Positions 1 through 64,000 of a stretch of DNA of 64,000 nucleotides are shown here, one piece after another. The first letter of the stretch is position 1, and each line of letters opens with the position of its first letter. The notes beneath the pieces were generated by a model. The model did not search any database and was not told the origin of the DNA. It saw only the letters and a list, made by a program, of their open reading frames with translations. The DNA is taken from the UHGV virus genome UHGV-0018629; one strand, 5' to 3'. The position numbers were made by a program, and so were the translations under genes. This stretch comes from a virus.

Positions 1-365
1 TTACTCTGGTAAAACATTCCAGTAATATCATCTATCGTGCTTTGAATGGCTGGAGGCATTTCTTTGTAAATGCTGTTAGATTGGTCTAGTATGTGATCAA
101 TCATTTTAATTGTATCGGTAGGAAGTTTACTAGCATCTGGAATTGAAGGAGTGTATTTTCTACCAGAATACCCTAAATACTGCTCACCAAATTTGTCAAT
201 CAAATCTGGTAACTCAGAAAAAATAAAATCGTATGCTTTGTGTCTGGCATAACTTTTAGTTTCAAAATGTGCAGAATGAAAATAAGCTTGTGCAGCCATT
301 AATAAACCTAAGTATTCATCTGCCTTTGAAGGTTTTCCACTTTGTGAAAAGTCGCTGAATTTCAT
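1..365 (-). CDS. Hypothetical protein, partial (start at 365, runs off left edge); begins MKFSDFSQSGKPSKADEYLG
   Basis: Open minus-strand frame from ATG at 365-363 to window edge; ATGA overlap with stop of rI-like gene; not in supplied ORF track because truncated. Confidence 0.5.
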   Translation of the reverse strand, partial: MKFSDFSQSGKPSKADEYLGLLMAAQAYFHSAHFETKSYARHKAYDFIFSELPDLIDKFGEQYLGYSGRKYTPSIPDASKLPTDTIKMIDHILDQSNSIYKEMPPAIQSTIDDITGMFYQS

Positions 366-655
366 TCAGTCTCCAATTTAATGTTCATAATTCTAGCGTA
401 TGATTGTGCCATCTCCGCGCCTCGTTCTATACATTCAAAATCAGAAGAGCACGGGTCATTTTTATAGGTCGTTCTCATAAAACTATAGAATTGTTCAGAC
501 GATTCTACGCTTTTGTTTTCAAAAAGTGTATAAACATGCCTAATACCAGATTCCATAAATTTATCAAAATGAGGGTCAACATTCGCTTCAATCGATGGAG
601 ATAAAACAAATGACAATCCTAGCATGGCAAACAGTGCCGTTGCTTTTAAGGCCAT
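362..655 (-). CDS. rI: RI antiholin-like lysis-inhibition protein, 97 aa, N-terminal signal-anchor
   Basis: 97 aa, hydrophobic N-terminus LFAMLGLSFVLSPSIEA, position downstream of tk as in T4. Confidence 0.75.
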   Translation of the reverse strand: MALKATALFAMLGLSFVLSPSIEANVDPHFDKFMESGIRHVYTLFENKSVESSEQFYSFMRTTYKNDPCSSDFECIERGAEMAQSYARIMNIKLETE

Positions 656-667
656 AAAGGCCTCCTA

Positions 668-880
668 TCATTTTTGTCCTGTATTTACTTTATGCCGATG
701 CACGGCCTTAACTTTATCAAGGTATTTTTCAAAATTTCGCAATCTAGTATAGTCTGCCGGAGATTGGTTGAGTGATACTTCTCGACGCAAAGCTGAAATG
801 ATATTTCCAACTTCCCTACGAATTTCATCTAATTGAAGAACAGTAAGATTGCGAAGTTGCTTTTCAGTTAATTGTAGCAT
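668..880 (-). CDS. Hypothetical small protein (rI.1 position)
   Basis: 70 aa ORF between tk and rI; synteny only. Confidence 0.45.
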
Positions 881-922
881 ATATACCCCTTTAGTTAGAT
901 AAACCTATTTATAACTTTTGCA

Positions 923-1504
923 CTAACCGAGCTTTTTAGTTAATTCATTCCAATGTTTTCTGCACAAAGAAACATAAATTTCATCACCAATACAAATTTG
1001 ATCGCCTTCTTTAACTGGGGTTCCATCTTCCATTAATCGAGCGGTCATAATAGCTTTTTTACCACAGTGACAAACCGCTTTAAGCTCAATAAGTTTATCA
1101 GCAATCGCTAAAAGTTCTTTAGAACCTTCAAATAATTTTCCAGCGAAATCAGTTCTTAATCCATAAGCCATAACAGGAACATTATATGTATCAACAATTC
1201 GGCTTAATTGGTGTACTTGTTCAGTTTTTAAAAACTGAGCTTCATCTACAAATACGCAATGAATATCTTTTTGTGCTTCAGCCCATTTATAGAACTCGAA
1301 AATATCCATATCATCTGTAATAATATTCGCTTCCTGTTTAATTCCAATGCGAGAAACAACTTCACAGACAGAATCGCGAGTATCAATAGCAGGTTTAAGA
1401 ACTAATACACCCATTCCACGTTCTTTATAATTATGCGCAGCAGTCAAAAGAGAAGCAGATTTTCCAGCATTCATTGCTGCATAAGTAAAAATTAAACTCG
1501 CCAT
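923..1504 (-). CDS. tk: Thymidine kinase
   Basis: 193 aa, P-loop MNAGKSASLL, C-terminal Cys cluster typical of type II TK; matches T4 Tk length. Confidence 0.9.
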   Translation of the reverse strand: MASLIFTYAAMNAGKSASLLTAAHNYKERGMGVLVLKPAIDTRDSVCEVVSRIGIKQEANIITDDMDIFEFYKWAEAQKDIHCVFVDEAQFLKTEQVHQLSRIVDTYNVPVMAYGLRTDFAGKLFEGSKELLAIADKLIELKAVCHCGKKAIMTARLMEDGTPVKEGDQICIGDEIYVSLCRKHWNELTKKLG

Positions 1505-1513
1505 ATCACCTTC

Positions 1514-1720
1514 TTAAAGCGTATTCACATAAGCTATTAATTCATTTTCTTTCTTATCAAACCGATCAGCAAATTCTTCCTGCTGTTCGGGAGATAGCGG
1601 GCCGTATTCATCATAAAAGGTGTTTGCTTCTGTATGCTCATCTAGAAGTTCATGGATAAGCTCAAACAATTTATCTTTTTGTTCTTTACTCAGACTCATA
1701 ACCATGTAACCTTTAAGCAA
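1514..1720 (-). CDS. Hypothetical small acidic protein
   Basis: 68 aa ORF, tight spacing in tk operon. Confidence 0.45.
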   Translation of the reverse strand: MLKGYMVMSLSKEQKDKLFELIHELLDEHTEANTFYDEYGPLSPEQQEEFADRFDKKENELIAYVNTL

Positions 1721-1908
1721 TATTCTTCTACATGCTGTTTACGACCTTTCTTATCAATAAAGGTATATTCAACGAATGTTCCAATGTAGTCTTTATCTAC
1801 ATCATGCGGGCTATTAATTGGGCATTTAGTACGGCAAATGCGTTCCCATTGACGAATAATTTCTGCTTTATTTTTAGGGTCAAACGGATGCGGGTAATGT
1901 ACTTTCAT
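1696..1908 (-). CDS. Hypothetical protein with Cys/His pairs (possible zinc binding)
   Basis: 70 aa ORF; overlaps neighbours, start uncertain. Confidence 0.4.
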   Translation of the reverse strand: MKVHYPHPFDPKNKAEIIRQWERICRTKCPINSPHDVDKDYIGTFVEYTFIDKKGRKQHVEEYCLKVTWL

Positions 1909-2359
1909 AATCCACCACTATTAAATCAATATCAGGAGTAAACATGTCGATTAATTTAGAAACCTTATCCCAATCACCGCCAGCAATACCACAACCTATA
2001 CGTGGAATATAAATTACTGGTTTAAACAAAAGGGTTTCTGCCTGTAGATTTAATTCTATCATACAGTTTACTAAAGCACCATAATCAAGATTAGGGCCTG
2101 GTTCATATTGCGTATACAGGTTGTAACATATGCCAAAACCATTAGGTTTATGTTTAAAAACTATAGACATATCACCGAGTTTTTCACGCGAACCATATTC
2201 AGTTGTGGTCTTATCTATTTCTAAAATTTTAGGATAGGCCCTTGCTAATTGACCAGCTACACCACTGCCCATCGTATGAAAACAATTGCAGCCATGGGCT
2301 ATAATATTACCTTCAAGAAAGAGGGCGACAATATCGCCCTTGATATATTTTACAATCAT
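1880..2359 (-). CDS. Macro-domain protein (ADP-ribose binding/processing fold)
   Basis: 159 aa; N-terminal GDIV...HGCNC...GSGVAGQL and later GCGIAGG motifs characteristic of macro domains. Confidence 0.6.
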   Translation of the reverse strand: MIVKYIKGDIVALFLEGNIIAHGCNCFHTMGSGVAGQLARAYPKILEIDKTTTEYGSREKLGDMSIVFKHKPNGFGICYNLYTQYEPGPNLDYGALVNCMIELNLQAETLLFKPVIYIPRIGCGIAGGDWDKVSKLIDMFTPDIDLIVVDYESTLPASV

Positions 2360-2703
2360 CTAGTACTCAATCCTCGATTATAAGAATCTACTAAACGGTC
2401 AACCATTGAATGACAAGCGGCTTTGTCTTTTTCCTCCGCAACTGAGCATTCTAAGGTATTCCACTTTTTAGCATATCGTTTTAATAATGTATCGTTTTTG
2501 TATCTACTTGTCTTATCTCTTTCTCCGTCTTTATATGCATATATTAATTTCTGCGCAAACTCAGATTGACATGCTTTATTTTTCCCACAATAATCTGCCG
2601 CAGTGCGGTTCACATACTCCCTAATTTCAGTATATGATGTATCTGCTGACGCATAAGCAGAAAATGAAATTAATCCTATACATAAAACCAAAATTTTAGT
2701 CAT
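2356..2703 (-). CDS. vs: Secreted small protein (Vs position and length: 115 aa)
   Basis: 115 aa with cleavable-looking signal peptide MTKILVLCIGLISFSAYASA; position between macro-domain gene and regB as T4 vs. Confidence 0.45.
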   Translation of the reverse strand: MTKILVLCIGLISFSAYASADTSYTEIREYVNRTAADYCGKNKACQSEFAQKLIYAYKDGERDKTSRYKNDTLLKRYAKKWNTLECSVAEEKDKAACHSMVDRLVDSYNRGLSTR

Positions 2704-3241
2704 TTACTATTTCCAAAAGTTTATTATTTTTAAGGTAATTAGCCTTTTCTAGGACTTCAGAAGCATATTTAGAACCTGCTTTAACATTCCATCCCGAATT
2801 ATAAGAGGATATTGCTTTTCTTATATCACCCTTATGTATATTTAACCAATAAGAAAGTTCAATGTACGCCCATGAAGCTGAATTGGATCGTTTATTCAAC
2901 ATTCTTTTTATTTCAGCATCGGTCATATTATAACCAAGTTCCTTAACTCTTGCTCGCATAGTAGGCAAATAATTTTGGAACATTCCATAAGCGTGATGCT
3001 TTGGTTTAGATTTTAAATTAACTCCGCCAGAGCTTTCTTGCCATAAAATGGCTGCCATTATATGACCTAATCCACTCTTATGAACATTTTGGTGTGTTTT
3101 ATATTTTCCATCCTTAGAAAATTGTTCCCCGAATTGATATGCGTAACGCATGTTATCGAGTTGGACATTACTGAAAGTATGCTCGGAGCTATGTGCCATC
3201 ATAGAAATGGCCAATAGACCAGCGAGTAGTGCTTTTCTCAT
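2696..3241 (-). CDS. Secreted lytic transglycosylase-like protein (vs.1 position)
   Basis: 181 aa, signal peptide, QESSGG...AYGMFQ resembling SLT-domain ES and GLMQ motifs. Confidence 0.55.
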   Translation of the reverse strand: MRKALLAGLLAISMMAHSSEHTFSNVQLDNMRYAYQFGEQFSKDGKYKTHQNVHKSGLGHIMAAILWQESSGGVNLKSKPKHHAYGMFQNYLPTMRARVKELGYNMTDAEIKRMLNKRSNSASWAYIELSYWLNIHKGDIRKAISSYNSGWNVKAGSKYASEVLEKANYLKNNKLLEIVND

Positions 3242-3248
3242 GTTTACC

Positions 3249-3710
3249 TCATTGAGTTTTAATTACTGCTTTAGAAGCCTTTCCTGGTAAACGACGACTG
3301 TTGATAATTGCCATCCTGCATTGAAGTGACGGGTCTTTGAACTTCTCATTAGGTTTACAAACCGTAAATCCAAGCCAAAGATTTCCATCAGTGATTTCTA
3401 AACGTCCAGGGCGATATTCAATTCCATCGATAAAATCTTCATCAATATCAGGACGCGGAGGCATACTCAGGAATTCATTAACTTCTAAAACATGGTCTTT
3501 TATTTTATGGAATAATTCAAAAACGTATGTCTCATCAATCTCCCGTTGAATTGCGCGATCAAGAAGATGTTGAGAATATTTTAGATGAAACGATGAGACC
3601 CCTGCTGCTTTTGATGCCTCACGAATCTCATTGTTAATTTGACGAAACTCCGACTCAAAGTGACGACGAAGCTTATTTCGACGGATAAAAACTTCTGTGT
3701 TGATAGTCAT
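3249..3710 (-). CDS. regB: RegB sequence-specific endoribonuclease
   Basis: 153 aa, N-terminus MTINTEVFIRRNKLRRHFESEF matches T4 RegB as recalled; conserved position. Confidence 0.85.
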   Translation of the reverse strand: MTINTEVFIRRNKLRRHFESEFRQINNEIREASKAAGVSSFHLKYSQHLLDRAIQREIDETYVFELFHKIKDHVLEVNEFLSMPPRPDIDEDFIDGIEYRPGRLEITDGNLWLGFTVCKPNEKFKDPSLQCRMAIINSRRLPGKASKAVIKTQ

Positions 3711-3769
3711 ATTATTCTCCTCTTAACTGATAGAAAAATTATACCACAGTCAAGAGGAAAAGTAAACAG

Positions 3770-4090
3770 TTATTCTTTAAATCTGATCAATTTATTCATA
3801 GACTTTGAAACTTCTGCACGAACCTCATGTAGATTTTTGAGCTGCTCAAGACGCTGCGCATAGTAAGCAATTTCATCTTCTTCAAGACAGTCCTGCGAAT
3901 CTTCTTTAAGATAGCGTGCATAATCCTGGAAAGCATTACGAATTACTTCTTGGAAGTCGTCAAGACTTTGAATTTTCTTAGGAGCGGAAGATACACGACG
4001 AGGTACAGTATAATACTCATAACCAAACCCTGCGCTTAATTGAGCCATTAATATTTTTCCTCTGGTTGGAACACAGCACGGCAAGCCCAC
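3770..4090 (-). CDS. Hypothetical protein (start may be at internal Met near 4048)
   Basis: ORF in regB-downstream block. Confidence 0.4.
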
Positions 4091-4314
4091 ATACTTGCTT
4101 CTTTGAGTTTCGTTTTAGCAATAGTTAACTGATCGAGACTTTCGGCATAATTCTTCGCGAGTTCATCATCTTCACAGCTATCAAATGCTTCCCAAAATTC
4201 ATCATATAAAGCATCAAAGATAAGTCCTAAACGAACTTCAGCATCTTTAATAGCATTTACTTTACCGATTTTCTCTTCAGTATGTGGCTTATAACCTTTA
4301 ATATCTTCAATCAT
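4048..4314 (-). CDS. Hypothetical acidic protein
   Basis: 88 aa ORF. Confidence 0.4.
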
Positions 4315-4528
4315 ATTTGACTTCCTCGCCAGTACCTAAATCATATTCAACTAAACGAATAGGTTCATGAATACCATATCCCTGAACAGAAATTTCTGTC
4401 GTAGGATAAATTCCATCAATATCACCCATGTTCCACGCTTCGTTAAATTGCTGTTCGCCTGAATTACTAAACCACTCGGCGAAAGCATTTAGCACATCTT
4501 TAGAACCTTCAATAATTATCTTTGCCAT
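4307..4528 (-). CDS. Hypothetical protein
   Basis: 73 aa ORF, ATGA-type overlaps with neighbours. Confidence 0.4.
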   Translation of the reverse strand: MAKIIIEGSKDVLNAFAEWFSNSGEQQFNEAWNMGDIDGIYPTTEISVQGYGIHEPIRLVEYDLGTGEEVKYD

Positions 4529-4890
4529 TACAAACTCTCGGTGAAGGTACGAGCGATAACGTCGCGCTGCTGTTCCGGAGTCAGAGAGTTAAAGCGAACT
4601 GCATAACCGGATACACGGATGGTCAGCTGCGGATATTTTTCCGGATGCTTAACTGCATCTTCCAGAGTTTCACGACGCAGAACGTTAACGTTCAGGTGTT
4701 GACCACCTTCAATTTTAACTGTAGGCTGTTGCTCAATTTCAATTTCACGGGCATGCAAACCGTAGAAAATTTCTGGGTCTACAAAAGAGTCCTCTTTAAA
4801 GGTTTTAGAGACAATAATTCGTGCTTGAATACCATCTTCAAAATAAATAGTACCTTTATGTGTGCCTTCAAGAATTTGATATGCTTTCAT
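4528..4890 (-). CDS. Autonomous glycyl radical cofactor (GrcA/YfiD-like)
   Basis: 120 aa; C-terminal [63 protein letters not shown] is the glycyl-radical module of E. coli YfiD; locally GC-rich. Confidence 0.8.
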
Positions 4891-4897
4891 ATAAACC

Positions 4898-5230
4898 TCA
4901 ATTAGAAAATAAATTTATCCAAGATTGTTCTTTAATTAAAAATGGCTCAGAATCATATGCCATTAAACTCTGGGTAATTAATCCTTTAAAAGGTCCATCA
5001 ATAAACTCCATTGTAAAATATGGAATTTTATTCATTAACCGTGCATTAGGAGCAGTACACAAAACTCTACATCCTTTGAATACGCCTTTCTGCAATTTAT
5101 ACTGCTTAGGATAAAATTCGCTCAAAATGTTGTTATTTGCTAAAATTTCAAAATGATTCACCAATTTATTTTTAATAGTTTTTGGCGAAAAATAAAGATA
5201 TTCAAAAAGCTGTGTGTCTGTCATCATTGC
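4898..5230 (-). CDS. Hypothetical protein (start set at internal Met to avoid 55-nt overlap)
   Basis: ORF 4898..5278 in track; [12 protein letters not shown] start more plausible. Confidence 0.4.
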
Positions 5231-5811
5231 ATTCCGATTACGAAAAACTGTGGACGAGTAATACCACCAATGCAGCATTTACTTTTACAGCAATGTTGCG
5301 CAGTTTCAATATGAATGTCGTAAATCTTATCCATATCAGGAGATTTAACGGGCTCATCAATTATATACAAAATTCGCGAAAGCGATAAACCTCTGAACTT
5401 GCTACCTCTATTACCAATAAAACTGCGTATAGAATCAGTAAATAAACGAAAACGTATATCATCATTAGAATAACGCGAAAATTCCTTTTTAATGTTATTT
5501 GCAGAAATTTTAGCGTAAGCTGAAGTATTAGAAAGAACAATAACTGTTCCGCCATCATACAACCAATTAGCAGCAAAGTTAGTTACTGCAGTTGATTTAC
5601 CGGATTGACGTCCACCATCTAGTCGAAGTGTGCAATACTGTTTGAGCAAGTCTTCAAATGGCGGGATATATTCGTTTTTACAAATTTCTTCTACTCTAGC
5701 GTCAGAATGGTGTGTAAAAGCATTCATCAGGGATAGATAAGGACCAGTTAAAAATGTTCTCATTTTATTCTCTCTAAATTTGGGCCATTCCGTGGCGCAT
5801 GAATTGTCCAT
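5224..5811 (-). CDS. P-loop NTPase-like protein
   Basis: 195 aa; Walker A GGRQSGKST and Walker B-like ILYIIDEP; sits where denV lies in T4. Confidence 0.5.
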   Translation of the reverse strand: MDNSCATEWPKFRENKMRTFLTGPYLSLMNAFTHHSDARVEEICKNEYIPPFEDLLKQYCTLRLDGGRQSGKSTAVTNFAANWLYDGGTVIVLSNTSAYAKISANNIKKEFSRYSNDDIRFRLFTDSIRSFIGNRGSKFRGLSLSRILYIIDEPVKSPDMDKIYDIHIETAQHCCKSKCCIGGITRPQFFVIGMQ

Positions 5812-5831
5812 TTCTGTATTTACCCATTACC
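5798..5831. repeat. 34-bp direct repeat copy 1 (catgaattgtccatttctgtatttacccattacc)
   Basis: 32/34 identical to 6446..6479; overlaps start codon of P-loop gene. Confidence 0.8.
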
Positions 5832-5916
5832 GCACTTGGGCTCGACCTTATTACAGGTTGGCGGGAATCCCTCATAGAATCATGAGGTCCAGCTTGTTCC
5901 CATATTTCTTATTTGC

Positions 5917-6390
5917 TTACTTGAATGATTTGACGTACTGAATAGAACCTTTACTATTTACAAAGGCAATTTTACCATTTTTGTTATACATGGTAGCAGT
6001 ACGCTGATAGCCATAAGTTTGTTTACCAGATTGATAACCAACTAATGCGAAATTATCTTCGCCCATTTTATTCTGTTTAGCGCGGATGCGTTCATGACCA
6101 TGCGCCATAAGAACCTTAGCATCACCAGTTGCGATGGATCTACGAGTTTTTTCATCTTCAACTGTATTAACAAAGTCGTCAAATGAATCAAATTTAGCAT
6201 GGGATTTATTATACAGTTTTCCGTCTACTGCATAATTATATCCTTGTACGTCCATCTCAACTTCTGTACCATCATCCAATACAGCAGTGATCTTTTGACC
6301 TTTTTTAAATTTCAAAAGATCAGTAAAAGATTCAGCAATAATTTGAGAATTAATAGCTGCTTCAGTAATAAATTCTTGATATGTTTTCAT
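5917..6390 (-). CDS. Internal protein with capsid-targeting sequence (ipII position)
   Basis: 157 aa; N-terminus MKTYQEFITE|AA matches the CTS/gp21-cleavage pattern of T4 internal proteins. Confidence 0.65.
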   Translation of the reverse strand: MKTYQEFITEAAINSQIIAESFTDLLKFKKGQKITAVLDDGTEVEMDVQGYNYAVDGKLYNKSHAKFDSFDDFVNTVEDEKTRRSIATGDAKVLMAHGHERIRAKQNKMGEDNFALVGYQSGKQTYGYQRTATMYNKNGKIAFVNSKGSIQYVKSFK

Positions 6391-6445
6391 GTATATCCTT
6401 TAAATGTAAATAGTTTTATTCTTTAAGTTTTGGACAATTCGCACA

Positions 6446-6479
6446 CATGAATTGTCCGTTTCTATATTTACCCATTACC
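6446..6479. repeat. 34-bp direct repeat copy 2
   Basis: 32/34 identical to 5798..5831; adjacent perfect 9-bp inverted repeat ggacaattc/gaattgtcc. Confidence 0.8.
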
Positions 6480-6498
6480 AGGTTCGAACTCGGCTTTA

Positions 6499-7080
6499 TT
6501 AAGAATTACCGCGGGCTGCATTAGCAACGGCGTAAGCGTACTGAACATTAGCGTCTTTAAACGTACCTTTAGAGGTATCTATTTCTGCCTTAAAGCCGCC
6601 TTTAGTCATAACATCGGCAAATTCTTTACGGAAAGCCATTGCATCAAGACCTTTCCATGATGATTTATGCTTGGCAAATTCAAGACCAGCATAGTTGACA
6701 GCCTTAGCTAATTTATTATCAATAACCCATTTACCAGCTTTAGGCACAAACTTCGGGCCTTTTTGTTTAGAGAACAGTTTTAAATTCCAGCGACGAAGAT
6801 CACTGTCGGCTTTAACAAAAGCTGCATCTAAGTTACTAGCAACAACATCTTCAATATGGGCAAATTTAAGTCCGTCAACTTCAATATTTAGATCGTTACG
6901 CCAGCGAAGTCCTTCCCATGCGAAGGCTTTAAAGTCAGAAGCCTTTGTAGCTAAGTACCGTTCAATAGGAGCTGTTTTAGGGTCAAAGCCGTTTCCCGAT
7001 CGATAGGTCCACTCATCTTTATTAATGCCTTTGGCCTTTACTACAGAAGCTTCAGCAATAAATTCTTGATATGTTTTCAT
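6499..7080 (-). CDS. ipIII: Internal protein III
   Basis: 193 aa; MKTYQEFIAE|A capsid-targeting N-terminus; position between e and ipII-like gene. Confidence 0.75.
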   Translation of the reverse strand: MKTYQEFIAEASVVKAKGINKDEWTYRSGNGFDPKTAPIERYLATKASDFKAFAWEGLRWRNDLNIEVDGLKFAHIEDVVASNLDAAFVKADSDLRRWNLKLFSKQKGPKFVPKAGKWVIDNKLAKAVNYAGLEFAKHKSSWKGLDAMAFRKEFADVMTKGGFKAEIDTSKGTFKDANVQYAYAVANAARGNS

Positions 7081-7107
7081 GTGTTTCCTTTAAATATTTT
7101 AATTAGT

Positions 7108-7682
<575 letters not shown>

Positions 7683-8138
7683 TTAAAAGAGGCTGTTCAT
7701 TATTCGGTAAAGTGAAGGGCCCATCACATATTGCCACTGAGTACGAGGAATAAGAGCAAAAGCGTCCATCTCTGGAATCATAACGCCATCTTTATTTTCA
7801 AAATAAGACTCGCAATGGCAATTTCTGAACATCTCATGCTCTACTGGAATCGTATAATAAAATAACTGTAAGTCTTTATTACTAGAATATTTAAATACAC
7901 CTAAGTCTTCTAGAAGGTCTGGATTATAATTGCTAAAACCAGTCTCTTCTAAGCATTCTCTTCGTGCTGCATCTAATGCGCTTAAATCGGAATTTTCTAC
8001 ACGGCCTTTTGGAATATCCCAGCGATGTGCCATCATTCCAGGCTTACGAGAACCAGTAACTCGTCCCATAAATAAATCTTTATCTTCCGTCATAAAGATA
8101 ATACCAGCTGATAATGTTTTCATTTTAATTTCCTGCAT
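7683..8138 (-). CDS. nudE: Nudix hydrolase
   Basis: 151 aa; Nudix box GRVENSDLSALDAARRECLEETGF; position after e. Confidence 0.85.
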   Translation of the reverse strand: MQEIKMKTLSAGIIFMTEDKDLFMGRVTGSRKPGMMAHRWDIPKGRVENSDLSALDAARRECLEETGFSNYNPDLLEDLGVFKYSSNKDLQLFYYTIPVEHEMFRNCHCESYFENKDGVMIPEMDAFALIPRTQWQYVMGPSLYRIMNSLF

Positions 8139-8623
8139 TCTGTGATAAAGTTATTTAAATTTTGAGTATATTTCTTTTCATCAAAAATCTTTTGCTGCCT
8201 GCGTAACCGCCATGGCATTTCGATGAACACGCACCATATTCCTGATAGTATTGCTGCTGTAAAAATATTAACAAGTATGATTAAAAGAATCCAATCTCCC
8301 GTTCTGCCTACTGGACTTTCTCCAAAGAAGCAAAATACAAATGATGTCACAGGAAGACTAATAATATACCACAGAATCATAATCTTATCTGTGAACCAAT
8401 CAGCGTTCGTTAACTTAGCGCGACCATTATGAATACACACGAATTTATCATCTGTTATAATAGATGGCTTAACTGCTTGATATCCCATTCTAAACTCCCT
8501 AATTAATCGTTTCTTTGTATCTTCGGAACAGCCACTCCAATCAACTCTATCAACTGAAATGCCATCGTCCCCATCATCTAAATCATACCAGCGAGTTTTT
8601 AAAATCATTTGATTTTCCTGCAA
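8120..8623 (-). CDS. Small membrane protein, paralog 1 (2 predicted TM helices; C-terminal ITECRKLK)
   Basis: Hydrophobic segments ILWYIISLPVTSFVFCFF and ILLIILVNIFTAAILSGIWCVF; start may be the MILKT Met at 8608. Confidence 0.5.
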   Translation of the reverse strand: MQENQMILKTRWYDLDDGDDGISVDRVDWSGCSEDTKKRLIREFRMGYQAVKPSIITDDKFVCIHNGRAKLTNADWFTDKIMILWYIISLPVTSFVFCFFGESPVGRTGDWILLIILVNIFTAAILSGIWCVFIEMPWRLRRQQKIFDEKKYTQNLNNFITECRKLK

Positions 8624-8967
8624 TCACTCACGAATTCTTTCATTGATTCATTTTCAATATAAGACATGTAGCTATTGTATTCTTTTAATTGTATTTTGTA
8701 ATCCTTTTTTCTTTGCCAATTTATTTTAAAATTATCATAATGAAAAAATAGCATGGTACCAAAGAATGAAAATAATGAAATCGCTATAGTAAAACGAAGT
8801 TCACTCCAAACATCTGTTATAATTGCTGAACTATCGATGTTTAAAATAATACAGTCAATCATTAATCCAATAAGACTACCAGCAAGAGCTGCAGCCAACG
8901 CCACAGCAAGAATTAATAGCGCCTCGGGAAACGAATATTTGGCTTTATTTAGTTTTGGCTTTTGCAT
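8605..8967 (-). CDS. Small membrane protein, paralog 2 (C-terminal EFVSDCRKIK)
   Basis: 120 aa; TM segments ALLILAVALAAALAGSLIGLMI and FTIAISLFSFFGTMLFF. Confidence 0.5.
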   Translation of the reverse strand: MQKPKLNKAKYSFPEALLILAVALAAALAGSLIGLMIDCIILNIDSSAIITDVWSELRFTIAISLFSFFGTMLFFHYDNFKINWQRKKDYKIQLKEYNSYMSYIENESMKEFVSDCRKIK

Positions 8968-9362
8968 CGTGATTCCTTAACAAATTTCATAATTTCATTA
9001 AATTCATACATATCTAGCTTAAGCTGGTGTTCCTTTTTAATCTTTTTACACTGAGCTTTCCATTCACGTACGCGTTTACGATAATGTCTTCCTTGATACC
9101 AGTATCCTACCCAATTTATAGGTACTAATAAAAATGGAACTACAAATGGAAGAATTAATACGAACAGAAATATTAAGCCAGATTCAATATCAGTCATAAA
9201 GTCTATAACCATTCCAACAATCAATAGAATTACAAATGATATAGCTGTCACAGGACCTATTAATATATCAGTAGGAATTAGCTGGCGCTTTAATTCATAC
9301 TTCACAGGTTTACTTGGAAGGTATAGTGATGGCTTTGACATATTCTCTACATTCCTTAACAA
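8949..9362 (-). CDS. Small membrane protein, paralog 3 (C-terminal KFVKESRCK)
   Basis: 137 aa; two strongly hydrophobic helices. Confidence 0.5.
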   Translation of the reverse strand: MLRNVENMSKPSLYLPSKPVKYELKRQLIPTDILIGPVTAISFVILLIVGMVIDFMTDIESGLIFLFVLILPFVVPFLLVPINWVGYWYQGRHYRKRVREWKAQCKKIKKEHQLKLDMYEFNEIMKFVKESRCKSQN

Positions 9363-9924
9363 ATTTTTCTAATAATAAATCGCTTTCAAAATTGGGATTT
9401 TCCACGAATTTATCAAAAAGATCATCAACAATAGTTAAGATATTCTTTTTGCTAAGAATACGTTTATTTTCATGCTTTGTTTCAGAATCAACTATAAGAG
9501 TAAAGAAATATTTCTTTCCCTGAAATTTTACCGTAGTATCAATATAGAACAAATTTGACTTTTGTAAATTACGTTTAAACCATGCGTCACTTAAACTATA
9601 AACGCCAAGATAATCATAATCGTCATTTAAATAACAAACTGTCCATTCAGGAGAAATGAAATCAGTAAATTCAACATCAAAATCACATGTCAATGAATGA
9701 ATTGATTCAATACTTTTAATGAGTATTCCAGGACGTATTAAAGACTTTTTACCTCTAGAAAATCTTCCGGAAAGGCTTTCATCAGTTTCATACGAAGACC
9801 CCCAATAGTAATTACGTCCTTCTGCCATGCGTTTAAGAGCATTTAGTAATTGGTCTGGAACATCAACCTGTCTTTGGAACTCTTCAAACATTGAATTGAA
9901 ATCACTTTGCATTTTCATTTTCAT
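9310..9924 (-). CDS. Hypothetical soluble protein sharing the C-terminal KFVKECR motif
   Basis: 204 aa ORF; C-terminus overlaps start of next gene. Confidence 0.5.
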   Translation of the reverse strand: MKMKMQSDFNSMFEEFQRQVDVPDQLLNALKRMAEGRNYYWGSSYETDESLSGRFSRGKKSLIRPGILIKSIESIHSLTCDFDVEFTDFISPEWTVCYLNDDYDYLGVYSLSDAWFKRNLQKSNLFYIDTTVKFQGKKYFFTLIVDSETKHENKRILSKKNILTIVDDLFDKFVENPNFESDLLLEKFVKECREYVKAITIPSK

Positions 9925-9942
9925 TCCTATTTACTCCAAGTA

Positions 9943-9960
9943 ATAGGGGCCGAAGCCCCT
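9943..9960 (-). other. Stable UUCG-tetraloop hairpin (ggggc-ttcg-gcccc on minus strand) downstream of the coiled-coil gene
   Basis: Sequence aggggccgaagcccct; identical hairpin recurs at 51931..51948 after hoc. Confidence 0.5.
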
Positions 9961-9965
9961 TATCA

Positions 9966-10559
9966 TTATTTCAGAGAATTAATGTATTCCTGAACATCGG
10001 CAGAGGTAGTTTCAACCCCGGAAATATTACCGTTAAAGGTTTCAACTCGAGCAAGGGTATCTTCAATATCAACCTTAGTCAGCGCTGCAATTTCAACTAC
10101 ATCATCGGCAGTACTAATTCCAAGGGCATTTGCTGCACGAGTTTCACGGATATATTCCAATTTAACTGCAAGTTCTTGGCGAGCATCATCTAACTCAACT
10201 ACTTTCTTAGCAATTTCAATTCGCATTTCAGCATAACCGTCAGCCTTAGTAGTCAACTGCTCAGCTGTTCGACGATATAGTAAACCGAGTTTAGCATGCA
10301 TTGTTACATCTTGACCTTCGGAAAGAAGTTTACGAATTTCACGCTCTTTTGATTCAGCCTGTCGATTCTTTTCGACAATAAGTTCACGAATACGTTTTTC
10401 TTCATTAATAGATTTAACAGAAGCAGTTTTTAGATCTTTAATTTTATCAAGTAGTTTTGCTGCAGCAGCAGTATACTGTTCTTCAACAGATAGATTTTTA
10501 GCCATAGCAGAACCAAGTTTAGTGCGAATAAACTCAACAATTTTCTTCAGTGTGTTCAT
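9966..10559 (-). CDS. Coiled-coil protein, possibly PspA/IM30-like
   Basis: 197 aa, long heptad-rich helices with charged repeats; family assignment is from architecture only. Confidence 0.4.
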
Positions 10560-10616
10560 AGTATTTCCTTAGGTTGATACAATTAGATAATATCACGTTT
10601 TTAATAGATTGTAAAC

Positions 10617-10952
10617 TTATTCTTCGTCTATCTCATCGATAAAGACGTCAATGGCCTCGATAACGGCATCATTGATAGCCAATAAAGTAAAATCATCGTC
10701 AGTGCCTTTAGAAGATTCTAAAGCATTGATATATGCTTGGTTAGCAAGTTCCCAAGCCTTTTTAAAATAAGGAGCTTCATCATCAGGGCCAACGAAACGT
10801 ACACCTTCAAAGATACGGTTAGCATAATCCAATACCCACTGTACAGGCATGTTTTGAGAACGTTCGTTAAACTCTTTAAATTCCTTAGATTCAAAAAGCT
10901 CTTCGGGATAATAATTTCGATTACAAAAAGCTTTACTAAAGTTACGTTTCAT
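10617..10952 (-). CDS. Hypothetical protein with acidic C-terminus
   Basis: 111 aa ORF. Confidence 0.4.
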   Translation of the reverse strand: MKRNFSKAFCNRNYYPEELFESKEFKEFNERSQNMPVQWVLDYANRIFEGVRFVGPDDEAPYFKKAWELANQAYINALESSKGTDDDFTLLAINDAVIEAIDVFIDEIDEE

Positions 10953-11007
10953 AATGTTCTCCTCAAGTTACAGGCTCATAATATCTCAATCATGAGCCTG
11001 TGTAAAC

Positions 11008-11325
11008 TTATTTCATATTATTGAAATATTCTTCTGCGATTTCGTCGTTATCATGGTAAACTTTAGAAGACAGTTTAACATAACCTTCAGCTGTGAACAT
11101 GTTAATCACAACCTTTACAGTATACCACTGACCATCTTCATTACCCATTACTGCGTAAGTTTCAAACATCGGATGGTCAGGACCGATAACTTTAATATCA
11201 TTCACTGTACGACCGAAATCTTCTGAAACACATTTCATAAAGAAGTTGAACAGTTCGCCGTAATTATCCATTTCATTCTCCAAGTTGTTTTTCTGTATCA
11301 GTAGTTGATAGTTGTATAGTACCAT
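11008..11325 (-). CDS. Hypothetical protein
   Basis: 105 aa ORF; likely real start at internal Met MDNYGELF. Confidence 0.4.
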   Translation of the reverse strand: MVLYNYQLLIQKNNLENEMDNYGELFNFFMKCVSEDFGRTVNDIKVIGPDHPMFETYAVMGNEDGQWYTVKVVINMFTAEGYVKLSSKVYHDNDEIAEEYFNNMK

Positions 11326-11441
11326 GGAAGAACAGTGATGTAAACAGTTTTGTGAAAAAATTTTTAGGGAATTCTGGGGCAGGGAGGGGCAATTAAAAGG
11401 TAGGATAATATATTATAAAGGGTATAAACTAAATGATGCCT

Positions 11442-11471
11442 AGAGAGGCCCAGAAAGGCCCAGAAAGGCCT
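11442..11471. repeat. Three tandem 10-bp GC-rich units (tagagaggcc cagaaaggcc cagaaaggcc)
   Basis: Direct tandem repeat in intergenic DNA, next to G-rich tract gggcagggaggggc at 11378..11391. Confidence 0.7.
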
Positions 11472-11475
11472 AGAT

Positions 11476-11504
11476 ACCAAAAAGCCCTATCATTTAGATA
11501 GGGA
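11476..11504 (-). terminator. Intrinsic terminator (stem ccctatc/gataggg followed by T-run on minus strand)
   Basis: 8 nt downstream of the stop of 11512..12075. Confidence 0.65.
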
Positions 11505-11511
11505 TTTAAAA

Positions 11512-12075
11512 TTATTTATCTAGTTTAGTTATTATAGCTTCTGCAGCAGCTTTTAGCTTAGATGCGGTGTTAATACGATTTTTAATTTCAGTATACGCAT
11601 CGCCAAGAACATCAAGGCTATCAGAATAAACACTTACACTATTGCGTTCGCTATTTGAAATAGAACCTTTAGTTTTGCGGTCAAAATCGGTGTACACGTC
11701 TTGAAGATCGCGGGCTGCCTTCTTTGCATCATCCAATGCATCAAGAGCTTTATTCAAAGCATTAACGTATTTTTTAGTGTCGAACATATTCTTAGAAATT
11801 TTAACAGGTGCGCGTTCAGGAGTAGCTAACACAGATTTAGGAACCTGAGCGCCAGATGCCAATTTCTTAGAAATTTTGAAAAATGCTTTATTGAATTTAT
11901 TTTCTTGACTCATTGTAAAAGAACTATTATCGATGTTGTACATTTCAATAGCTTTAGCTTTCCACTTAAGAAAATCGCCGCGGTCTTTTGGGTCCAATTG
12001 GAAGAATACTTTAGTAAGATCTGCTTCAGATGGTAATTTTGCTGCTTCGGTTAAAAATTCGGCATAAGTTTTCAT
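11512..12075 (-). CDS. Internal-protein-like gene with capsid-targeting sequence
   Basis: 187 aa; N-terminus MKTYAEFLTE|AA matches the CTS/cleavage pattern; Lys/Ala-rich body. Confidence 0.55.
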   Translation of the reverse strand: MKTYAEFLTEAAKLPSEADLTKVFFQLDPKDRGDFLKWKAKAIEMYNIDNSSFTMSQENKFNKAFFKISKKLASGAQVPKSVLATPERAPVKISKNMFDTKKYVNALNKALDALDDAKKAARDLQDVYTDFDRKTKGSISNSERNSVSVYSDSLDVLGDAYTEIKNRINTASKLKAAAEAIITKLDK

Positions 12076-12162
12076 TTAAAATCCTTGAAATAATTTATCG
12101 GTTGGTTATTAATTATTTATTACTTTGTTACTATCCGTAGCAGCATTCTCTATGTGATTCAA

Positions 12163-12196
12163 ACTAAAAAGCCCCAACCTTTTGGTCGGGGCTAAG
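12163..12196 (-). terminator. Intrinsic terminator, repeat copy A (agccccgacc-aaaa-ggttggggc + TTTTT on minus strand)
   Basis: Identical 34-bp copy at 12718..12751. Confidence 0.75.
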
Positions 12197-12200
12197 AATG

Positions 12201-12674
12201 TTATTTGATTTGTTTAGCAGACCAAATGCGGTCTTTAATAATTTTTTGGATGTCTTCAACATACTCAAGAGAGTGAACATGTGGATTATCTTTGAAACTA
12301 TAAGCACGGGCTAACTTTTGGCCTTCGGTCTTAATTATCAAAAGTTCTTTAAGAATTGCTTCATATTTAGAGATAATTCCTTTAACGATATTTTTTTCTT
12401 GTGCGGCTTTAGGATCTGCTTTAGGAGCAGGTTTACCTGAAGCCTTTGCAAAAGCAGCGCCAGTAGCAACTAGACTTTTCCAGGCCATACTAACCGCATT
12501 TCCTGTAAATCCTTCTGCTTTCATGTCGCGAGCAAATTGGAATCGTGATTCATCAGAAGCATCTTTATAAGAATATTTACCCGCTGCAATGGCTGCTTTT
12601 GCAACAGCTTGAATTTCGGTGCTAGATGCTTCATTTAACACCGCTTCATTTAAAAATTGAGTATATGATTTCAT
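12201..12674 (-). CDS. Internal-protein-like gene with capsid-targeting sequence
   Basis: 157 aa; N-terminus MKSYTQFLNE|AV; flanked by identical terminator repeats. Confidence 0.55.
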   Translation of the reverse strand: MKSYTQFLNEAVLNEASSTEIQAVAKAAIAAGKYSYKDASDESRFQFARDMKAEGFTGNAVSMAWKSLVATGAAFAKASGKPAPKADPKAAQEKNIVKGIISKYEAILKELLIIKTEGQKLARAYSFKDNPHVHSLEYVEDIQKIIKDRIWSAKQIK

Positions 12675-12717
12675 CTTATTTCCTGTTTTAATTCGTGGCT
12701 TTAATATACTTATTTAT

Positions 12718-12751
12718 ACTAAAAAGCCCCAACCTTTTGGTCGGGGCTAAG
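12718..12751 (-). terminator. Intrinsic terminator, repeat copy B (34/34 identical to 12163..12196)
   Basis: Perfect direct repeat. Confidence 0.75.
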
Positions 12752-13035
12752 CCTTGCGGCAACCTTGTCGGGGTTCCACCTGCTAAGGCAAGTGTTTGTA
12801 CGAAACGCCGGGATTCGAACCCGGTTATTAAGCAGTTGACGCTACTCAATATTTTTAAAAGGCCATATCTCGACCATATCCGAACGTTCCGTCGAAAACG
12901 CTACTCAGCTTACGGCAAAGATATTTCCTCGAATCGATAATTCGGTGCGCCGTTTCTGCTGTGATATAAGGGGGCATCAATAAACACAAAGATTATTAAC
13001 GCAATTCCTTACTCAGGGAACATCAGTCCGACGAC
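12752..13035 (-). ncRNA. Candidate structured non-coding region with tRNA T-arm-like hairpin (ccggg-ttcgaat-cccgg)
   Basis: No ORF above about 22 codons on the minus strand; GC content visibly above phage background; no full cloverleaf could be folded by eye. Confidence 0.3.
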
Positions 13036-13590
13036 TTACCGGTAGCGACCCGGTTTCTCATTTGGTATTTCAAATTGTGTAGATTTAGTATCTAATTTTT
13101 TAACTACGGAACTTATGTCATGAAAGAAAAACCATTCGCCATTTATATGGTCCTGATTATAAATGCTGTGCATATATTTTTCAAGTTCTACTGCATCCTG
13201 GGAATATCTAAATGATACTATTTTAAAACTTTTAAACGGTGAAAATGTATTTGCTGTTATAACTCTAACATCGGGTTCTATACTTCTTCCTATTTTATAA
13301 TAATTAGGATTTGTAGTATCTACCATTATGTATACGAAAGCCTGTCGATAGCTTTTTTCTATATCAAATTCATCTTTAAATTTCAAAAGATTTAGGGCGG
13401 CAGTCCTACAAAATACTTTCCATTTTGACAAACGTTTGGCTTCAGTCATAGAAAAGAATTTTTTCTTATCTGTTATTTTAAGAAAAGCAACATTTTCAAT
13501 TAGTTCTTGTGTTATTTCAAAATTACCATGGTATATTAATCCAGCTTTTATAGCCAAATTAATTTGGTCCCAGTCTACATCACTTCTCAT
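13036..13590 (-). CDS. T5orf172/MUG113-like (GIY-YIG-related) domain protein
   Basis: 184 aa; C-terminal half VYIMVDTTNPNYYKIGRS...R...LEKYMH...GEWFF fits the T5orf172 pattern. Confidence 0.5.
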   Translation of the reverse strand: MRSDVDWDQINLAIKAGLIYHGNFEITQELIENVAFLKITDKKKFFSMTEAKRLSKWKVFCRTAALNLLKFKDEFDIEKSYRQAFVYIMVDTTNPNYYKIGRSIEPDVRVITANTFSPFKSFKIVSFRYSQDAVELEKYMHSIYNQDHINGEWFFFHDISSVVKKLDTKSTQFEIPNEKPGRYR

Positions 13591-13611
13591 AATATTATTC
13601 TCTCAATAATT

Positions 13612-13688
13612 TGGCCAGGGTGAAAGGATTCTAACCTTTAACCTGCGGTTTAGAGGACCGCTACTCTATACAATTGAGTTACACCCCG
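13612..13688 (-). tRNA. tRNA-Arg (anticodon UCU), CCA encoded
   Basis: Hand-folded cloverleaf: acceptor cggggtg/caccctg, anticodon arm gcggt-cctctaa-accgc; atypical D- and T-loops. Confidence 0.55.
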
Positions 13689-13813
13689 TAATTAGTTCAC
13701 AGCAATACCTACTCCAACAATCAAGATGTCTTCACACGAAATTAAGAGAAGAGTGATCAGTTCAACCCTATAATCGCGTCAAGTAGATATTAATGTGACA
13801 GTTGTCACAAATT
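13689..13813 (-). ncRNA. Candidate small stable RNA between tRNA-Arg and tRNA-Asn
   Basis: 125-nt non-coding spacer in a co-transcribed tRNA cluster; contains hairpin tgtgac/gtcaca; analogous to T4 species 1/2 RNAs by position only. Confidence 0.25.
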
Positions 13814-13888
13814 TGGCGGACGTGATAGGATTCGAACCTATAACCAATCGCTTAACAGGCGATCGCTCTGCCATTGAGCTACACATCC
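13814..13888 (-). tRNA. tRNA-Asn (anticodon GUU), CCA encoded
   Basis: Cloverleaf: acceptor ggatgtg/cacgtcc, anticodon loop ctgttaa, T-loop ttcgaat. Confidence 0.75.
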
Positions 13889-13892
13889 AAAT

Positions 13893-13979
13893 TGGTGGGG
13901 AGTGATGGAGTCGAACCACCCGAGTCGCAATGACAATGGATTTACAGTCCACACCGCTACCTCTACGGGATAACTCCCC
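13893..13979 (-). tRNA. tRNA-Tyr (anticodon GUA), type II with long variable arm, CCA encoded
   Basis: Acceptor ggggagt/actcccc, anticodon loop ctgtaaa. Confidence 0.75.
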
Positions 13980-13992
13980 TTAATTCTTAATT

Positions 13993-14067
13993 TGGTGGCC
14001 CTGGGTGGAATTGAACCACCATCTGGCGATTATGAGTCGCTTGCTTGAACCTTCCAGCTACAGGGCC
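13993..14067 (-). tRNA. tRNA with CAU anticodon (Met, or Ile if lysidine-modified as in T4)
   Basis: Acceptor ggccctg/cagggcc, anticodon loop ctcataa. Confidence 0.75.
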
Positions 14068-14068
14068 T

Positions 14069-14144
14069 TGGTGCTGATTGACGGAATCGAACCGCCGACC
14101 TTCTCATTACAAGTGAGTTGCTCTACCTACTGAGCTAAATCAGC
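14069..14144 (-). tRNA. tRNA-Thr (anticodon UGU)
   Basis: Acceptor gctgatt/aatcagc, anticodon loop cttgtaa, T-loop ttcgatt. Confidence 0.75.
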
Positions 14145-14149
14145 AAAAC

Positions 14150-14239
14150 TGGCGGAGGCGATAGGATTTGAACCTATGAGTCACCGGAGCGACTGCCGGT
14201 TTTCAAGACCGGTGCATTAAACCACTCTGCCACGCCTCC
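14150..14239 (-). tRNA. tRNA-Ser (anticodon UGA), type II
   Basis: Acceptor ggaggcg/cgcctcc, anticodon arm ccggt-cttgaaa-accgg, long variable arm. Confidence 0.75.
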
Positions 14240-14245
14240 AAATAT

Positions 14246-14896
14246 TTATATATTGTTAATTTGATTTAGAATTCTTTTTGCTTGAGTATGACTTACGCCA
14301 ATATGCTTAGCATATTTAGATAATTCGCCACGCTTAGAAAAATCATATAATTTAGAAATTTCTATTCTTCTTTTTCTTTCATCCGCAGAAACTTTTGCTT
14401 CGTTTGCTTTTGCTATTTTACGTTTAGCTTCTTGAGAATGAGTTTTACCAGCAAAGCCATTCTTCATTAATCCATTTGAAGACCATCCTTTTAATTTTCC
14501 GTTAGAATGTGCCTTTTTAACACCCAATGAAATTAATTCACGTTGCTGATCTGTCATAGGATAATTATTTATATGATCCCATCCACCTTCACCTCCAAGT
14601 TTTAAATTATACACATCTGGTCTATTTAAAAACTCTTCTGTGACAATATTTTTCTCGGCTTCAAGCATAGATTCTTTATCATCAAAATACTCTAATATTT
14701 CTTTAGAAAAATTTTCTATACCATATTTATCTTGGGCTCTTTTTAATAATTTACCAGAACCCATATATCCATCATCTAAATTTTCGGTAGAATGCACACC
14801 AATATAAATTTTATTATTAATTTTATTTGTTATTTTATAAAGATAAAAATGCATATCAGTCCCTAATAAAGAACTGAGCGTCTCACGACGAGTCAT
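14246..14896 (-). CDS. segB: GIY-YIG homing endonuclease (SegB-like) inside the tRNA cluster
   Basis: 216 aa; N-terminal GIY-YIG motif YLYKITNKINNKIYIGVHST, basic C-terminal DNA-binding region; lies between tRNA-Gly and tRNA-Ser. Confidence 0.75.
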   Translation of the reverse strand: MTRRETLSSLLGTDMHFYLYKITNKINNKIYIGVHSTENLDDGYMGSGKLLKRAQDKYGIENFSKEILEYFDDKESMLEAEKNIVTEEFLNRPDVYNLKLGGEGGWDHINNYPMTDQQRELISLGVKKAHSNGKLKGWSSNGLMKNGFAGKTHSQEAKRKIAKANEAKVSADERKRRIEISKLYDFSKRGELSKYAKHIGVSHTQAKRILNQINNI

Positions 14897-14900
14897 AAAT

Positions 14901-14974
<74 letters not shown>

Positions 14975-14979
14975 AAATT

Positions 14980-15066
14980 TGGTGCGAGAAGTGGGACTCG
15001 AACCCACAAGGAAATCATTCCGCAGCATTTTAAGTGCTGTGCCTTTACCAATTTGACCATTCTCGC
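14980..15066 (-). tRNA. tRNA-Leu (anticodon UAA), type II
   Basis: Acceptor gcgagaa/ttctcgc, anticodon arm cagca-cttaaaa-tgctg. Confidence 0.75.
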
Positions 15067-15067
15067 G

Positions 15068-15140
15068 CTGGGAATAAAGGACTCGAACCTTTGCATCCTG
15101 GAATCAAAATCCAGTGCCTTACCAACTTGGCTAATTCCCA
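15068..15140 (-). tRNA. tRNA-Gln (anticodon UUG), no encoded CCA, abuts tRNA-Leu
   Basis: Acceptor tgggaat/attccca, anticodon arm ctgga-ttttgat-tccag; one nt separates it from tRNA-Leu. Confidence 0.7.
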
Positions 15141-15208
15141 ATTATTAACAAAGGCTCTCAAACAAGAACCCTTGATGATAGAGGGTATTAATCAGTGCGA
15201 TATGAGTT

Positions 15209-15235
15209 AATAATAACAAATAATTCTTAAAGCAA
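15209..15235 (-). promoter_or_regulatory. MotA-dependent middle-promoter-like element upstream of the tRNA cluster
   Basis: Minus strand atttGCTTTAag (MotA box) followed 12 nt later by tattat (-10), about 60 nt upstream of tRNA-Gln. Confidence 0.4.
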
Positions 15236-15381
15236 ATTAAACATTTTAACGGTCGGCAAAACAATTTCTTCTTCTATATAAGAGTATTTAACACTCTCAA
15301 CTACACGCAAAAAATCATAATCATAATACTCAGAAGCATTACCTAAAATATTAATAAGTCCTTCAAGCACTTTATTACCAT

Positions 15382-15750
15382 TCACAAAAATAAATCAAAT
15401 ACACGTTCTTCGTCTTCTTCGGATTTATTACCAAGGTCAACTTCTATGTCAAAGACCTTTTTAATGAATTCTGGATAAAGTTGTTCTGAGAACAGTCCTT
15501 CAACCAAGTATTCATAAATAAAAAGCGATTGCTCGCTGAACAAGCCATTACCACAATAACGTTCAGCTTTAGTACTAGAATGTCTGCTTTTAAACTTCTT
15601 TAAAAGATATTGGAATTGTAAGATTTCATGCTCTTCTACGCCAAACAGTGTTTTGGTTTTATAGTTGTCACCATCATTTTCCCAGGTAGTGACATCAATT
15701 ACGTAACCCTGCGGAATTGTAGTACCCAAACAAATATTCATTTTCACCAC
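15382..15750 (-). CDS. Hypothetical protein
   Basis: 122 aa ORF between tRNA cluster and ipI-position gene. Confidence 0.4.
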   Translation of the reverse strand: MVKMNICLGTTIPQGYVIDVTTWENDGDNYKTKTLFGVEEHEILQFQYLLKKFKSRHSSTKAERYCGNGLFSEQSLFIYEYLVEGLFSEQLYPEFIKKVFDIEVDLGNKSEEDEERVFDLFL

Positions 15751-16040
15751 GCTGCATTAATGTAAGTATATTTAATACATTCAAGATCCAAAGGATTCTT
15801 GAAAATATCATATTCAAGAGGACCTTTTTCTGTTTCAATAAAGAAATCAAAATTTACTGTATTAAATTTACGGTCTTCCTTTACTAATTTAACTTGAGAA
15901 GATGAACGGTCAATGTAAACCTTTTCAACTTCAAAATATGTTAAAATACCATAATCATCAATCAAGGATTTAGCTGCTTCTTGATCATATTTATATCCAT
16001 TTTCAATGGATGATACTTTCGCATAAAGAATCATTATCAA
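15744..16040 (-). CDS. Hypothetical protein
   Basis: 98 aa ORF, overlapping stop/start with neighbours. Confidence 0.4.
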   Translation of the reverse strand: MIMILYAKVSSIENGYKYDQEAAKSLIDDYGILTYFEVEKVYIDRSSSQVKLVKEDRKFNTVNFDFFIETEKGPLEYDIFKNPLDLECIKYTYINAAW

Positions 16041-16426
16041 CCTTCATCAACAATAGTGTGCGTATTGGCATTTACAATTTGCCACCAATCAAAGCGATTA
16101 GAACCATAATCTGGTTTGTTTTCATTTTCTTTGATAATGTCACGGAGTTCATCTTCGGTAGCGGCTTTCGCTATTAAATCAGCATATCCACCACGAGGAT
16201 AATAATTATCACCTGCAAAAAGTAAAAAGTTTGGTTTAATGTTATTGAACTCTTCGAGAGTAATAACTTTTCCTGACGGTTGAACAATCTCTACATATTT
16301 ATATCCCAATTTTTGAGCAGCATCTACTGCTTCAAGCAAAGTATCATGAGCCCATCCAATTTGACAACCTGGCTTTTCAGATGGATTCGCCTGATAATCC
16401 GCATACACTTTATACATTCTATTCAC
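16037..16426 (-). CDS. Hypothetical protein
   Basis: 129 aa ORF. Confidence 0.45.
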   Translation of the reverse strand: MNRMYKVYADYQANPSEKPGCQIGWAHDTLLEAVDAAQKLGYKYVEIVQPSGKVITLEEFNNIKPNFLLFAGDNYYPRGGYADLIAKAATEDELRDIIKENENKPDYGSNRFDWWQIVNANTHTIVDEG

Positions 16427-16643
16427 CTTTAGAAATTTTATCCATAACGATAGCGATTAAACCAATTAAAAATGCTACTACAAGTGAAAACACATTTTCT
16501 GCTGTAGTTAATAATCCACATATAAATCCAACAAACATTGAAAAACTAAAAGCAGAAGCAGAAATTGCAATAGCAACATTTCGAATTAATTCACAACGTT
16601 TCATTTTTATTCTCCTCAGTAGTTGATAGGGTAATAGTATCAC
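16419..16643 (-). CDS. Small membrane protein
   Basis: 74 aa; hydrophobic segments AIAISASAFSFSMFVGFICGLL and FSLVVAFLIGLIAIV. Confidence 0.45.
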   Translation of the reverse strand: MILLPYQLLRRIKMKRCELIRNVAIAISASAFSFSMFVGFICGLLTTAENVFSLVVAFLIGLIAIVMDKISKGE

Positions 16644-16687
16644 ACTATTACCCTACTGTAAACAACTTTGTGAAATTATTTTAAATC
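16628..16687 (-). promoter_or_regulatory. Early-promoter-like cassette: 11-bp-stem hairpin plus conserved 30-mer with GTTTAC box
   Basis: Perfect hairpin agggtaatagt-atcac-actattaccct; 30-mer gtaaacaactttgtgaaattattttaaatc identical to 16988..17017. Confidence 0.5.
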
Positions 16688-16933
16688 TTCTAATCGTTTC
16701 TTCATCTTAGAACCATTTTTAGCAATTTCTCCTGCATCGGAGCATAATGCTAAAAGCGCTTTAACTTTAGTTTGATCTCCTTTAAAAGACGAAGGATCGA
16801 CTGCAGCAGCAAGTTCTTTAATACGAGAGAAAAGACGCTCAGCTTCAGCTAAAGCCATTCCAAGCTTTACTTCCATACCGTGGGAAGATTCAGTGATAGT
16901 AGTTTTTGTAGCAAACTCTTTGAAAGTTTTCAT
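16676..16933 (-). CDS. Internal-protein-like small protein (ipI position)
   Basis: 85 aa; N-terminus MKTFKEFATK resembles internal-protein CTS; lies between 57B and tRNAs. Confidence 0.55.
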   Translation of the reverse strand: MKTFKEFATKTTITESSHGMEVKLGMALAEAERLFSRIKELAAAVDPSSFKGDQTKVKALLALCSDAGEIAKNGSKMKKRLEDLK

Positions 16934-16953
16934 TTTATTTTCCTAATTAATTT

Positions 16954-17702
<749 letters not shown>

Positions 17703-17703
<1 letters not shown>

Positions 17704-18428
17704 TATAGTACCTTTAGTGTATTTTTAATTTTAGAAAAAAGTTCTTCAAGAGAACCATCGTTTGTAATTACTAAATCGCCATCACGAATTGGCAATCCAG
17801 CTTCTGTAATATGAGTATCATTGGATTTTTGACCAGGACGAACTACATGAATTACTGTAGCACCCATCGCCCTAGCCGCATCCATTTCATGATCTTGACG
17901 AGTATCAGGAACGATATAATAATCATAACCTGAGTTAAATTTATCAAGATAATCTAAAGCAAATAATTTTACCCAATACATGCGGTCGAAGTTATTAACA
18001 ATCAAATCCGTACCTAGGGCTTGCATCAGACGACGGACTGACCATTGATCTTCAATATTATTTATAACGTCAGTAATCTTATTAAATGCTACGAAAGTAA
18101 CCGATTCTTTTCCTTCGTCATCAAAAACAAACACGCCTTTAATTGGGCTTTTACTATTAAGATAGCAAAATGCTTGTTCCATAATCGTAATTACTTCTAA
18201 TTTAGTCAGATTTAAATTAGTCTCACGATCATAATCAATTCCTTCAAACTCTTTACGAGTTAAGCAAGGATAATCATTGTTTGCTGCAAATACACCCCAT
18301 GCATAAGCCAATGCATCTTTAATAGGACCAGCAAGTTGATATTTAGCTGCAGAATAATTATTCATGATAAAATCTGCAGTAGTATCTTTTCCACTACGCT
18401 TTACACCACTTAAAAAGATTAGTTTCAT
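17703..18428 (-). CDS. 1: Deoxynucleoside monophosphate kinase
   Basis: 241 aa; P-loop MKLIFLSGVKRSGKDT; T4 gp1 length. Confidence 0.9.
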
Positions 18429-18477
18429 ATGTTTCTCCTCAAATTTAGTTAAGATTATAACACATGAAACTGAAGCA

Positions 18478-19008
18478 TTAAACTTCTGCTATAATTTTGC
18501 CATCTTTTTCTACTTGAAAATACGTATAAGGAATCGTTGCTGTGCATACTAAGGCTGGGTCTGAATCTTCCGTGTAGCTAAATTCTACTTCAGACAGGTC
18601 AGAAACCCAAGGCTTATAAAAATTTATTGACATCACGATTTCAGTTTTACTATTATCTAAAATGTAAAGCGTAATGTATTCAGGACCTGTTTTTTGGGCA
18701 GTATTTTCGCCTGTAAGATAGTTACTAGTTCCTAGCATCCATTCATACATTCCTATCCACGACTTAAGCTCTTCATCAACTATAAATCTCACGATGAGTG
18801 GATCGTACTCAAATGTAACTCCTGGACGTTGTGCTCGGCCTAGTCCAAACGGCCCAGTCACGGTATCAGTAACAGGTATTCTAATTCCCGGAATAGGAAC
18901 TGACTGAGCATTTAAAGTAAAAGCAGATGTAGTACTACTATGTGGTATTGATACTACAAAGTTAGTTGTATTTGCTTGGTTAAAAATTTGTTGCAGTGCT
19001 TGCGACAT
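18478..19008 (-). CDS. 3: Tail completion/sheath stabiliser gp3
   Basis: 176 aa from internal Met MSQALQQIF (track ORF extends to 19089); synteny 1-3-2-4. Confidence 0.75.
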   Translation of the reverse strand: MSQALQQIFNQANTTNFVVSIPHSSTTSAFTLNAQSVPIPGIRIPVTDTVTGPFGLGRAQRPGVTFEYDPLIVRFIVDEELKSWIGMYEWMLGTSNYLTGENTAQKTGPEYITLYILDNSKTEIVMSINFYKPWVSDLSEVEFSYTEDSDPALVCTATIPYTYFQVEKDGKIIAEV

Positions 19009-19114
19009 ATATTCCTCATAATGCTTTATAAATGTTGGTGGTATAATGGGTCTAAGTCCCTTCCATTCAATTCCAATTAGAACAAACAATAGAAAAGAAT
19101 GGAAGATAATAGAA

Positions 19115-19939
19115 TTAGATATTTGACCAGACTTTGTTTGCAGAGAAACGTTTTCCTTTTGAAACGAACTGCTGAAGTGGCATCAACACAACGTTCGCCC
19201 AGTCTTTCGGGGCGATTTCAACAAGGCTACCCATAATATTACCAGGTATATATGCCTTAATCATTTGGTCTGCACCCCTAAATCCTTTCACTTGACTCCA
19301 ATCAATTTTTAATTTCGTTTTATTAGTAATAGTAGGTGTATTTGAATATTGCTTTAAAAGCTCTTCTAGAAACTGTTGACGAGCTTTGGGTGGAATATAG
19401 TGCAAGTTCAATCCGTACATTAAATTATGCTTACCTAAACCAAGGTAAATTATCAAAGGAAATTTATCCCAGTAAGGAAGAGTTTCCTTGTGTTTAGCAT
19501 CATAAGCAAAAGCATATATTCGTCCCGGCTGCGGGCGAACAACTTTATGTCCTTTTACTTGCTTAATAGTTTCAGCAAACCACTTTCTGGTTTTATTATT
19601 AATTGCTGCGCCTTCATTACGAATTTTATCACGTAATGTTTGTCTGAATGAATTTATCATAAGCAGTTGTCTTTCTTGCTTATTGAGTTTATTCATTGGT
19701 TTTGATTCAAGCTTTTGAATCTTTTCAGCTGTTTTAATTCCTGAAGCATATTTTGACATTGCCGAAGTAAACGTAGAGTATTTGATTCCTCTTTCTTCAG
19801 CAAATTGCTTTCCTGTCATTCCTTTTGCTTTGGCCTTTTTATATTCAAGACCTATCTGAATCCATTTCTTTTCGTTTAATGATTGCTTAACCTTTGGAAC
19901 TTGGGGAGTGCTTTCATTAATTATTTGAAAAATAGCCAT
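19115..19939 (-). CDS. 2: DNA end-protector protein gp2
   Basis: 274 aa, matches T4 gp2 length and position. Confidence 0.85.
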
Positions 19940-20391
19940 TATGCCCCCTTAAAGCCAAGAGCTCGTAATCCATCTTCTGTTAGAATTCTAAATTTTATTC
20001 CACGCTTTTCAGCTAAAGCTTGCGCTGCTTTCCATTTGTCAGTATTAACGGAATATGTATAAATTTCATTCATAAATCTTTTCTTCGCTGCGGTTGTTAG
20101 ATGTGCTGGTTTAACTGGTGGTTGTGTTTCTTTTTTAGGTTTTATTTCAATAAAAAATTCTTGTCCAGAAGAATCTTTCATCCAAATATCCATGAAGTAT
20201 CTACGTTTTTTCCCTTCTGCATTACAAAAATAAGGAATTACTGCTGTTTCACTACCCCATGCAATAATTTCTGGATTTTTATCTAACCATTCAAAAAAGA
20301 ATTTTTCCCAATTTGATCTATACGTAATTTTTTTAGGGTCACCTCTATATTTTGATATATTTTTAGGAACCCATTTTCCAGAATATGCCAT
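19939..20391 (-). CDS. 4: Head completion protein gp4
   Basis: 150 aa, [21 protein letters not shown]; ATG overlaps gp2 stop. Confidence 0.85.
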
Positions 20392-20403
20392 TGGATTCTC
20401 CTT

Positions 20404-20426
20404 ATAAATAGATAATATATTTATAA
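20404..20426. promoter_or_regulatory. Divergent late promoters (TATAAATA on plus for gene 53, on minus for gene 4)
   Basis: tataaata at 20404..20411 plus; tatttata at 20419..20426 is TATAAATA on the minus strand. Confidence 0.65.
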
Positions 20427-20438
20427 ACAGGAGGGCCC

Positions 20439-21029
20439 ATGCTCTTTACATTTTTTGATCCGATTGAATATGCGGCCAAAACGGTGAATAAAAACGCGCC
20501 GACTATTCCTATGACAGATATTTTTAGAAACTATAAAGACTATTTCAAACGTGCTCTTGCGGGATATCGCTTACGTACTTATTATATTAAAGGTTCACCA
20601 CGCCCGGAAGAATTAGCAAATGCTATATATGGAAATCCACAACTGTATTGGGTTTTATTGATGTGTAATGATAATTATGACCCGTATTATGGATGGATTA
20701 CTTCACAAGAAGCTGCTTATCAAGCATCTATACAAAAATACAAAAATGTAGGTGGAGACCAAATAGTATACCATGTGAATGAGAACGGTGAAAAATTTTA
20801 TAATTTAGTATCATATGATGATAATCCATATGTTTGGTATGATAAAGGTGATAAAGCTAGAAAATATCCTCAATATGAAGGAGCGCTTGCTGCGGTCGAT
20901 ACGTATGAAGCTGCTGTTCTTGAAAATGAAAAACTTCGTCAAATAAAAATAATAGCAAAATCGGACATCAATTCATTTATGAACGACCTTATACGTATAA
21001 TGGAGAAATCTTATGGAAATGATAAGTAA
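20439..21029 (+). CDS. 53: Baseplate wedge protein gp53
   Basis: 196 aa; precedes gene 5; late promoter upstream. Confidence 0.85.
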   Translation: MLFTFFDPIEYAAKTVNKNAPTIPMTDIFRNYKDYFKRALAGYRLRTYYIKGSPRPEELANAIYGNPQLYWVLLMCNDNYDPYYGWITSQEAAYQASIQKYKNVGGDQIVYHVNENGEKFYNLVSYDDNPYVWYDKGDKARKYPQYEGALAAVDTYEAAVLENEKLRQIKIIAKSDINSFMNDLIRIMEKSYGNDK

Positions 21030-22740
21030 TAACCTTAATTGGTTTGTTGGTGTTGTTGAAGATAGAATGGACCCATTAAAATTAGGTCGTGTTCGTGTTC
21101 GTGTAGTTGGTCTGCATCCACCTCAAAGAGCCCAAGGCGACGTAATGGGTATTCCAACTGATAAATTACCATGGATGTCAGTTATTCAACCTATAACTTC
21201 TGCAGCAATGTCTGGAATTGGAGGCTCCGTTACTGGTCCGGTAGAAGGAACTAGAGTTTATGGTCATTTTTTAGACAAATGGAAAACTAACGGAATTGTC
21301 CTTGGCACGTATGGTGGAATAGTTCGCGAAAAGCCTAATAGACTTGAAGGATTTTCTGACCCAACTGGACAGTATCCTAGACGTCTAGGAAATGATACTA
21401 ACGTATTAAACCAAGGCGGAGAAGTAGGATATGATTCGTCTTCTAATATTATCCAAGATAGCAATCTAGATACTGCGATAAATCCCGATGATAGACCGTT
21501 ATCAGAAATTCCAACTGATGATAATCCAAATATGTCAATGGCTGAAATGCTTCGCCGTGATGAAGGATTAAGACTAAAGGTTTATTGGGATACTGAAGGA
21601 TATCCAACAATTGGTATTGGTCATCTTATCATGAAGCAACCAGTTCGTGATATGGCTCAAATTAATAAAGTTTTATCAAAACAAGTTGGTCGTGAAATTA
21701 CCGGAAATCCAGGTTCTATTACAATGGAAGAAGCGGTAACTTTATTTGAACGTGATTTGGCTGATATGCAACGCGACATTAAATCACATTCTAAAGTTGG
21801 CCCAGTTTGGCAAGCAGTTAATCGTTCTCGTCAAATGGCATTAGAAAATATGGCATTTCAGATGGGTGTTGGCGGTGTAGCTAAATTTAACACAATGTTA
21901 ACTGCTATGTTAGCCGGAGATTGGGAAAAGGCATATAAAGCTGGTCGTGATTCATTGTGGTATCAACAAACAAAAGGCCGTGCATCCCGTGTTACCATGA
22001 TTATTCTTACAGGTAATTTGGAATCATATGGTATTGAAGTGAAAACACCGGCTAGGTCTTTGTCAGCAATGGCTGCTGCTGTAGCAAAGTCTTCTGATCC
22101 AGCTGACCCTCCTATTCCGAATGATTCGAGAATTTTATTCAAAGAGCCTGTTTCTTCATATAAAGGTGAATATCCGTATGTTCACACAATGGAAACTGAA
22201 AGCGGTCATATTCAGGAATTTGATGATACCCCTGGGCAAGAACGATATAGATTAGTTCATCCGACTGGAACGTATGAGGAAGTATCACCGTCAGGAAGAA
22301 GAACAAGAAAAACTGTTGATAATTTGTATGATATAACAAATGCTGATGGTAATTTTTTGGTAGCTGGTGATAAAAAGACTAACGTTGGTGGATCAGAAAT
22401 TTATTACAACATGGATAATCGTCTCCACCAAATAGATGGAAGCAATACAATATTTGTACGTGGCGATGAAACTAAGACGGTTGAAGGTAATGGAACTATC
22501 CTAATCAAAGGTAATGTTACTATTGTAGTTGAAGGTAATGCTGACATTACAGTTAAAGGAGATGCTACCACTTTAGTTGAAGGAAATCAAACTAACACAG
22601 TAAATGGAAATCTTTCTTGGAAAGTTGCTGGGACAGTTGATTGGGACGTTGGTGGTGATTGGACAGAAAAAATGGCATCTATGAGTTCTATTTCATCTGG
22701 TCAATACACAATTGATGGATCGAGGATTGACATTGGCTAA
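21013..22740 (+). CDS. 5: Baseplate central spike / cell-puncturing protein with lysozyme domain, gp5
   Basis: 575 aa; internal lysozyme domain MAEMLRRDEGLRLKVYWDTEGYPTIGIGHLI homologous to e; C-terminal VEGN/VKGD beta-helix repeats. Confidence 0.95.
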   Translation: MEMISNNLNWFVGVVEDRMDPLKLGRVRVRVVGLHPPQRAQGDVMGIPTDKLPWMSVIQPITSAAMSGIGGSVTGPVEGTRVYGHFLDKWKTNGIVLGTYGGIVREKPNRLEGFSDPTGQYPRRLGNDTNVLNQGGEVGYDSSSNIIQDSNLDTAINPDDRPLSEIPTDDNPNMSMAEMLRRDEGLRLKVYWDTEGYPTIGIGHLIMKQPVRDMAQINKVLSKQVGREITGNPGSITMEEAVTLFERDLADMQRDIKSHSKVGPVWQAVNRSRQMALENMAFQMGVGGVAKFNTMLTAMLAGDWEKAYKAGRDSLWYQQTKGRASRVTMIILTGNLESYGIEVKTPARSLSAMAAAVAKSSDPADPPIPNDSRILFKEPVSSYKGEYPYVHTMETESGHIQEFDDTPGQERYRLVHPTGTYEEVSPSGRRTRKTVDNLYDITNADGNFLVAGDKKTNVGGSEIYYNMDNRLHQIDGSNTIFVRGDETKTVEGNGTILIKGNVTIVVEGNADITVKGDATTLVEGNQTNTVNGNLSWKVAGTVDWDVGGDWTEKMASMSSISSGQYTIDGSRIDIG

Positions 22741-23269
22741 TATACTTCCAATGAGCGCTGATTTAGGAGAATCCATGGAAGGTTCTTCTATCGACGTCAC
22801 CTTTACCGCTCAATTAGAAACAGGTGAAACGTTAGTATCTATAAATATAACTAGTTACGAAGAAACTCCTGGGGTTTTAGTAGAAGAAAATCGCTTATAT
22901 GGAACATATGAATCTGTATTTGGTTTCGGAAATGACGCGTTGAAATATCGTTTAGGCGATGAATTTAAAACTGCTGCTTCATGGGAAGAACTTCCTACTG
23001 ATTCTGATACTCAGCTGTATTTGTGGAAAGCTCCTCAAAATCTCCAGAAGACATTCACTTACGAAGTAACATTAATATATGACTACCAAGAACAAGGTGA
23101 ATCTGGAGGTTCTGGCAGTAATTCTAGGTCATCTTCTGATACTACTGAACCAACTAATCCTCCAGCTCCAATAAGAAAAACTCTTGTTAAAAATTATACA
23201 AAAACTATAGTTGGAAATTGGAGTCGTTGGGCTAATAAATTGAGAAGCTACGTGTATGAGAGGCAATAA
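22712..23269 (+). CDS. 5.1: gp5.1-like baseplate-associated protein (start uncertain)
   Basis: ORF between 5 and 5.4; internal Met MSADLGES may be the true start. Confidence 0.6.
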   Translation: MMDRGLTLANILPMSADLGESMEGSSIDVTFTAQLETGETLVSINITSYEETPGVLVEENRLYGTYESVFGFGNDALKYRLGDEFKTAASWEELPTDSDTQLYLWKAPQNLQKTFTYEVTLIYDYQEQGESGGSGSNSRSSSDTTEPTNPPAPIRKTLVKNYTKTIVGNWSRWANKLRSYVYERQ

Positions 23270-23563
23270 ATGTCAGGATTAAGCTATGATAAGTGTGTTA
23301 CTGCTGGCCATGAAGCATGGCCTCCAACAGTTGTGAATGCTACACAAAGTAAAGTATTCACTGGAGGAATTGCTGTTCTCGTAGCAGGCGATCCAATTAC
23401 AGAACATACAGAAATTAAAAAGCCATATGAAACACATGGCGGAGCGACACAACCTAGAACTTCTAAGGTATATGTCACTGGAAAGAAAGCTGTTCAAATG
23501 GCTGATCCAATATCATGTGGTGATACTGTGGCTCAGGCATCATCTAAAGTATTCATTAAATAG
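23270..23563 (+). CDS. 5.4: PAAR-repeat spike tip protein gp5.4
   Basis: 97 aa, Gly/Pro-rich PAAR-like repeats, position after 5.1. Confidence 0.8.
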
Positions 23564-23571
23564 GATTTAAA

Positions 23572-25554
23572 ATGGCAAATACCCCTGTAAATTATCAATT
23601 AACAAGAACAGCAAATGCTATTCCCGAGATATTCGTCGGGGGTACATTTGCTGAAATAAAACAAAACCTCATTGAATGGCTTAATGGCCAAAATGAATTT
23701 TTGGATTATGATTTTGAAGGCTCAAGATTAAACGTTCTGTGCGACCTTTTGGCTTATAATACATTATACATTCAGCAGTTTGGTAATGCTGCCTTGTACG
23801 AAAGCTTTATGCGTACTGCTAATTTGCGTAGTTCAGTAGTTCAAGCTGCACAAGATAATGGATATTTACCTACTTCAAAATCAGCTGCTCAAACTGAAAT
23901 TATGCTAACTTGTACAGACGCATTGAATAGAAATTACATTACTATTCCTCGTGGTACTCGCTTTTTAGCATATGCAAAAGATACTTCCGTTAACCCATAT
24001 AACTTCGTTTCCACCGAAGACGTTATTGCTATTCGTGATAAAAATAACCAATATTTTCCGCGTTTAAAATTAGCCCAGGGGCGTATAGTAAGAACTGAAA
24101 TCATTTATGATAAATTAACACCTATTATCATTTATGACAAAAATATAGATAGAAACCAAGTTAAACTATACGTTGATGGAGCAGAATGGATTAACTGGAC
24201 AAGAAAGTCAATGGTTCATGCTGGTTCTACATCAACAATTTACTACATGCGTGAAACTATTGATGGGAATACCGAATTTTATTTTGGTGAAGGCGAGATT
24301 TCTGTTAATGCGGCAGAAGGAGCATTGACTGCTAATTATATTGGAGGTCTTAAACCTACCCAGAACTCTACGATTGTTATTGAGTACATCAGTACTAACG
24401 GTGCAGATGCGAATGGCGCAGTCGGATTTTCATATGCAGATACATTAACAAATATAACTGTCATCAACATTAATGAAAATCCAAACGATGACCCAGATTT
24501 TGTTGGGGCAGATGGCGGTGGTGATCCAGAAGATATTGAACGTATTCGTGAATTGGGTACTATTAAGCGTGAAACTCAACAACGATGTGTAACTGCGACA
24601 GATTATGATACATTCGTTTCGGAGAGATTTGGTTCTATTATTCAAGCAGTTCAGACTTTCACTGATTCTACTAAACCTGGTTATGCATTTATTGCTGCTA
24701 AACCTAAATCAGGGCTATATTTAACTACTGTACAGCGCGAAGATATTAAAAATTATCTCAAAGACTATAATTTAGCTCCTATTACACCGTCAATTATTTC
24801 TCCTAATTATCTTTTTATTAAGACTAATTTAAAAGTCACATATGCTTTAAATAAGCTGCAAGAATCCGAACAGTGGCTCGAAGGTCAAATAATTGATAAA
24901 ATTGATCGTTATTATACCGAAGATGTAGAAATTTTTAACTCATCTTTCGCTAAATCTAAGATGTTGACATATGTAGATGATGCAGATCATTCTATCATTG
25001 GTTCATCAGCGACAATTCAAATTGTTCGTGAAGTACAAAACTTCTATAAAACGCCTGAAGCAGGTATTAAATACAATAATCAAATAAAAGATCGTTCTAT
25101 GGAATCTAATACGTTTTCATTTAATTCTGGACGAAAGGTTGTAAATCCTGATACTGGTTTAGAAGAAGATGTATTATATGACGTTCGCATAGTATCAACA
25201 GACCGAGATTCTAAAGGAATTGGTAAAGTTATTATTGGTCCATTTGCTTCTGGCGATGTTACAGAAAATGAAAACATTCAGCCATATACAGGCAACGATT
25301 TTAACAAATTAGCAAATTCTGATGGACGCGACAAATACTATGTTATCGGTGAAATAAACTATCCAGCTGACACAATTTATTGGAATATCGCTAAAATTAA
25401 TTTAACATCTGAAAAATTTGAAGTTCAGACTATTGAATTATATTCTGATCCAACAGATGATGTTATCTTTACTCGCGATGGTTCACTGATTGTATTTGAA
25501 AATGACTTACGTCCACAATACTTAACTATCGATTTGGAGCCTATATCACAATGA
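23572..25554 (+). CDS. 6: Baseplate wedge protein gp6
   Basis: 660 aa, T4 gp6 length and synteny. Confidence 0.9.
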   Translation: MANTPVNYQLTRTANAIPEIFVGGTFAEIKQNLIEWLNGQNEFLDYDFEGSRLNVLCDLLAYNTLYIQQFGNAALYESFMRTANLRSSVVQAAQDNGYLPTSKSAAQTEIMLTCTDALNRNYITIPRGTRFLAYAKDTSVNPYNFVSTEDVIAIRDKNNQYFPRLKLAQGRIVRTEIIYDKLTPIIIYDKNIDRNQVKLYVDGAEWINWTRKSMVHAGSTSTIYYMRETIDGNTEFYFGEGEISVNAAEGALTANYIGGLKPTQNSTIVIEYISTNGADANGAVGFSYADTLTNITVININENPNDDPDFVGADGGGDPEDIERIRELGTIKRETQQRCVTATDYDTFVSERFGSIIQAVQTFTDSTKPGYAFIAAKPKSGLYLTTVQREDIKNYLKDYNLAPITPSIISPNYLFIKTNLKVTYALNKLQESEQWLEGQIIDKIDRYYTEDVEIFNSSFAKSKMLTYVDDADHSIIGSSATIQIVREVQNFYKTPEAGIKYNNQIKDRSMESNTFSFNSGRKVVNPDTGLEEDVLYDVRIVSTDRDSKGIGKVIIGPFASGDVTENENIQPYTGNDFNKLANSDGRDKYYVIGEINYPADTIYWNIAKINLTSEKFEVQTIELYSDPTDDVIFTRDGSLIVFENDLRPQYLTIDLEPISQ

Positions 25555-28500
25555 CAGTAAAAGCACCTTCAGTCACTAGTCTCAGAATTTCCAAGTTATC
25601 CGCAAATCAGGTGCAAGTACGCTGGGATGACGTTGGTGCTAATTTCTACTATTTTGTAGAAATCGCTGAGACAAAAACAAACTCGGGGGAAAATCTCCCG
25701 AGTAATCAATACAGATGGATTAACTTAGGATATACTGCAAATAACAGCTTCTTTTTTGACGATGCTGACCCATTGACATCATACATTATTAGAGTGGCTA
25801 CAGCTGCACAAGATTTTGAGCAGTCTGATTGGATTTATACCGAAGAGTTTGAAACTTTTGCTACAAATGCTTATACATTTCAAAATATGATTGAAATGCA
25901 ATTAGCTAATAAATTCATTCAGGAAAAATTTACTCTTAATAATTCTGATTATGTTAATTTTAATAATGACACTATAATGGCTGCGTTGATGAATGAATCA
26001 TTTCAGTTCAGCCCATCGTATGCTGATGTCTCATCAATCAGTAATTTTATTATTGGTGAAAACGAGTATCATGAAATACAAGGTTCTATTCAGCAAGTAT
26101 GTAAGGATATTAACCGAGTTTATTTGATGGAATCAGAAGGGATTCTATATCTTTTTGAGCGTTATCAACCCGTAGTTAAAGTATCAAATGATAAAGGACA
26201 AACTTGGAAAGCTGTAAAGCTCTTCAATGACCGTGTAGGATATCCTTTATCTAAGACGGTATATTACCAATCTGCGAACACAACATACGTTCTAGGATAC
26301 GACAAGATTTTCTATGGCCGCAAATCTACTGATGTCAGATGGTCAGCTGACGATGTCAGATTTAGTTCGCAGGATATAACATTCGCTAAACTTGGCGATC
26401 AATTACATTTAGGATTTGATGTAGAAATTTTTGCCACTTACGCGACTTTACCAGCGAATGTATATCGCATTGCAGAAGCTATTACTTGCACCGATGATTA
26501 CATTTACGTTGTCGCCAGAGACAAAGTTAGATACATAAAAACGAGTAATGCACCTATAGATTCTGATCCATTATCTCCAACATATTCGGAAAGGCTTTTT
26601 GAACCTGATACTATGACTATAACTGGAAATCCTAAAGCAGTATGCTATAAAATGGATTCTATCGGTGATAAAGTTTTTGCTCTTATTATTGGTGAAGTTG
26701 AAACATTAAATGCTAATCCTAGAACATCAAAAATAATTGATTCTGCTGATAAAGGAATATATGTTTTAAATCATGACACAAAAACGTGGAAAAGAGTTTT
26801 TGGCAATACTGAAGAAGAAAGAAGACGTATTCAACCAGGGTATGCGAATATGTCAACTGACGGTAAATTAGTTTCGCTATCTTCGAGTAATTTTAAATTT
26901 TTAAGTGATAATATTGTTAATGACCCTGAAACTGCAGCAAAGTATCAGTTAATTGGTGCCGTTAAATATGAATTTCCTCGTGAATGGTTAGCTGATAAGC
27001 ATTATCATATGATGGCATTTATAGCAGATGAAAAATCTGATTGGGAAACTTTTACGCCTCAGCCAATGAAATACTATGCAGAACCATTCTTTAACTGGTC
27101 TAAAAAATCTAACACACGATGTTGGATAAACAACTCTGATAGAGCTGTAGTGGTTTATGCTGATTTAAAATACACTAAAGTTATTGAAAATTTTCCAGAA
27201 ACATCTCCAGATAGATTAGTTCATGAATACTGGGATGACGGCGATTGCACTATAGTAATGCCAAATGTTAAATTCACTGGATTTAAAAAATATGCATCTG
27301 GGATGCTTTTCTATAAAGCCTCCGGCGAAATAATTTCTTACTATGATTTTAACTATCGTGTTAGAGACACTGTCGAAATTATTTGGAAGCCAACTGGAGT
27401 ATTTTTAAAGGCATTTTTACAAAACCAAGAACATGAAACTCCTTGGTCGCCTGAAGAAGAGCGTGGATTAGCTGACCCTGATTTAAGACCATTAATTGGC
27501 ACAATGATGCCTGATTCTTATTTGTTGCAGGATTCGAATTTTGAAGCATTTTGCGAAGCATATATTCAATATCTTTCTGATGGATATGGAACTCAGTATA
27601 ACAATTTACGAAATTTAATTCGTAACAAATATCCACGAGAAGAGCATGCATGGGAATATTTGTGGTCAGAGATATATAAAAGAAACATTTATTTAAATGC
27701 TGACAAACGTGATGCTGTCGCAAGATTTTTCGAATCACGCAGCTATGATTTTTATTCTACTAAAGGAATTGAAGCATCATACAAATTTCTTTTTAAAGTT
27801 CTTTATAATGAAGAAGTTGAAATTGAAATCGAATCTGGGGCTGGTACTGAATATGATATAATCGTTCAATCTGATTCTTTGACCGAAGACTTAGTAGGAC
27901 AAACGATTTATACAGCTACAGGAAGATGTAATGTTACTTATATAGAAAGAAGCTATTCTAATGGTAAATTGCAATGGACCGTAACTATTCATAATCTTTT
28001 GGGAAGATTAATTGCCGGTCAAGAAGTTAAAGCAGAAAGACTCCCTAGTTTCGAAGGCGAAATTATTCGCGGGGTTAAAGGAAAAGATTTGCTTCAAAAT
28101 AATATAGACTATATTAATAGAAGTCGATCATATTATGTAATGAAAATTAAATCCAATTTGCCTTCTTCCCGCTGGAAATCTGACGTTATTCGTTTTGTTC
28201 ATCCAGTAGGATTTGGATTTATAGCAATTACCCTTTTAACGATGTTTATTAATGTTGGTTTAACTCTTAAACATACAGAGACTATAATTAATAAATACAA
28301 AAACTACAAATGGGATTCTGGATTGCCTACTGAATATGCTGATAGAGTAGCTAAATTGACTCCGACTGGTGAAATTGAGCATGATTCGGTAACAGGCGAA
28401 GCAATTTATGAACCTGGCCCAATGGCTGGCGTAGAATATCCTCTTCCTGATGACTATAATACTGAAAATAACAATTCAATATTTCAAGGTCAATTGCCGT

Positions 28501-28649
28501 CTGAACGACGCAAATTAATGAGTCCTCTATTTGACGCATCTGGAACAACGTTTGCGCAATTTAGAGATTTAGTTAATAAACGTCTAAAAGATAATATAGG
28601 AAATCCAAGAGACCCTGAAAATCCAACACAGGTTAAAATAGATGAATGA
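25551..28649 (+). CDS. 7: Baseplate wedge protein gp7
   Basis: 1032 aa, T4 gp7 length and synteny. Confidence 0.9.
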   Translation: MTVKAPSVTSLRISKLSANQVQVRWDDVGANFYYFVEIAETKTNSGENLPSNQYRWINLGYTANNSFFFDDADPLTSYIIRVATAAQDFEQSDWIYTEEFETFATNAYTFQNMIEMQLANKFIQEKFTLNNSDYVNFNNDTIMAALMNESFQFSPSYADVSSISNFIIGENEYHEIQGSIQQVCKDINRVYLMESEGILYLFERYQPVVKVSNDKGQTWKAVKLFNDRVGYPLSKTVYYQSANTTYVLGYDKIFYGRKSTDVRWSADDVRFSSQDITFAKLGDQLHLGFDVEIFATYATLPANVYRIAEAITCTDDYIYVVARDKVRYIKTSNAPIDSDPLSPTYSERLFEPDTMTITGNPKAVCYKMDSIGDKVFALIIGEVETLNANPRTSKIIDSADKGIYVLNHDTKTWKRVFGNTEEERRRIQPGYANMSTDGKLVSLSSSNFKFLSDNIVNDPETAAKYQLIGAVKYEFPREWLADKHYHMMAFIADEKSDWETFTPQPMKYYAEPFFNWSKKSNTRCWINNSDRAVVVYADLKYTKVIENFPETSPDRLVHEYWDDGDCTIVMPNVKFTGFKKYASGMLFYKASGEIISYYDFNYRVRDTVEIIWKPTGVFLKAFLQNQEHETPWSPEEERGLADPDLRPLIGTMMPDSYLLQDSNFEAFCEAYIQYLSDGYGTQYNNLRNLIRNKYPREEHAWEYLWSEIYKRNIYLNADKRDAVARFFESRSYDFYSTKGIEASYKFLFKVLYNEEVEIEIESGAGTEYDIIVQSDSLTEDLVGQTIYTATGRCNVTYIERSYSNGKLQWTVTIHNLLGRLIAGQEVKAERLPSFEGEIIRGVKGKDLLQNNIDYINRSRSYYVMKIKSNLPSSRWKSDVIRFVHPVGFGFIAITLLTMFINVGLTLKHTETIINKYKNYKWDSGLPTEYADRVAKLTPTGEIEHDSVTGEAIYEPGPMAGVEYPLPDDYNTENNNSIFQGQLPSERRKLMSPLFDASGTTFAQFRDLVNKRLKDNIGNPRDPENPTQVKIDE

Positions 28650-29646
28650 TTCAAGTGTTATCTATCGTGCGATAGTTACTTCAAAATTTAGAACAGAAAA
28701 AATGTTGAATTTTTATAATTCAATTGGAAGTGGTCCGGATAAAAACACTATCTTTATCACATTTGGAAGATCAGAACCGTGGTCATCAAATGAAAATGAG
28801 GTGGGCTTTGCTCCACCTTATCCAACTGATTCTGTATTGGGTGTAACTGACATGTGGACTCATATGATGGGAACTGTAAAGGTTCTTCCATCTATGCTTG
28901 ATGCAGTTATTCCTCGTAGAGATTGGGGAGATACTAGATATCCGGATCCATACACATTTAGAATTAACGATATTGTAGTGTGTAACTCAGCTCCTTACAA
29001 TGCTACTGAATCAGGCGCAGGCTGGTTAGTATATCGTTGTTTAGATGTTCCTGATACCGGAACGTGTTCAATAGCATCTTTAACTAATAAGGATGAATGT
29101 CTTAAGTTAGGTGGAAAATGGACTCCTTCTGTTAGGTCAATGACTCCTCCTGAAGGTCGAGGAGACGCTGAAGGAACAATCGAACCCGGCGACGGTTATG
29201 TTTGGGAATATCTTTTTGAGATTCCGCCTGATGTATCTATAAATAGATGCACGAATGAATATATCGTAGTTCCTTGGCCTGAGGAATTAAAAGAAGACCC
29301 GGCTAGATGGGGGTATGAAGATAATCTCACTTGGCAACAAGATGATTTTGGATTAATTTACCGTGTTAAGGCAAATACTATCCGTTTTAAAGCATATTTA
29401 GATTCAGTTTACTTTCCTGATGCTGCATTACCAGGAAATAAAGGATTTAGACAAATATCAATAATCACCAATCCTCTTGAAGCTAAAGTTCATCCAAATG
29501 ACCCAAACGTTAAAGCTGAAAAGGATTATTATGATCCGGAAGATTTAATGAGGCATTCGGGCGAAATGATTTATATGGAAAATAGGCCACCTATTATCAT
29601 GGCAATGGATCAAACAGAAGAAATCAATATTCTGTTTACATTTTAA
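28642..29646 (+). CDS. 8: Baseplate wedge protein gp8
   Basis: 334 aa, synteny. Confidence 0.9.
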   Translation: MNDSSVIYRAIVTSKFRTEKMLNFYNSIGSGPDKNTIFITFGRSEPWSSNENEVGFAPPYPTDSVLGVTDMWTHMMGTVKVLPSMLDAVIPRRDWGDTRYPDPYTFRINDIVVCNSAPYNATESGAGWLVYRCLDVPDTGTCSIASLTNKDECLKLGGKWTPSVRSMTPPEGRGDAEGTIEPGDGYVWEYLFEIPPDVSINRCTNEYIVVPWPEELKEDPARWGYEDNLTWQQDDFGLIYRVKANTIRFKAYLDSVYFPDAALPGNKGFRQISIITNPLEAKVHPNDPNVKAEKDYYDPEDLMRHSGEMIYMENRPPIIMAMDQTEEINILFTF

Positions 29647-29650
29647 ATTA

Positions 29651-29676
29651 AGGGAGCCCATGGGCTCCCTTTTTCT
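29651..29676 (+). terminator. Intrinsic terminator after gene 8 (gggagccca/tgggctccc + TTTTT)
   Basis: Perfect 9-bp stem followed by T-run. Confidence 0.7.
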
Positions 29677-29677
29677 T

Positions 29678-29685
29678 TATAAATA
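29678..29685 (+). promoter_or_regulatory. Late promoter TATAAATA for gene 9
   Basis: tataaata 25 nt upstream of gene 9 ATG; shares 15-bp block ataaatactataaact with the gene 15 promoter region. Confidence 0.65.
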
Positions 29686-29709
29686 CTATAAACTCATAAG
29701 GAAACCGCT

Positions 29710-30576
29710 ATGTTCATTCAAGAACCAAAGAAATTGATTGATACCGGCGAAATTGGTAACGCTTCTACTGGTGATATCTTATTCGACGGTGGTAATAAAA
29801 TTAATAGTGATTTTAACGCAATTTATAATGCGTTTGGCGATCAGCGTAAAATGGCAGTAGCAAATGGCACTGGAGCAGATGGCCAAATTATTCATGCTAC
29901 TGGATATTATCAAAAACACTCTATTGCAGAGTATGCAACTCCAGTAAAAGTTGGTACTAGACATGATATTGATACATCTACCGTAGGCGTAAAAGTTATT
30001 ATTGAAAGAGGAGAACTCGGCGATTGTGTTGAATTCATTAACTCTAACGGATCAATATCAGTTACTAATCCTTTAACAATTCAGGCCATTGATTCAATTA
30101 AAGGTGTTTCAGGTAATTTAGTAGTAACTAGTCCATATAGTAAAGTTACTTTACGTTGTATTTCATCTGATAATTCAACTTCAGTTTGGAATTATTCTAT
30201 TGAAAGCATGTTTGGTCAAAAGGAATCACCTGCTGAAGGTACATGGAATATTTCTACATCTGGATCAGTTGACATTCCACTATTTCATCGCACTGAATAT
30301 AACATGGCTAAATTGCTAGTTACGTGCCAATCAGTAGATGGAAGAAAAATTAAAACAGCAGAAATAAATATTCTTGTGGATACTGTTAATTCAGAAGTTA
30401 TTTCTTCTGAGTATGCTGTCATGAGAGTTGGAAATGAAACAGAAGAAGACGAAATCGCCAATATTGCATTTAGTATTAAAACAAACTATGTAACGGCGAC
30501 TATAAGTTCTTCTACCGTTGGCATGAGAGCAGCAGTTAAAGTTATCGCTACGCAGAAAATCGGGGTGGCTCAATAA
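29710..30576 (+). CDS. 9: Baseplate protein gp9 (long tail fibre socket)
   Basis: 288 aa, synteny. Confidence 0.9.
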   Translation: MFIQEPKKLIDTGEIGNASTGDILFDGGNKINSDFNAIYNAFGDQRKMAVANGTGADGQIIHATGYYQKHSIAEYATPVKVGTRHDIDTSTVGVKVIIERGELGDCVEFINSNGSISVTNPLTIQAIDSIKGVSGNLVVTSPYSKVTLRCISSDNSTSVWNYSIESMFGQKESPAEGTWNISTSGSVDIPLFHRTEYNMAKLLVTCQSVDGRKIKTAEINILVDTVNSEVISSEYAVMRVGNETEEDEIANIAFSIKTNYVTATISSSTVGMRAAVKVIATQKIGVAQ

Positions 30577-32381
30577 TGAAACAAAATATTAATATCGGTA
30601 ATGTTGTAGATGATGGTACCGGTGACTACCTGCGTAAAGGTGGTATAAAAATAAATGAAAACTTTGATGAGCTTTATTATGAACTCGGTGATGGTAATGT
30701 TCCATATTCAGCTGGTGCCTGGAAAACTTATAATGCTTCATCAGGACAAACACTAACAGCAGAATGGGGAAAATCATATGCCATTAACACTTCATCTGGA
30801 AGAGTAACTCTACAACTTCCTAAAGGAACCGTTAATGATTATAATAAAGTAATTAAAGCTAGGGATGTATTTGCAACATGGAATGTTAATCCAGTTACTC
30901 TAGTAGCCGCTTCTGGTGATACTATCAAAGGATCATCGTCATCGGTTGAAATTAACGTTCAGTTTAGTGATTTAGAGCTAGTTTATTGCGCTCCGGGTCG
31001 TTGGGAATATGTCAAAAATAAGCAAATTGACAAAATTATTAGTTCAGACATTAGCAATGTAGCTCGTAAAGAATTTTTAGTCGAAGTTCAAGGGCAAACA
31101 GATTTTTTAGATATTTTCCGTGGAACTAGTTATAATGTTAATAACATCAGAGTAAAACATCGCGGTAATGAATTATATTACGGCGACGTTTTTAGTGAAA
31201 ACAGTGACTTTGGCTCTCCAGGAGAAAATGAAGGAGAATTGGTTCCTCTTGATGGATTTAATATTAGATTAAGACAGCCTTGTAATGTTGGTGATACTGT
31301 TCAAATTGAAACATTTATGGACGGTGTATCGCAGTGGAGAAGTTCATACACAAGACGTCAAATAAAAGTATTAGATTCAAAATTAACGTCAAAAACTTCT
31401 TTGGAAGGAAGTATTTACGTTACTGATTTATCAGCAATGAAATCAATTCCATTCTCTGCATTTGGATTAATTCCAGGAGAACCTATTAATCCTAATTCTC
31501 TTGAAGTTCGTTTTAATGGAATTTTACAACAACAAGCTGGAACAGCCGGATATCCTCTGTTTTTATGCGAAGGCGCTAATTCAGATACACAAGAAGGATG
31601 TATATCTCTTGGTGGTGAGTGGAAAGAATCAAACACAGATTATTCCATAGAATATGAAGATGGAAAACCGGTCAGTCTTTTATTTGATAGAAAATTTGAA
31701 TCAGGTGATATAATCGTTATAACATGGTTCAATAACGATTTAGGAACTCTTTTAGAAAAAGATGACATTATTGAATTAACCGATGAACGCTATGTTAGCA
31801 AAGGATCATCTACTGAAGTTACTGGTGATGTAGCCTTAACTGATTTTGATAAAATCGGTTGGCCAAATGTTGAAAAAGTTGATTCTTATACTAGAACATA
31901 TAATTCAATATCATCTATTTTCGACAGCATTTATCCTGTTGGTTCAATTTATGAAAATGCTATAAACCCAAATAATCCAGTAACTTATATGGGATTTGGT
32001 TCATGGAAATTATTTGGTAAAGGACAAGTTTTAGTAGGATGGAATGATGATGTTACGGATCCAAACTTTGCATTAAACAACAATGATTTAGATTCTAGCG
32101 GAAATCCTTCGCATACTGCTGGTGGAACAGTTGGAACAACATCGGTGACACTTGAGAATGCAAATCTTCCTGCAACTAAAACCGACGAAAGAGTTTTAAT
32201 TGAAGACGAAAATGGATCAGTTATTATTGGAGGTTGCCAATATGACCCAGACGAAACTGGTCCTATATATACAAAATATCGTGAAGACTACGCAACAACA
32301 AACTCTTCACATACTCCTCCTGCTAATATTAGTAATATTCAACCGTCTATTACTGTATACCGTTGGATAAGGATTGCATAA
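30576..32381 (+). CDS. 10: Baseplate protein gp10
   Basis: 601 aa, synteny. Confidence 0.9.
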
Positions 32382-33040
32382 TGAGTTTACTTAATAATAA
32401 AGCGGGAGTTATTTCCCGCTTAGCAGATTTTCTTGGTTTTAGAACTAAGAAAAATGATATTTCTGTTATGAATAATCAGCCGGTAGGCGCTGTAACAATT
32501 TCACAAATAGCAAAAGGGTTTTATGACCCAAATGTAGAATCTGCTATCAACGATGTTAGAAATATGGCAGAGCAACAGGTTGGAGCTGTATTAATTAATA
32601 TAAGCGGCGTATCTCCTACTGGAGTACAACAAACAGACTATTGGTCATTTGAAGGAACTGTTACTGACACTTCAGTCAAACCAGGTGACCCAGTTATTGT
32701 TAACATGTTTGGTATTCCAGTTAAAGCTACTAACGGAATGACTTCAATTGAATTTACCAGCGCCGTTAGAATAGCTCTACAGGAAATGGTTGCAAAATTT
32801 ATTGCAATTGATTCATTTGAAGACCATCCTACCATAGGAAATAAAATACAAGTTAAGTATTTAGATAACCAAGAACATATCTTAGAACAATACTCTGATA
32901 AAGGAATTACTTTCAAACAAGAAATAATTTCTCCTTCTAAACCTGGGTATGGAACTTGGCAATTATTAGGTGCGCAAACTGTTACGCTAGATAGTCACAC
33001 ACAACCCACAGTATTTTATTATTTTGAGAGAATAGCATGA
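32381..33040 (+). CDS. 11: Baseplate protein gp11 (short tail fibre attachment)
   Basis: 219 aa from Met MSLLNNKAG; track ORF extends 6 codons upstream. Confidence 0.85.
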
Positions 33041-34587
33041 GTAACAATACATATCAGCACGTATCAAATGAATCAAAATATGTTAAATTCGATCCAATTG
33101 GATCGAATTTTCCTGACACCGTCACTACGGTGCAGTCAGCATTATCAAAAATAAGTAATATCGGAGTAAATGGTATTCCTGACGCAACTATGGAAGTTAA
33201 AGGAATAGCAATGATTGCATCGGAGCAAGAGGTTTTAGATGGAACTAATAATTCTAAAATCGTTACACCCGCTACATTAGCAACAAGATTATTGTATCCA
33301 AATGCTACTGAAACTAAATATGGTTTAACGCGCTATTCAACAAATGAAGAAACTTTAGAAGGCTCAGATAATAATTCGTCAATAACTCCACAAAAATTGA
33401 AATACCATACTGACGATGTATTCCAAAACAGGTATTCATCTGAATCATCAAATGGAGTTATTAAAATATCATCTACGCCTGCGGCTTTGGCTGGAGTTGA
33501 TGATACTACGGCGATGACTCCGTTGAAAACCCAAAAACTCGCAATAAAATTAATTTCGCAAATAGCTCCTTCAGAAGACACAGCATCAGAATCTGTTAGA
33601 GGTGTAGTTCAGTTATCAACTGTCGCTCAAACTCGCCAAGGAACTCTTCGCGAAGGATATGCAATTTCACCGTATACCTTTATGAATTCTGTTGCAACAC
33701 AAGAATATAAGGGCGTTATACGTTTAGGAACGCAATCGGAAATTAACAGTAATTTGGGAGATGTTGCAGTAACAGGCGAAACACTAAATGGTCGAGGAGC
33801 TACTGGTTCTATGCGTGGTGTGGTAAAATTAACGACGCAAGCCGGTATTGCCCCCGAGGGTGATAGCTCTGGAGCATTAGCATGGAATGCAGATGTAATT
33901 AATACACGCGGTGGACAAACTATTAATGGTTCTTTAAATTTAGACCATCTTACAGCAAATGGAATTTGGTCGCGCGGCGGTATGTGGAAAAATGGTGATC
34001 AACCAGTTTCAACAGAACGTTACGCATCAGAAAGGGTTCCAGTTGGAACTATTATGATGTTTGCTGGAGATTCAGCTCCTCCTGGTTGGATTATGTGTCA
34101 TGGTGGAACCGTGTCAGGAGATCAATATCCTGATTATAGAAACACAGTTGGAACGAGATTTGGTGGTGATTGGAATAACCCCGGTATTCCTGATATGCGA
34201 GGTCTTTTCGTCAGAGGAGCTGGCACAGGAGGTCATATTTTAAATCAACGAGGACAAGATGGTTACGGGAAGGATAGACTTGGTGTAGGATGTGACGGAA
34301 TGCATGTTGGCGGTGTTCAAGCACAACAAATGTCATACCATAAACATGCTGGTGGTTGGGGAGAATACCAAAGACATGAAGCTCCATTTGGCGCGTCCGT
34401 TTATCAAGGATATCTTGGAACTAGAAAATATGCCGACTGGGATAATGCTTCATACTTCACTAATGATGGATTTGAATTAGGTGGACCGAGAGATGCCCTT
34501 GGTACGCTTAATCGTGAAGGATTAATTGGTTATGAAACTAGACCATGGAATATATCATTAAACTATATTATTAAAATTCATTACTAA
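33037..34587 (+). CDS. 12: Short tail fibre gp12
   Basis: 516 aa, synteny between 11 and wac. Confidence 0.85.
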
Positions 34588-34596
34588 GGATTACAA

Positions 34597-36054
34597 ATGA
34601 TTGAATTAAAAGAGTTACCTTTTGTTGATAGCGTTCCTGGCGAAGGTCAGGAACGTATTTCATGGATTAAAAATGGTGAAGAAATACTAGGAGCTAGTAC
34701 TAAGTATGGAAACGATGGATCAATGAATAGACCAACTGTTTCCGTGTTTAAAAATGTTGAGGTTCTTGATGAAAATATAGGAATTCTTAAAACTGCCGTT
34801 GAAACATCACAGGAAGATATTAAAACAATTCAAGGCATTTTGGATGTATCTGGAGATATCGAAGCACTATCACAGATTAGCGTTAATAAAAATGACATAT
34901 CAAATTTAAAGACGCTTACGAATGAACACACTGATATATTAAATGGTACAAATACTACGGTTGACAGTATTCTTTCTGATATTGGTCCATTTAATTCGCA
35001 AGCAAATTCAGTTTATAGAACAGTTCGAAATGATTTGTTATGGATTAAAAGGGAATTAGGACAATATGCTGGACAAGATATTAATGGTCTTCCTGTTGTA
35101 GGAAATACTAGTACTGGAATGAAACATCGTATTATTAATAATACTGATGCTATAACTTCTCAAGGAATACGTTTAAGCGATTTAGAAGAAAAATTTATTG
35201 AATCTGATGTAGGTTCGCTTACAATAGAAGTAGGAAATCTTAGACAGGAATTAGGGCAAAGACCGCCTTCATTTAGTGAAAGCATATATTCACGCGTATA
35301 TAATTTAGATCAAGCGCAAATTGATCTAAATTCTGAAATTAAATTTATAAAAACTTCTATTGGATATCCAGGAAATACTTCAATAATCACAGATGTCAAT
35401 GTCAATAGTCAAGAAATTTCAGCTTTAAATGATGAACTAAATAAAAGTGGCGGCGTTAAACAACGATTAACTGTTATTGAAACATCGATTGGTTCAGATG
35501 ATATTCCTTCTAGTATTAAAGGTCAAATTAAAGATAATACCACTTCTATTGAATCTTTAAATGGAATTGTAGGTGAAAACACCTCGTCTGGTTTAAGAGC
35601 CAATGTTTCATGGCTAAATCAGATAGTTGGAACTAATTCTAGCGGAGGCCAACCTTCTCCTCCGGGGTCTCTTTTAAATAGAGTTTCAACTGTTGAAACC
35701 TCTGTTAATAGACTTAACAATGATGTTCAAAACTTGCAAGTTGAAATTGGTAATAACAATTCCGGAATTAAAGGACAGGTTGTAACATTAAATAAATTAG
35801 TAAATGGAACAAATCCAAATGGTTCAACTGTCGAAGAACGTGGATTAACTAATTCAATAAAAGCTAATGAAACTAACATTTCTTCTATTAATCAAGAAAT
35901 GCGTAGTATTAAAAGTAATGTATCTTCATTACAGGCGGATGTTCAGACTTTACAGGAAGCAGGTTATATTCCTGAAGCTCCAAAAGATGGTCAAGCTTAC
36001 GTTCGTAAAGACGGCGAATGGGTATTACTTTCTACCTTTTTATCACCAGCATAA
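34597..36054 (+). CDS. wac: Fibritin (whisker) with C-terminal foldon
   Basis: 485 aa coiled coil; C-terminus [27 protein letters not shown] is the foldon with one R-to-K difference from T4. Confidence 0.95.
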
Positions 36055-36057
36055 CAT

Positions 36058-36085
36058 GGGGCCGCAAGGCCCCAAAGGATTTTTA
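36058..36085 (+). terminator. GNRA-tetraloop hairpin ggggcc-gcaa-ggcccc after wac, T-run a few nt downstream
   Basis: Seen in sequence; T-run not immediately adjacent. Confidence 0.45.
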
Positions 36086-36086
36086 A

Positions 36087-37788
<1,702 letters not shown>

Positions 37789-37829
37789 TAAATACTATAA
37801 ACTAATTAAAGCCCAGATTAGGAGAAATC

Positions 37830-40964
<3,135 letters not shown>

Positions 40965-40967
<3 letters not shown>

Positions 40968-40972
40968 ATATA
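40965..40972 (+). promoter_or_regulatory. Late promoter TATAAATA for gene 18
   Basis: tataaata about 27 nt upstream of gene 18 ATG. Confidence 0.6.
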
Positions 40973-40998
40973 TTAAAGCATATTAAAGAGGATTAAAA

Positions 40999-42978
40999 AT
41001 GACTTTATTATCTCCGGGCATTGAGCTCAAAGAAACTACGGTTCAAAGCACCGTGGTTAATAACTCTACTGGTACAGCAGCTTTGGCCGGTAAATTCCAG
41101 TGGGGTCCTGCTTTTCAAATTAAACAGGTTACAAACGAAGTAGATTTAGTTAATACTTTTGGTCAGCCTACAGCTGAAACAGCTGACTACTTTATGTCTG
41201 CGATGAATTTCTTGCAGTACGGAAATGATTTACGAGTAGTTCGTGCTGTTGATAGAGATACCGCTAAAAACTCATCACCAATTGCTGGTAATATTGAATA
41301 CACAATTTCTACCCCAGGTAGTAACTACGCAGTTGGAGATAAAATCACGGTCAAATATGTTTCAGAAGATGTTGAAACAGAAGGTAAAATTACCGAAGTA
41401 GATGCTGATGGAAAAATTAAGAAAATTAATATTCCTACCGCAAAAATTATTGCTAAAGCTAAAGAAGTTGGCGAATACCCAACATTAGGTTCTAACTGGA
41501 CCGCAGAAATTTCTTCATCTTCTTCCGGTTTAGCTGCAGTAATAACTCTCGGAAAAATTATTACTGATTCCGGTATTTTATTAGCTGAAATCGAGAGCGC
41601 TGAAACTGCTATGACAGCAGTTGATTTTCAGGCAAATCTTGAAAAATATGGAATTCCAGGAGTAGTAGCTCTCTATCCAGGCGAGTTAGGCGATAAAATT
41701 GAAATTGAAATCGTATCTAAAGCTGACTACGCGAAAGGCGCTTCTGCATTACTGCCAATTTATCCAGGTGGTGGTACTCGTGCATCTACTGCCAAAGCGG
41801 TGTTTGGATATGGACCACAAACTGATTCACAATACGCTATTATAGTTCGTCGCAATGATGCTATTGTTCAAAGCGTTGTTCTTTCAACTAAGCGTGGTGA
41901 AAAAGATATTTACGATAGTAACATCTATATTGATGACTTTTTCGCAAAAGGTGGTTCAGAATATATTTTTGCAACTGCACAAAACTGGCCAGAAGGCTTC
42001 TCTGGAATTTTAACTTTGTCTGGTGGATTATCATCAAATGCTGAAGTAACAGCAGGAGATCTGATGGAAGCTTGGGACTTCTTTGCTGACCGTGAATCTG
42101 TTGATGTTCAGTTGTTTATTGCGGGTTCTTGTGCCGGTGAATCTCTTGAAACAGCATCTACTGTCCAAAAACACGTCGTTTCAATTGGTGATGCTCGTCA
42201 GGATTGCTTAGTATTGTGCTCACCACCGCGTGAAACTGTAGTTGGAATTCCTGTAACTCGTGCTGTTGATAACTTAGTCAACTGGAGAACTGCCGCAGGT
42301 TCATATACTGATAATAACTTTAATATTAGTTCAACCTATGCAGCAATTGATGGTAACTACAAATATCAGTATGACAAATATAATGATGTAAATCGTTGGG
42401 TTCCATTAGCAGCTGATATTGCTGGTTTATGCGCGAGAACAGATAACGTTTCTCAGACTTGGATGTCTCCAGCTGGTTATAATCGTGGTCAAATTCTGAA
42501 CGTCATTAAATTGGCTATTGAAACTCGCCAGGCCCAACGTGACCGCTTATATCAAGAAGCTATCAACCCAGTAACTGGTACAGGTGGTGATGGTTACGTA
42601 TTGTATGGCGATAAAACAGCTACTTCTGTTCCTTCTCCATTTGATCGTATTAACGTTCGTCGTCTGTTTAATATGTTGAAAACGAATATCGGGCGTAGTT
42701 CAAAATATCGTTTGTTCGAATTAAACAACGCGTTTACTCGTTCTTCATTCCGTACAGAAACTGCTCAGTACTTGCAGGGAATTAAAGCTCTTGGCGGAAT
42801 TTATGAATATCGTGTAGTTTGCGATACAACAAATAATACTCCGTCAGTAATTGATAGAAATGAGTTTGTTGCAACATTCTACATCCAACCGGCTAGATCG
42901 ATAAATTATATCCAGCTTAACTTCGTTGCGACTGCTACTGGTGCAGATTTCGATGAGTTAACTGGTCTTGCTGGTTAA
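40999..42978 (+). CDS. 18: Tail sheath protein gp18
   Basis: 659 aa, synteny. Confidence 0.95.
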   Translation: MTLLSPGIELKETTVQSTVVNNSTGTAALAGKFQWGPAFQIKQVTNEVDLVNTFGQPTAETADYFMSAMNFLQYGNDLRVVRAVDRDTAKNSSPIAGNIEYTISTPGSNYAVGDKITVKYVSEDVETEGKITEVDADGKIKKINIPTAKIIAKAKEVGEYPTLGSNWTAEISSSSSGLAAVITLGKIITDSGILLAEIESAETAMTAVDFQANLEKYGIPGVVALYPGELGDKIEIEIVSKADYAKGASALLPIYPGGGTRASTAKAVFGYGPQTDSQYAIIVRRNDAIVQSVVLSTKRGEKDIYDSNIYIDDFFAKGGSEYIFATAQNWPEGFSGILTLSGGLSSNAEVTAGDLMEAWDFFADRESVDVQLFIAGSCAGESLETASTVQKHVVSIGDARQDCLVLCSPPRETVVGIPVTRAVDNLVNWRTAAGSYTDNNFNISSTYAAIDGNYKYQYDKYNDVNRWVPLAADIAGLCARTDNVSQTWMSPAGYNRGQILNVIKLAIETRQAQRDRLYQEAINPVTGTGGDGYVLYGDKTATSVPSPFDRINVRRLFNMLKTNIGRSSKYRLFELNNAFTRSSFRTETAQYLQGIKALGGIYEYRVVCDTTNNTPSVIDRNEFVATFYIQPARSINYIQLNFVATATGADFDELTGLAG

Positions 42979-42994
42979 TACGGTGCATTCTAAA

Positions 42995-43012
42995 GGCCTG
43001 TTTCGACAGGCC
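42995..43012 (+). other. UUCG-tetraloop hairpin ggcctgt-ttcg-acaggcc after gene 18
   Basis: Perfect 7-bp stem, no T-run; immediately followed by a late promoter motif. Confidence 0.5.
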
Positions 43013-43013
43013 A

Positions 43014-43080
43014 TATAAATACACTATATCCTTAATTCTTTAATTCTATATGCCCTAGGTTAAACATAGGGATATAAATA
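43014..43080 (+). promoter_or_regulatory. Two late promoter motifs (TATAAATA at 43014..43021 and 43073..43080) upstream of gene 19
   Basis: Exact octamers on plus strand. Confidence 0.6.
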
Positions 43081-43094
43081 CTACAGAGGCTAAT

Positions 43095-43586
43095 ATGTTT
43101 GTAGATGATGTAACACGAGCGTTTGAATCTGGTGATTTTGCGCGACCTAACTTATTCCAAGTAGAGATTTCTTATCTTGGCCAAAATTTTACGTTCCAAT
43201 GTAAAGCTACTGCTTTACCAGCTGGTATTGTAGAAAAAATTCCAGTCGGATTTATGAACCGTAAAATTAATGTGGCAGGAGACCGTACATTCGATGACTG
43301 GACTGTTACAGTAATGAACGATGAGGCGCATGATGCTCGTCAGAAGTTTGTTGATTGGCAAAGCATTGCTGCTGGTCAAGGAAACGAAATTACTGGTGGA
43401 AAACCTGCAGAGTATAAAAAGAGCGCTGTTGTTCGTCAATATGCTCGTGACGCTAAAACAGTAACAAAAGAAATTGAAATTAAAGGTCTATGGCCTACTA
43501 ACGTGGGTGAACTTCAATTAGATTGGGATTCAAACAATGAAATCCAAACCTTTGAAGTAACCCTTGCTCTCGATTATTGGGAATAA
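43095..43586 (+). CDS. 19: Tail tube protein gp19
   Basis: 163 aa, synteny. Confidence 0.95.
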   Translation: MFVDDVTRAFESGDFARPNLFQVEISYLGQNFTFQCKATALPAGIVEKIPVGFMNRKINVAGDRTFDDWTVTVMNDEAHDARQKFVDWQSIAAGQGNEITGGKPAEYKKSAVVRQYARDAKTVTKEIEIKGLWPTNVGELQLDWDSNNEIQTFEVTLALDYWE

Positions 43587-43591
43587 AATGA

Positions 43592-45243
<1,652 letters not shown>

Positions 45244-45244
<1 letters not shown>

Positions 45245-45486
45245 TGGAAGGTTTAATTGAAGCTATTAAATCAAACGACCTCGTAGCCGCTCGTAAATTA
45301 TTTGCTGAAGCCATGGCTGCAAGAACGACTGATTTAATTAAAGAAGAAAAAATCACTATCGCTCGTAATTTCTTAATCGAAGGTGAAGAACCTGATGACG
45401 AGGATGAAGATGACGACGAAGATAGCGATGATGATAAAGACGACAAAAAAGACAAAGACTCTGACGAAGACGAGGATGATGAATAA
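45244..45486 (+). CDS. 67: Prohead core protein gp67 with acidic C-terminal tail
   Basis: 80 aa, [13 protein letters not shown] tail, position after 20. Confidence 0.85.
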
Positions 45487-45911
45487 TGATTCTAATCCCT
45501 GAAACTCATGAATTAGTTCTCGAGAATGTCGAAGCACTTATTCCTGAAGCACAGGGTCGCTTTGACGAGTTGTCTTCTGCTTTAAATAAAGACGATATAA
45601 ATACAATTATCGAGAATATGCTTGATGATGAAACCGATTTAGCGATTGCATTAGCTTCTATTAATGAAAATATGCCGTTAAATGAATTCATCGTTAAACA
45701 TGTTTCTGCCCGTGGTGAAATTACTCGCACTAAAGATCGCAAAACCCGCGAACGTAATGCATTTCAAACTACCGGGTTGTCTAAAGCAAAACGTAGACAA
45801 ATTGCTCGTAAAGCTACCAAAACGAAGATTGCCAATCCAGCAGGTCAATCTCGTGCTCAGCGTAAGCGTAAAAAAGCTCTCAAACGCCGTAAAGCATTAG
45901 GATTAAGCTAA
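45486..45911 (+). CDS. 68: Prohead core protein gp68
   Basis: 141 aa, basic C-terminus, synteny. Confidence 0.85.
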
Positions 45912-46549
45912 TGAATGAACCCCAATTGCTAATTGAAACTTGGGGTCAACCTGGCGAAATTATTGATGGTGTACCAATGCTTGAATCCCACGATGGGAAA
46001 GACTTAGGTTTAAAACCTGGTTTATACATCGAAGGAATATTCATGCAAGCAGAAGTCGTCAATAGAAATAAACGTCTTTATCCAAAACGTATATTAGAAA
46101 AAGCGGTAAAAGACTATATTAATGAGCAAGTTTTAACTAAACAAGCTCTCGGAGAATTAAATCATCCTCCACGCGCTAATGTTGACCCGATGCAAGCCGC
46201 TATCATTATAGAAGATATGTGGTGGAAAGGAAATGACGTATACGGACGAGCTCGTGTTATTGAAGGTGACCATGGTCCTGGAGATAAATTAGCAGCTAAT
46301 ATTCGTGCCGGATGGATTCCAGGAGTTTCTTCTCGTGGATTAGGTTCATTGACTGACACAAATAAAGGTTATCGTATCGTAAACGAAGGATTCAAATTAA
46401 CTGTAGGTGTTGATGCAGTATGGGGTCCAAGTGCTCCAGATGCATGGGTAACTCCTAAGGAAATTACCGAATCACAGACGGCGGAAGCCGATACAAGTGC
46501 CGATGACGCCTATATGGCTCTCGCAGAGGCCATGAAAAAAGCGTTATAA
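45911..46549 (+). CDS. 21: Prohead protease gp21
   Basis: 212 aa, synteny. Confidence 0.9.
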   Translation: MNEPQLLIETWGQPGEIIDGVPMLESHDGKDLGLKPGLYIEGIFMQAEVVNRNKRLYPKRILEKAVKDYINEQVLTKQALGELNHPPRANVDPMQAAIIIEDMWWKGNDVYGRARVIEGDHGPGDKLAANIRAGWIPGVSSRGLGSLTDTNKGYRIVNEGFKLTVGVDAVWGPSAPDAWVTPKEITESQTAEADTSADDAYMALAEAMKKAL

Positions 46550-46552
46550 ATA
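46545..46552 (+). promoter_or_regulatory. Late promoter TATAAATA for gene 22
   Basis: Exact octamer 28 nt upstream of gene 22 ATG. Confidence 0.6.
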
Positions 46553-46579
46553 TTATTATCTAAACAACAGGACTACAAA

Positions 46580-47389
46580 ATGCTTAAAGAACAACTGATT
46601 GCCGAAGCGCAGAAAATTGATGCTTCCGTTGCTCTTGATAGTATTTTCGAATCAGTTAATATTTCTCCGGAAGCAAAAGAAACTTTCGGCACTGTATTCG
46701 AAGCTACCGTCAAGCAGCACGCCGTTAAATTAGCTGAATCTCATATCGCTAAAATTGCTGAAAAAGCAGAAGAAGAAGTAGAAAAAAATAAAGAAGAAGC
46801 CGAAGAAAAAGCTGAGAAGAAAATCGCTGAGCAAGCTTCTAAATTCATCGACCATCTTGCGAAAGAATGGCTCGCTGAAAATAAATTAGCAGTTGATAAA
46901 GGCATCAAAGCCGAACTGTTTGAATCCATGCTTGGTGGATTGAAAGAGCTCTTCGTTGAACACAACGTTGTTGTTCCAGAAGAATCAGTTGATGTTGTAG
47001 CTGAAATGGAAGAAGAACTGCAAGAACACAAAGAAGAATCAGCTCGTCTGTTCGAAGAACTCAATAAGCGTGACGCATATATTAATTATGTGCAGCGTGA
47101 AGTGGCATTGAGCGAAAGTACTAAAGATCTGACTGAGTCTCAAAAAGAAAAAGTCTCTGCTCTGGTCGAAGGTATGGATTATTCAGATGAATTCTCAAGT
47201 AAATTGAGTGCCATCGTAGAAATGGTGAAGAAGTCTAATAAAGATGAAAGCACTATTACTGAGGGTATAAATACTCCTGATACTGAAGCAGCCGGACTGA
47301 ATTTCGTCACTGAAGCTGTAGAAGATAAATCTGCACAAGGTGCAGAAGATATTGTAAGTGTATATGCGAAAGTCGCATCTCGTTTCTAA
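46580..47389 (+). CDS. 22: Prohead scaffold core protein gp22
   Basis: 269 aa, Glu/Lys-rich coiled coil. Confidence 0.9.
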   Translation: MLKEQLIAEAQKIDASVALDSIFESVNISPEAKETFGTVFEATVKQHAVKLAESHIAKIAEKAEEEVEKNKEEAEEKAEKKIAEQASKFIDHLAKEWLAENKLAVDKGIKAELFESMLGGLKELFVEHNVVVPEESVDVVAEMEEELQEHKEESARLFEELNKRDAYINYVQREVALSESTKDLTESQKEKVSALVEGMDYSDEFSSKLSAIVEMVKKSNKDESTITEGINTPDTEAAGLNFVTEAVEDKSAQGAEDIVSVYAKVASRF

Positions 47390-47407
47390 TTTTAAAGGTT
47401 AACACAA

Positions 47408-48973
47408 ATGACTATCAAAACTAAAGCTGAACTTTTGAACAAATGGAAGCCATTACTGGAAGGTGAAGGTTTACCGGAAATTGCTAATAGCAAACAAGCG
47501 ATTATCGCTAAAATCTTTGAAAACCAGGAAAAAGATTTCCAGACAGCTCCAGAATATAAAGACGAAAAAATCGCTCAGGCATTCGGTTCTTTCTTAACAG
47601 AAGCTGAAATCGGTGGTGACCACGGTTACAATGCTACTAACATCGCTGCTGGTCAGACTTCTGGCGCAGTAACTCAGATTGGCCCAGCTGTTATGGGTAT
47701 GGTACGTCGTGCTATTCCTAACCTGATTGCTTTCGATATTTGCGGTGTTCAGCCGATGAACAGCCCGACTGGCCAGGTATTCGCACTTCGCGCAGTATAT
47801 GGTAAAGACCCAATCGCTTCCGGTGCTAAAGAAGCATTCCACCCAATGTATGGTCCAGATGCAATGTTCTCTGGTCAGGGTGCTGCTAAGAAATTCGCTG
47901 CTTTGAAAGCGAGTGATACTCTTGAAGTTGGAACTATTTACACCCACTTCTTCCAGGAAACTGGTACTGTGTATCTGCAAGCTACAGAAGCTAAACAAAT
48001 TGATTCCGGTGCATCTGACGCAGCTAAATTAGATGCTGAAATTAAGAAACAAATGGAAGCTGGTGTACTGGTAGAAATCGCTGAAGGTATGGCTACTTCT
48101 ATCGCTGAACTTCAGGAAGGTTTCAACGGTTCTACCGATAACCCATGGAATGAAATGGGCTTCCGTATCGATAAACAAGTTATCGAAGCTAAATCTCGTC
48201 AGCTGAAAGCTGCTTACTCTATCGAATTAGCACAAGACCTCCGCGCCGTTCATGGTATGGATGCTGATGCTGAACTGTCTGGTATTCTGGCTACCGAAAT
48301 CATGCTGGAAATCAACCGTGAAGTTGTTGATTGGATTAACTACTCAGCTCAGGTTGGTAAATCTGGTATGACCCTGACTCCGGGTTCTAAAGCTGGTGTA
48401 TTTGACTTCCAGGATCCGATTGATATTCGTGGTGCTCGCTGGGCAGGTGAATCCTTTAAAGCTCTGTTGTTCCAGATTGACAAAGAAGCAGTTGAAATTG
48501 CTCGTCAAACCGGTCGTGGTGAAGGTAACTTCATTATCGCTTCCCGTAACGTAGTTAACGTTCTGGCTTCAGTTGATACTGGCATTTCTTATGCTGCGCA
48601 GGGTCTGGCTACTGGATTTAACACTGATACTACCAAGTCAGTATTTGCTGGTGTTCTGGGTGGTAAATACCGTGTATATATCGACCAGTATGCTAAACAA
48701 GATTATTTCACTGTAGGTTATAAAGGTCCGAACGAAATGGATGCTGGTATTTACTATGCTCCATATGTAGCTCTGACTCCGCTGCGTGGTTCTGATCCGA
48801 AGAACTTCCAACCAGTAATGGGATTCAAAACTCGTTACGGTATTGGTATCAACCCATTTGCAGAATCCGCTGCTCAGGCTCCGGCTTCTCGCATTCAGAG
48901 CGGTATGCCTTCTATTCTGAATAGCCTTGGTAAAAACGCTTACTTCCGCCGTGTATATGTTAAAGGTATCTAA
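47408..48973 (+). CDS. 23: Major capsid protein gp23
   Basis: 521 aa, T4 gp23 length; biased codon usage and higher GC typical of a highly expressed late gene. Confidence 0.97.
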   Translation: MTIKTKAELLNKWKPLLEGEGLPEIANSKQAIIAKIFENQEKDFQTAPEYKDEKIAQAFGSFLTEAEIGGDHGYNATNIAAGQTSGAVTQIGPAVMGMVRRAIPNLIAFDICGVQPMNSPTGQVFALRAVYGKDPIASGAKEAFHPMYGPDAMFSGQGAAKKFAALKASDTLEVGTIYTHFFQETGTVYLQATEAKQIDSGASDAAKLDAEIKKQMEAGVLVEIAEGMATSIAELQEGFNGSTDNPWNEMGFRIDKQVIEAKSRQLKAAYSIELAQDLRAVHGMDADAELSGILATEIMLEINREVVDWINYSAQVGKSGMTLTPGSKAGVFDFQDPIDIRGARWAGESFKALLFQIDKEAVEIARQTGRGEGNFIIASRNVVNVLASVDTGISYAAQGLATGFNTDTTKSVFAGVLGGKYRVYIDQYAKQDYFTVGYKGPNEMDAGIYYAPYVALTPLRGSDPKNFQPVMGFKTRYGIGINPFAESAAQAPASRIQSGMPSILNSLGKNAYFRRVYVKGI

Positions 48974-48987
48974 TCTTTGACGATTTA

Positions 48988-49012
48988 AGGGACCTTCGGG
49001 TCCCTTTAGTTG
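48988..49012 (+). terminator. Intrinsic terminator after gene 23 (agggacc-ttcg-ggtccct + T-rich)
   Basis: UUCG-tetraloop hairpin followed by ttagttgttttt. Confidence 0.65.
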
Positions 49013-49021
49013 TTTTTATGG

Positions 49022-49029
49022 TATAAATA
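49022..49029 (+). promoter_or_regulatory. Late promoter TATAAATA for gene 24
   Basis: Exact octamer 28 nt upstream of gene 24 ATG. Confidence 0.6.
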
Positions 49030-49056
49030 AATCATATAAACCAAAAGGAAAGCGCA

Positions 49057-50340
49057 ATGGCTAAAATCAACGAACTTCTGCGCGAATCAACCACAACGAA
49101 TAGCAACTCAATCGGTCGCCCAAATCTCGTTGCTTTGACTCGCGCTACCACTAAATTAATATATTCTGACATTGTAGCAACGCAAAGAACTAATCAACCT
49201 GTTGCTGCTTTTTATGGTATCAAATACCTTAACCCAGACAATGAATTTACATTTAAAACTGGTGCTACTTACGCTGGTGAAGCTGGGTATGTAGACCGAG
49301 AACAAATCACAGAATTAACAGAAGAGTCTAAATTAACTCTCAATAAAGGCGATTTATTCAAATATAATAATATCGTTTATAAAGTATTAGAAGATACACC
49401 ATTTGCTGATATTGAAGAAAGCGATTTAGAATTAGCTCTTCAGATTGCAATTGTTCTTTTAAAGGTTCGTCTATTTTCTGACGCAGCATCAACGAGCAAA
49501 TTTGAAAGCTCTGATAGCGAAATTGCGGATGCTAGGTTCCAGATTAATAAATGGCAAACCGCAGTTAAATCTCGTAAACTTAAAACTGGCATCACAGTTG
49601 AATTAGCACAAGATTTAGAAGCAAATGGATTCGATGCTCCTAATTTCTTGGAAGATTTGCTTGCAACTGAAATGGCGGATGAAATCAATAAAGATATTCT
49701 ACAGTCTTTGATTACGGTATCAAAACGCTATAAAGTTACAGGAATTACTGATACTGGATTCATTGATTTGAGTTATGCATCTGCACCTGAAGCTGGTCGT
49801 TCATTATACCGAATGGTATGTGAAATGGTTTCACATATCCAGAAAGAATCAACTTATACAGCAACGTTCTGTGTTGCTTCAGCTCGTGCCGCTGCGATTC
49901 TTGCTGCATCAGGTTGGTTAAAACATAAACCAGAAGATGACAAATATCTTTCACAAAATGCTTATGGATTTTTAGCTAATGGTTTACCGCTTTATTGTGA
50001 TACTAACAGCCCATTAGATTATGTAATCGTGGGTGTAGTAGAAAATATCGGTGAAAAAGAAATTGTTGGTTCAATTTTCTATGCTCCATACACAGAAGGT
50101 CTTGACTTAGATGACCCTGAACATGTTGGTGCATTTAAAGTTGTAGTTGATCCAGAAAGTTTGCAGCCATCTATCGGTTTATTAGTTAGATATGCTTTAT
50201 CTGCAAATCCTTACACTGTAGCAAAAGATGAAAAAGAAGCAAGAGTAATTGATGGTGGAGATATGGATAAAATGGCGGGTCGTTCAGATTTGTCTGTTTT
50301 ATTAGGTGTTAAGCTACCAAAAATTATCATTGATGAATAA
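49057..50340 (+). CDS. 24: Head vertex protein gp24
   Basis: 427 aa, paralog of gp23. Confidence 0.9.
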   Translation: MAKINELLRESTTTNSNSIGRPNLVALTRATTKLIYSDIVATQRTNQPVAAFYGIKYLNPDNEFTFKTGATYAGEAGYVDREQITELTEESKLTLNKGDLFKYNNIVYKVLEDTPFADIEESDLELALQIAIVLLKVRLFSDAASTSKFESSDSEIADARFQINKWQTAVKSRKLKTGITVELAQDLEANGFDAPNFLEDLLATEMADEINKDILQSLITVSKRYKVTGITDTGFIDLSYASAPEAGRSLYRMVCEMVSHIQKESTYTATFCVASARAAAILAASGWLKHKPEDDKYLSQNAYGFLANGLPLYCDTNSPLDYVIVGVVENIGEKEIVGSIFYAPYTEGLDLDDPEHVGAFKVVVDPESLQPSIGLLVRYALSANPYTVAKDEKEARVIDGGDMDKMAGRSDLSVLLGVKLPKIIIDE

Positions 50341-50346
50341 AACAAA

Positions 50347-50368
50347 GGGACCTTTCGGTCCCTTTTTA
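50347..50368. terminator. Bidirectional terminator between convergent genes 24 and rnlB (gggacc-tttc-ggtccc flanked by T-runs on both strands)
   Basis: Perfect 6-bp stem; A-run upstream and T-run downstream. Confidence 0.65.
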
Positions 50369-50369
50369 T

Positions 50370-51374
50370 TTAACTTACCAATTCAATCCAAGCCGGACGA
50401 AGTACATCTTGTACCGTTTTAACTAATTCCTTCTTAATCAAAGAAGGATTATCCGCTTGGGTTAGAGTAATACCTTCACGAGAAGTTTCTTCCAAAATAT
50501 CTTGAACAGTTAGTCCCATCACCTTTCCAAAATCTTTTGGACCAATTTCGCCAATTTTAGAAATAACGTTATTTACTCGGTTCAGTGTAACATAGCAAGC
50601 TAAAATTCCCATCAGTTTATTATCAGCTTCTGAGAGTTCAACTTTAGCTTTAATAGGCTTATCGGACTTTTTCTTTTCACTAAATTTAGAGTTCTTACAT
50701 TTAATTGCTACACGATTTCCATTATGAAGCCAAGAAGGATAGCAAGGTTTCAATACATATCCTTCAGCAGTAAATACTTCACCTTTGGCTTCGGCATTCC
50801 AAACGCATTTATTTGCATCAACTAATCCAGCATGGTCTACTGTAAAATTATAATCTTGGACGACAGAATCTAAATCATTTGGCAATTTAATAAGTTCTTC
50901 AAATTTACCGCGACCTAAAAGTGGAGCCATTTTAAATTTAAATGTATTGCAGAATGATTCCATCATATAATCATCGACATAAGTCACATCACCACTTTCT
51001 GTAGTAACAATAATGTCAAATACATAAAAATCTTTATCGCCATAATCGACATTCTTCTGAATGCCAGGTCCAGCGAATTCGCCAAAAACTTGATAAGATA
51101 CAACCGCTGAAGTTTCCATAATATCTTGTACTGCTTTAATGGAAGCATCGTAATTCTTTAGAATAATTTCATACCCAAAGAAATCTTCAGCAGGAAGAAT
51201 CGGTCCAGTGCGTTTAGCGCAAGTTACTTTATCACGCTCAATAATCAACGAAAAGTTTGTTCCATGAATCTTTTCACGAGCTACCCATTCGCCGCCAGTC
51301 AATCCCAAGCTATAAAGTTTTTCAATGAATTTAGAATTGTAATGATTTTCAAGACTGCTATACTTTTTAAACAT
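50370..51374 (-). CDS. rnlB: RNA ligase 2
   Basis: 334 aa; [43 protein letters not shown] with adenylylation lysine motif KIHG. Confidence 0.95.
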
Positions 51375-51383
51375 AATTAATCC

Positions 51384-51662
51384 TCAAAATGTAATTTCTA
51401 ACCAATCACCATCACGCTGATCGCTATTGACTTTAAAGCTAAATCCTTCTTTTCTCAGCCAATCACCAATTTCTTCAGTAATCAATTTATCGCGAGCAGT
51501 ACAATAATAACTAAAATATGTTTTACCTTGTTCAGCTGCTTTATTAGCAAGTTCCGAAAAATCTTTAATAAAGCACTCTAGTTTAAATTGTTTACTTTTA
51601 AGTGCTTTTTCGCGTAATTGATTAGCAAAAGATTCATTTTCATAAAGATCATACTGTTTCAT
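51384..51662 (-). CDS. Hypothetical protein (24.3 position)
   Basis: 92 aa ORF between rnlB and hoc. Confidence 0.5.
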   Translation of the reverse strand: MKQYDLYENESFANQLREKALKSKQFKLECFIKDFSELANKAAEQGKTYFSYYCTARDKLITEEIGDWLRKEGFSFKVNSDQRDGDWLEITF

Positions 51663-51864
51663 TTTTCACCTTTTTATTAATATGTCTTTTTCTATAGACA
51701 ACTTTTTCTCGAGTTTCAAATCTATTCTTAGCAGTCATAGCTCGAGCCCATAATATAGCCACTTCCTTTGCCTGTAAGTTTAATTCACGAGCAATTTCAA
51801 TGAATGACTTTCCAGACTCATGAAGAGTAAACACCACAACCTCAGTTCTCATAATCAATCTCAT
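51649..51864 (-). CDS. Small basic protein, possible helix-turn-helix (24.2 position)
   Basis: 71 aa; SFIEIARELNLQAKEVAILWARA. Confidence 0.45.
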   Translation of the reverse strand: MRLIMRTEVVVFTLHESGKSFIEIARELNLQAKEVAILWARAMTAKNRFETREKVVYRKRHINKKVKNETV

Positions 51865-51920
51865 GTTATCGAGTTGGTGCCATTATATACATCATTTTCT
51901 GATTATGTTTTGTGTGCTTT

Positions 51921-51948
51921 CAAAATGAAGAAAGGGGCCGAAGCCCCT
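51921..51948 (-). terminator. Terminator-like UUCG hairpin after hoc (identical to hairpin at 9943..9960)
   Basis: aggggccgaagcccct; U-rich tract follows on minus strand. Confidence 0.5.
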
Positions 51949-51953
51949 TACGA

Positions 51954-53372
51954 TTATGGATAAGTATAGATGATACCAGTTTCTAAAGCAGTTTTATGAA
52001 TGATGTATCCATTACGTGATTCTTGAACATCAACTTCTGGATAGTCTTTCATCATCTTCTGAAGAGTGTAACGATGCAGGTAGTATTTACTATCTGGATC
52101 TTCAGTTTTCCAATCTTTACCTTCTTCGGTCATTTTTTGGATTTCATCCATAACCCACCAACCGCACCAGATGTAAGCTGAAGTACGATGTGGAAGAGGA
52201 TGGACATAAGGCAATTCACCTTCCGGTTCTGGAGCAACTTTATTAGTTACTTGAACTTGACCAGTCGCTTTAACTGTTTTACTATCATAGTCAGTTGCAG
52301 TAACAGTTGCAGTAACTTCAATAGTTTGACTTCCAATAGATGATGTATCAACTGTATACACATTAGTCGATCCTTCTACAGGAGAAGAATCTTTCTTCCA
52401 TGAATAAGTAATTTGCGCTGCTTCAGGTGCGCCAGTGACATTAGCTGTAAATGTAGCCAAAGCATCTTGCTGAACGTTAATAGAAGGAGGAGTCAATGTA
52501 ACCTGTGGATTCATTGTTTTCTTATTAACTGTTAATGATACTTCATTAGAAGTAACTTCCTTTTCATTATAATTTTCAGCAGTTACTTGCGCTACGCATT
52601 TAATTCTTTTTACTCCACTTGTAGTTGGAGTATAGTTAAATGTAGAGTTAGTTTCTCCACCAACTTGAGAATCATCTACATACCATTTATATGTAGCAGA
52701 CGCTCCATCAGGTTGAGAAGCTAAGGCAGCAGTAAATTGAACTGGGGTTCCAATTACTCCAGCTGAAGGACTAGCAGGAGTTACTGCCAATGTAGTTGTC
52801 TGTGTCTTTTTATTAACAGTCAGTGACACTTCATTAGAAGTAACTTCCTTTGCATCATAATTTGTCGCGGTTACTTGAGCTACACACTTAATTGTTTTAA
52901 CTCCGCTTGTAGAAGGAGTGTAATTGAATGTAGCAGAAGTCGCTTCGTCTACAGGAGAACCGTCAACGTACCATTGATACGTAGCAGATGCACCTGATGG
53001 CTGCGAAGCTAAAGCAGCGGTAAATTTAACAGCTGTTCCAATTACTCCTGCTGGAGGACTATTGGGAGTTACGGCTAAGGTAGTCGTCTGAGTTTTATTT
53101 TTGACTGTGATAGTTGTACTAATTTCAGCTGTTTCAGCTTCAGATTCTGGAACTGTGTTTGTTGCAACTACTTTAATAGTCTTTTGACCGGCAGGTCCTT
53201 TTAATACATAACTAAAAGTTGCTTCAGCTCCATCTTGTGGAACATCATCTACACTCCAAGCATATGTAATAGTTCCACCTCCAGTTTCACCACTGGGTGC
53301 AGCAGTAAACTGCTGAGTCTGATCTATAACTCCAGTAGGTGTTTTAGGAGTTATATCAACTGTAAAAGCCAT
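51954..53372 (-). CDS. hoc: Highly immunogenic outer capsid protein Hoc with an extra tandem Ig-like domain
   Basis: 472 aa; repeated Ig-like domains incl. two near-identical about 97-aa units (KKTQTTTLAVTP...SNEVSLTVN); conserved C-terminal capsid-binding region; synteny. Confidence 0.85.
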   Translation of the reverse strand: MAFTVDITPKTPTGVIDQTQQFTAAPSGETGGGTITYAWSVDDVPQDGAEATFSYVLKGPAGQKTIKVVATNTVPESEAETAEISTTITVKNKTQTTTLAVTPNSPPAGVIGTAVKFTAALASQPSGASATYQWYVDGSPVDEATSATFNYTPSTSGVKTIKCVAQVTATNYDAKEVTSNEVSLTVNKKTQTTTLAVTPASPSAGVIGTPVQFTAALASQPDGASATYKWYVDDSQVGGETNSTFNYTPTTSGVKRIKCVAQVTAENYNEKEVTSNEVSLTVNKKTMNPQVTLTPPSINVQQDALATFTANVTGAPEAAQITYSWKKDSSPVEGSTNVYTVDTSSIGSQTIEVTATVTATDYDSKTVKATGQVQVTNKVAPEPEGELPYVHPLPHRTSAYIWCGWWVMDEIQKMTEEGKDWKTEDPDSKYYLHRYTLQKMMKDYPEVDVQESRNGYIIHKTALETGIIYTYP

Positions 53373-53381
53373 AAGTTATCC

Positions 53382-54062
53382 TTATTTTAATGTTACGAAA
53401 GAAGAATTACGTGTTTCACGAATTAGAACTGATCCGTCGCGATTAATGTAATAAATTAAGCTAAATAAAGTTTGGTGTGCCGACGCGTGTTCAAAACTAG
53501 TTGGATGAGATTTCCAATCCGGAGTTTCAGCGATCCATTGATAAATCCACCAAGGAACCGTACAGAATCCTGGATTTTTCCCCAATAATTGAAGATTCGG
53601 GCTAAAGTTTTCCGGAAGAGTAAATACAGACGGCTTTTCAGATTCAATAATCTCAGCTACAGCCTGTTCGAATTTTTCTTCAACAAAAGGAGTATCTTCA
53701 ATCAAAACATCGGTATTTTCAGGAATTTTATCCGTTTCTACTACGTCAATTTTAATGTCAGATTTAACAGGAGAATCAATCAGAAGTGCTGCCTCTGGAT
53801 TGACTTCTTCATCGTCATATTTTAATCCGTCTGCGGCATCAGCAGCATCAATTAAGTCTTTAATAGATAACCCATCAGTCTCTGGCATAGGTTCACTAGC
53901 GAGCTTCTGGAGGGCTTCTTCAATATCATTAACGATATTATCAAAAGATTTATTCTTTTTGACCTTTATACCAAACTGTTCAGCATATTCAGCTAATTTA
54001 GCTTTAGCTTCTTTATTATCATCAAGAGCCTTCAGCTCTGCAATATAATCTTTATCTATCAT
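53382..54062 (-). CDS. inh: Inhibitor of prohead protease
   Basis: 226 aa, position between hoc and uvsW. Confidence 0.75.
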   Translation of the reverse strand: MIDKDYIAELKALDDNKEAKAKLAEYAEQFGIKVKKNKSFDNIVNDIEEALQKLASEPMPETDGLSIKDLIDAADAADGLKYDDEEVNPEAALLIDSPVKSDIKIDVVETDKIPENTDVLIEDTPFVEEKFEQAVAEIIESEKPSVFTLPENFSPNLQLLGKNPGFCTVPWWIYQWIAETPDWKSHPTSFEHASAHQTLFSLIYYINRDGSVLIRETRNSSFVTLK

Positions 54063-54075
54063 AATATTTCCTCAG

Positions 54076-54083
54076 TATAAATA
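54076..54083 (+). promoter_or_regulatory. Late promoter motif TATAAATA upstream of uvsW
   Basis: Exact octamer 30 nt upstream of uvsW ATG. Confidence 0.5.
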
Positions 54084-54112
54084 TAGATATATTTATTACA
54101 TGGTATTTAGAC

Positions 54113-55624
54113 ATGACTGACATTAAAGTACATTTTTATGATTTTAGTCACGTGAGAATTGATTGTGAAGAAAGTACATTTCATGAACTCCGTGATTTCT
54201 TTAGCTTTGAAGCTGATGGGTATCGTTTTAATCCTCGCTTCAGATACGGCAACTGGGATGGACGAATCCGTCTTTTAGATTATAATCGCCTTCTTCCATT
54301 CGGCTTGGTCGGGCAAATTAAAAAGTTCTGTGATAACTTTGGCTATAAAGCCTGGATTGACCCGCAAATTAACGAAAAAGAAGAATTATCAAGAAAAGAT
54401 TTTGATGAATGGCTTTCTAAATTAGAAATCTATTCAGGAAATAAAAGAATTGAACCGCATTGGTATCAAAAAGATGCAGTGTTCGAAGGATTAGTTAATC
54501 GTCGTAGAATTCTTAATCTTCCAACATCCGCAGGTAAATCTTTAATTCAAGCTTTGCTTGCTCGGTATTATTTGGAAAATTATGAAGGCAAAATTCTTAT
54601 CATTGTTCCAACAACTGCTCTGACAACTCAGATGGCTGATGACTTTGTTGACTATCGTTTATTCAGTCATGCAATGATAAAGAAAATCGGCGGTGGAGCA
54701 TCAAAAGACGATAAATATAAAAATGATGCACCAGTCGTTGTTGGTACATGGCAAACTGTAGTAAAACAACCAAAAGAATGGTTCTCACAGTTTGGAATGA
54801 TGATGAATGATGAATGCCATCTTGCTACAGGAAAAAGTATTTCATCTATCATATCAGGTTTAAATAACTGCATGTTCAAATTTGGTTTGTCTGGTTCATT
54901 ACGCGATGGCAAAGCCAATATCATGCAATATGTTGGAATGTTTGGTGAAATATTTAAGCCAGTAACGACTTCTAAATTAATGGAAGATGGACAAGTAACT
55001 GAGCTAAAAATTAATAGTATTTTTCTTCGCTATCCTGATGAGTTCACTACTAAATTAAAGGGAAAAACTTACCAAGAAGAAATAAAAATTATCACTGGGC
55101 TCAGTAAAAGAAATAAATGGATCGCTAAATTAGCTATTAAGCTTGCGCAAAAAGATGAAAACGCTTTTGTCATGTTTAAACACGTATCGCACGGTAAAGC
55201 TATTTTCGATTTAATTAAAGATGAATACGATAAAGTTTATTACGTATCAGGGGAAGTTGATACCGAAACTCGCAATATAATGAAAACCTTAGCTGAAAAC
55301 GGTAAAGGAATAATTATAGTAGCTAGTTATGGTGTATTTTCTACTGGCATTTCAGTTAAAAATCTGCATCACGTTGTTTTAGCGCACGGTGTTAAATCAA
55401 AAATCATTGTATTACAAACAATCGGTCGTGTATTGCGTAAGCATGGTTCTAAGACAGTAGCAACAGTCTGGGACCTCATAGATGACGCAGGCGTCAAGCC
55501 AAAATCTGCTAATACGAAAAAGAAATACGTTCATTTGAACTATCTTTTAAAACACGGTATTGATCGTATTCAGCGCTACGCAGATGAAAAATTTAATTAC
55601 GTAATGAAAACAGTTAATTTATAA
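54113..55624 (+). CDS. uvsW: UvsW RNA-DNA and DNA-DNA helicase
   Basis: 503 aa; SF2 helicase motifs LPTSAGKS (Walker A) and DECH. Confidence 0.9.
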   Translation: MTDIKVHFYDFSHVRIDCEESTFHELRDFFSFEADGYRFNPRFRYGNWDGRIRLLDYNRLLPFGLVGQIKKFCDNFGYKAWIDPQINEKEELSRKDFDEWLSKLEIYSGNKRIEPHWYQKDAVFEGLVNRRRILNLPTSAGKSLIQALLARYYLENYEGKILIIVPTTALTTQMADDFVDYRLFSHAMIKKIGGGASKDDKYKNDAPVVVGTWQTVVKQPKEWFSQFGMMMNDECHLATGKSISSIISGLNNCMFKFGLSGSLRDGKANIMQYVGMFGEIFKPVTTSKLMEDGQVTELKINSIFLRYPDEFTTKLKGKTYQEEIKIITGLSKRNKWIAKLAIKLAQKDENAFVMFKHVSHGKAIFDLIKDEYDKVYYVSGEVDTETRNIMKTLAENGKGIIIVASYGVFSTGISVKNLHHVVLAHGVKSKIIVLQTIGRVLRKHGSKTVATVWDLIDDAGVKPKSANTKKKYVHLNYLLKHGIDRIQRYADEKFNYVMKTVNL

Positions 55625-55640
55625 GGGCTTCGGCCCTTTG
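55624..55640 (+). other. UUCG-tetraloop hairpin after uvsW (gggc-ttcg-gccc); weak terminator
   Basis: Short stem, followed by tttgg. Confidence 0.4.
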
Positions 55641-55883
55641 GAGAAAAAGATGTTACTAGAATTTAAACAATTTCTTTATGAAGCTTCTATTGATGAATTT
55701 ATGGGTAAAATTGCCTCTTGCCAAACGATAGAAGGTCTAGAAGAACTTGAAGCTTATTATAAGAAAAGAGTCAAAGAAACTGAATTAAAAGATACTGATG
55801 ACATCTCTGTGAGAGATGCTTTGGCAGGAAAAAGAGCTGAATTAGAAGATTCAGACGATGATGAAGTAGAAGAAAGCTTTTAA
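55638..55883 (+). CDS. uvsW.1: UvsW.1-like small acidic protein
   Basis: 81 aa ORF immediately after uvsW. Confidence 0.6.
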   Translation: MEKKMLLEFKQFLYEASIDEFMGKIASCQTIEGLEELEAYYKKRVKETELKDTDDISVRDALAGKRAELEDSDDDEVEESF

Positions 55884-55885
55884 AT

Positions 55886-55915
55886 TAAAAAAGGCCCAAC
55901 CAAAAAGGAAGGGCC
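55886..55915 (-). terminator. Minus-strand intrinsic terminator (ggccc...gggcc + T7)
   Basis: Hairpin followed by seven T on the minus strand, downstream of the 55-aa ORF. Confidence 0.5.
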
Positions 55916-55944
55916 AAAACTATAGACTAAAGGTCACACTCACA

Positions 55945-56112
55945 CTATAGCAAAAGTTGTGTTTCATTTAATTGTTCTTCCGAACTTTCTGAAACTGGCA
56001 GTTCTTTAATGTAATTATAACAAGGCCCAGGATGTACAGGACCTCTGTCTGTTTCAACAACCAATGCAGAATCGATTGGAGTTTTACAGACAACACAAAT
56101 CTTATCTGACAT
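55945..56112 (-). CDS. Small Cys-rich protein (55 aa; CxxC...PGPC, possible zinc ribbon)
   Basis: MSDKICVVCKTPIDSALVVETDRGPVHPGPCYNY; late promoter TATAAATA 26 nt upstream; absent from the ORF track (below 60 aa). Confidence 0.5.
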   Translation of the reverse strand: MSDKICVVCKTPIDSALVVETDRGPVHPGPCYNYIKELPVSESSEEQLNETQLLL

Positions 56113-56137
56113 GATTGTCTCCTCTAAATTATATATC

Positions 56138-56145
56138 TATTTATA
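56138..56145 (-). promoter_or_regulatory. Late promoter TATAAATA (minus) for the 55-aa ORF
   Basis: Plus-strand tatttata. Confidence 0.5.
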
Positions 56146-56365
56146 TAACTCTCATATGCATATCAATGCCCATATCTTTAGAATAAAAATATTCATCAAG
56201 ATATCCGGCAAATTTTCCTTTAATATAAAGTACATCTTCACCGCATGGGTGGTCGGCCAGGATACGAATATCCTGACGCTTGAGATTATACTTTTTCATT
56301 AAGAATTGAATTTCCGTTTCGAATTCTTCTTCATAATTAAAAGCATCATCAATGCTATATTTCAT
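56141..56365 (-). CDS. UvsY.-2-like small protein
   Basis: 74 aa ORF directly downstream of uvsY. Confidence 0.55.
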   Translation of the reverse strand: MKYSIDDAFNYEEEFETEIQFLMKKYNLKRQDIRILADHPCGEDVLYIKGKFAGYLDEYFYSKDMGIDMHMRVI

Positions 56366-56778
56366 TATTTTCCAGCCTCAAATGCTCGCATGTCTTGAAT
56401 ATGCTTAATAGCAAATCCGCGTGATTTAATAGCATCAAGAGCTCCGCTACAGAAATCCAATAAAATTCCCCAATATTGTAATGAAGTATCAACTTTTAAA
56501 ACATCCTTATCAGCTGATAGAACTGTCTTCATTTCTGATTTCTCATAACGGTCCATACTAAATTCATCACCATCTCCTCGTCCCGAGTAGTAGTCTAATT
56601 TAGCTTTAAGAGCAACTTTTTTCTGTGCTTCAATTCTAAGCATTTCCTTTTTAATACTTGAATGCTTATTGAGCCATTTACTATATAACATCACATTATT
56701 AGCTGCTTCATACTGTAATTTAGTTGAATCTATAAACACATCTTTCTTCAATTCTTCTTGAAGATCTTCTAATCTCAT
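56365..56778 (-). CDS. uvsY: UvsY recombination mediator
   Basis: 137 aa, T4 UvsY length, position between 25 and uvsW. Confidence 0.85.
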   Translation of the reverse strand: MRLEDLQEELKKDVFIDSTKLQYEAANNVMLYSKWLNKHSSIKKEMLRIEAQKKVALKAKLDYYSGRGDGDEFSMDRYEKSEMKTVLSADKDVLKVDTSLQYWGILLDFCSGALDAIKSRGFAIKHIQDMRAFEAGK

Positions 56779-56844
56779 ATTGTTCTCTATTCAATTGTTA
56801 TTGGATGGACTTAGATTCATTATACCACGTTTATACGTGAAGCA

Positions 56845-57243
56845 TTATACTCTATTACTGGAAGCCAGTTGCAGTTTTATCTGCTCAATATCATCAGGGT
56901 TATCGATGACTGAAAAGCGTATTTCTACTATCAGAGTATAATCATCATAAACAGGTATTACATTAACTGCTAATTTATCAATACGTGGCTCGTAGTTTCT
57001 TACTGCGCTTTCAATGTTACGCTCAACCGTGTCAGCGGTAAGAGGAGTCATATTCTCAAAAAGCTGATCAGATAAATCGCATCCAAATTCTGAGTCAAAT
57101 GGCCTTGACCCTTTTCTGGTTGTAATAATTCCTAAAAGGCTATTTTTAATTGACCTTAATCCAAGAGATCTGGAAACGTCTTTGTTCCAATCCATTTTCA
57201 TTTCTGGGTCGATGTCAGAATAAAGCTTATTAATATTTGCCAT
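56845..57243 (-). CDS. 25: Baseplate wedge protein gp25
   Basis: 132 aa, synteny. Confidence 0.9.
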   Translation of the reverse strand: MANINKLYSDIDPEMKMDWNKDVSRSLGLRSIKNSLLGIITTRKGSRPFDSEFGCDLSDQLFENMTPLTADTVERNIESAVRNYEPRIDKLAVNVIPVYDDYTLIVEIRFSVIDNPDDIEQIKLQLASSNRV

Positions 57244-57869
57244 TACAATAGCTCAAAGAATTCTTTGAGTCCTCTTATTACATGAGCGTGAGTTTTTCCA
57301 CACTCTGGACACTTAATTGGAACAGCCAAATAAACAGTAGGCTTTAAAAGCATATCTTTTATAGCTACAATATCTGACTCTGTGATGATAGAATATAAAT
57401 CTTCCAGTTCTTTTTCATTTAAGTCTTCAACTGGAATGCTTTCACCGTTAGCATGAATCGTTTCTATACATGATACTATCATGTGGGCTATATTTTTATC
57501 ATCAAAAATTTTAGGGTAATGGAACTTAATTTTAATGTCACCCAGTGTATACCAGAGGTCTTCTGGTGCATCTATTTGTGTATGTAATAGATTTATATGG
57601 GTTGGTATTTCAGTTCCACAGGTGCACTTCCAGGAGTTTTCGTGATTAACTTCTCCAAGAGAATGCGCCCATAAATGAATCAGTAATAGTTCTGATTCTT
57701 GGCGGTTTAAATCTTTTGCATTCGTGCAGTCTTTAATTAGCTTTTTAACAATTTCTTCTACGGAACCATTATTTTTGGCAGTAATAAGTTCTAGATATTC
57801 TTTAAGAGTAAATGCGCGACAATTGATTATTTTAGAACCAACTCTCACGTCAAATTTATATTCATACAT
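57243..57869 (-). CDS. 26: Baseplate hub protein gp26
   Basis: 208 aa, synteny, divergent from gene 51. Confidence 0.85.
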
Positions 57870-57884
57870 ATTTAGCTCCTTTAT

Positions 57885-57910
57885 TTATCATATTTATAAA
57901 TAGAATAAAA
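57885..57910. promoter_or_regulatory. Divergent overlapping late promoters for genes 26 (minus) and 51 (plus)
   Basis: tataaata at 57895..57902 plus; tatttata on plus just upstream gives TATAAATA on minus. Confidence 0.6.
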
Positions 57911-57919
57911 GGAGCATCT

Positions 57920-58672
57920 ATGGCAAACATTATTCGTTGTAAATTACCAGATGGTGTTCATCGTTTTAAACCATTTACGGTAGAAGATTATCGAGATTTT
58001 TTGTTAGTTCGAAACGATATAGAACATCGGTCACCACAAGAACAAAAAGAAGTAATTGCTGATTTAATTGCTGATTATTTTGGAGACTATCCAAAGACTT
58101 GGCAACCATTTATATTTTTGCAGGTATTTGTAGGGTCAATAGGTAAAACTAAAGTACCGGTCACATTTGTATGTCCAAAATGTAAAAAAGAAAAGACAGT
58201 TCCATTTGAAATATATCAAAAAGAATTAAAGGAACCCATTTTTGATGTAGCTAATGTTAAAATTAAATTAAAGTTTCCTTCTGGGTTTTATGAAAATAAA
58301 GCAAAGATGATTACTGAAAATATTCATTCTGTTCAAGTAGATGAAACATGGTATGATTGGAAGGAAATTAGTGAATCGAGTCAAATAGAACTTGTTGACG
58401 CCATCGAGATAGAAACATTAGAAAAAATTCTCGATGCAATGAATCCTATTAATTTAACATTACACATGTCATGCTGTGATAAGTACATTAAAAAATACAC
58501 TGATATAGTAGATGTGTTTAAGCTATTAGTTAATCCAGATGAGATATTTACTTTTTATCAAATTAATCACACGCTTGTAAAAAGTAATTATAGCTTAAAT
58601 TCAATAATGAAAATGATTCCTGCCGAGCGCGGATTCGTATTAAAACTGATTGAGAAGGATAAACATCAATGA
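57920..58672 (+). CDS. 51: Baseplate hub assembly protein gp51
   Basis: 250 aa, synteny. Confidence 0.85.
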
Positions 58673-59841
58673 GTATGTTACAACGCCCTGGATATCCAAA
58701 TCTCAGCGTTAAATTATTTGAGAGTTATGACGCTTGGAGTAATAATAGATTTGTTGAATTAGCTGCTACTATTACCACATTAACTATGCGTGACTCTCTT
58801 TATGGTCGAAATGAAGGAATGCTACAATTTTATGATTCTAAAAACATTCATACAAAAATGGATGGAAATGAAATAATTCAGATTTCTGTGGCTAATGCAA
58901 ACGATATTAATAATGTTAAAACACGAATTTATGGATGTAAGCATTTTTCTGTATCAGTAGATTCAAAAGGCGATAACATCATTGCCATTGAATTGGGAAC
59001 TATTCATTCTATAGAAAATCTTAAATTTGGTAGACCATTTTTCCCTGATGCAGGTGAATCTATAAAAGAAATGCTTGGCGTCATTTATCAAGATCGTACA
59101 TTATTAACCCCAGCGATAAATGCTATTAATGCTTATGTTCCTGATATTCCGTGGACTAGCACATTTGAAAACTATTTGTCATATGTAAGAGAAGTTGCTC
59201 TAGCGGTAGGAAGCGATAAGTTCGTATTTGTATGGCAAGACATCATGGGAGTTAACATGATGGACTATGATATGATGATAAATCAAGAACCATATCCAAT
59301 GATTGTAGGTGAGCCAACTTTAATAGGTCAATTCGTCCAAGAATTAAAATATCCATTAGCATATGATTTTGTTTGGTTGACTAAATCAAACCCGCATAAA
59401 CGTGATCCAATGAAAAATGCTACTATCTATGCTCATTCATTTTTAGATTCTTCATTACCAATGATTACTACAGGAAAGGGTGAAAACTCTATTGTAGTGT
59501 CAAGGTCAGGTGCTTATTCTGAAATGACTTATAGAAATGGATATGAAGAAGCTATTCGTCTTCAGACTATGGCGCAGTATGATGGTTACGCTAAATGTTC
59601 TACTGTCGGTAATTTTAACTTGACTCCTGGCGTTAAAATTATTTTTAATGATAGTAAAAACCAATTTAAAACAGAATTTTACGTTGATGAAGTTATTCAC
59701 GAATTATCAAATAATAATTCCGTAACTCATCTTTATATGTTCACTAATGCAACGAAACTGGAAACAATCGACCCAGTTAAGGTTAAAAATGAATTTAAAA
59801 CTGATACTACCACTGAAGAAAGTAGTTCTTCCGATAAGTAA
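58669..59841 (+). CDS. 27: Baseplate hub protein gp27
   Basis: 390 aa, synteny. Confidence 0.9.
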
Positions 59842-60322
59842 TAAAGAAGTTTCTATTCCTAAGATGGGTCTTAAACATTATAACATTTTAAAAGATGTTA
59901 AAGGTCCTGATGAAAATTTAAAACTTCTTATTGATTCTATTTGTCCGAATTTATCACCAGCAGAAGTTGATTTCGTTTCCATTCATTTATTGGAATTTAA
60001 TGGAAAGATTAAATCCCGTAAAGAAATAGATGGTTATACTTATGACATTAATGATGTTTATGTGTGCCAAAGATTAGAATTTCAATACCAAGGAAATACA
60101 TTTTATTTTAGACCTCCTGGAAAATTTGAACAATTTTTAACTGTAAGCGATATGTTATCCAAATGCTTGCTTAAGGTCAATGATGAAGTTAAAGAAATTA
60201 ATTTTCTTGAGATGCCAGCATTCGTTTTAAAATGGGCAAATGATATTTCTACAACTTTAGCAATTCCTGGCCCTAATGGTCCAATAACTGGAATTGGCAA
60301 TATTATTGGATTATTTGAATGA
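59789..60322 (+). CDS. 28: Baseplate hub distal protein gp28
   Basis: 177 aa from internal Met MNLKLILPL; track ORF starts 14 codons earlier. Confidence 0.8.
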
Positions 60323-62091
60323 AAAAGCCACAAGAAATGCAAACGATGCGTAGAAAAGTCATTTCAGATAATAAACCAACACAGGAAGCGGCTAAAACCG
60401 CTTCTAATACTTTATCTGGTCTTAATGACATTTCTACAAAATTAGATGATGCTCAAGCTGCTTCTGAATTAATAGCTCAGACTGTTGAAGAAAAATCAAA
60501 TGAAATAGTTGGAGCAATTGATAACGTTGAAAGCGCAGTAAGTGATACTACTGCCGGTTCTGAGTTAATTGCTGAAACTGTCGAAATTGGCAACAATATT
60601 AATAAAGAAATCGGTGAATCGCTCGGAAGTAAATTAGATAAATTGACAAGTTTACTGGAGCAAAAAATTCAGACAGCTGGAATTCAGCAGACTGGAACGA
60701 GTTTAGCAGTAGTCGAAAGCGCTATTCCTGTTAAGGTGGTTGAGGATGATACAGCTGAATTTGTTGGTCCTTTATTACCGGCTCCTGAAGCAGTTAATAA
60801 CAACCCAGATGCTGATTTTTTCCCTACTCCTCAGCCAGTTGAACCAAAACAAGAGTCTCCAGAAGAGAAGCAAAAAAGAGACGCATTTAACTTAAAAATA
60901 TCTAATGCATTAGATAAATTAACAAAGACAGTTGATTTTGGATTTAAGAAATCTATTTCAATTACTGATAAAATATCTAGCATGCTATTTAAGTATACCG
61001 TCAGTGCTGCTATTGAAGCTGCTAAAATGGTTGCATTGATAATGGCTGTTGTTATTGGAATAGACCTGCTGATGGTTCATTTTAAATACTGGTCAGATAA
61101 ATTTTCAAAAGCCTGGGATTTATTTAGCACTGATTTTAAAACTTTCTCAAGCGAAACAGGAACTTGGGGTCCTTTATTACAAAGCATCTTTGAATCTATT
61201 GATGAAATTAAAAAGTTCTGGGAAGCTGGAGATTGGGGCGGATTAACAGTAGCTATTGTTGAAGGGCTTGGAAGTGTTCTTTATAATTTAGGAGAGCTTA
61301 TTCAATTAGGTATGGCTAAATTATCTGCAGCAATTCTTCGAGTCATTCCTGGCATGAAGGATACTGCTGATGAAGTAGAAGGAAGAGCATTAGAAAATTT
61401 CCAAAATTCTACTGGAGCGTCTCTTAATAAAGAAGACCAAGAAAAAGTAGCAAATTATCAAGATAAACGAATGAATGACGATCTTGGCCCAATAGCAAAA
61501 GGATTAGACAAAATTGCGAACTGGAAAACTCGTGCATCTAACTGGATTCGTGGTGTAGATAATAAAGAAGCATTGACTACTGACGAAGAACGTGCAGCAG
61601 AAGAAGAAAAATTAAAACAACTTTCACCGGAAGAAAGAAAAAATGCTTTAATGAAAGCTAATGAAGCTCGTGCTGCGATGATTCGTTTTGAAAAATACGC
61701 TGATTCAGCTGATATGAGCAAAGACTCGACAGTTAAATCAATTGAAGCTGCTCATGAAGACCTTAAAAAACGGATGGATGACCCGGATTTAAATAATTCA
61801 CCGGCAGTTAAAAAAGAACTTGCTGCTAGATTTTCTAAAATTGATGCTACTTATCAAGAGCTCAAGAAAAATCAGCCTAATGCCAAACCTGAAACTTCTG
61901 CTAAATCACCAGAAGCAAAACAGGTCCAGGTGATTGAAAAGAACAAAGCACAACAAGCTCCTGTTCAACAAGCATCTCCTTCAATCAATAATACTAATAA
62001 TGTTATTAAGAAAAATACTGTCGTTCATAATATGACACCCGTAACGAGCACAACGGCTCCTGGTATATTTGATGCGACTGGAGTTAATTAA
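60319..62091 (+). CDS. 29: Tail tape measure / hub protein gp29
   Basis: 590 aa, synteny. Confidence 0.9.
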   Translation: MKKPQEMQTMRRKVISDNKPTQEAAKTASNTLSGLNDISTKLDDAQAASELIAQTVEEKSNEIVGAIDNVESAVSDTTAGSELIAETVEIGNNINKEIGESLGSKLDKLTSLLEQKIQTAGIQQTGTSLAVVESAIPVKVVEDDTAEFVGPLLPAPEAVNNNPDADFFPTPQPVEPKQESPEEKQKRDAFNLKISNALDKLTKTVDFGFKKSISITDKISSMLFKYTVSAAIEAAKMVALIMAVVIGIDLLMVHFKYWSDKFSKAWDLFSTDFKTFSSETGTWGPLLQSIFESIDEIKKFWEAGDWGGLTVAIVEGLGSVLYNLGELIQLGMAKLSAAILRVIPGMKDTADEVEGRALENFQNSTGASLNKEDQEKVANYQDKRMNDDLGPIAKGLDKIANWKTRASNWIRGVDNKEALTTDEERAAEEEKLKQLSPEERKNALMKANEARAAMIRFEKYADSADMSKDSTVKSIEAAHEDLKKRMDDPDLNNSPAVKKELAARFSKIDATYQELKKNQPNAKPETSAKSPEAKQVQVIEKNKAQQAPVQQASPSINNTNNVIKKNTVVHNMTPVTSTTAPGIFDATGVN

Positions 62092-62099
62092 GGAATAAT

Positions 62100-63194
62100 A
62101 TGGCAATTGTTAAAGAAATAACTGCTGATTTAATTAAAAAGTCCGGTGAAACAATTTCAGCCGGACAGAGTACTAAATCAGAAGTAGGAACTAAAACATA
62201 CACAGCCCAGTTTCCAACTGGGCGTGCTAGTGGTAATGACACTACAGGGGACTTCCAGGTAACAGATCTATATAAGAATGGATTATTATTTACTGCATAC
62301 AATATGTCATCTAGGGATTCTGGAAGTCTTAGAACGATGAGATCTAACTACTCTTCTTCATCTTCGAGTATTTTACGTACAGCTAGAAACACTATCAGTA
62401 ATACAGTATCAAAACTATCAAATGGATTAGTATCAGATAATAATTCAGGAACAATAAGTAAAGTTCCTGTTGCAAATATTCTTTTACCTAGATCTAAATC
62501 TGACGTCGATACGTCATCACATAGATTTAATGATGTTCAAGATAGTCTTATTACAAAAGGCGGAGGTACTGCTACTGGTGTGCTAAGCAATATGGCTTCA
62601 ACCGCAGTATTTGGAGCATTGGAAAGTATAACACAAGGTATAATGGCTGATAATAATGAACAGATTTATACTACAGCCAGAAGTATGTATGGCGGTGCTG
62701 AGAATAGAACTAAAGTGTTCACTTGGGATTTGACTCCGCGTTCAACAGAAGATTTAATGGCTATTATTAATATCTATCAGTATTTTAATTATTTTTCTTA
62801 TGGTGAAACGGGTAAATCTCAATATGCTGCTGAAATAAAAGGATACTTAGATGAGTGGTATCGTTCTACATTTATTGAACCATTAACTCCAGAAGATGCA
62901 GTTAAAAATAAGACGTTATTTGAGAAAATGACATCGAGTTTAACGAACGTTCTAGTAGTTTCAAACCCGACAGTTTGGATGGTGAAAAACTTTGGTGCAA
63001 CATCTAAGTTTGATGGAAAAACGGAAGTATTTGGCCCATGCCAAATACAGAGTATCAGATTTGATAAAACACCAAATGGTAATTTTAATGGATTAGCTAT
63101 TGCTCCAAATCTTCCTAGTACATTTACCCTTGAGATTACTATGAGAGAAATTATTACGTTAAACCGTGCTTCTTTATATGCGGGGGCTTTCTAA
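62100..63194 (+). CDS. 48: Baseplate-tail tube junction protein gp48
   Basis: 364 aa, synteny. Confidence 0.9.
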   Translation: MAIVKEITADLIKKSGETISAGQSTKSEVGTKTYTAQFPTGRASGNDTTGDFQVTDLYKNGLLFTAYNMSSRDSGSLRTMRSNYSSSSSSILRTARNTISNTVSKLSNGLVSDNNSGTISKVPVANILLPRSKSDVDTSSHRFNDVQDSLITKGGGTATGVLSNMASTAVFGALESITQGIMADNNEQIYTTARSMYGGAENRTKVFTWDLTPRSTEDLMAIINIYQYFNYFSYGETGKSQYAAEIKGYLDEWYRSTFIEPLTPEDAVKNKTLFEKMTSSLTNVLVVSNPTVWMVKNFGATSKFDGKTEVFGPCQIQSIRFDKTPNGNFNGLAIAPNLPSTFTLEITMREIITLNRASLYAGAF

Positions 63195-64000
63195 TGTATT
63201 CTTTAGAGGAATTTAATAACCAAGCAATAAACGCAGACTTCCAACGTAATAATATGTTTAGTTGCGTTTTTGCGACAACTCCATCAACTAAAAGCTCTTC
63301 GTTGATAAGTTCAATTAGCAACTTTTCTTATAATAACTTGGGCCTAAATTCAGATTGGTTAGGACTAACTCAAGGCGATATTAATCAGGGAATTACCACG
63401 TTAATTACTGCTGGCACACAAAAACTGATAAGAAAATCAGGGGTTAGTAAATATCTTATTGGTGCTATGAGTCAACGTACAGTTCAAAGTTTATTAGGCT
63501 CATTTACAGTTGGTACATATTTAATTGACTTCTTTAACATGGCATATAACTCATCTGGGTTGATGATATATTCTGTAAAAATGCCAGAGAATAGATTATC
63601 CTATGAAACTGACTGGAACTATAACTCTCCTAATATTCGTATAACTGGAAGAGAATTAGACCCTTTGGTTATTTCATTCAGAATGGATTCAGAAGCTTGT
63701 AACTATCGTGCAATGCAAGACTGGGTTAACGCTGTTCAAGACCCAGTAACTGGATTGCGTGCTTTGCCGCAAGATGTCGAGGCAGATATTCAGGTTAATC
63801 TTCATTCTCGTAATGGATTACCACATACTGCGGTGATGTTCACTGGCTGTATTCCAATATCTGTGAGTGCTCCTGAGTTATCATATGATGGAGATAACCA
63901 AATAACTACATTTGATGTTACTTTTGCGTACAGAGTCATGCAGGCTGGAGCGGTTGATAGACAAGCTGCCCTTGAATGGCTTGAATCTGCTACTATAAAT
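63194..64000 (+). CDS. 54: Baseplate-tail tube initiator gp54, 3'-truncated by window end
   Basis: ATG overlaps gp48 stop (TAATG); frame open to window end. Confidence 0.85.
   Translation, partial: MYSLEEFNNQAINADFQRNNMFSCVFATTPSTKSSSLISSISNFSYNNLGLNSDWLGLTQGDINQGITTLITAGTQKLIRKSGVSKYLIGAMSQRTVQSLLGSFTVGTYLIDFFNMAYNSSGLMIYSVKMPENRLSYETDWNYNSPNIRITGRELDPLVISFRMDSEACNYRAMQDWVNAVQDPVTGLRALPQDVEADIQVNLHSRNGLPHTAVMFTGCIPISVSAPELSYDGDNQITTFDVTFAYRVMQAGAVDRQAALEWLESATIN

Follow-up and report, generated by a model that had tools for sequence, protein, structure and literature searches.

An ALC1-like macrodomain with a glutamine-type active site, encoded by a Tequatrovirus ortholog of T4 tk.4 (adfM), as a probable eraser of DarT2 marks on DNA

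The window analyzed here, the whole 64,000-nucleotide stretch of the virus genome UHGV-0018629, carries on its minus strand an open reading frame that we identify as the ortholog of tk.4 (adfM) of phage T4. We consider it likely, with a probability of about 75%, that its product is a stand-alone DNA ADP-ribosylglycohydrolase erasing the marks of DarT2 on thymidine in phage single-stranded DNA. Tk.4/AdfM would be made during infection. Host DarT2, from the DarTG2 toxin-antitoxin defence, would put ADP-ribose on thymidines of single-stranded phage DNA and block replication, and AdfM would cut the ADP-ribose off the DNA so that replication goes on. Since a DarT-binding domain is missing, the protein would act on the modified DNA and not on the toxin. 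The sequence-only reading had named no substrate; the most likely one is thymidine-linked ADP-ribose on DNA, rather than arginine-specific phage protein ADP-ribosylation or ADP-ribose signals. This proposal combines the ORF, its fold and class, its orthology and synteny, and its active-site residues, as observed here, with the T4 phenotype and the chemistry of the Streptomyces coelicolor enzyme SCO6735 taken from the literature; by analogy, the window allele, 58% identical to T4 Tk.4, would have the same activity.

The feature itself is ordinary and already known, as both the macro domain (2006) and the anti-DarTG2 role (2025) have been published. In 2006, orthologs of tk.4 were assigned to the A1pp (macro) domain (PMC1524935); in RefSeq, the T4 gene carries the note "contains A1pp phosphatase motif". 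T4 without adfA and adfN was still resistant to DarTG2, from which the investigators predicted a further factor (PMC11825919). In a transposon screen under DarTG2, tk.4 was the single significant T4 gene; a clean tk.4 knockout made T4 sensitive to DarTG2, the gene was renamed adfM (anti-DarT factor macrodomain), and enzymatic removal of ADP-ribose from DNA was proposed for AdfM (HIDEN-SEQ preprint, bioRxiv 10.1101/2025.11.20.689424). The phenotype, reported in this preprint, was seen with minimal medium and a temperature of 30 C (bioRxiv 10.1101/2025.11.20.689424). Such an anti-DarTG2 role explains the resistance of T4 without adfA and adfN. The 2006 A1pp match and the 2025 preprint thus make the ORF a member of a described family with a proposed function. 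The suggestion in the sequence-only reading that a phage macro domain could reverse ADP-ribosylation imposed by host immunity agrees with the genetics of the T4 ortholog, where deletion of tk.4 leads to DarTG2 sensitivity.

The ORF list contains the ORF at 1880-2359 exactly as that reading had described it, with 159 residues, and adds the minus strand, which had not been given. The gene and its nearest landmarks are as follows.

1880..2359, minus strand: Tk.4/AdfM macrodomain coding sequence (159 aa, ATG start, stop included; from the ORF list)
2356..2703, minus strand: vs (valyl-tRNA synthetase modifier)
2356..2359, minus strand: ATGA, in which tk.4 starts and vs stops in overlapping codons (from ORF coordinates and sequence)
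923..1504, same strand: tk

Along the minus strand the genes run regB, vs.1, vs, the tk.4 ORF, a tk.3-like ORF, a tk.1-like ORF, tk, rI.1 and rI, an order shared with T4 and, from regB to tk, also with JoYop and Bas45. The tk.4 ORF is therefore flanked by vs and the tk.3-like ORF, with tk three ORFs downstream. The ATGA arrangement between vs and tk.4 is identical in T4 and suggests translational coupling of the two genes. The 3' end of the tk.4 ORF shares 29 nt with the next ORF, and the "tk operon" of the sequence-only reading is plausible as a tightly packed cluster of genes on the same strand. A promoter scan for this operon returned 15 promoter-like sites compared with 16.5 +/- 4.4 in shuffled sequence, that is, no excess, and terminator-like matches within tk.4 amounted to one short hairpin in the coding region. 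Plus-strand ORFs beneath tk.4, such as that at 2249..2383 (44 aa), are short and without support, and we treated them as chance occurrences. Of all T4 genes, the upstream neighbor vs showed the strongest depletion when minimal medium was set against LB (HIDEN-SEQ preprint, bioRxiv 10.1101/2025.11.20.689424). The genes alt, adfN and adfA were absent from the window ends, where genes 51, 27, 28, 29 and 48 are located.

The window protein aligned with T4 Tk.4 (NP_049723) at 58% identity and 74% positives, gap-free over 155 aa (E=5e-70). It matched PHROG 335 ("phosphatase", E=2e-71), the same PHROG that contains T4 Tk.4. Since the 58% identity over 155 aa coincides with the same slot between vs and tk.3, we assign the ORF as the tk.4 ortholog. 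Both proteins have H22, N25, Q84, G122, G124 and W130. The window protein differs in a C-terminus longer by 4 aa and in the phosphate loop, where it has the family consensus IGCGIAGGDW and T4 the atypical IGAGIGKGNW. Many Tequatrovirus (T4-like) genomes share 96-98% identity with the region surrounding the gene, and we assign the window to a Tequatrovirus. The protein also has a 100% identical counterpart in phage PaulHMueller/Bas45, labeled "hypothetical protein".

The macro domain, which had been proposed from glycine-rich signatures, was borne out, since both loops are legible in the sequence and the Pfam Macro profile (PF01661) matched over positions 2-117 of 118 with E=2.4e-8 and 34.4 bits, exceeding its gathering cutoff of 22 bits. 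This match is well above chance level. Of the homologues, 802 were collected and 74 aligned, and the alignment was fed to AlphaFold2, which gave a model of the window protein with a pLDDT of 93.9 and a pTM of 0.89. In this predicted structure the protein adopts the alpha/beta macro fold, so that profiles, structure model and fold searches all give a macro domain, in line with the fold first proposed. [quoted passage not shown] Because the five best hits are ALC1-like and the score then drops to 13.7, the ALC1-like class is set apart from other macrodomains. Foldseek returned the same ALC1-like set with TARG1 as the best (E=6.8e-10, TM 0.72-0.82), and profile searches against PDB sequences gave BT1257 (2e-19), TARG1 (1e-17), SCO6735 (5e-15), Poa1p (2e-14) and DarG (7e-12). 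The model thus places the window protein among the ALC1-like macrodomains, the class of TARG1, DarG, SCO6735/BT1257 and Poa1p.

Within this class, the active site of the window protein is, by its residues, of the glutamine type (Asn25 and Gln84), like that of SCO6735, whereas DarG and TARG1 have the lysine type. The elements of the site were located as follows.

2249..2296, minus strand: first ADP-ribose-binding loop, residues 22-37, HGCNCFHTMGSGVAGQ (invariant columns of the 74-sequence alignment)
2285..2287, minus strand: AAT, encoding Asn25, the asparagine conserved at the catalytic site (from the sequence; invariant in the family)
2108..2110, minus strand: CAA, encoding Gln84, which corresponds to the catalytic TARG1 Lys84 and DarG Lys80 and to the essential SCO6735 Gln85
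1970..2005, minus strand: second glycine-rich (phosphate-binding) loop, residues 119-130, PRIGCGIAGGDW (read from the sequence)

The residues invariant in the Tk.4 family are H22, G23, N25, C26, G33 and A35 in the first loop, P119, G122, G124 and W130 in the second, and in addition G62, N80, Y82 and Q84, the last being present in all 74 of the 74 family members. The first loop aligns to the loop bearing N22 of DarG, N23 of PhiKZ AdfM and N27 of SCO6735. The equivalent asparagine is needed for the activity of both PhiKZ AdfM, as seen with N23A (PMC13309987), and SCO6735, as seen with N27S (PMC9411070). We took the catalytic position from HMMER and MAFFT alignments to TARG1, BT1257 and DarG. HMMER placed Q84 opposite Lys84 of TARG1 and A126 opposite Asp125 of TARG1, and MAFFT placed Q84 opposite the lysine of the FPTK motif of DarG. 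Because Q84 aligns to these lysines, the Tk.4 family lacks the lysine that is catalytic in DarG and TARG1. The hhalign alignment with PhiKZ gp104 sets the catalytic position two residues off register in a low-confidence stretch and was not relied on.

A glutamine at this position also occurs in BT1257 and SCO6735 (NMIGQHG in the BT1257-SCO6735 alignment), and N25 and Q84 align to N27 and Q85 of SCO6735. SCO6735 needs Gln85, and Asn27 to lock Gln85 in place, in order to hydrolyse thymidine-linked ADP-ribose on DNA (PMC9411070). It does not act on ADP-ribose linked to guanosine, and it can rescue E. coli from DarT (PMC9411070). The glutamine and the conserved asparagine are thus shared between the window protein and SCO6735 and Bacteroides BT1257 (PDB 5E3B, 2FG1), the glutamine-type ALC1-like branch. 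However, these two proteins are cellular whereas the window protein is from a phage, and their longer mobile loop (Lys89, Lys94) is absent from the window protein, which has a 6-residue gap opposite "kdskgl" of BT1257. The SCO6735 subclass is defined by this mobile loop, which exceeds that of DarG and TARG1 by about 5 residues, bears lysines and is used for DNA (PMC9411070). The absent long mobile loop rules out full membership in the SCO6735 subclass. With N25 and Q84 present and the long loop absent, we classify the window protein as a glutamine-type ALC1-like macrodomain with a short loop. The glutamine-type site in T4-type AdfM would be useful for annotation and for the design of Tk.4 biochemistry.

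With the window protein and with T4 Tk.4 alike, DarG was the sole PADLOC match (E=3.5e-7) and the top NCBIfam match (E=1.2e-6), and 71 of the 74 family members matched DarG in PADLOC. The DarG family (NF048014, PDLC02990) scored 28.1 bits, against an equivalog cutoff of 250 bits, and was aligned over its N-terminal macro part only (model positions 2-142 of 338, or 2-145 of about 330). The DarG antitoxin of DarTG2 (PDB 5M3I, 5M31) has the catalytic Lys80 (FPTK) where the window protein has Gln84, and its C-terminal DarT-binding domain is missing from the 159-aa window protein. No darT was found beside the tk.4 ORF, whose neighbors are vs and the tk.3-like ORF. The absent Lys80, the absent C-terminal domain and the sub-threshold score rule out a true orphan DarG. 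Human TARG1/OARD1 (PDB 4J5S) is alike in having a short mobile loop of similar length, although the window protein keeps neither residue of its catalytic dyad, with Gln84 in place of Lys84 and Ala126 in place of Asp125.

Another stand-alone phage macrodomain acting against DarTG2, gp104 of PhiKZ, has the conserved asparagine and bears the same name, AdfM. In vitro, gp104 takes off the ADP-ribose that DarT2 has attached (PMC13309987). However, PhiKZ gp104 has the DarG-type FPTK lysine motif and matches Mycobacterium tuberculosis DarG with E=9e-25, whereas its similarity to the window protein is marginal (BLASTP E=0.001 over 31 residues; hhalign probability 96%). The T4-type and PhiKZ-type AdfM are therefore, from these comparisons, separate recruitments of ALC1-like macrodomains under one name, a distinction of use for annotation and for Tk.4 biochemistry.

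Several observations weigh against the eraser function on DNA. The biochemical activity of any Tk.4 protein is unreported in the literature, the T4 phenotype comes from a preprint and a single growth condition, the window allele has no more than 58% identity to the T4 protein that was tested and differs from it in the phosphate-binding loop, and both the catalytic lysine of DarG and the long lysine-bearing loop of SCO6735 are absent. Furthermore, the sequence scores to Poa1p are above those to DarG, which brings in a Poa1p-like ADP-ribose-1''-phosphate phosphatase that would clear the small-molecule by-product of RNA 2'-phosphate removal. The sequence similarity to Poa1p is real, and such an activity is implied by the old "phosphatase / A1pp motif" annotation, but the label derives from an old domain name (smart A1pp, PMC1524935) and not from an assay. 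Of the residues mutated in the deposited Poa1p structures (His23, Ser30 and Phe152), His23 aligns to the invariant His22 and Ser30 to the variable, poorly conserved Thr29. Since it would also leave the specific DarTG2 phenotype of T4 tk.4 unexplained, we consider a Poa1p-like phosphatase quite improbable.

Removal of ADP-ribose from proteins or RNA, be it the marks of host effectors, the modifications by phage Alt, ModA and ModB, or ADP-ribosylated mRNA, is in our view rather improbable as the main function and possible as a side activity. The ADP-ribosyltransferases of T4 are arginine-specific, and cleavage of arginine-linked ADP-ribose is not known for ALC1-like macrodomains, which argues against the phage modifications as targets. 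The close structural relatives TARG1 and SCO6735 also hydrolyse Glu/Asp-linked ADP-ribose on proteins (PMC9411070), so that a second substrate is possible, and macrodomains generally take many substrates (PMC9503650). However, CmdTAC, an mRNA ADP-ribosyltransferase system, still strongly blocks wild-type T4, which carries tk.4 (PMC11618068), and the sole reported tk.4 phenotype was seen under DarTG2, a DNA modifier. A role as a sponge or hydrolase for ADP-ribose-derived immune signals, of the Thoeris type or similar, seems highly improbable: the similarity to ThsA is far weaker than that to the ALC1-like hydrolases, N25 and Q84, residues of the hydrolase type, do not vary within the family, and a genetic link is unreported in the literature. 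Erasure of DarT2 marks from DNA thus remains our preferred function for Tk.4/AdfM.

The window allele of tk.4 diverges strongly from that of T4. The DNA identity between the window and T4 falls to 50-64% over 1910..2254, the 3' two-thirds of tk.4, compared with about 96% on both flanks, and the first approximately 100 nt of tk.4 are 81-97% identical to T4. A second patch divergent from T4 lies at 1513..1652, in the tk.1/tk.2 area. The mosaic pattern is typical of allele replacement and looks like allele exchange by recombination. The copy in phage JS98 is 93% identical to the window protein. Homologues were found in 2769 of 50,697 phage records, many of them labeled "phosphatase" or "hypothetical protein". 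Their identity to the window protein was at least 90% in 319 records, 80-90% in 1 record, 60-80% in 122 records and below 60% in 2327 records, the last bin including the T4-type alleles at about 58%. The strongly divergent tk.4 alleles among T4-like phages are useful for annotation.

It is conceivable, though we hold it unlikely, that the divergent window allele differs from T4 AdfM in substrate range or partner specificity. The window allele might, for instance, deal with different variants of DarT2, cleave ADP-ribose linked to nucleic acids in another way, or evade a host system by which AdfM is sensed. By analogy with a report on SCO6735, it could also inhibit DarT directly. If true, tk.4 would be a diversifying arms-race locus and not a housekeeping eraser.

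The segment between tk.4 and tk (1514..1908) varies in its small ORFs, with two in the window, three in T4 (tk.1 to tk.3), four in JoYop and five in Bas45/PaulHMueller. Despite the 100% identical protein, the two small ORFs in place of five rule out an identity of the window with phage Bas45. Compared with JoYop, the window is short of a segment of about 373 bp. Near the other end of tk.4, a hairpin with an 8-bp stem, AGGGCGATATTGTCGCCCT, lies at 2322..2340 on the minus strand, 19-39 nt past the start codon, and is identical in T4 and JoYop. It falls in the approximately 100 nt of tk.4 that are conserved while the remainder diverges, and it may be a chance occurrence, an RNA element or a recombination boundary.

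Elsewhere in the window, a cluster of nine tRNA genes occupies 13612..15140 on the minus strand, comprising Arg(TCT), Asn, Tyr, Met/Ile(CAT), Thr and Ser and, after a gap of about 660 bp, Gly, Leu and Gln. This set presumably differs from that of T4, with Pro undetected in the window and Asn and Tyr present.

Follow-up and report, generated by a model that had tools for sequence, protein, structure and literature searches.

The T4-type phage gene vs.6 as a probable mosaic of an old phage gene and a patch of Escherichia coli grcA DNA

Our results indicate that a small gene of a T4-type phage is the orthologue of T4 vs.6, a probable spare part for host pyruvate formate-lyase (PFL), and that it would be a mosaic produced by patch conversion with Escherichia coli grcA, a replacement that appears to have taken place independently in the Klebsiella phages of the genus Jiaodavirus. 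We put the probability of this reading at about 85%. Particularly, the view of vs.6 as an old phage homologue of grcA whose glycyl-radical module was overwritten by host DNA appears well supported by nucleotide-level comparison with both sides. The window, i.e. the whole stretch of DNA analysed, is 64 kb long and corresponds to a Tequatrovirus (T4-type) genome; the features of the locus are collected in Table 1.

Table 1. Position of vs.6 and of its parts in the 64-kb window
Feature	Position	Strand	Basis
vs.6 / Y06I orthologue CDS, 120-aa GrcA-like autonomous glycyl-radical cofactor	4528..4890	-	ORF, phage homologues, Pfam/NCBIfam/PDB matches
Gene's 5' half, AT-rich, phage-type	4714..4890	-	GC 34.5%, GC3 0.22; 46% nt identity to grcA 5' half
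Putatively host-derived tract, most of the structured glycyl-radical domain	4544..4712	-	169-nt exact match to E. coli grcA nt 200-368
Gene's 3' edge, last five codons and stop, overlapping the vs.5 start region	4528..4543	-	Five synonymous differences from grcA: TTC, ACC, GAG, AGT, TTG
RVSGYAV glycyl-radical motif	4597..4617	-	Read in ORF; radical glycine G95 = GGT codon, 4606-4608
GAGG Shine-Dalgarno of vs.6	4896..4899	-	Direct sequence reading; overlaps vs.7 TGA stop (4898-4900)

The open reading frame is intact, running over 120 codons from ATG to TAA. Its DNA is 100% identical to a gene annotated as autonomous glycyl radical cofactor in Escherichia phage vB_EcoM_FJ1 and 99.7% identical to the gene of the same name in Yersinia phage phiD1, and 926 phage records cover at least 80% of it. 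The encoded protein shares 118 of its 120 residues (98%) with T4 Vs.6 (Y06I, NP_049730), which has the same length, lies likewise between vs.5 and vs.7, and shows the same mosaic junction and E. coli-derived tract. The window protein differs from it in having Q54 instead of P and R73 instead of H, and its gene bears three additional synonymous changes near the 3' end (TTC, ACC and GAG). The neighbouring ORFs follow the T4 order vs.1, regB, vs.3, vs.4, vs.5, vs.6, vs.7, vs.8, and the order of the regB-vs.3-vs.8 cluster, all on one strand, agrees with the annotations of T4, FJ1, fHoEco02 and Mosigvirus. The sequence-only reading of this DNA had already pointed to Y06I as a homologue and held that the gene was not new, and both protein identity and locus agree with it.

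Within the cluster, the last A of the vs.6 stop codon is shared with the vs.5 start codon (TAATG). A scan of positions 3600-6600 for promoters and terminators returned counts no higher than those of shuffled controls. As a member of a phage gene cluster, vs.6 also differs in its expression from E. coli grcA, which has its own promoter in the host.

Two further observations concern the same neighbourhood. An 88-aa ORF at 4048-4314 (minus strand), which takes the place of T4 vs.4 and is the second gene downstream of vs.6, matches the Acb2/Tad1 hairpin domain PF24729 (E=8e-20), the domain of the anti-CBASS cyclic-nucleotide sponge family. On the other side, the minus-strand ORFs at 5917-6390 and 6499-7080 (157 and 193 aa) have a common leader, MKTYQEFI(T/A)EA, which resembles the sequence that targets the internal proteins of T4 to the capsid. 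Over 5900-6260 identity to T4 falls to about 40%, which indicates a gene different from that of T4 at this place.

The assignment to the GrcA/YfiD type of autonomous glycyl-radical cofactor, also made from the sequence alone, is borne out by Pfam, NCBIfam and PDB matches. PF01228 (Gly_radical) is the sole Pfam domain (residues 60-101, E=2.5e-18) of a stand-alone protein of about 14 kDa that contains little beyond it. The RVSGYAV loop, at residues 92-98, aligns to YfiD and to PFL residues 697-759, with G95 equivalent to PflB G734 and YfiD G102 (our alignments and PMC8683613). Among solved structures, the top match is the NMR structure of E. coli YfiD/GrcA (PDB 6OWR, E=9e-42, residues 22-120), followed by PFL residues 697-759. 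In a phmmer comparison, query residues 58-120 match the C-terminal domain of PflB (about residues 693-759; PDB 2PFL and 1H16) with E=5e-26. This is the portion of the enzyme that the spare part replaces (PMC8683613), and it is like vs.6 in fold and motif. In PflB, however, it forms part of a 759-residue enzyme and has diverged from GrcA and Vs.6, scoring 94 bits versus 145 for YfiD.

The subfamily to which the protein belongs deserves some qualification. Against NCBIfam TIGR04365 ('spare_glycyl') it scores 154.9 bits (E=1.2e-45, residues 20-120), under the equivalog cutoff of 170 bits, and E. coli GrcA scores 233.9; the lower score is due to the divergent N-terminal half, which has 59 residues in vs.6 versus 66 in GrcA and is remotely similar. 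On this model, vs.6 is best described as a GrcA homologue of a phage subfamily and not as a strict equivalog. It also falls outside the short GrcA2 and GrcA3 forms of about 80 aa (NF008341 and NF038360; 94 and 106 bits versus cutoffs of 145 and 158), since its 59-residue N-terminal half is unlike those proteins, which consist of the radical domain only.

At the nucleotide level, the two halves of the gene differ. Residues 61-120 are all identical to E. coli GrcA residues 68-127, and of the C-terminal 63 residues, including RVSGYAV, for which a match to GrcA had been claimed from the sequence alone, 61 are identical. The underlying DNA (gene nt 179-363) is 97.3% identical to grcA in the best matches listed and 95-99% identical in 5426 of 5426 complete E. 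coli genomes; exact runs reach 169 nt in the window and 175 nt in phage fHoEco02 and Mosigvirus RPN187. If 15-20% of sites are assumed to differ, as they do among unrelated lineages sharing the same protein module, two or fewer differences in 171 nt have a chance of 4e-10 to 3e-14. The sequence-only reading would have been refuted by a nucleotide identity to host grcA no greater than expected of an ancient phage gene; the identity observed greatly exceeds that level. When the full 64 kb was compared by megablast with the 5426 E. coli genomes, the vs.6 tract was the only part that matched chromosomes; the other match listed is a tRNA-Tyr match to a plasmid record.

Composition changes along with identity. 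The last 186 nt of the gene have 48.9% GC and a GC3 of 0.45, a content reached by 0.8% of the 186-nt windows in the 64 kb (mean 35.9%, sd 4.5%), whereas the first 177 nt have the phage-type composition given in Table 1. The GC-rich patch in which the gene was thought to be embedded therefore lies inside the gene and is confined to its 3' half.

Some other observations belong to the same searches. The vs.6 tract accounts for the lone chromosomal match obtained when T4-like genomes are searched by blastn against E. coli. The tRNA-Tyr region (13890-13983) is 90.5% identical to the plasmid record, from E. coli O111:H8 (H187), and lies among nine tRNA genes on the minus strand at 13612-15140 (Arg, Asn, Tyr, Met, Thr, Ser, Gly, Leu and Gln); this cluster overlaps the top GC peak of the window (13737-14269), and a second patch (12690-13071) lies just outside it. 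More GC-rich patches, with up to 52.7% GC in 186-nt windows, occur at 47517-49016 and 33684-34452, and for these megablast gave no match to E. coli genomes.

One explanation for such a resemblance, which takes the sequence-only reading to the letter, is that the whole gene was recently captured from an enterobacterial host. The almost complete identity of the 3' half to E. coli grcA would agree with it, as would the alignment of the protein to GrcA over residues 20-120. Nevertheless, the 5' 177 nt are 46% identical to grcA with a GC3 of 0.22, and no match to this half was found in the 5426 complete E. coli genomes. It is instead a phage sequence: 814 phage records match it, 812 of them over at least 80% of its length and, among these, 474 at 95% identity or more, and it is kept in T4-like genera that have no recent host tract, such as CC31. 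Its likeness to the GrcA N-terminus is a remote one at the protein level, with AR.IV.K, F.ED and RE kept. In addition, homology to E. coli grcA ends within the last five codons of the gene, and host flanks are absent beyond the stop codon. A three-way DNA alignment locates the change precisely: codon 60 (ATT) closes the part with about 46% identity to grcA and codon 61 (GAA) opens the part with about 100%, and GC3 also steps from 0.22 to 0.45 at this point. This sharp step refutes capture of the whole gene, to which we give very little credence; acquisition from the host holds for the GC-rich 3' 170-185 nt or so and fails for the gene as a whole.

The left junction is identical in Tequatrovirus and Mosigvirus. 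A different breakpoint in Mosigvirus, suggested by blastn alignments starting at grcA nt 155-162, was discarded because a base-by-base display shows the same junction. At the opposite end, the positions of the 3' edge differ among phages and the tract upstream is constant; the edge may be constrained by the ribosome-binding site of vs.5. The left junction, which corresponds to YfiD residue 67/68, adjoins the reported domain boundary of YfiD: residues 1-60, a disordered part, contribute to binding and activation, and residues 61-127 share their fold with PFL residues 693-759 (PMC8683613). The replaced part would thus be, in effect, the structured radical domain.

With respect to the direction of transfer, the step in composition and identity is seen in the phage gene and not in E. 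coli grcA. When the two halves of E. coli grcA are compared with those of Escherichia sp., Citrobacter, Salmonella and Klebsiella, identity ranges over 84-99% for the 5' half and likewise 84-99% for the 3' half, a parallel divergence that fits vertical descent in bacteria. These comparisons point to a transfer from host to phage.

A second explanation would dispense with transfer, namely that vs.6 is an ancient phage gene and that its likeness to grcA is maintained by purifying selection on the glycyl-radical domain alone. In this regard, the protein of the 61-residue module is indeed almost invariant across Enterobacterales and in many phages. Selection on the protein, however, does not preserve synonymous sites, and where the same or nearly the same module protein is found elsewhere, in bacteria or phages, its DNA is just 70-92% identical (77-92% to E. 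coli for other genera of Enterobacterales). Synonymous divergence (dS), computed over the 57-codon tract, makes this point clearly. Relative to E. coli, dS is 0 for T4, fHoEco02 and Mosigvirus RPN187, and 0.048 (two synonymous changes) for the window. It reaches 0.38 between E. coli and Citrobacter, 0.60 between E. coli and Klebsiella pneumoniae and 1.13 between E. coli and Salmonella, with the tract protein nearly unchanged among these bacteria. Of 43 synonymous sites, Tequatrovirus and Mosigvirus tracts thus differ from E. coli at 0-3, against a dS of about 1.2 or more in RB16-like, RB43-like and CC31-like phages, which refutes selection on the protein as the sole cause and leaves it hardly credible. 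The same distances narrow the donor. The window module is 96.8% identical to E. coli, which places it closer to E. coli grcA than E. coli itself is to Citrobacter (92.5%) or Salmonella (84.4%), and the comparison supports Escherichia as the probable donor of the window tract.

Nor is it conceivable, to any appreciable degree, that the tract is an assembly artefact arising from host DNA contamination. The host identity itself is all that speaks for it. The T4 reference genome and over 500 phages sequenced independently show the same mosaic and junction, the reading frame runs through unbroken, and the codons of the 3' edge are peculiar to phages, so that this explanation is refuted.

The tract also appears to be young. 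Between the window and Mosigvirus, dS is 0.34-0.48 in the 5' half and 0.05-0.125 in the tract. Sliding identity peaks in the tract, where it reaches 97-100%, and lies near 70% in vs.5 and at 42-88% in vs.7. The tract is accordingly younger than the split between Tequatrovirus and Mosigvirus.

A comparable replacement is seen in phages of another host. In the phage database, identity to E. coli grcA is 95% or more in 506 records, those listed being Tequatrovirus and Mosigvirus from Escherichia, Shigella and related hosts. Identity to K. pneumoniae grcA is 95-99% in another 77, those listed having genomes of about 165-168 kb and coming almost all from Klebsiella. The vs.6 gene of the Klebsiella phages of the genus Jiaodavirus is like that of the window in locus and in the left junction of its tract. 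Unlike it, the Jiaodavirus gene carries a different, more GC-rich tract (GC3 0.58) attributable to a K. pneumoniae donor, with the Klebsiella-type residues LLDAVEH in place of LEDAVKH, and its 5' half is strongly diverged from that of the window (dS about 1.9). Out of 174 positions, phage KPV15 (L029) differs from K. pneumoniae grcA at 6, with an exact run of 140 nt, and phage Mineola at 11, against 22 differences between the E. coli and K. pneumoniae genes. The Klebsiella donor in this comparison is one K. pneumoniae chromosome, mislabelled as a plasmid in PLSDB. In the scan of species-representative genomes, among whose 80 closest GrcA loci K. pneumoniae itself is absent, the locus nearest to Jiaodavirus is that of Pseudocitrobacter, at 93.6%. 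Separate E. coli and K. pneumoniae tracts indicate that host-to-phage replacement has happened at least twice, each time from the lineage's own host. They support an independent replacement in Klebsiella phages from K. pneumoniae grcA, the module apparently tracking the host. As a side observation, no tract comes nearer to K. pneumoniae grcA than that of KPV15, and in this genome (1501-1859) the 5' half of vs.6 is one base shorter than in Mineola, a frameshift or a sequencing error.

How often the replacement has occurred is a matter on which we are more reserved. Several phages of two genera lie at zero synonymous distance from E. coli and show private changes among themselves, a star-like pattern centred on E. 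coli that leans toward repeated conversion or a very recent event. Our preference, a slight one, is for a vs.6 module in concerted evolution with the grcA of the current host, through recurrent patch gene conversion from chromosomal DNA of the host during lytic infection. Conversion of this kind would reinforce itself, because each round restores about 170 nt of perfect homology. The competing account, one transfer into the ancestor of the E. coli T-even phages and one into Jiaodavirus, each followed by spread through phage-phage recombination, is a possible one that we hold tentatively at less than even odds. T-even phages recombine very actively with one another, and the left junctions are identical in Tequatrovirus and Mosigvirus; an identical junction is, however, also expected under repeated conversion, because host homology begins exactly there. 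Likewise, the 3'-edge variants GAG and AGT are common to several phages and absent from E. coli, which suits a single transfer with later spread, and the star pattern stands against it.

Whatever its frequency, conversion is not universal. A recent host tract is absent from some T4-like phages of E. coli, among them RB49, which is 75.7% identical to E. coli grcA. The modules of T5-like phages are 69-75% identical to any bacterial grcA sampled and, taken together with other T4-like genera, these phages do not exceed 84% identity to any sampled bacterial grcA, so there is no evidence for recent exchange in them. RB16-like, RB43-like and CC31-like copies, together with those of the IMG/VR T4-like phages L015-L021 (142-181 kb), are old, with a dS of about 1.2 or more. 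The modules of the latter phages are at most 84% identical to any sampled bacterium, with saturated dS, and keep E. coli-type (LEDAVKH) or Klebsiella-type (LLDAVEH) residues, which may be traces of older host-matched replacements.

Other viral records in the search extend the picture beyond enterobacteria. Records L022-L027, L034, L039 and L041 (about 32-154 kb, some from human-associated metagenomes) carry 130-aa GrcA-like genes with an NPDKYPQ variant that is also found in Haemophilus parainfluenzae grcA (L144). Their top DNA matches, at about 79-84%, are mostly to grcA of Pasteurellaceae (Haemophilus, Gallibacterium and Aggregatibacter), a hint that phages of other hosts may be matched to them in the same way. 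Two sets of candidates were set aside. Record L032 has 91% identity to Yersinia grcA and aligns with query residues 24-120 at 71%, as E. coli GrcA does; it is probably a bacterial grcA on a contig mis-called as viral. Records L073-L083 have modules that end in TFTQSM or TFTQTM and contain an MNREMLLDAME segment; these we take to be marks of the PflB C-terminus, and the records were treated as pflB ends.

As a mechanism, these observations may be put together as follows. Codons 1-60 would descend from an old AT-rich phage homologue of grcA, and homologous recombination with host DNA (patch gene conversion) would have placed E. coli grcA sequence in codons 61 to about 116. The left limit of this patch would be the point where the conserved EGGQH segment starts, and the last few codons would set its right limit. 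A replacement with the same left boundary would have occurred in Jiaodavirus, with K. pneumoniae grcA as donor.

Knowledge of the gene and of its biochemical role dates back to 2001, and our analysis adds no new function. In the account of PMC8683613 that cites Wagner et al. (2001), YfiD and T4 Y06I are the two validated spare parts, and Y06I in vitro received a radical from PFL-activating enzyme, formed a complex with oxygen-cleaved PFL and restored its activity. The 98% identity to Y06I suggests the same activity for the window protein. In the host cell, PflA would put the radical on Gly95, which lies within the RVSGYAV loop. Once activated, the 14-kDa protein would dock on host PFL cleaved by oxygen at Gly734 and stand in for the lost C-terminal radical domain, restoring the conversion of pyruvate to acetyl-CoA and formate. 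The presumed benefit is that a phage copy would keep PFL active in microaerobic or anaerobic infection, providing ATP, acetyl-CoA and formate. T4 shuts off host transcription, so that a phage-expressed copy would maintain PFL. Formate is the reductant of class III ribonucleotide reductase, an enzyme that T4 encodes for itself.

It could be argued that in vivo vs.6 serves another glycyl-radical enzyme, e.g. phage NrdD, or acts as a decoy titrating PFL-activating enzyme, and not as a repair part for PFL. A comparative paper of 2006, which notes the Pfam domain only, proposed a role in nucleotide metabolism from the common Gly_radical domain (PMC1524935), and the N-terminal half of vs.6 is far from that of YfiD, which mediates YfiD partner binding. 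On the other hand, the radical domain is that of GrcA, a module fitted to PflB, with 94 bits versus PFL 697-759 and at most 50 bits versus other glycyl-radical enzymes, and Y06I restored cleaved PFL in vitro in the report of Wagner et al. (2001) as given in PMC8683613. Moreover, the module has repeatedly been replaced by the host's own PFL spare part, which favours host PFL and its activase as partners and speaks against the phage reductase. We therefore consider a different partner improbable and retain PFL repair as the likely function, with the proviso that, since the divergent N-terminal half is the binding half in YfiD (PMC8683613), kinetics and even partner could differ.

An observation on the requirement for the gene comes from phage RB55 (L168, KM607002), where at about 1322-1672 a 13-nt deletion in vs.6 removes GGTTATGCAGTTC, with the codons for GYAV in the radical motif, and causes a frameshift; this record carries no annotation for the gene. 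The deletion suggests that vs.6 is dispensable in laboratory propagation.

A comparable case is psbA of marine cyanophages, a host/phage mosaic in which intragenic patches are exchanged with the host copy and leave visible GC steps. Both are host-derived auxiliary metabolic genes in lytic T4-like phages. They differ in gene, pathway and hosts, and in that the vs.6 patch corresponds to one structural domain with near-zero divergence from the host. In the searchable literature no earlier description of the nucleotide-level mosaic or of the host tracking of vs.6 was found, the papers returned being functional ones besides the comparative paper of 2006, although an earlier mention is possible.

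Taken together, what our analysis adds is evolutionary: a strictly lytic T4-type phage appears to carry a stretch of about 170 nt of letter-for-letter host DNA that corresponds to a single structural domain, and in each of two host genera the phages have the version of their own host. In a model system that has been studied thoroughly, this would be a clear case, open to quantification, of gene conversion from host to virulent phage. It also suggests that the module is required to fit the PFL and activase of the host or, failing that, that the host copy overwrites it time and again. If conversion is indeed recurrent, the vs.6 segment would constitute a built-in record of the recent hosts of T-even phages and a natural assay of recombination between host and virulent phage, and marked grcA alleles might be used experimentally to measure the rate at which T-even phages recombine with host DNA.

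Follow-up and report, generated by a model that had tools for sequence, protein, structure and literature searches.

The P-loop gene beside the internal-protein cassettes of a T4-like phage is identified by homology as vs.8, predicted to encode a minimal terminase-like ATPase domain

Does the P-loop gene that lies next to the internal-protein (ip) genes of a T4-like virus genome take the place of denV, the endonuclease V gene of bacteriophage T4? The question was raised by the original prediction for a stretch of 64,000 nucleotides from the virus genome UHGV-0018629 (hereafter, the window), in which a 195-aa ORF with the motifs GGRQSGKST and ILYIIDEP was assigned to the slot that denV occupies in T4. 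The ORF is present as described on the minus strand, and both motifs are (nearly) invariant in 18 members of its family (coordinates are compiled in Table 1). The window as a whole is a Tequatrovirus (T4-like) segment, carrying tk, vs, regB, vs.3 through vs.8, the ip genes and e on the minus strand. A megablast search with positions 4500..7700 matched 924 phage records, the best of which was ECML-134 (95.6%). Across a 24-kb block of structural genes (20000-44000), the best identity among the phage records of the 2025 INPHARED collection was about 96.4%; with no record above that value, the source is a Tequatrovirus lineage lacking a near-identical genome in the collection.

Table 1. Features of the vs.7-ipIII interval, in window positions.
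Feature	Position	Strand	Remarks
vs.7 orthologue	4898..5227	-	99% identity to T4 Vs.7; named in the T4, Shfl2 and PST annotation
vs.8 orthologue, probable true CDS (179 aa plus stop)	5224..5763	-	single-domain P-loop/RecA-like ATPase (predicted)
ORF, 195 aa	5224..5811	-	mechanical ORF call
Walker B, ILYIIDEP, putative catalytic Glu137	5350..5373	-	aligned to gp17 MIYIDE(256)
Walker A, GGRQSGKST (terminase-like R-Q-x-G-K-[ST])	5590..5616	-	aligned to gp17 SRQLGKT
16-codon N-terminal extension of the 195-aa ORF	5764..5811	-	probably untranslated; not conserved in the family alignment
vs.8 non-coding leader, common to T4	5764..5901	-	from alignments; 3' limit of the exchanged cassette
56-nt direct repeat, copy A	5798..5853	.	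in the vs.8 leader; 80% identity to copy B
ip4 (IpIV), internal virion protein, DUF7412	5917..6390	-	occupies the place of T4 ipII+denV
56-nt direct repeat, copy B	6446..6501	.	begins at the ipIII stop codon
ipIII, internal virion protein	6499..7080	-	96% identical to T4 IpIII; phrog_5341; conserved with T4

The identity of the P-loop ORF emerged from comparison with the T4 proteome and its annotation. When T4 proteins were searched against the window by tblastn, Vs.8 matched 5227..5811 and Vs.7 matched 4901..5227, with the start of vs.7 overlapping the stop codon of the P-loop gene (ATGA). The 195-aa product matched phrog_1488 over residues 19-195 (E=7e-79) and shares 94% identity (93.9%) with T4 Vs.8 over the conserved 179 aa; moreover, the same ORF is named Vs.8 in the annotation of both Shfl2 and PST. 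Its place, with the ip/denV cassettes on one side and, downstream, the vs genes that lead towards regB on the other, is the same in T4, Shfl2, PST, ECML-134, CGG4-1 and TG1. Judged by homology and gene order, the P-loop ORF is the orthologue of T4 vs.8. The annotated order in T4 is vs.7-vs.8-denV-ipII-ipIII-e, and that of the window is vs.7-vs.8-ip4-ipIII-e. Since vs.8 sits beside denV in T4 too, the P-loop gene replaces nothing, and the denV slot proposed for it in the original prediction belongs to a different part of the locus. T4 vs.8 adjoins denV, which makes the P-loop gene a conserved neighbour in T4 as well—an arrangement that the original prediction had set out beforehand as evidence against itself. 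We therefore give next to no credence to a lineage-specific replacement of denV by the insertion of a novel P-loop NTPase gene: the ORF does adjoin an ip gene where denV would come next in T4, but T4 carries this same gene immediately beyond denV, many of the 1010 phage records with vs.8 contain denV as well, and the adjoining ip gene is ip4 instead of ipII. The description of the gene as an uncharacterised replacement thus survives in its first half only—Vs.8 is uncharacterised, whereas it substitutes for nothing that T4 has in its stead and, given its occurrence in so many records, is not new. The record is corrected here, with the P-loop gene as vs.8 and its neighbour as ip4.

Current GenBank labels of vs.8 orthologues are inconsistent, ranging over 'endoribonuclease', 'RegB domain-containing protein', 'terminase large subunit', 'toxin' and 'putative 25.0 kDa protein'; where RegB is named, the label seems to have been carried over in error from the neighbour gene. 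The same region of the window also holds an orthologue of vs.6 at 4528-4890 (-), a known T4 gene encoding a protein similar to the autonomous glycyl-radical cofactor GrcA/YfiD (Pfam Gly_radical, E=2.5e-18).

The alignments also bear on where the gene begins. Members of the Vs.8 family are 173-181 aa long and start with M-[RKN]-T-F-L. Just upstream of ATG 5763, indels relative to the window amount to +8 nt in T4, +3 nt in PST, +1 nt in Shfl2 and -1 nt in T2; as several of these are not divisible by three, the stretch is taken as non-coding and the CDS as 5224..5763. Hence, the start codon of vs.8 is most likely ATG 5763, yielding a protein of 179 aa, and not the codon at 5811. In T4 (NC_000866; positions 2763-2882 of the extracted locus, corresponding to window 5764-5875), the frame above the conserved ATG is open, which is the case in T4 only: it is closed or shifted in the window, PST, Shfl2, T2 and ECML-134. 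The T4 frame of 219 aa stays open through 8 nt that are inserted, in T4 alone, shortly before the conserved ATG, and the comparison suggests that the 219-aa annotation of T4 Vs.8 is over-extended. The start codon of vs.8 is now placed more accurately, and the gene extent first proposed (5224-5916) can be trimmed: 5224..5763 stands as the CDS, the 195-aa ORF is probably 16 codons over-long, and 5764..5916, as read from these alignments, is a non-coding leader outside the gene.

The neighbour gene at 5917..6390 had been taken for ipII. Its product matched Pfam DUF7412 (E=6e-96) and phrog_3155 (E=6e-102), is 100% identical to the Ip4 proteins of T2, Shfl2, PST and ECML-134, and is encoded by a gene named Ip4/IpIV in the Shfl2 and PST annotation. 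An assignment to IpII was rejected, with 33% identity over 79 residues to the T4 protein (E=2e-4); among ip genes, clear conservation is found only in the N-terminal leader of ~13 residues. In an alignment of the window with T4, Shfl2 and PST, homology to T4 covers vs.7, vs.8 and a leader of ~140 nt, extending up to window ~5901—a position whose T4 equivalent lies directly after the denV stop codon. From the opposite flank, T4 homology spans ipIII, is found again over the MKTYQEFI leader and the short region upstream of the ip gene, and ends inside the ip gene body. From the homology boundaries on both sides it follows that the exchanged unit is 'ipII body + denV' in T4 and 'ip4 body' in the window. 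The interval from vs.8 to e is a known hyper-variable cassette region, holding ip genes and, in some phages, denV; very probably, the locus is a normal T-even vs.7-vs.8-[ip cassettes]-e region in the T2-type configuration.

Across this region, vs.8 serves as a fixed anchor gene, shared by T4 and about 1000 other Tevenvirinae genomes. The exchanged segment is delimited at its 5' end by the conserved ip upstream region with the MKTYQEFI capsid-targeting leader, and at its 3' end by the conserved vs.8 leader; to judge from these boundaries, the swap would fit homologous recombination between short conserved flanks. A polymorphism of the ip locus was reportedly described by Repoila et al. in 1994, and the picture obtained here agrees with it. 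Hyperplastic regions of T4-type genomes have been modeled as non-essential cassettes with short conserved flanks that are exchanged among close relatives (PeSL model, Arbiol et al. 2010, PMC2839356). The ip upstream region, together with a capsid-targeting leader of the MKTYQEFI type, is found in four copies (6359-6405, 7049-7095, 12044-12090 and 12643-12689), and the window must therefore contain at least four internal-protein genes: ip4, ipIII, 11512..12075 and one ending near 12660.

Two copies of a 56-nt direct repeat bracket ip4 (Table 1). Copy B is also found in ECML-134 and Shfl2, and is absent from T4, PST and T2; the repeat could be a recombination substrate for the gain or loss of ip4. 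An 11-bp hairpin (GGACAATTC..GAATTGTCC core) lies at 6431-6458 in the ipIII-ip4 intergenic region, inside repeat copy B, and the copy upstream of vs.8 retains it in degenerate form only. A separate, small hairpin (CCTCAT-N6-ATGAGG, 5870..5887, minus strand) is located where the T4-homologous vs.8 leader begins; in a comparison of six phages, every substitution is confined to its loop, and it shows no U-tract and no significant overall fold. The leader, which is GC-richer and conserved, was tested as an RNA element, a candidate that was rejected: Rfam returned only chance matches, far below gathering scores, for the 5812..5916 gap and the leader, the fold z-score was -0.03, and conservation (86-98%) was no higher than that of the adjacent coding sequence (93-95%). 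A scan for promoters and terminators over 4800..7800 yielded nothing above shuffle expectation and placed nothing for vs.8.

How widespread is this arrangement? Using a 501-nt probe across the vs.8/ip4 junction, counted at a coverage of at least 80%, we found the junction in 311 phage records, including T2, RB27, HY01, pSs-1 and phiD1; in denV-carrying records, the probe matched in its vs.8 half only, up to window ~5903-5906. The T2 locus reads vs.7, a frameshifted vs.8, ip4 and e, and in T6 regB abuts e, with the block from vs.3 through ipIII deleted altogether. The T2-like lineage put forward in the original prediction is borne out in this respect, as T2 shares the vs.8-ip4 junction and a 100% identical Ip4 protein, with T6 lacking the whole block. 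In other genera the cassettes vary and the position of vs.8 remains constant, as seen in the Gelderlandvirus CGG4-1 (denV-ip4-ip-vs.8) and the Tegunavirus TG1 (ip-denV-ip-vs.8). A functional link between vs.8 and denV by adjacency was considered and dismissed, since ip genes separate the two in both of these phages. The T2-type vs.8/ip4 arrangement is common and already known; as a textbook cassette polymorphism in the T-even internal-protein region, the locus matters little in itself.

The absence of a DenV-like ORF from the window, as originally proposed, held up: tblastn with DenV gave a best E-value of 9.8 over the 64 kb, and an HMM built from 3 DenV sequences gave a best E-value of 6.9 on the six-frame translation of the window, versus 2e-89 for the T4 control. 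The complete genome of ECML-134, the locally closest relative with the same arrangement, was used as a proxy for the genome outside the window and contains no denV either (best E-values of 2.6 by tblastn and 0.015 by HMM). The gene is otherwise widespread: 1119 phage records carry it, among them Tequatroviruses whose allele is 78% identical. T2 and T6 are more UV-sensitive than T4, a difference that maps to the v/denV function, and the absence of denV is the classical explanation for the higher UV sensitivity of T2-like phages. Most likely, this phage lacks a pyrimidine-dimer glycosylase, and it would then display T2-like rather than T4-like UV sensitivity. Because ECML-134, with its matching arrangement, is devoid of denV genome-wide, the loss of the gene along with T2-like UV sensitivity is plausible here, and we consider it highly likely, as well as already known. 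That denV instead persists elsewhere in this genome, outside the window, appears very improbable. The window amounts to about 38% of an estimated 167-kb genome, and denV and the ip genes are shuffled cassettes; yet each denV-carrying T4-like locus that was inspected has the gene between e and vs.8, an interval that is wholly contained in the window and lacks it, and the complete ECML-134 genome again argues against a second location.

With the identity of the gene in place, what kind of protein might Vs.8 be? An alignment of 18 family members revealed invariant residues at D49-G-G-R-Q-S-G-K56, R113, R124-G125, I134-I135, E137-P138 and the C-terminal Q179, with D136 nearly so. The two family motifs, a Walker A of the form DGGRQSGK[ST] and a Walker B of the form IIDEP, are both present in the window protein, and their (near) invariance in these members indicates that the Walker motifs are not due to chance. 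The AlphaFold2 model (pLDDT 79.6, pTM 0.81) features one five-stranded RecA-like domain behind an N-terminal helix. When a profile of 38 family members was compared with the PDB, the ATPase domains of the large terminase gp17 ranked first (3ezk, E=6e-7; 2o0h, E=1e-6), with RQsGKT of Vs.8 placed opposite SRQLGKT of gp17 and the fRG...IIDE segment likewise paired with its gp17 counterpart; the Walker regions aligned to gp17 residues 160-167 and 245-256. Moreover, three family members matched phrog_2, the large terminase family (E=2e-6, 5e-8 and 2e-4). The curated threshold of Pfam Terminase_6N was not passed (14.2 bits against a cut-off of 22), with sub-threshold matches in 9 of the 38 members, and hhalign against a single gp17 sequence returned a probability of only 11.6%. 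In fold searches, helicase RecA1 domains ranked as high as terminases, and sequence profiles discriminate better than fold searches for this protein. A Pfam 'Conotoxin' match to the Cys-rich loop at the C-terminus was dismissed as noise; it stays below threshold and maps to segment 156-168, where the pLDDT is low.

The domain content narrows the assignment further. With 179 aa, Vs.8 ends after the fifth core strand and lacks both ATPase subdomain II (the lid) and the C-terminal RNase-H-like nuclease of terminases; the two tandem RecA-like domains of SF1/SF2 helicases are not found in it either. Lacking the lid subdomain and the nuclease domain, Vs.8 is not a terminase, and the window encodes its own full-length gp17 at 39135..40967. 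From its profile matches and predicted fold, the description that suits Vs.8 best is that of a free-standing homologue of the terminase-type ASCE ATPase core; the recognition of a putative minimal terminase-like ATPase domain in this family is only mildly new. We also weighed whether Vs.8 could be a small-molecule P-loop enzyme of the nucleoside/nucleotide kinase type rather than a motor-type ASCE ATPase, a reading compatible with its size—about 180 aa, as is typical of such kinases—and with weak profile matches to uridine-cytidine kinase and thymidine kinase (E 0.5-0.9). The conserved Glu that follows Walker B (DE), the top fold and profile matches to RecA-like helicase/terminase domains and the lack of any significant match to a kinase family make this quite improbable.

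As a terminase-type ATPase core, Vs.8 would bind ATP through K56 and S57/T58 and hydrolyse it using E137, with an arginine finger possibly provided by R113 or R124, whether in an oligomer or together with a partner. The protein probably acts in one of these two states, as a dispensable accessory factor. The vs.8 gene was found in 1010 phage records, with a query coverage of at least 80% in 1008, and T4 Vs.8 has been classed as early at the RNA and protein level (PMC9697503, supplement files 4 and 6). Narrow and confined to phages, the family forms 27 clusters in a set of 5.8 billion proteins; among 1.84 billion proteins, 50 representatives were recovered at E<=1e-3, nearly all of about 90-185 aa, the shorter ones being partial matches. 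In T2 (AP018813, 5757-6400) the gene is broken into three frames, in Shfl2 it carries a 1-nt deletion (~2729-2770 of the extracted locus), and in T6 (AP018814, 4490-5507) it is missing with the rest of the vs.3-ipIII block. Frameshifted in two of these phages and deleted in the third, vs.8 is dispensable and has been lost repeatedly in nature.

These losses, together with the single domain that lacks lid and nuclease, might also be expected if Vs.8 were what remains of a terminase-like or helicase-like gene, decaying or catalytically dead and without current function. We regard such a state as improbable, given that all but two of the records with vs.8 keep it at the coverage given above, that the catalytic residues do not vary between genera even where identity falls to about 40%, and that the protein is detected early in T4 infection. 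A search of the PADLOC defence and anti-defence families gave generic weak AAA matches only (E>=0.01), NCBIfam gave no match to Vs.8, and no fixed partner gene was found, the downstream gene being vs.7 in the window, vs.5-like in CGG4-1 and phrog_11888 in TG1. In the literature searched on Vs.8, no experiment was found, and nothing beyond the expression class. Many structurally similar proteins of about 150-180 aa occur in T4-like and jumbo phages. A more speculative proposal, to which we assign a rather low probability, is that Vs.8 and these proteins constitute an unrecognised class of free-standing, early, terminase-ATPase-like single-domain NTPases with a dedicated role in host takeover, in counter-defence or in interfering with competing elements at the level of packaging or DNA transactions; failing that, they would be inert relics. 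As a conserved, uncharacterised early gene, vs.8 would be cheap to test biochemically.

Comparison with known systems places these features in context. As in the PeSL model (PMC2839356), the cassette described here is flanked on both sides—by the ip leader, the vs.8 leader and the 56-nt direct repeat around ip4—but the sigma-70 promoter-plus-stem-loop unit of that model was not detected at the window flanks, and the recombination would be deduced from the flanks themselves. T4 DenV (endonuclease V, a pyrimidine-dimer DNA glycosylase) has no counterpart by sequence similarity anywhere in the window. The T2-type ip locus of T2, RB27, PST, Shfl2 and ECML-134 shares with the window the same vs.8/ip4 junction, an identical Ip4 and the lack of denV; T2 additionally lacks ipIII and carries a frameshifted vs.8, whereas the window retains ipIII and an intact vs.8. 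T4 Vs.8 itself (T4p119, NP_049732; 'conserved hypothetical protein'; phrog_1488) belongs to the same family as the window protein and has in common with it the position downstream of the ip/denV cassettes, the vs.7 overlap and the Walker motifs; it differs in its annotated 219-aa form with an N-terminal extension, a frame that is closed in the window, where the conserved protein has 179 aa. Finally, the gp17 large-terminase ATPase (PDB 2o0h and 3ezk; Terminase_6N) shares with Vs.8 the RQxGK[ST] P-loop, the RG motif and an hhhhDE Walker B with a catalytic Glu. Only about 120-135 residues of Vs.8 align to gp17, the N-terminal subdomain II (lid) and C-terminal nuclease having no equivalent in the smaller protein, and the two differ in timing as well—late expression for gp17, and early expression for Vs.8.

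Follow-up and report, generated by a model that had tools for sequence, protein, structure and literature searches.

A 34-bp direct repeat at the internal-protein locus of a T4-like phage belongs to two copies, one degenerate, of a conserved non-coding element

The DNA analysed was a 64,000-nucleotide stretch of the virus genome UHGV-0018629 (the window), in which the vs.8, Ip4 and ipIII genes lie on the minus strand, as do all features below unless the plus strand is named. The vs.8 gene (5224..5763) encodes a P-loop protein of PHROG 1488, the Ip4 gene (5917..6390, variable part 5907-6358) is the cargo of the locus, and ipIII (6499..7080) encodes a further internal protein. An earlier note had reported that a 34-bp direct repeat brackets the middle gene, which it called an internal protein gene in the ipII position. 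The bracketing of the ORF at 5917-6390 was confirmed, and the flanked gene is a T-even internal, capsid-targeted protein, as it carries the capsid-targeting N-terminus MKTYQEFITEA common to ipIII and belongs to the family 'internal virion protein' (PHROG 3155, E=6e-102). The gene was classified as Ip4, and not as an ipII homologue, by PHROG 3155 and Pfam DUF7412 (5.7e-96), and it is annotated Ip4 in Shfl2 and AR1. The block formed by the Ip4 leader and capsid-targeting sequence (6359..6405) is 94% identical to that of ipIII (7049..7095), and the two blocks form another direct repeat, whose period is 690 nt.

The 34-mer, CATGAATTGTCC(A/G)TTTCT(G/A)TATTTACCCATTACC, was confirmed at 5798-5831 (copy 1) and 6446-6479 (copy 2), with 32 of 34 positions identical. 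A pattern search of the 64-kb window resulted in exactly these two occurrences, and none of 100 dinucleotide-preserving shuffles gave a chance match. The similarity continues beyond the 34-mer, as had been claimed, with 56 ungapped nt at 80% (5798-5853 and 6446-6501) and a gapped alignment of 55/69 (80%; 5763-5831 and 6414-6479). Compared with the same elements in other phages, the repeat shows 76-80% across 70-91 nt. The 9-bp inverted repeat is perfect (plus strand, GGACAATTC at 6432-6440 and GAATTGTCC at 6449-6457), although it does not sit next to copy 2, since one of its arms lies inside that copy. Copy 1 had no mismatches in T4, Shfl2, AR1, G4498, VIPECOOM01, W143, VEc74, and TB004. Copy 2 differs from copy 1 at two positions in the window and at four or more in the Shfl2-type copies (Shfl2, VIPECOOM01, W143), and TB004 has one further change beyond these. 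Both 34-mers belong to one element, here called E, and mark the stretch that its two copies have preserved best; copy 1 lies inside the complete element E1 (5779..5907), and copy 2 lies inside the degenerate partial copy E2 (6414..6501).

Copy 1 was also described as overlapping the start of the P-loop gene. It does overlap the first ATG of the longest ORF, at 5811, but the conserved vs.8 ATG is at 5763. The PHROG 1488 profile alignment begins at residue 3 of the 179-aa version of vs.8, the start M(R/K)xxLT is common to several genera, and the stretch upstream of the conserved start varies in length and frame among phages. Because only the ATG at 5811 is overlapped, and because the upstream stretch varies in this way, copy 1 is non-coding.

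E1 is a conserved non-coding element of about 129 nt between the Ip4 stop and the vs.8 start, directly upstream of position 5763, and it matches the covariance model with 124.6 bits (E=1.7e-32). Its parts are ordered from 5' to 3' as hairpin P1, the 5' strand of helix P3, hairpin P2, an 18-nt strand, the 3' strand of P3, a lineage-specific 3' domain, and a small terminal hairpin. In P1 (5863..5901), GGGAA (5897-5901) faces UUCCC (5863-5867), enclosing an inner hairpin of CCUCAU (5882-5887) and AUGAGG (5870-5875), for which L051 has the compensatory change CCUUAU/AUAAGG. Helix P3 (5823..5862) joins GCCA (5859-5862) to UGGG (5823-5826) and encloses both P2 and the invariant strand; its counterparts in other lineages are GCG/CGC, ACU/AGU or CUGG/CCAG. 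Hairpin P2 (5845..5858), ACCU-GUAAUA-AGGU, is invariant in the T4-likes and appears as ACCA...UGGU, a compensatory change, in Pseudomonas phage KIL4. The 18-nt strand CGAG-CCCAAGUG-CGGUAA (5827..5844) runs between P2 and the 3' strand of P3, and its CGAG and CGGUAA are near-invariant in all carrier phages. Read on the gene strand, copy 1 is GGUAA UGGG UAAAUACAGAAAUGGACAAUUCAUG, which takes in the final 5 nt of the invariant strand, then P3's 3' strand and the 3' domain specific to Tequatrovirus. The 3' hairpin GCCA-CGGAA-UGGC (5784..5796), about 20 nt upstream of the vs.8 start, is kept in all 32 T4-like sequences; as this set of 32 contains no covariation in the hairpin, its pairing is deduced from conservation and folding, and in the broader alignment, fitted to the model, both partners vary in three of its four pairs. 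T4 itself carries E1, between denV and vs.8. Five GGA motifs were counted in E1 against about two expected, an excess judged not significant, and CsrA-type sites were set aside.

The case for structure comes from comparison across phages. All five P1 pairs change on both sides, with 95% of cells paired and at least nine different P1 sequences across phage lineages. Three of the four P3 pairs do so too, and pair 86:119 of alignment A1 comprises eleven AU, nine UA, seven UG, five CG, and zero unpaired. Over the E helices, 92% of cells are paired, compared with 23-46% when partners are slid, and the covariation score was 0.286 versus 0.124 in shuffles, of which 0/500 reached the observed value. 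The broader set, whose alignments were fitted to the model, has 19 of 25 pairs changing on both sides against 9.3 +/- 1.8 in shuffles. The helices contain at least 27 G-U cells, and therefore the gene strand is favoured as the functional strand. An alternative pseudoknot between the 5' segment and the region after the core was rejected, as it fell below P3 (77% paired, no double changes). Folded as a single sequence, E1 was no better than its shuffles (z = 0.16), and its minimum-free-energy fold lacked P1 and P3. With compensatory helix changes across independent lineages, E is apparently a structured RNA; this label takes the covariation and the G-U pairs as its basis, and we infer from them that E may act as RNA.

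Searches for E1 resulted in matches in 1117 phage records, 557 of them at a coverage of 80% or more, and more than 500 T4-like genomes carry it, essentially every Tequatrovirus. The core ACCUGUAAUAAGGUCGAG-N8-CGGUAA also occurs in rV5-like and KIL-like phages and several phages of 43-75 kb, with carriers in Vequintavirus, Flaumdravirus, and Jiaodavirus and several 43-75-kb phage contigs. These non-T4 copies score 26-50 bits with the covariance model, which found only E1 and E2 (17 bits) in the 64-kb window; looser pattern searches among viral contigs gave mainly chance or coding matches, which were filtered out. Non-T4 carriers usually have E within or next to tRNA clusters and on their strand, whereas in the T4-likes it lies outside the tRNA cluster, at a fixed boundary directly upstream of vs.8. 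Tandem copies are present in L027, a promoter follows E in rV5-like and Ivi-like phages, and an internal-protein gene follows it in L025. A role as a vs.8-specific leader was rejected because non-T4 carriers have no vs.8 homologue near E, and because of what follows E in the rV5-like and Ivi-like phages and in L025. Additionally, E had no match in the E. coli genome, and 185,579 bacterial genomes gave only chance matches inside GC-rich coding sequence, so that neither an origin from the host nor sequence-level mimicry of it is supported. Rfam 15 returned nothing for E1 and E2 at gathering thresholds or E<=10 and nothing at E<=1 for E of four other carriers, ARAGORN found nothing at E1 or E2, and the literature held nothing usable on an RNA between denV and vs.8; a catalogue of about 10,000 candidate viral structured RNAs exists (PMC10690425).

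E2 begins at the ipIII stop codons and covers the equivalent of E1 from the P2 loop (TAATAA) to the first base of the vs.8 ATG (GAATAAAA). By BLAST it is 78% identical to the E1 of T4 over 83 nt. Its P1, P2, P3, and 3' hairpin contain non-canonical pairs, its invariant strand is not intact, and every E helix is broken. The centroid structure (-12.8 kcal/mol) has instead a perfect 9-bp hairpin, GGACAAUUC-AUGUGUGC-GAAUUGUCC (6432..6457), and the folding energy of E2 was not clearly lower than that of shuffled sequence (z = -0.61). The loop of this hairpin has opposite orientations in G4498 and VEc74, and likewise in Shfl2 and TB004. Among about 900 records matching the locus, 16 contain E2, always directly 3' of ipIII, the position at which T4 has an early-promoter/stem-loop (PeSL) spacer. 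E2 has diverged from E1 very unevenly, with 2/34 differences in the 34-nt island but about 8/21 in the strand that working copies keep invariant. Such a pattern is not what simple neutral decay predicts, and it calls for gene conversion of the island, for selection against a second working core, or for another donor. The left 22 nt of E2 agree at 18/22 with the 5' end of Jiaodavirus-type E and at 13/22 with the E1 core, and since they match the Jiaodavirus type about equally, the left boundary and origin of E2 are ambiguous.

The variation of cargo that the earlier note had proposed to look for was found in related Tequatroviruses, in which different genes lie between the same repeat copies. 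The cargo is Ip4 in the window, Shfl2, ECML-134, G4498, and VEc74, ipII with denV in VIPECOOM01, ipII with an internally deleted denV in W143, and ipII with a frameshifted denV in TB004. The interval from vs.8 to e is polymorphic throughout. One junction of the exchanged segment is at 6358/6359, the end of the leader and capsid-targeting block common to all internal-protein genes, and the other is at 5906/5907, the 5' edge of E1; none was mapped inside the 34-mer. Thus, of the cassette exchange through the repeats that had been suggested, the shuffling is borne out by the varying cargo, but the use of the repeat as a handle is not, as the junctions fall outside it. Moreover, because copy 2 is present in only those 16 records and is tied to ipIII, most shuffling at the locus takes place without it, and no product of recombination between the two repeat copies was seen among E2 carriers. 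Copy 1 is part of a strongly constrained structured element, not a recombination scar. G8-type genomes resemble an Ip4 deletion between CATT(T/C)AAA repeats, and between AR1-type genomes and the window the difference is exactly one period of the 690-nt repeat.

E1 is one edge of a T4-like gene-swapping hot spot for injected internal proteins. Repoila and colleagues reportedly described in 1994 (as cited in PMC4122927) that the internal-protein loci of T-even phages are polymorphic in a modular way and keep a conserved capsid-targeting leader. The present locus is similar in having alternative internal-protein genes in one slot across phages and the leader with the MKTYQEFI(A/T)EA block as their shared 5' boundary. 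The defined 3' boundary, at the 5' edge of E1, and the rare duplicated boundary element behind ipIII are new here.

The account that we consider probable is that E1 is the working copy of the element, that E2 is an ectopic degenerate copy, and that cassettes are swapped through the conserved blocks on either side. E1 would be a non-coding element of about 129 nt of the structured-RNA type, and E2 a partial copy of its 3' two-thirds, presumably placed by illegitimate or ectopic recombination at short homologies. On the left, TAATAA at the ipIII stop would have met the P2 loop, and on the right, the GAATAAAA preceding the vs.8 ATG would have met the internal-protein leader. E2 would subsequently have lost the helices and the invariant strand and gained the perfect 9-bp palindrome. 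Later swaps of the cassettes between E2 and E1 would be ordinary homologous recombination, with the leader and capsid-targeting sequence as homology on one side and E1/vs.8 on the other. Since such swaps would use conserved blocks that flank every cassette, the repeat appears as a by-product of shuffling and not as a general handle, and it may be a substrate for cargo deletion. T4 rearranges through microhomologies of 6-10 bp (PMC9391042), and consistent with this behaviour are the inferred E2 boundaries (TAATAA and the GAATAAAA stretch), the Ip4 deletion of the G8 type, and the deletion in the denV of W143, although the T4 events were observed in the laboratory whereas those proposed here come from the comparison of natural genomes.

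Several other explanations were weighed against this account. A repeat produced by chance, or by coding constraint on an N-terminal extension of vs.8, is scarcely credible: the longest ORF (5224-5811) does begin inside copy 1, and the T4 record annotates a still longer vs.8, but this reading is already contradicted by the 100 shuffles without a match, by differences in length and frame upstream of the conserved start, and by helix variation that is compensatory and not codon-like, and copy 2 lies outside any long ORF. The repeat could also serve as an exchange handle if a crossover between E2 and E1 excised the cargo as a circle with a hybrid E, which would reinsert at the E already present in a co-infecting phage, leaving direct repeats around the cargo. 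Mini-circles between flanking repeats have been demonstrated for PeSLs in RB49/phi1 (PMC2839356), the 94%-identical island of 34 nt is long enough for T4 recombination, the near-universal E1 of Tequatrovirus would always supply a target, the cargo between the copies varies, and L027 has its tandem E copies. We nevertheless consider it unlikely, as the junctions at 5906/5907 and 6358/6359 are outside the island, and E2 is joined to ipIII whatever comes next, in 16 records only. Furthermore, the resident phage that it predicts, in which a 5'-truncated E follows ipIII and an intact E is missing, was not seen, and the E2 x E1 deletion product is absent among E2 carriers. There is likewise only a small chance that the island and the hairpin following it form a cis-acting RNA module for processing, stability or attenuation downstream of internal-protein genes, selected in both copies. 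Each copy indeed lies between the 3' end of an internal-protein gene and the start codon that comes next, conservation between the copies is far higher in the island than in its flanks, and most carriers have a perfect, unaltered E2 stem with variation in its loop. Against this, most ipIII phages have a PeSL or a 41-nt spacer in place of E2, and the E2 island drifts (four changes in the Shfl2 clade) whereas that of E1 is invariant. With about 7% divergence of E2, arms unchanged by chance would be expected, by our own estimate, about 1 time in 4. The corresponding arms of E1 pair at 7/9, with the GCCA/UGGC hairpin as a better conserved alternative, and on the gene strand no U-tract comes after the hairpin.

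PeSLs, or promoter-early stem-loops, are mobile regulatory cassettes found in T4-type phages (Arbiol et al. 2010, PMC2839356; Comeau et al. 2014, PMC4122927). A part in deletion, insertion, and exchange has been put forward for them and in some measure demonstrated (PMC2839356; PMC4122927). Like them, the present repeat is a short conserved intergenic sequence that brackets variable genes in a hyperplastic region, its locus lies at boundaries of insertion, deletion, and replacement between close relatives, and E2, with its stem-loop, fills the exact slot of the T4 PeSL. It is nevertheless very improbable that the repeat is itself a PeSL, a reading contradicted by the promoter scans and the copy number: early-promoter hexamers are absent here (the PST/T4 PeSL consensus TTTACW-N16-18-TAYWAT occurs at seven window sites, against one expected, and at none in 5700-6600), a sigma-70 scan of the gene strand was negative in both copies, and there are two copies in 64 kb, not a genome-wide family. 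By eye and by scan, the island matched no T4 early, middle or late promoter consensus. The terminator stem-loop of a PeSL speaks neither clearly for nor against this reading: E2 has a perfect 9-bp stem-loop, with no gene-strand U-tract after it, and the several helices of E1 are of another kind. Copy 1 belongs to a different and much more widely conserved element whose covarying structure is found also outside the T4-likes, and the exchange junctions are outside the repeat. Another proposal, to which we give little credence, is an antisense terminator, with the plus-strand hairpin and the following TTTCTATATTT ending transcription that runs against the genes. A scan called an 11-pair stem with a T-rich tail at 6431-6458 on the plus strand, and copy 1 has a weaker version of the arrangement, yet all genes of the region are on the minus strand, which the G-U pairs in E also favour. 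The three terminator-like sites compare with 1.6 +/- 1.5 expected, and such a terminator leaves the wide conservation and covariation of E1 unexplained. On the gene strand, where AAAACUUAAAG follows the E2 hairpin, no intrinsic (Rho-independent) terminator was called.

Both physical boundaries of the swappable unit are fixed here, at the end of the capsid-targeting leader and at the 5' edge of E1, and a non-PeSL repeat is present at an internal-protein locus. Internal proteins are injected with the DNA as host-range or anti-defence factors (PMC9391042); IPI* blocks GmrSD, and E. coli ECOR17 is a host on which IPIII is required (PMC9391042). As these proteins act against host defences, the swapping of their genes shapes host range.

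The repeat also led to the more novel result, a conserved, covarying non-coding element confined to phages and without a match in a curated RNA family. We suggest tentatively, at somewhat less than even confidence, that E represents an undescribed family of phage structured RNAs, with a P1/P3/P2 fold around the near-invariant CGAG-N8-CGGUAA, that it has passed horizontally between unrelated virulent phages that infect Gammaproteobacteria (T4-like, rV5-like, KIL-like, and several 43-75-kb lineages), and that the 34-bp repeat would mark one of its pseudogenes. Its conservation would resemble that of a ribozyme, an aptamer or a host-factor decoy, because variable covarying helices surround invariant junction nucleotides. 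If so, E could be, for example, a self-processing element of polycistronic tRNA or early transcripts or, alternatively, a mimic against RNA-targeting host defence. As T4 carries E1, the function of E is directly testable in the best-studied phage system. The small stable RNAs rnaC and rnaD of the T4 tRNA cluster (species 1 and 2) are likewise phage non-coding elements tied to tRNA genes; an identity of E with either was rejected, as they lie at 12799-13061 and have unrelated sequences. E is at most a candidate for a discrete RNA. A short resemblance, GGUCG...CGGUAAG, is shared by rnaD and E.

The explanation that best fits the 34-bp direct repeat is one working copy of a structured element and one pseudo-copy of it. 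It occurred exactly twice in the 64 kb (copy 1, 5798-5831; copy 2, 6446-6479), with 32 of 34 positions identical, and in 0 of 100 shuffles. The partial similarity that the earlier note saw beyond the 34-mer was borne out: the ungapped stretch covers 56 nt at 80%, and a gapped alignment matched 55/69 positions from GGTAAT through GAATAAAA, its copy-1 end being 5763, base 1 of the vs.8 ATG. Additionally, BLAST of copy-2 regions against copy-1 regions of other phages returned 70-91 nt at 76-80% identity. Copy 1 was said to overlap the start of the P-loop gene, vs.8; it covers just the ATG that opens the longest ORF, but the conserved vs.8 start is 5763.

Copy 1 sits in a conserved stretch of ~129 nt, from the upstream gene's stop to the vs.8 start (E1, 5779-5907, minus strand), a full copy of a non-coding element, E. 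The stretch was kept regardless of the upstream gene, which is denV in T4, Ip4 in AR1 and Shfl2, and ipIII in G8-like phages. A 123-nt E query had matches in 1117 phage records, and in 557 they covered nearly the whole query. The E core, CCAACCTGTAATAAGGTCGAGCC(C/A)AAGTGCGGTAATGGG, was carried at 93-95% identity by rV5-like phages and in altered form by Pseudomonas phage KIL4, phage Ivi, Jiaodavirus, and several 43-75-kb viral contigs. It had 0 matches in 5,426 E. coli genomes, and in 185,579 genomes, each from a different bacterial or archaeal species, every hit was a chance match within GC-rich coding sequence. Searching Rfam gave no family, not even with the cutoff relaxed to E<=10. The element may constitute a new family of RNA.

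For the covariation test, 32 distinct T4-like E copies were aligned with MAFFT. All five pairs of helix P1 changed on both sides, reading GGGAA/UUCCC in the window and AAAGG/CCUUU, AAAGC/GCUUU, or AAAGA/UCUUU in other T4-likes. Helix P3 pairs the 4 nt after P1 with the 4 nt after CGGUAA, and the 34-mer therefore consists of GGUAA, the P3 3' strand, and a Tequatrovirus-specific 3' domain. One P3 pair was AU in 11 copies, UA in 9, UG in 7, CG in 5, and unpaired in 0. Paired cells reached 92% overall, versus 23-46% with partners slid, and 0/500 shuffles attained the covariation score. A competing pseudoknot scored worse. The single-sequence folding energy was unremarkable (z = 0.16). The alignment was turned into a covariance model, which scored E of non-T4 phages at 26-50 bits, and a broader alignment including them was fitted to this model. 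There, P1 reads GAAUG/CAUUC, GAGUG/CACUC, GUGUA/UACAC, GAGGG/CCCUC, or GGGG/CCCC, helix P2 switches compensatorily from ACCU/AGGU to ACCA/UGGU, and P3 appears as GCG/CGC or ACU/AGU. The G-U pairs favour the gene strand as the functional one. Covarying helices around junction nucleotides that do not vary would be in keeping with a ribozyme, an aptamer, or a decoy that binds a protein.

In most non-T4 lineages carrying E, tRNA genes lie on the same strand within a few hundred nt; no vs.8 homologue was found near E in these carriers, and some have a promoter downstream of it. In six rV5-like contigs (L022, L047, L048, L185, L186, L188), a direct repeat, CCC(C)NTAGAGGG(A)CTTGA(T/A)AGTGC, lies on both sides of E, ~60 nt upstream and ~20 nt downstream of the core, with copies ~110 nt apart and each opened by a small CCC/GGG hairpin. 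A 172-kb T4-like contig (L027, 8962-9224; also L057) holds a tandem pair of nearly complete E with a 14-nt gap (103 and 74 bits), the second having the variant core GGTC-AGCCCGCGGCGGTAA. E is distinct from the T4 stable RNAs rnaC and rnaD, whose homologues are present elsewhere in the window (12799-12937 and 12944-13061, minus strand, 97% identity). A 184-aa ORF (13036-13590) between tRNA-Arg (13612-13688) and rnaD extends over the initial ~26 nt of rnaD; the corresponding T4 site is without a gene.

Copy 2 lies in E2 (6414-6501, minus strand), an incomplete copy of E that has decayed. The covariance model gave E1 124.6 bits, E2 17 bits, and everything else in the window <=9.4 bits, and flagged P1, P2, P3, and the 3' hairpin as non-canonical in E2. 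E2 has diverged most in the strand that working copies keep invariant, while the 34-bp island is near-identical between E1 and E2. E2 is equivalent to the part of E1 that runs from the P2 loop as far as GAATAAAA, which directly precedes the vs.8 ATG. In E2 the loop sequence TAATAA falls on the ipIII stop codons. An ectopic copy joined at these two short homologies would be a possible origin. T4 is prone to microhomology-mediated rearrangement (PMC9391042), which fits this inferred origin and several other events at the locus. E2 was present in 16 records, representing about a dozen phages, and lay directly 3' of ipIII every time; elsewhere the spacer holds a classical promoter-early stem-loop (PeSL) in T4 and 41 nt in SA21RB-type phages. 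The 9-bp inverted repeat noted next to copy 2 exists as a perfect palindrome in the E2 3' part (6432-6457), but it is not merely adjacent, as one arm lies inside copy 2. Its loop is exactly inverted between G4498 (L004, CATGCGTGTG) and VEc74 (L177, CACACGCATG), and inverted between Shfl2 (L002, ATGCGTGC) and TB004 (L178, GCACGCAT). These are two independent palindrome-mediated flips, which indicates DNA-level activity of the palindrome. The ipIII stop region with the E2 left end (TAATAAAGCCGAGTTCGAACCT, 6480-6501) agrees at 18/22 positions with TAATAAAGCCGAACACGACCT, the 5' end of Jiaodavirus-type E (L010/L025/L041), and TAATAAAGC follows ipIII in all T-evens; these sequence matches hint that ipIII may once have adjoined a Jiaodavirus-type E.

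Modular polymorphism of T-even internal-protein loci has long been known. The window segment is Tequatrovirus, with ECML-134 and Shfl2 as top matches (94-95% identity), and all genes around the 34-mer are on the minus strand: e lysozyme (7152-7646), ipIII (6499-7080), an internal-protein gene (5917-6390), and vs.8. The flanked gene, placed at the ipII position in the earlier note, is Ip4 rather than ipII according to its PHROG 3155 and Pfam DUF7412 matches and its annotation in Shfl2 and AR1. A 47-nt direct repeat (6359-6405 and 7049-7095, 94% identical), comprising the ribosome-binding leader and the capsid-targeting sequence (CTS) MKTYQEFIxEA, brackets ipIII; thus, the locus is a tandem array of units, each with leader-CTS, core, and E part. 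The earlier note proposed cassette exchange through the 34-bp repeats, with alternative cargo expected across relatives. Such cargo was found, in four states between E2 and E1: Ip4, ipII plus denV (VIPECOOM01), ipII plus an internally deleted denV (W143), and ipII plus a frameshifted denV (TB004). However, copy 2 is rare and the junctions lie outside the repeat, so the exchange reading has partial support. In pairwise comparison, the variable segment ended at 6358/6359, where the leader-CTS block stops, and at 5906/5907, the 5' edge of E1. Compared with the window, AR1-type genomes are missing precisely one leader-repeat period (690 nt), SA21RB shows a clean absence of E2, and no E2 x E1 recombination product was found in the genomes compared. 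The G8 type (L031, 6356-6510) resembles loss of the Ip4 ORF between CATT(T/C)AAA repeats, and in W143 (L179, 930-1140) denV is reduced to its first codons and last ~20 codons. Both are microhomology deletions at the locus of the 34-mer, or, for the G8 type, look like one.

The closest known systems are the PeSL cassette (PMC2839356, PMC4122927) and the modular polymorphism of these loci. Unlike PeSL, the 34-mer failed both the promoter test and the multi-copy test. The PST/T4 PeSL promoter consensus TTTACW-N16-18-TAYWAT had seven matches in the window, with ~1 expected, all on the minus strand (3738-3766, 10587-10615, 10978-11006, 11316-11344, 16199-16226, 16634-16662, and 16964-16992). The e-to-ipIII spacer (7096-7151) contains a near-consensus PeSL promoter within a hairpin.

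Follow-up and report, generated by a model that had tools for sequence, protein, structure and literature searches.

The 64,000-nucleotide window of the virus genome UHGV-0018629, a Tequatrovirus genome, contains, between nudE/e.1 and e.6, an array of four consecutive overlapping minus-strand genes whose products end in similar short peptides (hereafter, tails). The question raised by this locus is whether the tail reflects common ancestry of the four proteins, a constraint on the DNA of the gene junctions, or a function of the peptide itself. All four open reading frames delineated by a sequence-only reading of the window are present and are orthologs of T4 genes e.2, e.3, e.4 and e.5, i.e., msp7 to msp4 of GenBank L13089 (e.2 is msp7 and e.5 is msp4); the names were assigned from megablast comparisons and from the GenBank annotation of PP01, RB55 and T4 L13089. 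The order nudE-e.2-e.3-e.4-e.5-e.6 is that seen in relatives; DNA identity to many Tequatrovirus genomes is about 91-96%, and most of the 505 phage records detected with megablast are at 90-95%. T4 e.2-e.5 are direct orthologs forming the identical set. The boundaries originally given for e.3 (8605..8967, minus strand, 120 aa) and for e.5, the first gene after e.6 (9310..9924, minus strand, 204 aa), hold, whereas those of the other two genes need correction: according to the annotation of relatives, e.2 is likely to start at ATG 8608 rather than TTG 8623 (8120..8608, minus strand, 162 aa) and e.4 at ATG 9341 rather than TTG 9362 (8949..9341, minus strand, 130 aa).

The proteins e.2, e.3, e.4 and e.5 match PHROGs 2203, 2330, 2604 and 2607, respectively (E-values from 1e-57 to 1e-110), and the Pfam family of e.5 is PF26876, but the database labels amount to "hypothetical" or "predicted membrane protein", or else are spurious names. 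Sequence searches of Pfam, NCBIfam and PDB with e.2-e.6 return only sub-threshold noise. The homolog clusters of e.3 (45, every one at least 73% identical), e.5 (14) and e.2 (12, among 1.84 billion representatives) include none outside T4-like phages and none with an informative name. A literature search with gene names and topics (e.2 to e.6, nudE, T4 ORFans and early genes) identified no paper on the function of these genes, and no published description of the tail common to e.2-e.5 was found.

The genes of the array overlap on the minus strand by 32 nt (e.5/e.4) and 19 nt (e.4/e.3) or through an ATGA sequence (e.3/e.2 and e.2/nudE); these overlapping starts and stops suggest translational coupling along e.5-e.2. 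Early-type promoters precede e.8, e.7 and e.6. No promoter was detected before e.5 and no promoter-like site at the array junctions, so that e.5-e.2 are probably transcribed by read-through from the early promoters of these three upstream genes. The sole stem-loop, upstream of e.5, is a GGGGC-UUCG-GCCCC hairpin between e.6 and e.5 (9943..9963, minus strand) that has no T-run on the coding strand.

Kyte-Doolittle hydropathy windows identify two TM segments in each of e.2, e.3 and e.4. The charges of these proteins obey the positive-inside rule, with both termini rich in K/R and short loops that contain 0-1 K/R and 2-3 D/E, a distribution from which the N-in/C-in orientation is predicted. Hydropathy and charge together thus predict inner-membrane hairpins with a common architecture: a cytoplasmic N-terminus, TM1, a short acidic loop, TM2, a basic juxtamembrane stretch, a helix and the tail. 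The earlier description of these three proteins as a short N-terminal region followed by two hydrophobic helices is correct with respect to the helices, but in e.2 the N-terminal region is soluble and about 75 aa long. The cytoplasmic parts are conserved, with 0-7% non-consensus residues per site vs 6.5-25% in the TM segments and the loop. The description of the array as one of small membrane proteins does not extend to e.5, in which hydropathy analysis detects no hydrophobic helix or TM segment. The AF2 model of e.5 is poor (mean pLDDT 59) but includes a C-terminal helix at residues 183-198; its only fold relatives are uncharacterized e.5-like phage proteins.

Two TM segments in the predicted N-in/C-in orientation, followed by a basic, charged C-terminus, are characteristic of class II holins, and the endolysin gene e is located within 1.5 kb, which could be taken to indicate that the membrane proteins are holin/antiholin-like lysis regulators. 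Such a function appears very improbable given that no holin family is matched in Pfam or NCBIfam at E <= 1 or in PHROGs at E <= 0.01, that the genes belong, by context, to an early transcription unit, and that the annotation of phage RB49 includes its own holin t elsewhere. Furthermore, the tailed gene adjacent to e.6 in Aeromonas phage 31 encodes a soluble protein, and the approximately 7 kb downstream of e.6 in this phage contain no called lysozyme gene. T4 itself encodes holin t elsewhere in its genome.

The tail common to e.2-e.5 is a short helix, LxxFIxxCR(K), with the fuller consensus [LIF]-[END]-x-F-I-[KE]-[ED]-C-R-K. The helix is amphipathic: its hydrophobic face consists of L/I/F at position -3, F at 0, I/V at +1 and C at +4; only about four positions are hydrophobic, and acidic residues are present. 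On the minus strand, the motif codons occupy 9346..9363 in e.5 (FVKECR, residues 188-193, within the tail helix ...LLLEKFVKECREYVKAITIPSK), 8967..8984 in e.4 (FVKESR, residues 120-125, within ...EIMKFVKESRCKSQN, a variant with Ser replacing the Cys of the other tails), 8617..8634 in e.3 (FVSDCR, residues 112-117, within ...SMKEFVSDCRKIK) and 8132..8149 in e.2 (FITECR, residues 154-159, within ...NLNNFITECRKLK). The shared C-terminal motif that had been noticed is therefore real, but the terminal strings then quoted for e.4 and e.5 are incorrect: these proteins end in ...KFVKESRCKSQN and ...KFVKECREYVKAITIPSK, respectively. The pattern [FW][IVL]xxC[RK] occurs exactly three times in the approximately 86 genes of the window (19,938 aa), in each case within the last 17 residues, namely, in e.2, e.3 and e.5. 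For the last 25 residues, the shuffled expectation is 0.0345 on average, with a maximum of one (2000 shuffles), so that a chance origin of the motif, with three matches seen vs about 0.03 expected, is ruled out. In e.4-like subfamilies, the tail Cys is swapped for I, V, M or S, indicating that this position behaves as a residue of the hydrophobic helix face; a catalytic or metal-binding role of the Cys was rejected for the same reason.

Common ancestry is only partly supported for the four proteins, which the sequence-only reading had considered to be paralogous throughout. The e.3 and e.4 proteins probably are true paralogs: after removal of the tail, hhalign aligns e.4 with e.3 with the probability of 85.7% (P 5.5e-6 over 28 columns; reversed control 0.11). 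The tail-less comparisons of e.2 with e.4 (P 0.008) and with e.3 (P 0.05) remain at the control level, and the resemblance of e.2 to these proteins is confined to topology and the last 17-18 columns; BLAST clustering unites e.2, e.3 and e.4 only when the tail is included, and in PHROGs the four proteins belong to four separate families. The hhalign matches between e.5 and the membrane proteins span only 10-17 columns of the tail (P 5e-4 to 4e-3). As judged from these alignments, e.5 is a separate soluble family, conserved across genera, that has only the tail in common with e.2-e.4.

The alternative to be considered at this point is that the similarity stems entirely from a constraint on the junctions at the DNA or RNA level, imposed by the Shine-Dalgarno sequence, the spacer and the ATGA, possibly with a role as a recombination linker, and that the peptide itself is functionless; the sequence-only reading had named such an outcome as the one that would undo its claim. 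The motif indeed coincides with the ribosome-binding site and the start codon of the next gene, as originally observed: the Shine-Dalgarno sequence of each downstream gene is contained within the motif codons in this phage (AAGGAA or AGGAAA; in particular, AAGGAA within e.4 serves e.3, and AGGAAA within e.3 and within e.2 serves e.2 and nudE, respectively). Moreover, the junctions of the array are DNA repeats at which recombination occurs. Nevertheless, the codon usage in the tail is incompatible with this explanation and makes it extremely improbable. In 121 distinct DNA contexts, drawn from about 50 loci, the Cys codons are split between TGT (61) and TGC (60), and the Arg codons (AGA 34, CGT 33, AGG 23, CGC 10, CGA 9, CGG 1) between AGR (57) and CGN (53), the latter being unable to serve as a Shine-Dalgarno sequence. 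The next ATG is located -7 to +77 nt from the motif, the R/K of which is followed by 0-22 residues, and the Shine-Dalgarno sequence coincides with K-E in e.5 and e.4 vs C-R in e.3 and e.2, while the peptide stays the same. Thus, the selection that maintains the tail acts at the level of the protein rather than the DNA.

The tail is an old, protein-level feature that is present in many non-homologous proteins from at least 10 T4-like lineages, with differing codons and at varying positions with respect to the next start. The bodies to which it is attached include e.5-like soluble proteins of 154-273 aa, several subfamilies with two TMs, a group of soluble proteins about 95 aa long, and three proteins, from Aeromonas phages, that also have no TM segment. 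A search of IMG/VR with a back-translated FIKECRK-stop pattern matched four T4-like contigs. A fifth match, in an unrelated 222-kb contig, does not fall within any listed ORF of 60 aa or more, on either strand, and looks like a chance occurrence. The proposal that gene duplication copied the junction and the motif together accordingly applies to the junction DNA, which is duplicated in this phage, but not to the motif as a whole, given this diversity of bodies, lineages, codons and registers.

Because the coding sequence of each tail also contains the start of the next gene and its Shine-Dalgarno sequence, the junctions form short direct DNA repeats. An exact 16-mer, AAATTTGTTAAGGAAT on the coding strand, is present both at the e.5/e.4 junction (9351..9366) and at the e.4/e.3 junction (8972..8987); any repeated 16-mer was obtained in only 3 of 2000 shuffles. 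The e.3/e.2 junction (8571..8625), which consists of TGCAGGAAA..AAATGA and the first codons of e.2, is the partner of the e.2/nudE junction (8087..8140) in repeat families D3 and D4: a 21-nt repeat (8120-8140 and 8605-8625) shows 86% identity, and the adjacent 22-nt repeat (8087-8108 and 8571-8592) shows 77% identity. These repeats mark exact insertions or deletions of one gene. In PP01 and L011, e.2 is absent, with the crossover located inside the shared TGCAGGAAA of the e.3/e.2 repeat, and e.3 ends in ...CRKLK, an e.2-type end, so that its tail is chimeric. Similarly, the e.4-like gene is missing from Gaprivervirus L019 and L021, where the crossover maps to the repeat that extends from the Shine-Dalgarno sequence to the ATG. 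Homologous recombination between junction repeats adds or removes exactly one gene, in frame.

In T4-type genomes, modular shuffling of variable regions is known to be mediated by PeSL (promoter-early plus stem-loop) cassettes (PMC2839356, PMC4122927). The likeness to the present array is that a single accessory ORF of a variable region, bounded by short repeats, is cleanly excised or inserted by homologous recombination, as seen in the crossovers that involve e.2 and the e.4-like gene. However, PeSLs are intergenic regulatory elements, whereas the e.2-e.5 array has no intergenic space or promoter, and the intergenic early promoter with a stem-loop that defines a PeSL is not found in it; its repeats lie in coding sequence and span the C-terminal tail along with the Shine-Dalgarno sequence and start codon. 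Recombination between coding repeats must keep the frame and makes chimeric tails such as the ...CRKLK end of e.3. Coding junction repeats represent a second route of modular exchange in T4-type genomes besides the intergenic PeSLs, with exact, in-frame gain and loss of single genes.

Comparison across relatives shows that the number of genes with the motif varies between loci from about 3 to 6 (strict and relaxed forms of the motif combined). In T4 and RB55, e.2 is present in a split or truncated form; it is absent from PP01, and about 60 of 500 Tequatrovirus records lack it. The variable copy number and the broken e.2 of T4 indicate that individual members of the array are dispensable in the laboratory. 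These observations bear on the possibility that the products form a hetero-oligomeric inner-membrane complex in which the C-terminal helices of e.5, e.4, e.3 and e.2 associate in a coiled-coil bundle, with the stoichiometry determined by translational coupling. The start/stop overlaps throughout the array, the co-transcription of all members without an internal promoter, and the heptad-like hydrophobic pattern of the tail are compatible with such a complex, but the great differences in membership and copy number between related phages, the clean loss of single members with retention of the others, and the disruption of e.2 in T4 make it quite unlikely.

Variable copy number and dispensability also fit with independent small membrane effectors, involved, for instance, in superinfection exclusion, evasion of membrane defense or modulation of transporters, with the tail being only a structural juxtamembrane helix, inherited from a common ancestor, that lies on the inner leaflet or stabilizes the hairpin, and with no shared partner. 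The predicted two-TM, N-in/C-in topology, the rapid evolution of the loop and the TM segments, the category of PHROG 2203, a family labeled "membrane protein" ("moron, auxiliary metabolic gene and host takeover"), and the kinship of e.3 and e.4 beyond the tail are all compatible with this scenario. T4 Imm and other small superinfection-exclusion proteins of phages are likewise inner-membrane proteins of small size that are expressed early from accessory regions and contain two hydrophobic helices, although the array proteins do not match the Imm family in Pfam or PHROGs, and Imm is not known to bear a tail like LxxFIxxCR or to occur in tandem arrays. A role confined to the hairpin does not explain the presence of the same tail on soluble proteins without TMs (the e.5 family, the ~95-aa proteins and the three Aeromonas phage proteins). 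The tail also contains acidic residues, in which it differs from known membrane-targeting helices, and the strict adjacency to e.6 described below is left unexplained. Independent effectors of this kind are therefore somewhat unlikely.

The e.6 gene (9966..10559, minus strand) encodes a conserved 197-aa coiled-coil protein. In about 45 loci anchored on e.6, the first downstream gene always carries the strict motif, and 2-5 strict copies are found within 6 kb; the upstream flanks of these loci (about 6.6 kb) contain only one strict copy. The pair of e.6 and a tailed gene is also found in two Aeromonas phages, in one of which, phage 31, it is located in a clearly different neighborhood, next to nrdD and endonuclease VII, and in three further lineages. 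In RB49, e.6 was not found, and the tail is present in none of the 492 ORFs (122 kb). The synteny, in conjunction with this single negative-control genome, points to e.6 as the best candidate partner of the tails, although co-location in one variable region could reflect shared history rather than function.

The AF2 model of e.6 is a long helical hairpin (pLDDT 76). A search with PspA_IM30 (PF04012) matches 0 of the 42 e.6 homologs, and the only hit in a PDB profile search is a weak one to Vipp1 (E 1.3-2.8), so that the assignment of e.6 as a PspA/Vipp1-like protein is suggestive but not demonstrated. The envelope-stress module in which PspA acts with PspB/PspC is brought in here as an analogy.

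The explanation that we favor, with about even confidence, is that e.2-e.5 are interchangeable accessory proteins, expressed early and equipped with a common cytoplasmic helix for docking, the candidate partner being e.6. Under this hypothesis, the tail would be a common protein-docking module that links variable, exchangeable accessory proteins, both membrane-anchored and soluble, to one shared cytoplasmic partner, putatively the conserved coiled coil encoded immediately upstream, whereas the fast-evolving TM and periplasmic parts would supply specificity, probably towards components of the host envelope. A more specific version of this hypothesis, which we regard as unlikely, posits LxxFIxxCR as a plug-in docking peptide that joins exchangeable effectors to an invariant e.6 scaffold, perhaps a BAR- or PspA-like membrane binder. 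These proteins would then form a previously unrecognized modular, envelope-acting system in which the DNA of the plug doubles as an in-frame recombination site that swaps effectors between phages.

About half of the T4 genes have no known function, and many of these encode small early membrane proteins located in variable regions. The 10-residue cytoplasmic tail described here marks otherwise unrelated proteins that are tied to a conserved neighbor, e.6, and thus provides a testable handle on a cluster of orphan genes.

The window covers part of a Tequatrovirus (T4-like) genome whose minus strand carries, in order, ipIII, e (lysozyme), nudE/e.1, the e.2 to e.5 ORFs, e.6, e.7 and e.8. The four consecutive minus-strand ORFs are orthologues of T4 e.2 (8120-8608), e.3 (8605-8967), e.4 (8949-9341) and e.5 (9310-9924), which are named msp7 to msp4, respectively, in the old T4 record L13089. 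The sequence-only reading had delineated all four, with two TTG starts probably set too far upstream because ATG starts are annotated in relatives. Spurious product names for these ORFs are propagating through GenBank records, e.g., “DNA primase” or “sulfurtransferase” for e.3, “phosphoserine phosphatase” for a stretch covering e.4 and “host specificity protein” for e.6. The genes overlap at all junctions (32 nt for e.5/e.4, 19 nt for e.4/e.3, and ATGA for e.3/e.2 and e.2/nudE), and early-type promoters are present upstream of e.8, e.7 and e.6 but not of e.5; the simplest reading is thus that e.5, e.4, e.3, e.2 and nudE form a single early unit whose translation is coupled. A GGGGC-UUCG-GCCCC tetraloop hairpin between e.6 and e.5 (9943-9963) is not followed by a T-run on the coding strand and is therefore more likely an RNA-stability or processing element than a terminator.

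The strict motif [FW][IVL]xxC[RK] occurs three times in the window (~86 genes, 19,938 residues), each time within 17 residues of the C-terminus, namely in e.2, e.3 and e.5, whereas e.4 contains the variant FVKESRC. In shuffled sequences, the final 25 residues contain 0.0345 motifs on average, with a maximum of one, so that a chance origin is rejected and the shared C-terminal motif already noticed in the sequence is real. Comparison loci were gathered by anchoring on e.6, the conserved coiled-coil gene just upstream of e.5 (9966-10559, minus strand), and included 34 IMG/VR loci, records from Mosigvirus, Gaprivervirus, Dhakavirus and one Klebsiella phage, two Aeromonas phage loci and three further lineages. 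The tail, i.e., the shared C-terminal helix LxxFIxxCR(K), was found again in all sampled lineages, on three kinds of proteins: e.5-like soluble proteins (154-273 aa), numerous subfamilies of two-TM proteins, and small soluble proteins of ~95 aa. In the two Aeromonas T4-like phages (L044, 7630-8421, and L046, 7649-8824), e.6 is followed by TM-free soluble proteins with the tails FVDYCRR, FIKKCRG, FVRKCRD and FIKECRK; hence the tail is not bound to membrane proteins.

Given that the tail lies where the Shine-Dalgarno (SD) sequence of the next gene is located, the similarity could reflect only a nucleotide constraint at the junctions, a scenario raised in the sequence-only reading. However, across 121 distinct DNA contexts, the codons of the conserved residues vary freely (TGT 61 and TGC 60 for Cys; AGA 34, CGT 33, AGG 23, CGC 10, CGA 9 and CGG 1 for Arg), the motif R/K is followed by 0 to 22 residues, and the distance to the next ATG ranges from -7 to +77 nt. 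In the window, the SD sequence overlies K-E in e.5 and e.4 but C-R in e.3 and e.2, with the peptide unchanged. The junction-only scenario is accordingly rejected, and a pure DNA-level explanation of the tail is unlikely. The consensus [LIF]-[END]-x-F-I-[KE]-[ED]-C-R-K, in which positions -3, 0, +1 and +4 are hydrophobic, indicates an amphipathic helix, and a weak structure model of e.5 places the motif within a C-terminal helix (183-198). In e.4-like subfamilies, the motif Cys is replaced by I, V, M or S, so that it acts as a hydrophobic helix-face residue rather than a reactive one.

Searches of Pfam, NCBIfam and PDB sequences with the four proteins yielded nothing significant, and in PHROGs they fall into four separate function-unknown families. 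Two hydrophobic segments are present in each of e.4, e.3 and e.2, and because both termini are K/R-rich and the short loops acidic, N-in/C-in hairpins are predicted; e.2 additionally has a soluble N-terminal region of ~75 aa, and e.5 (204 aa) lacks hydrophobic segments. A holin-like role for the array appears unlikely. In BLAST clustering, e.2, e.3 and e.4 group together only if the tail is included. A tail-free profile-profile comparison of e.4 with e.3 gives a probability of 85.7% (P 5.5e-6; reversed control 0.11) over the TM2/juxtamembrane region, including a shared I-N-W, and there is no signal above control for e.2 against either. The e.5-like proteins form a divergent family of their own (T4 type against Klebsiella type, 97% probability) and their alignment with the membrane proteins is confined to 10-17 columns of the tail. 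Thus, of the array of paralogous membrane proteins originally proposed, e.3 and e.4 are retained as probable paralogues, e.2 is possibly a third, judging from architecture plus tail, and e.5 is rejected.

The repeats at the junctions are recombination sites. The e.5/e.4 and e.4/e.3 junctions of the window share an exact 16-mer, and those of e.3/e.2 and e.2/nudE share ~55 nt (77-86% identity) extending into the initial codons of each downstream gene. Phage PP01 and IMG/VR locus L011 lack e.2, and their e.3/nudE junction resembles the window e.3/e.2 junction on the left and e.2/nudE on the right; the switch point lies inside the shared TGCAGGAAA, and the resulting e.3 ends in the e.2-type ...CRKLK. 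Similarly, in Gaprivervirus loci without an e.4-like gene, the e.5-like tail is chimeric across the SD-ATG repeat. Of roughly 500 Tequatrovirus records, about 60 are devoid of e.2. In T4 and RB55 (L002, 3888-4375; L003, 2927-3235), the gene is split into an ORF of 102 aa and a short one, e.2b, still carrying the tail, so that e.2 is broken in T4 itself, the reference phage. The outcome, shuffling of single genes, is the same as in PeSL-mediated shuffling (PMC2839356), but here it proceeds via coding, in-frame repeats. An in-frame ATG upstream of nudE gives MQEIKM... (8120-8140, compared with 8605-8625), the equivalent site before e.2 is TTG CAG GAA AAT CAA ATG (LQENQM), and in relatives nudE is annotated from either start (146 or 151 aa); the duplicated junction thus provides for alternative N-terminal extensions as well.

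Variation among Tequatrovirus orthologues is highest in the TM segments and the periplasmic loop, with 6.5-25% non-consensus residues per site, compared with 1-7% in the conserved cytoplasmic N-termini, juxtamembrane helices and tails. The most variable part of e.3 (8605-8967) is the periplasmic loop, residues 41-56, with a 4-residue insertion/deletion polymorphism (RSNV). Independent effectors whose tail has a purely structural role would fit such variation, yet this reading is less likely than that of a common docking helix. In every e.6-bearing locus examined, the gene immediately downstream carries the strict motif; 2-5 strict copies lie within 6 kb downstream of e.6, compared with one in all ~6.6 kb upstream flanks together. 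The pair of e.6 and a tailed gene is kept in both Aeromonas phages examined, in clearly different surroundings in phage 31 (nrdD, endonuclease VII) and among mostly unannotated neighbours in ZPAH1. In T4-like RB49, the single negative control, e.6 is not detectable and the tail is found in 0 of 492 ORFs across 122 kb covering all early regions. By association only, e.6 is the leading candidate for a shared partner of the tails; assembly of the proteins into a hetero-oligomeric complex is less probable than either a shared partner or independent effectors.

At the same locus, relatives encode a second tandem family, located between the e.3-like gene and a DUF7277/DUF7275 gene of ~318 aa. Its members, 3-5 in a row, are soluble, 65-100 aa long and share the C-terminus ...G(A/G)WVSSSxxC directly before the stop codon (L006, 3731-4525; L008, 3691-4712; L014, 2828-3622; also L016-L043 and L052-L054). 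This family is absent from Tequatrovirus, including the window.

The genes have long been listed as hypothetical T4 ORFs. New are the occurrence of one tail on non-homologous proteins, the link of this tail to e.6 and the exchange of individual genes in frame, none of which was found described in the literature library searched. The best-supported reading, to which we give about even odds, is that these early accessory proteins share a docking helix on their cytoplasmic side. The cytoplasmic end is thereby kept constant and the membrane or periplasmic end varies, and recombination at the array's own junctions reshapes the array.

Follow-up and report, generated by a model that had tools for sequence, protein, structure and literature searches.

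Gene e.6 of T4-type phages very probably encodes a highly divergent member of the PspA/IM30/Vipp1 family

The product of gene e.6 very probably belongs to the PspA/IM30/Vipp1 family, itself part of the bacterial ESCRT-III superfamily, as a phage-specific and highly divergent member. The gene was analyzed in a window of 64,000 nucleotides of the virus genome UHGV-0018629, where its coding sequence occupies positions 9966..10559 on the minus strand and runs from ATG to TAA (197 aa plus the stop codon); all features of the gene described below lie on the same strand. A preliminary description had pointed to this ORF and had proposed for its product a nearly all-helical coiled-coil protein with PspA/IM30-like architecture. 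The ORF is confirmed here as a real gene, to which we add the strand, absent from that description. By its sequence, the 197-aa ORF is identified as gene e.6 of a T4-type phage (Tequatrovirus): the DNA around it is 95-97% identical to Tequatrovirus (T4-like) genomes, e.6 is annotated at the corresponding place in the relative LR746311 and the protein is a member of PHROG 1203 (E 1.1e-87), whose function is given as "unknown". No ORF of at least 40 aa overlaps e.6 in any other frame.

The gene order in LR746311 is e (lysozyme), nudE, e.2, e.3, e.5, e.6, e.7, e.8 and then the tRNAs; in the window, an ORF at 8949-9362 occupies the place of T4 e.4. The region is rich in small accessory genes, and the neighbors e.2-e.5, e.7 and e.8 match only PHROGs without assigned function. 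Neither a PspF/PspB/PspC-like gene nor any other conserved partner was identified near e.6 in T4-type or distant phages, and no gene neighbors common to the T4-type and Kuttervirus-like contexts were found. Coupling to a Psp stress-response system (pspF-pspABCDE or Lia-type, including a LiaI-like anchor) was considered and rejected, as there are no Psp-family neighbors. Small predicted membrane proteins are encoded near e.6 in both the T4-type and the Kuttervirus-like contexts, but they are mutually unrelated, and small membrane proteins are common in phage early regions. Two other assignments of e.6 were also discarded for lack of support: the label "host specificity protein" carried in some records, and a weak match to an Rz-like spanin PHROG (E 0.22). 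GenBank records and genome-wide datasets of 2022-2025 continue to describe the gene as "conserved hypothetical, unknown function".

Concerning its expression signals, a Shine-Dalgarno-like AGGAAA (10564..10569) lies 4 nt before the e.6 ATG, with its AGGA core 7 nt upstream. A candidate sigma-70-type promoter, TTTACA and TATTAT separated by 17 nucleotides and with a TG extension (10587..10615), was recognized directly upstream of the gene by its match to the consensus. Such a promoter would agree with the early RNA of T4 e.6; in published omics data the T4 gene falls in the early class for RNA and in the middle class for protein (PMC9697503). The protein was assigned to a class and was therefore detected by mass spectrometry in that work (PMC9697503). 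Past the other end of the gene, 5 nt beyond the stop codon, a GGGGC-UUCG-GCCCC hairpin without a U-tract (9945..9960) probably stabilizes the RNA or serves as a partial terminator between e.6 and e.5; it appears in a published list as the "e.6" terminator, with -13.9 kcal/mol (PMC5931544).

The e.6 protein has no Pro, Trp or Cys, 34% of its residues are charged and A/L/E/K/Q/R/M make up 55% of them. Its hydrophobic periodicity near 3.5 residues, calculated over residues 25-145, is above that of 98% of shuffled sequences, and the AlphaFold2 models are 83% helical, in agreement with the nearly all-helical coiled-coil protein described earlier. The model built with 30 sequences (mean pLDDT 74.7) agrees in layout with that built with 42 more diverse ones (mean pLDDT 80.6, pTM 0.65), which places helices at residues 2-22, 25-80, 86-145, 152-173 and 186-196. 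As modeled, this five-helix layout is the alpha0-alpha5 arrangement of PspA and ESCRT-III.

The first helix (residues 2-22; 10494..10556) is predicted to be an amphipathic, cationic alpha0 and is a putative membrane-binding element. It was modeled at pLDDT 62-64 and carries a net charge of +4, and it aligns with the alpha0 of PspA/Vipp1 residue for residue. Its hydrophobic moment of 0.45 is close to the family mean (0.42) and within the range of E. coli PspA alpha0 (0.42-0.49), but 12% of shuffles reach it, and the amphipathicity of the helix is thus statistically unexceptional. It is followed by a predicted helical hairpin at residues 25-145 (10125..10487), composed of alpha1 (25-80), a tip (81-85) and alpha2/3 (86-145), modeled at pLDDT of about 90 or more. 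The long hairpin that is a hallmark of PspA, Vipp1 and ESCRT-III is thus present in the model; in PspA/Vipp1 it comprises aa 24-142 (PMC8281802). The matches of e.6 family members to the Pfam family PF04012 span this hairpin part.

Beyond a conserved elbow (G147), an alpha4-like helix at residues 152-173 (10041..10106) contains the motif ARVETF, and an alpha5-like C-terminal helix at residues 186-196 (9972..10004) contains the motif DVxEYLxSLK. In a global hhalign alignment these two helices align with alpha4 and alpha5 of PspA. Since alpha4 is about 21 residues shorter than that of PspA and was modeled at low confidence, the geometry of an e.6 polymer may differ. The elbow, alpha4 and alpha5 are the most conserved parts within the e.6 family and alpha1 is less conserved; G147 in the elbow and Y192 and L196 in alpha5 are near-invariant. 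This strong C-terminal conservation would fit a functional contact like the alpha5-to-hairpin-tip interface of ESCRT-III-type proteins.

The relationship to PspA was not apparent from the window protein by itself. Searched alone, it gave no PF04012 match in Pfam even at E 10 and only sub-threshold coiled-coil noise, nothing of note in NCBIfam, and no match among PDB sequences even at E 10. Since the single protein matches no Pfam or PDB entry, its link to PspA is made by profile and is transitive. The lack of a significant match for a single e.6 sequence, together with the many weak coiled-coil Pfam matches scattered over the family members, would also be expected if the similarity were compositional and e.6 were an unrelated protein with a coiled-coil hairpin, such as a scaffold or an adaptor. 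We consider this explanation highly improbable in view of the profile and structure comparisons.

A shallow family profile of 30 sequences with at least 47% identity aligned with Vipp1 chains in the PDB colinearly but non-significantly (E 1.4-3.4). Distant members from an exhaustive search of representative proteins were then included in a second alignment, A2, of 42 sequences with identities to e.6 down to 18%, and only with these members was significance for Vipp1 reached. The seven best PDB matches of the A2 profile are Vipp1/PspA-family chains (E 1.2e-4 to 7e-4). Profile positions 1 to about 146 fall on chain positions 1 to about 147, and these chains rank above every generic coiled coil, an order that argues against a merely compositional resemblance. 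E. coli PspA (4WHE) is likewise colinear with the profile (1-137 on 1-138), though at E 0.86 it is not significant on its own.

Five of the 42 members of A2 match PF04012 (PspA_IM30) in searches admitting E up to 10. Two of them, P0066 (39.0 bits) and P0065 (35.1 bits), exceed the curated gathering cut-off of 33.9, which is not easily reconciled with composition alone, and both are also designated PspA_IM30 in the precomputed annotation of their source collection; P0067 and P0068 match at E about 1e-4. A phmmer search of the PDB with the bridging member P0066 gave nothing relevant. These distant proteins are connected to the T4-type ones in both directions: a T4-type profile retrieves P0065, P0066, P0067 and P0068 over their full length (E 1e-20 to 1e-21), and a tblastn search with P0065 reaches T4-type e.6 genes, including the annotated e.6 of RB69 (E 1e-9 to 6e-6). 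In a blastp comparison within a small local database, the window protein and P0065 match at E 3.5e-15.

A direct comparison of the two families was made with hhalign, using A2 as the query and an alignment of enterobacterial PspA proteins plus two Vipp1 N-terminal fragments as the target. The local alignment (91.8% probability, E 7e-7) places e.6 residues 1-177 on PspA 1-173, and the global one (92.9%, E 5e-8) pairs residues 1-197 with PspA 1-214, with a single deletion, in e.6, of about 21 residues. As a control, the best out-of-register alignment reached only 0.3%, so composition alone does not yield the PspA match. An unrelated hairpin protein would also hardly be expected to align colinearly over its whole length with a single gap, nor to place its alpha0/alpha1 break, hairpin tip and elbow at positions equivalent to those of PspA. 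In a Foldseek search of the PDB with the e.6 model, Vipp1 takes all of the first eight places (best E 3.7e-4, probability 1.0), followed by CdvB and by PspA 7ABK. Among viral models the ranking begins with members of the e.6 family itself and continues with a 222-residue viral protein, the "PspA/IM30 family protein" of phage ME3 and a giant-virus Snf7 protein.

The PspA/IM30-like architecture proposed in the preliminary description is therefore supported by the family profile, by the members that match PF04012, by hhalign and by Foldseek. That description had allowed that the protein might show no PspA/IM30 profile similarity and match another coiled-coil family better, and the opposite was found; the structure prediction for which it called gave a PspA-type helix layout, with Vipp1 in the first eight Foldseek places. 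In spite of this, e.6 is a far outlier and not an ordinary PspA, because the match between canonical PspA and Vipp1 has an E of 2e-30; the identity between e.6 and PspA in the hhalign alignment is about 15%.

Full-length e.6 homologues were found in about 1,100 phage records, with identities from 100% to about 32%, in phages of Escherichia, Klebsiella, Shigella, Aeromonas, Enterobacter, Yersinia, Citrobacter, Salmonella, Cronobacter and other hosts. The family is nevertheless small, since only 45 relatives, nearly all of them of about 200 aa, were recovered when 1.8 billion representative proteins were searched exhaustively with a profile. At all five places that were inspected, the relatives were in phage records or phage-type contigs. 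A similarity of this family to PspA has been noted before. In a 2022 annotation study of Salmonella phages, HHpred searches against pdb70 indicated homology to PspA for Gp_125 of Kuttervirus SeF3a (PMC9409062). The protein was assigned there to phrog_1203, listed as "phage_shock_protein_A", and a role against abortive infection was proposed for it (PMC9409062). In the literature we found no paper naming T4 e.6 as a PspA homologue, and no functional study of T4 e.6 or experimental work on its family. As PspA homology at the PHROG level was published in 2022 (PMC9409062) and phage pspA-like genes have been annotated elsewhere, e.6 is not a new kind of system.

Concerning the function of e.6, it seems moderately probable, by analogy with PspA and Vipp1, that it acts as an early phage-made membrane stabilizer that preserves the proton-motive force. 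A possible stabilization of the inner membrane during infection or lysis inhibition had been suggested in the preliminary description. PspA and Vipp1 reduce proton leak, T4 blocks host transcription and the T4 holin triggers on loss of the proton-motive force. Because the T4 shut-off stops the host from inducing its sigma-54-dependent pspA, the phage would supply a PspA-type effector itself. An early promoter would allow the e.6 protein to appear minutes after infection, and the protein would attach to the inner membrane on its cytoplasmic side by means of the predicted cationic, amphipathic alpha0. [quoted passage not shown] The polymer would patch or stiffen the stressed membrane and limit proton leakage, and thereby keep the proton-motive force up after DNA injection and superinfection. 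It might also help during lysis inhibition, when the holin is accumulating, or when membrane-attacking abortive-infection effectors fire, and so would prevent premature triggering of the holin or an energy collapse that aborts the infection.

A narrower function would be that of a dedicated counter-defense protein, acting against abortive-infection effectors that kill the cell through depolarization or permeabilization of its inner membrane, be they Rex-like, AbiZ-like or 2TM/pore effectors such as those of CBASS and related systems, and having no role in hosts that lack them. This is rather unlikely in our estimate, even though it is the hypothesis published for the Kuttervirus homologue, phrog_1203 (PMC9409062), and though e.6 is expressed early and lies within a region of small accessory genes. 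The published screens bear on it in two ways. CRISPRi knock-down of T4 e.6 on a laboratory host caused no fitness loss (score +0.30, "Not Fit"; PMC11879866), and dispensability on the defense-poor K-12 host is typical of accessory anti-defense genes. A T4 transposon screen, however, reported depletion only of rIIA and rIIB on RexAB hosts and only of acb1 on CBASS. Intact rII may have masked e.6 in the former case, and the RexAB screen consequently argues only weakly against an anti-Rex role. In the CRISPRi-ART and HIDEN-SEQ papers, e.6 is absent from the main text. Taken as published, the screens fit an accessory rather than an essential role. On the other hand, conservation of the gene across over 1,000 phages, whose hosts belong to many genera, is better accommodated by a general physiological role than by dedicated counter-defense.

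Another explanation is that e.6 does not repair the membrane but, as a mimic, acts on the Psp machinery of the host or on the proteins that use host PspA. It could bind PspF or PspB/C, it could co-polymerize with host PspA and poison it, or, acting as a decoy, it could divert PspA-docking systems, for instance the type II CBASS cyclase, which Cap2 conjugates to PspA. PspA uses its alpha1 region for partner binding, and the homology of e.6 to PspA includes this region. Heteropolymers are common among ESCRT-III-type proteins, and the short alpha4 could make e.6 a capping subunit. For the decoy variant, a CBASS cyclase has been described that conjugation to PspA keeps inactive (PMC11153139); the system in question is, however, one of Bacillus cereus working in Bacillus subtilis and not in enterobacterial hosts (PMC11153139). 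Specific contacts with PspF or PspB/C are doubtful at about 15% identity to E. coli PspA, and the shut-off of host transcription by T4 leaves little to be gained from blocking psp induction. No direct evidence for mimicry was found, and we regard it as improbable.

The e.6 protein could also be more than a passive stabilizer, namely an active virus-encoded polymer of the ESCRT-III type, able to remodel or re-wire the inner membrane of the host or its PspA-dependent processes. Such a polymer might seal the lesion left by DNA entry, organize membrane sites for phage assembly, co-polymerize with host PspA or act as a decoy for PspA-docking immune enzymes (the Cap2-cyclase of type II CBASS). There is only a small chance that this is so; were it true, no bacterial virus before T4 would have been shown to carry an ESCRT-III machinery of its own.

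T4 is the reference lytic phage, and a PspA/Vipp1-type identity gives its e.6 gene a concrete and testable role. The same reading reaches the more than 1,000 Straboviridae and Kuttervirus-like genomes that carry the gene, and it ties phage infection directly to the bacterial ESCRT-III family of membrane-repair proteins. T4 is, in addition, a tractable phage in which to ask how phages keep the host membrane energized during superinfection, lysis inhibition and abortive-infection attack.

We compared e.6 with other known systems, starting with those of phages. Gp_125 of Kuttervirus SeF3a belongs to the same PHROG 1203 (PMC9409062). The Kuttervirus-like proteins P0065 and P0066 are homologous to e.6 over their full length, at about 24% identity with the T4-type protein; their genes lie in a neighborhood unlike that of T4, and they pass the Pfam threshold whereas the T4-type protein does not. 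The "PspA/IM30 family protein" of Acinetobacter phage vB_AbaM_ME3 is a structural neighbor of e.6 (Foldseek E 8e-3), and the pspA-like gene reported in the Jug jumbo phages encodes a protein of the same superfamily. Both the ME3 and the Jug proteins can be recognized by standard annotation and belong to other phage lineages, with no close sequence kinship to e.6 that could be detected.

With archaeal and eukaryotic ESCRT-III proteins (CdvB, CHMP1B, Snf7), e.6 shares, in its predicted form, the architecture of a hairpin followed by alpha4 and alpha5. The structural resemblance is weak (Foldseek E 0.04 for CdvB, with an Asgard ESCRT-IIIB also among the matches), and Snf7 (PF03357) was absent among the matches listed for the window protein, for the 10 members scanned singly and for the 25 most-matched families. 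The e.6 protein has a predicted N-terminal alpha0 as in the bacterial branch of ESCRT-III, and no Vps4-type ATPase is evident. Membership in the BAR, F-BAR or I-BAR families, judged by a sequence-family match and a dimeric three-helix banana fold, was rejected.

The predicted order of helices alpha0 to alpha5 in e.6 is that of E. coli PspA, with the hairpin at residues 24-142 in PspA and 25-145 in e.6. The L40-x-x-V43-R44 of PspA is in register with I40-x-x-L43-(K/R)44 of e.6, L91 is found in both, the ARFESF of PspA aligns with ARVETF, and its C-terminal D-x-ISEQLAQLK aligns with DVxEYLxSLK. The e.6 protein is shorter (197 aa versus 222 aa), as its alpha4 and linker together lack about 21 residues. 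The two alpha0 helices are similar in hydrophobic moment, but that of E. coli PspA is neutral whereas that of e.6 is cationic (+4). Their genetic settings also differ: pspA is found in the pspF/pspBCDE context under a sigma-54 stress promoter, whereas e.6 has neither and is a gene of a lytic phage with a candidate early promoter. The cyanobacterial Vipp1/IM30 proteins (Synechocystis sll0617 and Nostoc Vipp1; PDB 7O3W, 6ZVR and 8QFV) have a specific C-terminal extension, alpha6, that is absent from e.6. They are nonetheless its best matches both by profile (E 1.2e-4) and by structure (E 3.7e-4), have the same predicted fold and are colinear with it over alpha0 to alpha3.

Four neighbouring genes of T4-type gene e.6, which encodes a divergent protein of the PspA/IM30/Vipp1 family, occupy positions 8120-9924 of the minus strand as e.2, e.3, e.4 and e.5, with start and stop codons overlapping from one gene to the next. 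Short DNA repeats are found at their junctions: the sequence at 8605-8625 is similar to that at 8120-8140, and an identical 16-mer is present at 8972-8987 and 9351-9366. A shared peptide motif, F-(I/V)-x-(E/D)-(C/S)-R, marks the C-terminal regions of the set, and hydrophobic, transmembrane-like stretches are present in e.2 to e.4. Taken together, these features suggest a tandemly diversified set of predicted small membrane proteins adjoining the PspA-like gene. A GGGGC-UUCG-GCCCC tetraloop hairpin lacking a U-tract lies between e.6 and e.5 (9945-9960), and the ribosome-binding site of e.5 is located directly downstream of it. Instead of acting as a transcription terminator, this hairpin may stabilise the e.6 mRNA or modulate the translation of e.5.

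Small ORFs also surround the distant, PspA_IM30-positive e.6 homologue of a Kuttervirus-like 156-kb contig (L005, 5809-8293). These flanking ORFs, of 45, 197, 156 and 57 aa, have N-terminal hydrophobic segments and none of them gave a Pfam match. Three downstream ORFs appear to have in common a C-terminal domain of the form F-W-x-x-F...FPKV. In several GenBank and UniRef entries (e.g. ON229909, OR352946 and MW250787), e.6 homologues carry the name "host specificity protein"; the name "tail completion protein" is given in one BFVD entry. Both names look like propagated misannotations because no support for either was found in this analysis.

The variable gap that extends from e.8 to the tRNAs contains two tandem paralogous ORFs on the minus strand (11512-12075 and 12201-12674), both matching phrog_2280, a PHROG family of unknown function. 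Their N-termini, MKTYAEFLTEA and MKSYTQFLNEA, closely resemble that of the phrog_5341 internal virion protein encoded at 6499-7080 on the same strand (MKTYQEFIAEA). Since this shared N-terminus looks like a capsid-targeting sequence, the phrog_2280 paralogues may be additional packaged internal proteins.

Between these internal-protein-like ORFs and tRNA-Arg, a minus-strand ORF of 184 aa (13036-13590) showed above-threshold matches to MUG113 (E 1.9e-9) and T5orf172 (E 2.9e-6), which are GIY-YIG-related domains characteristic of phage genes of the mobile or homing type. The tRNA cluster itself (13612-15140, minus strand) comprises nine genes, for Arg-tct, Asn, Tyr, Met, Thr, Ser, Gly, Leu and Gln, and corresponds to the usual tRNA region of T4-type phages; within it, about 660 bp separate tRNA-Ser from tRNA-Gly.
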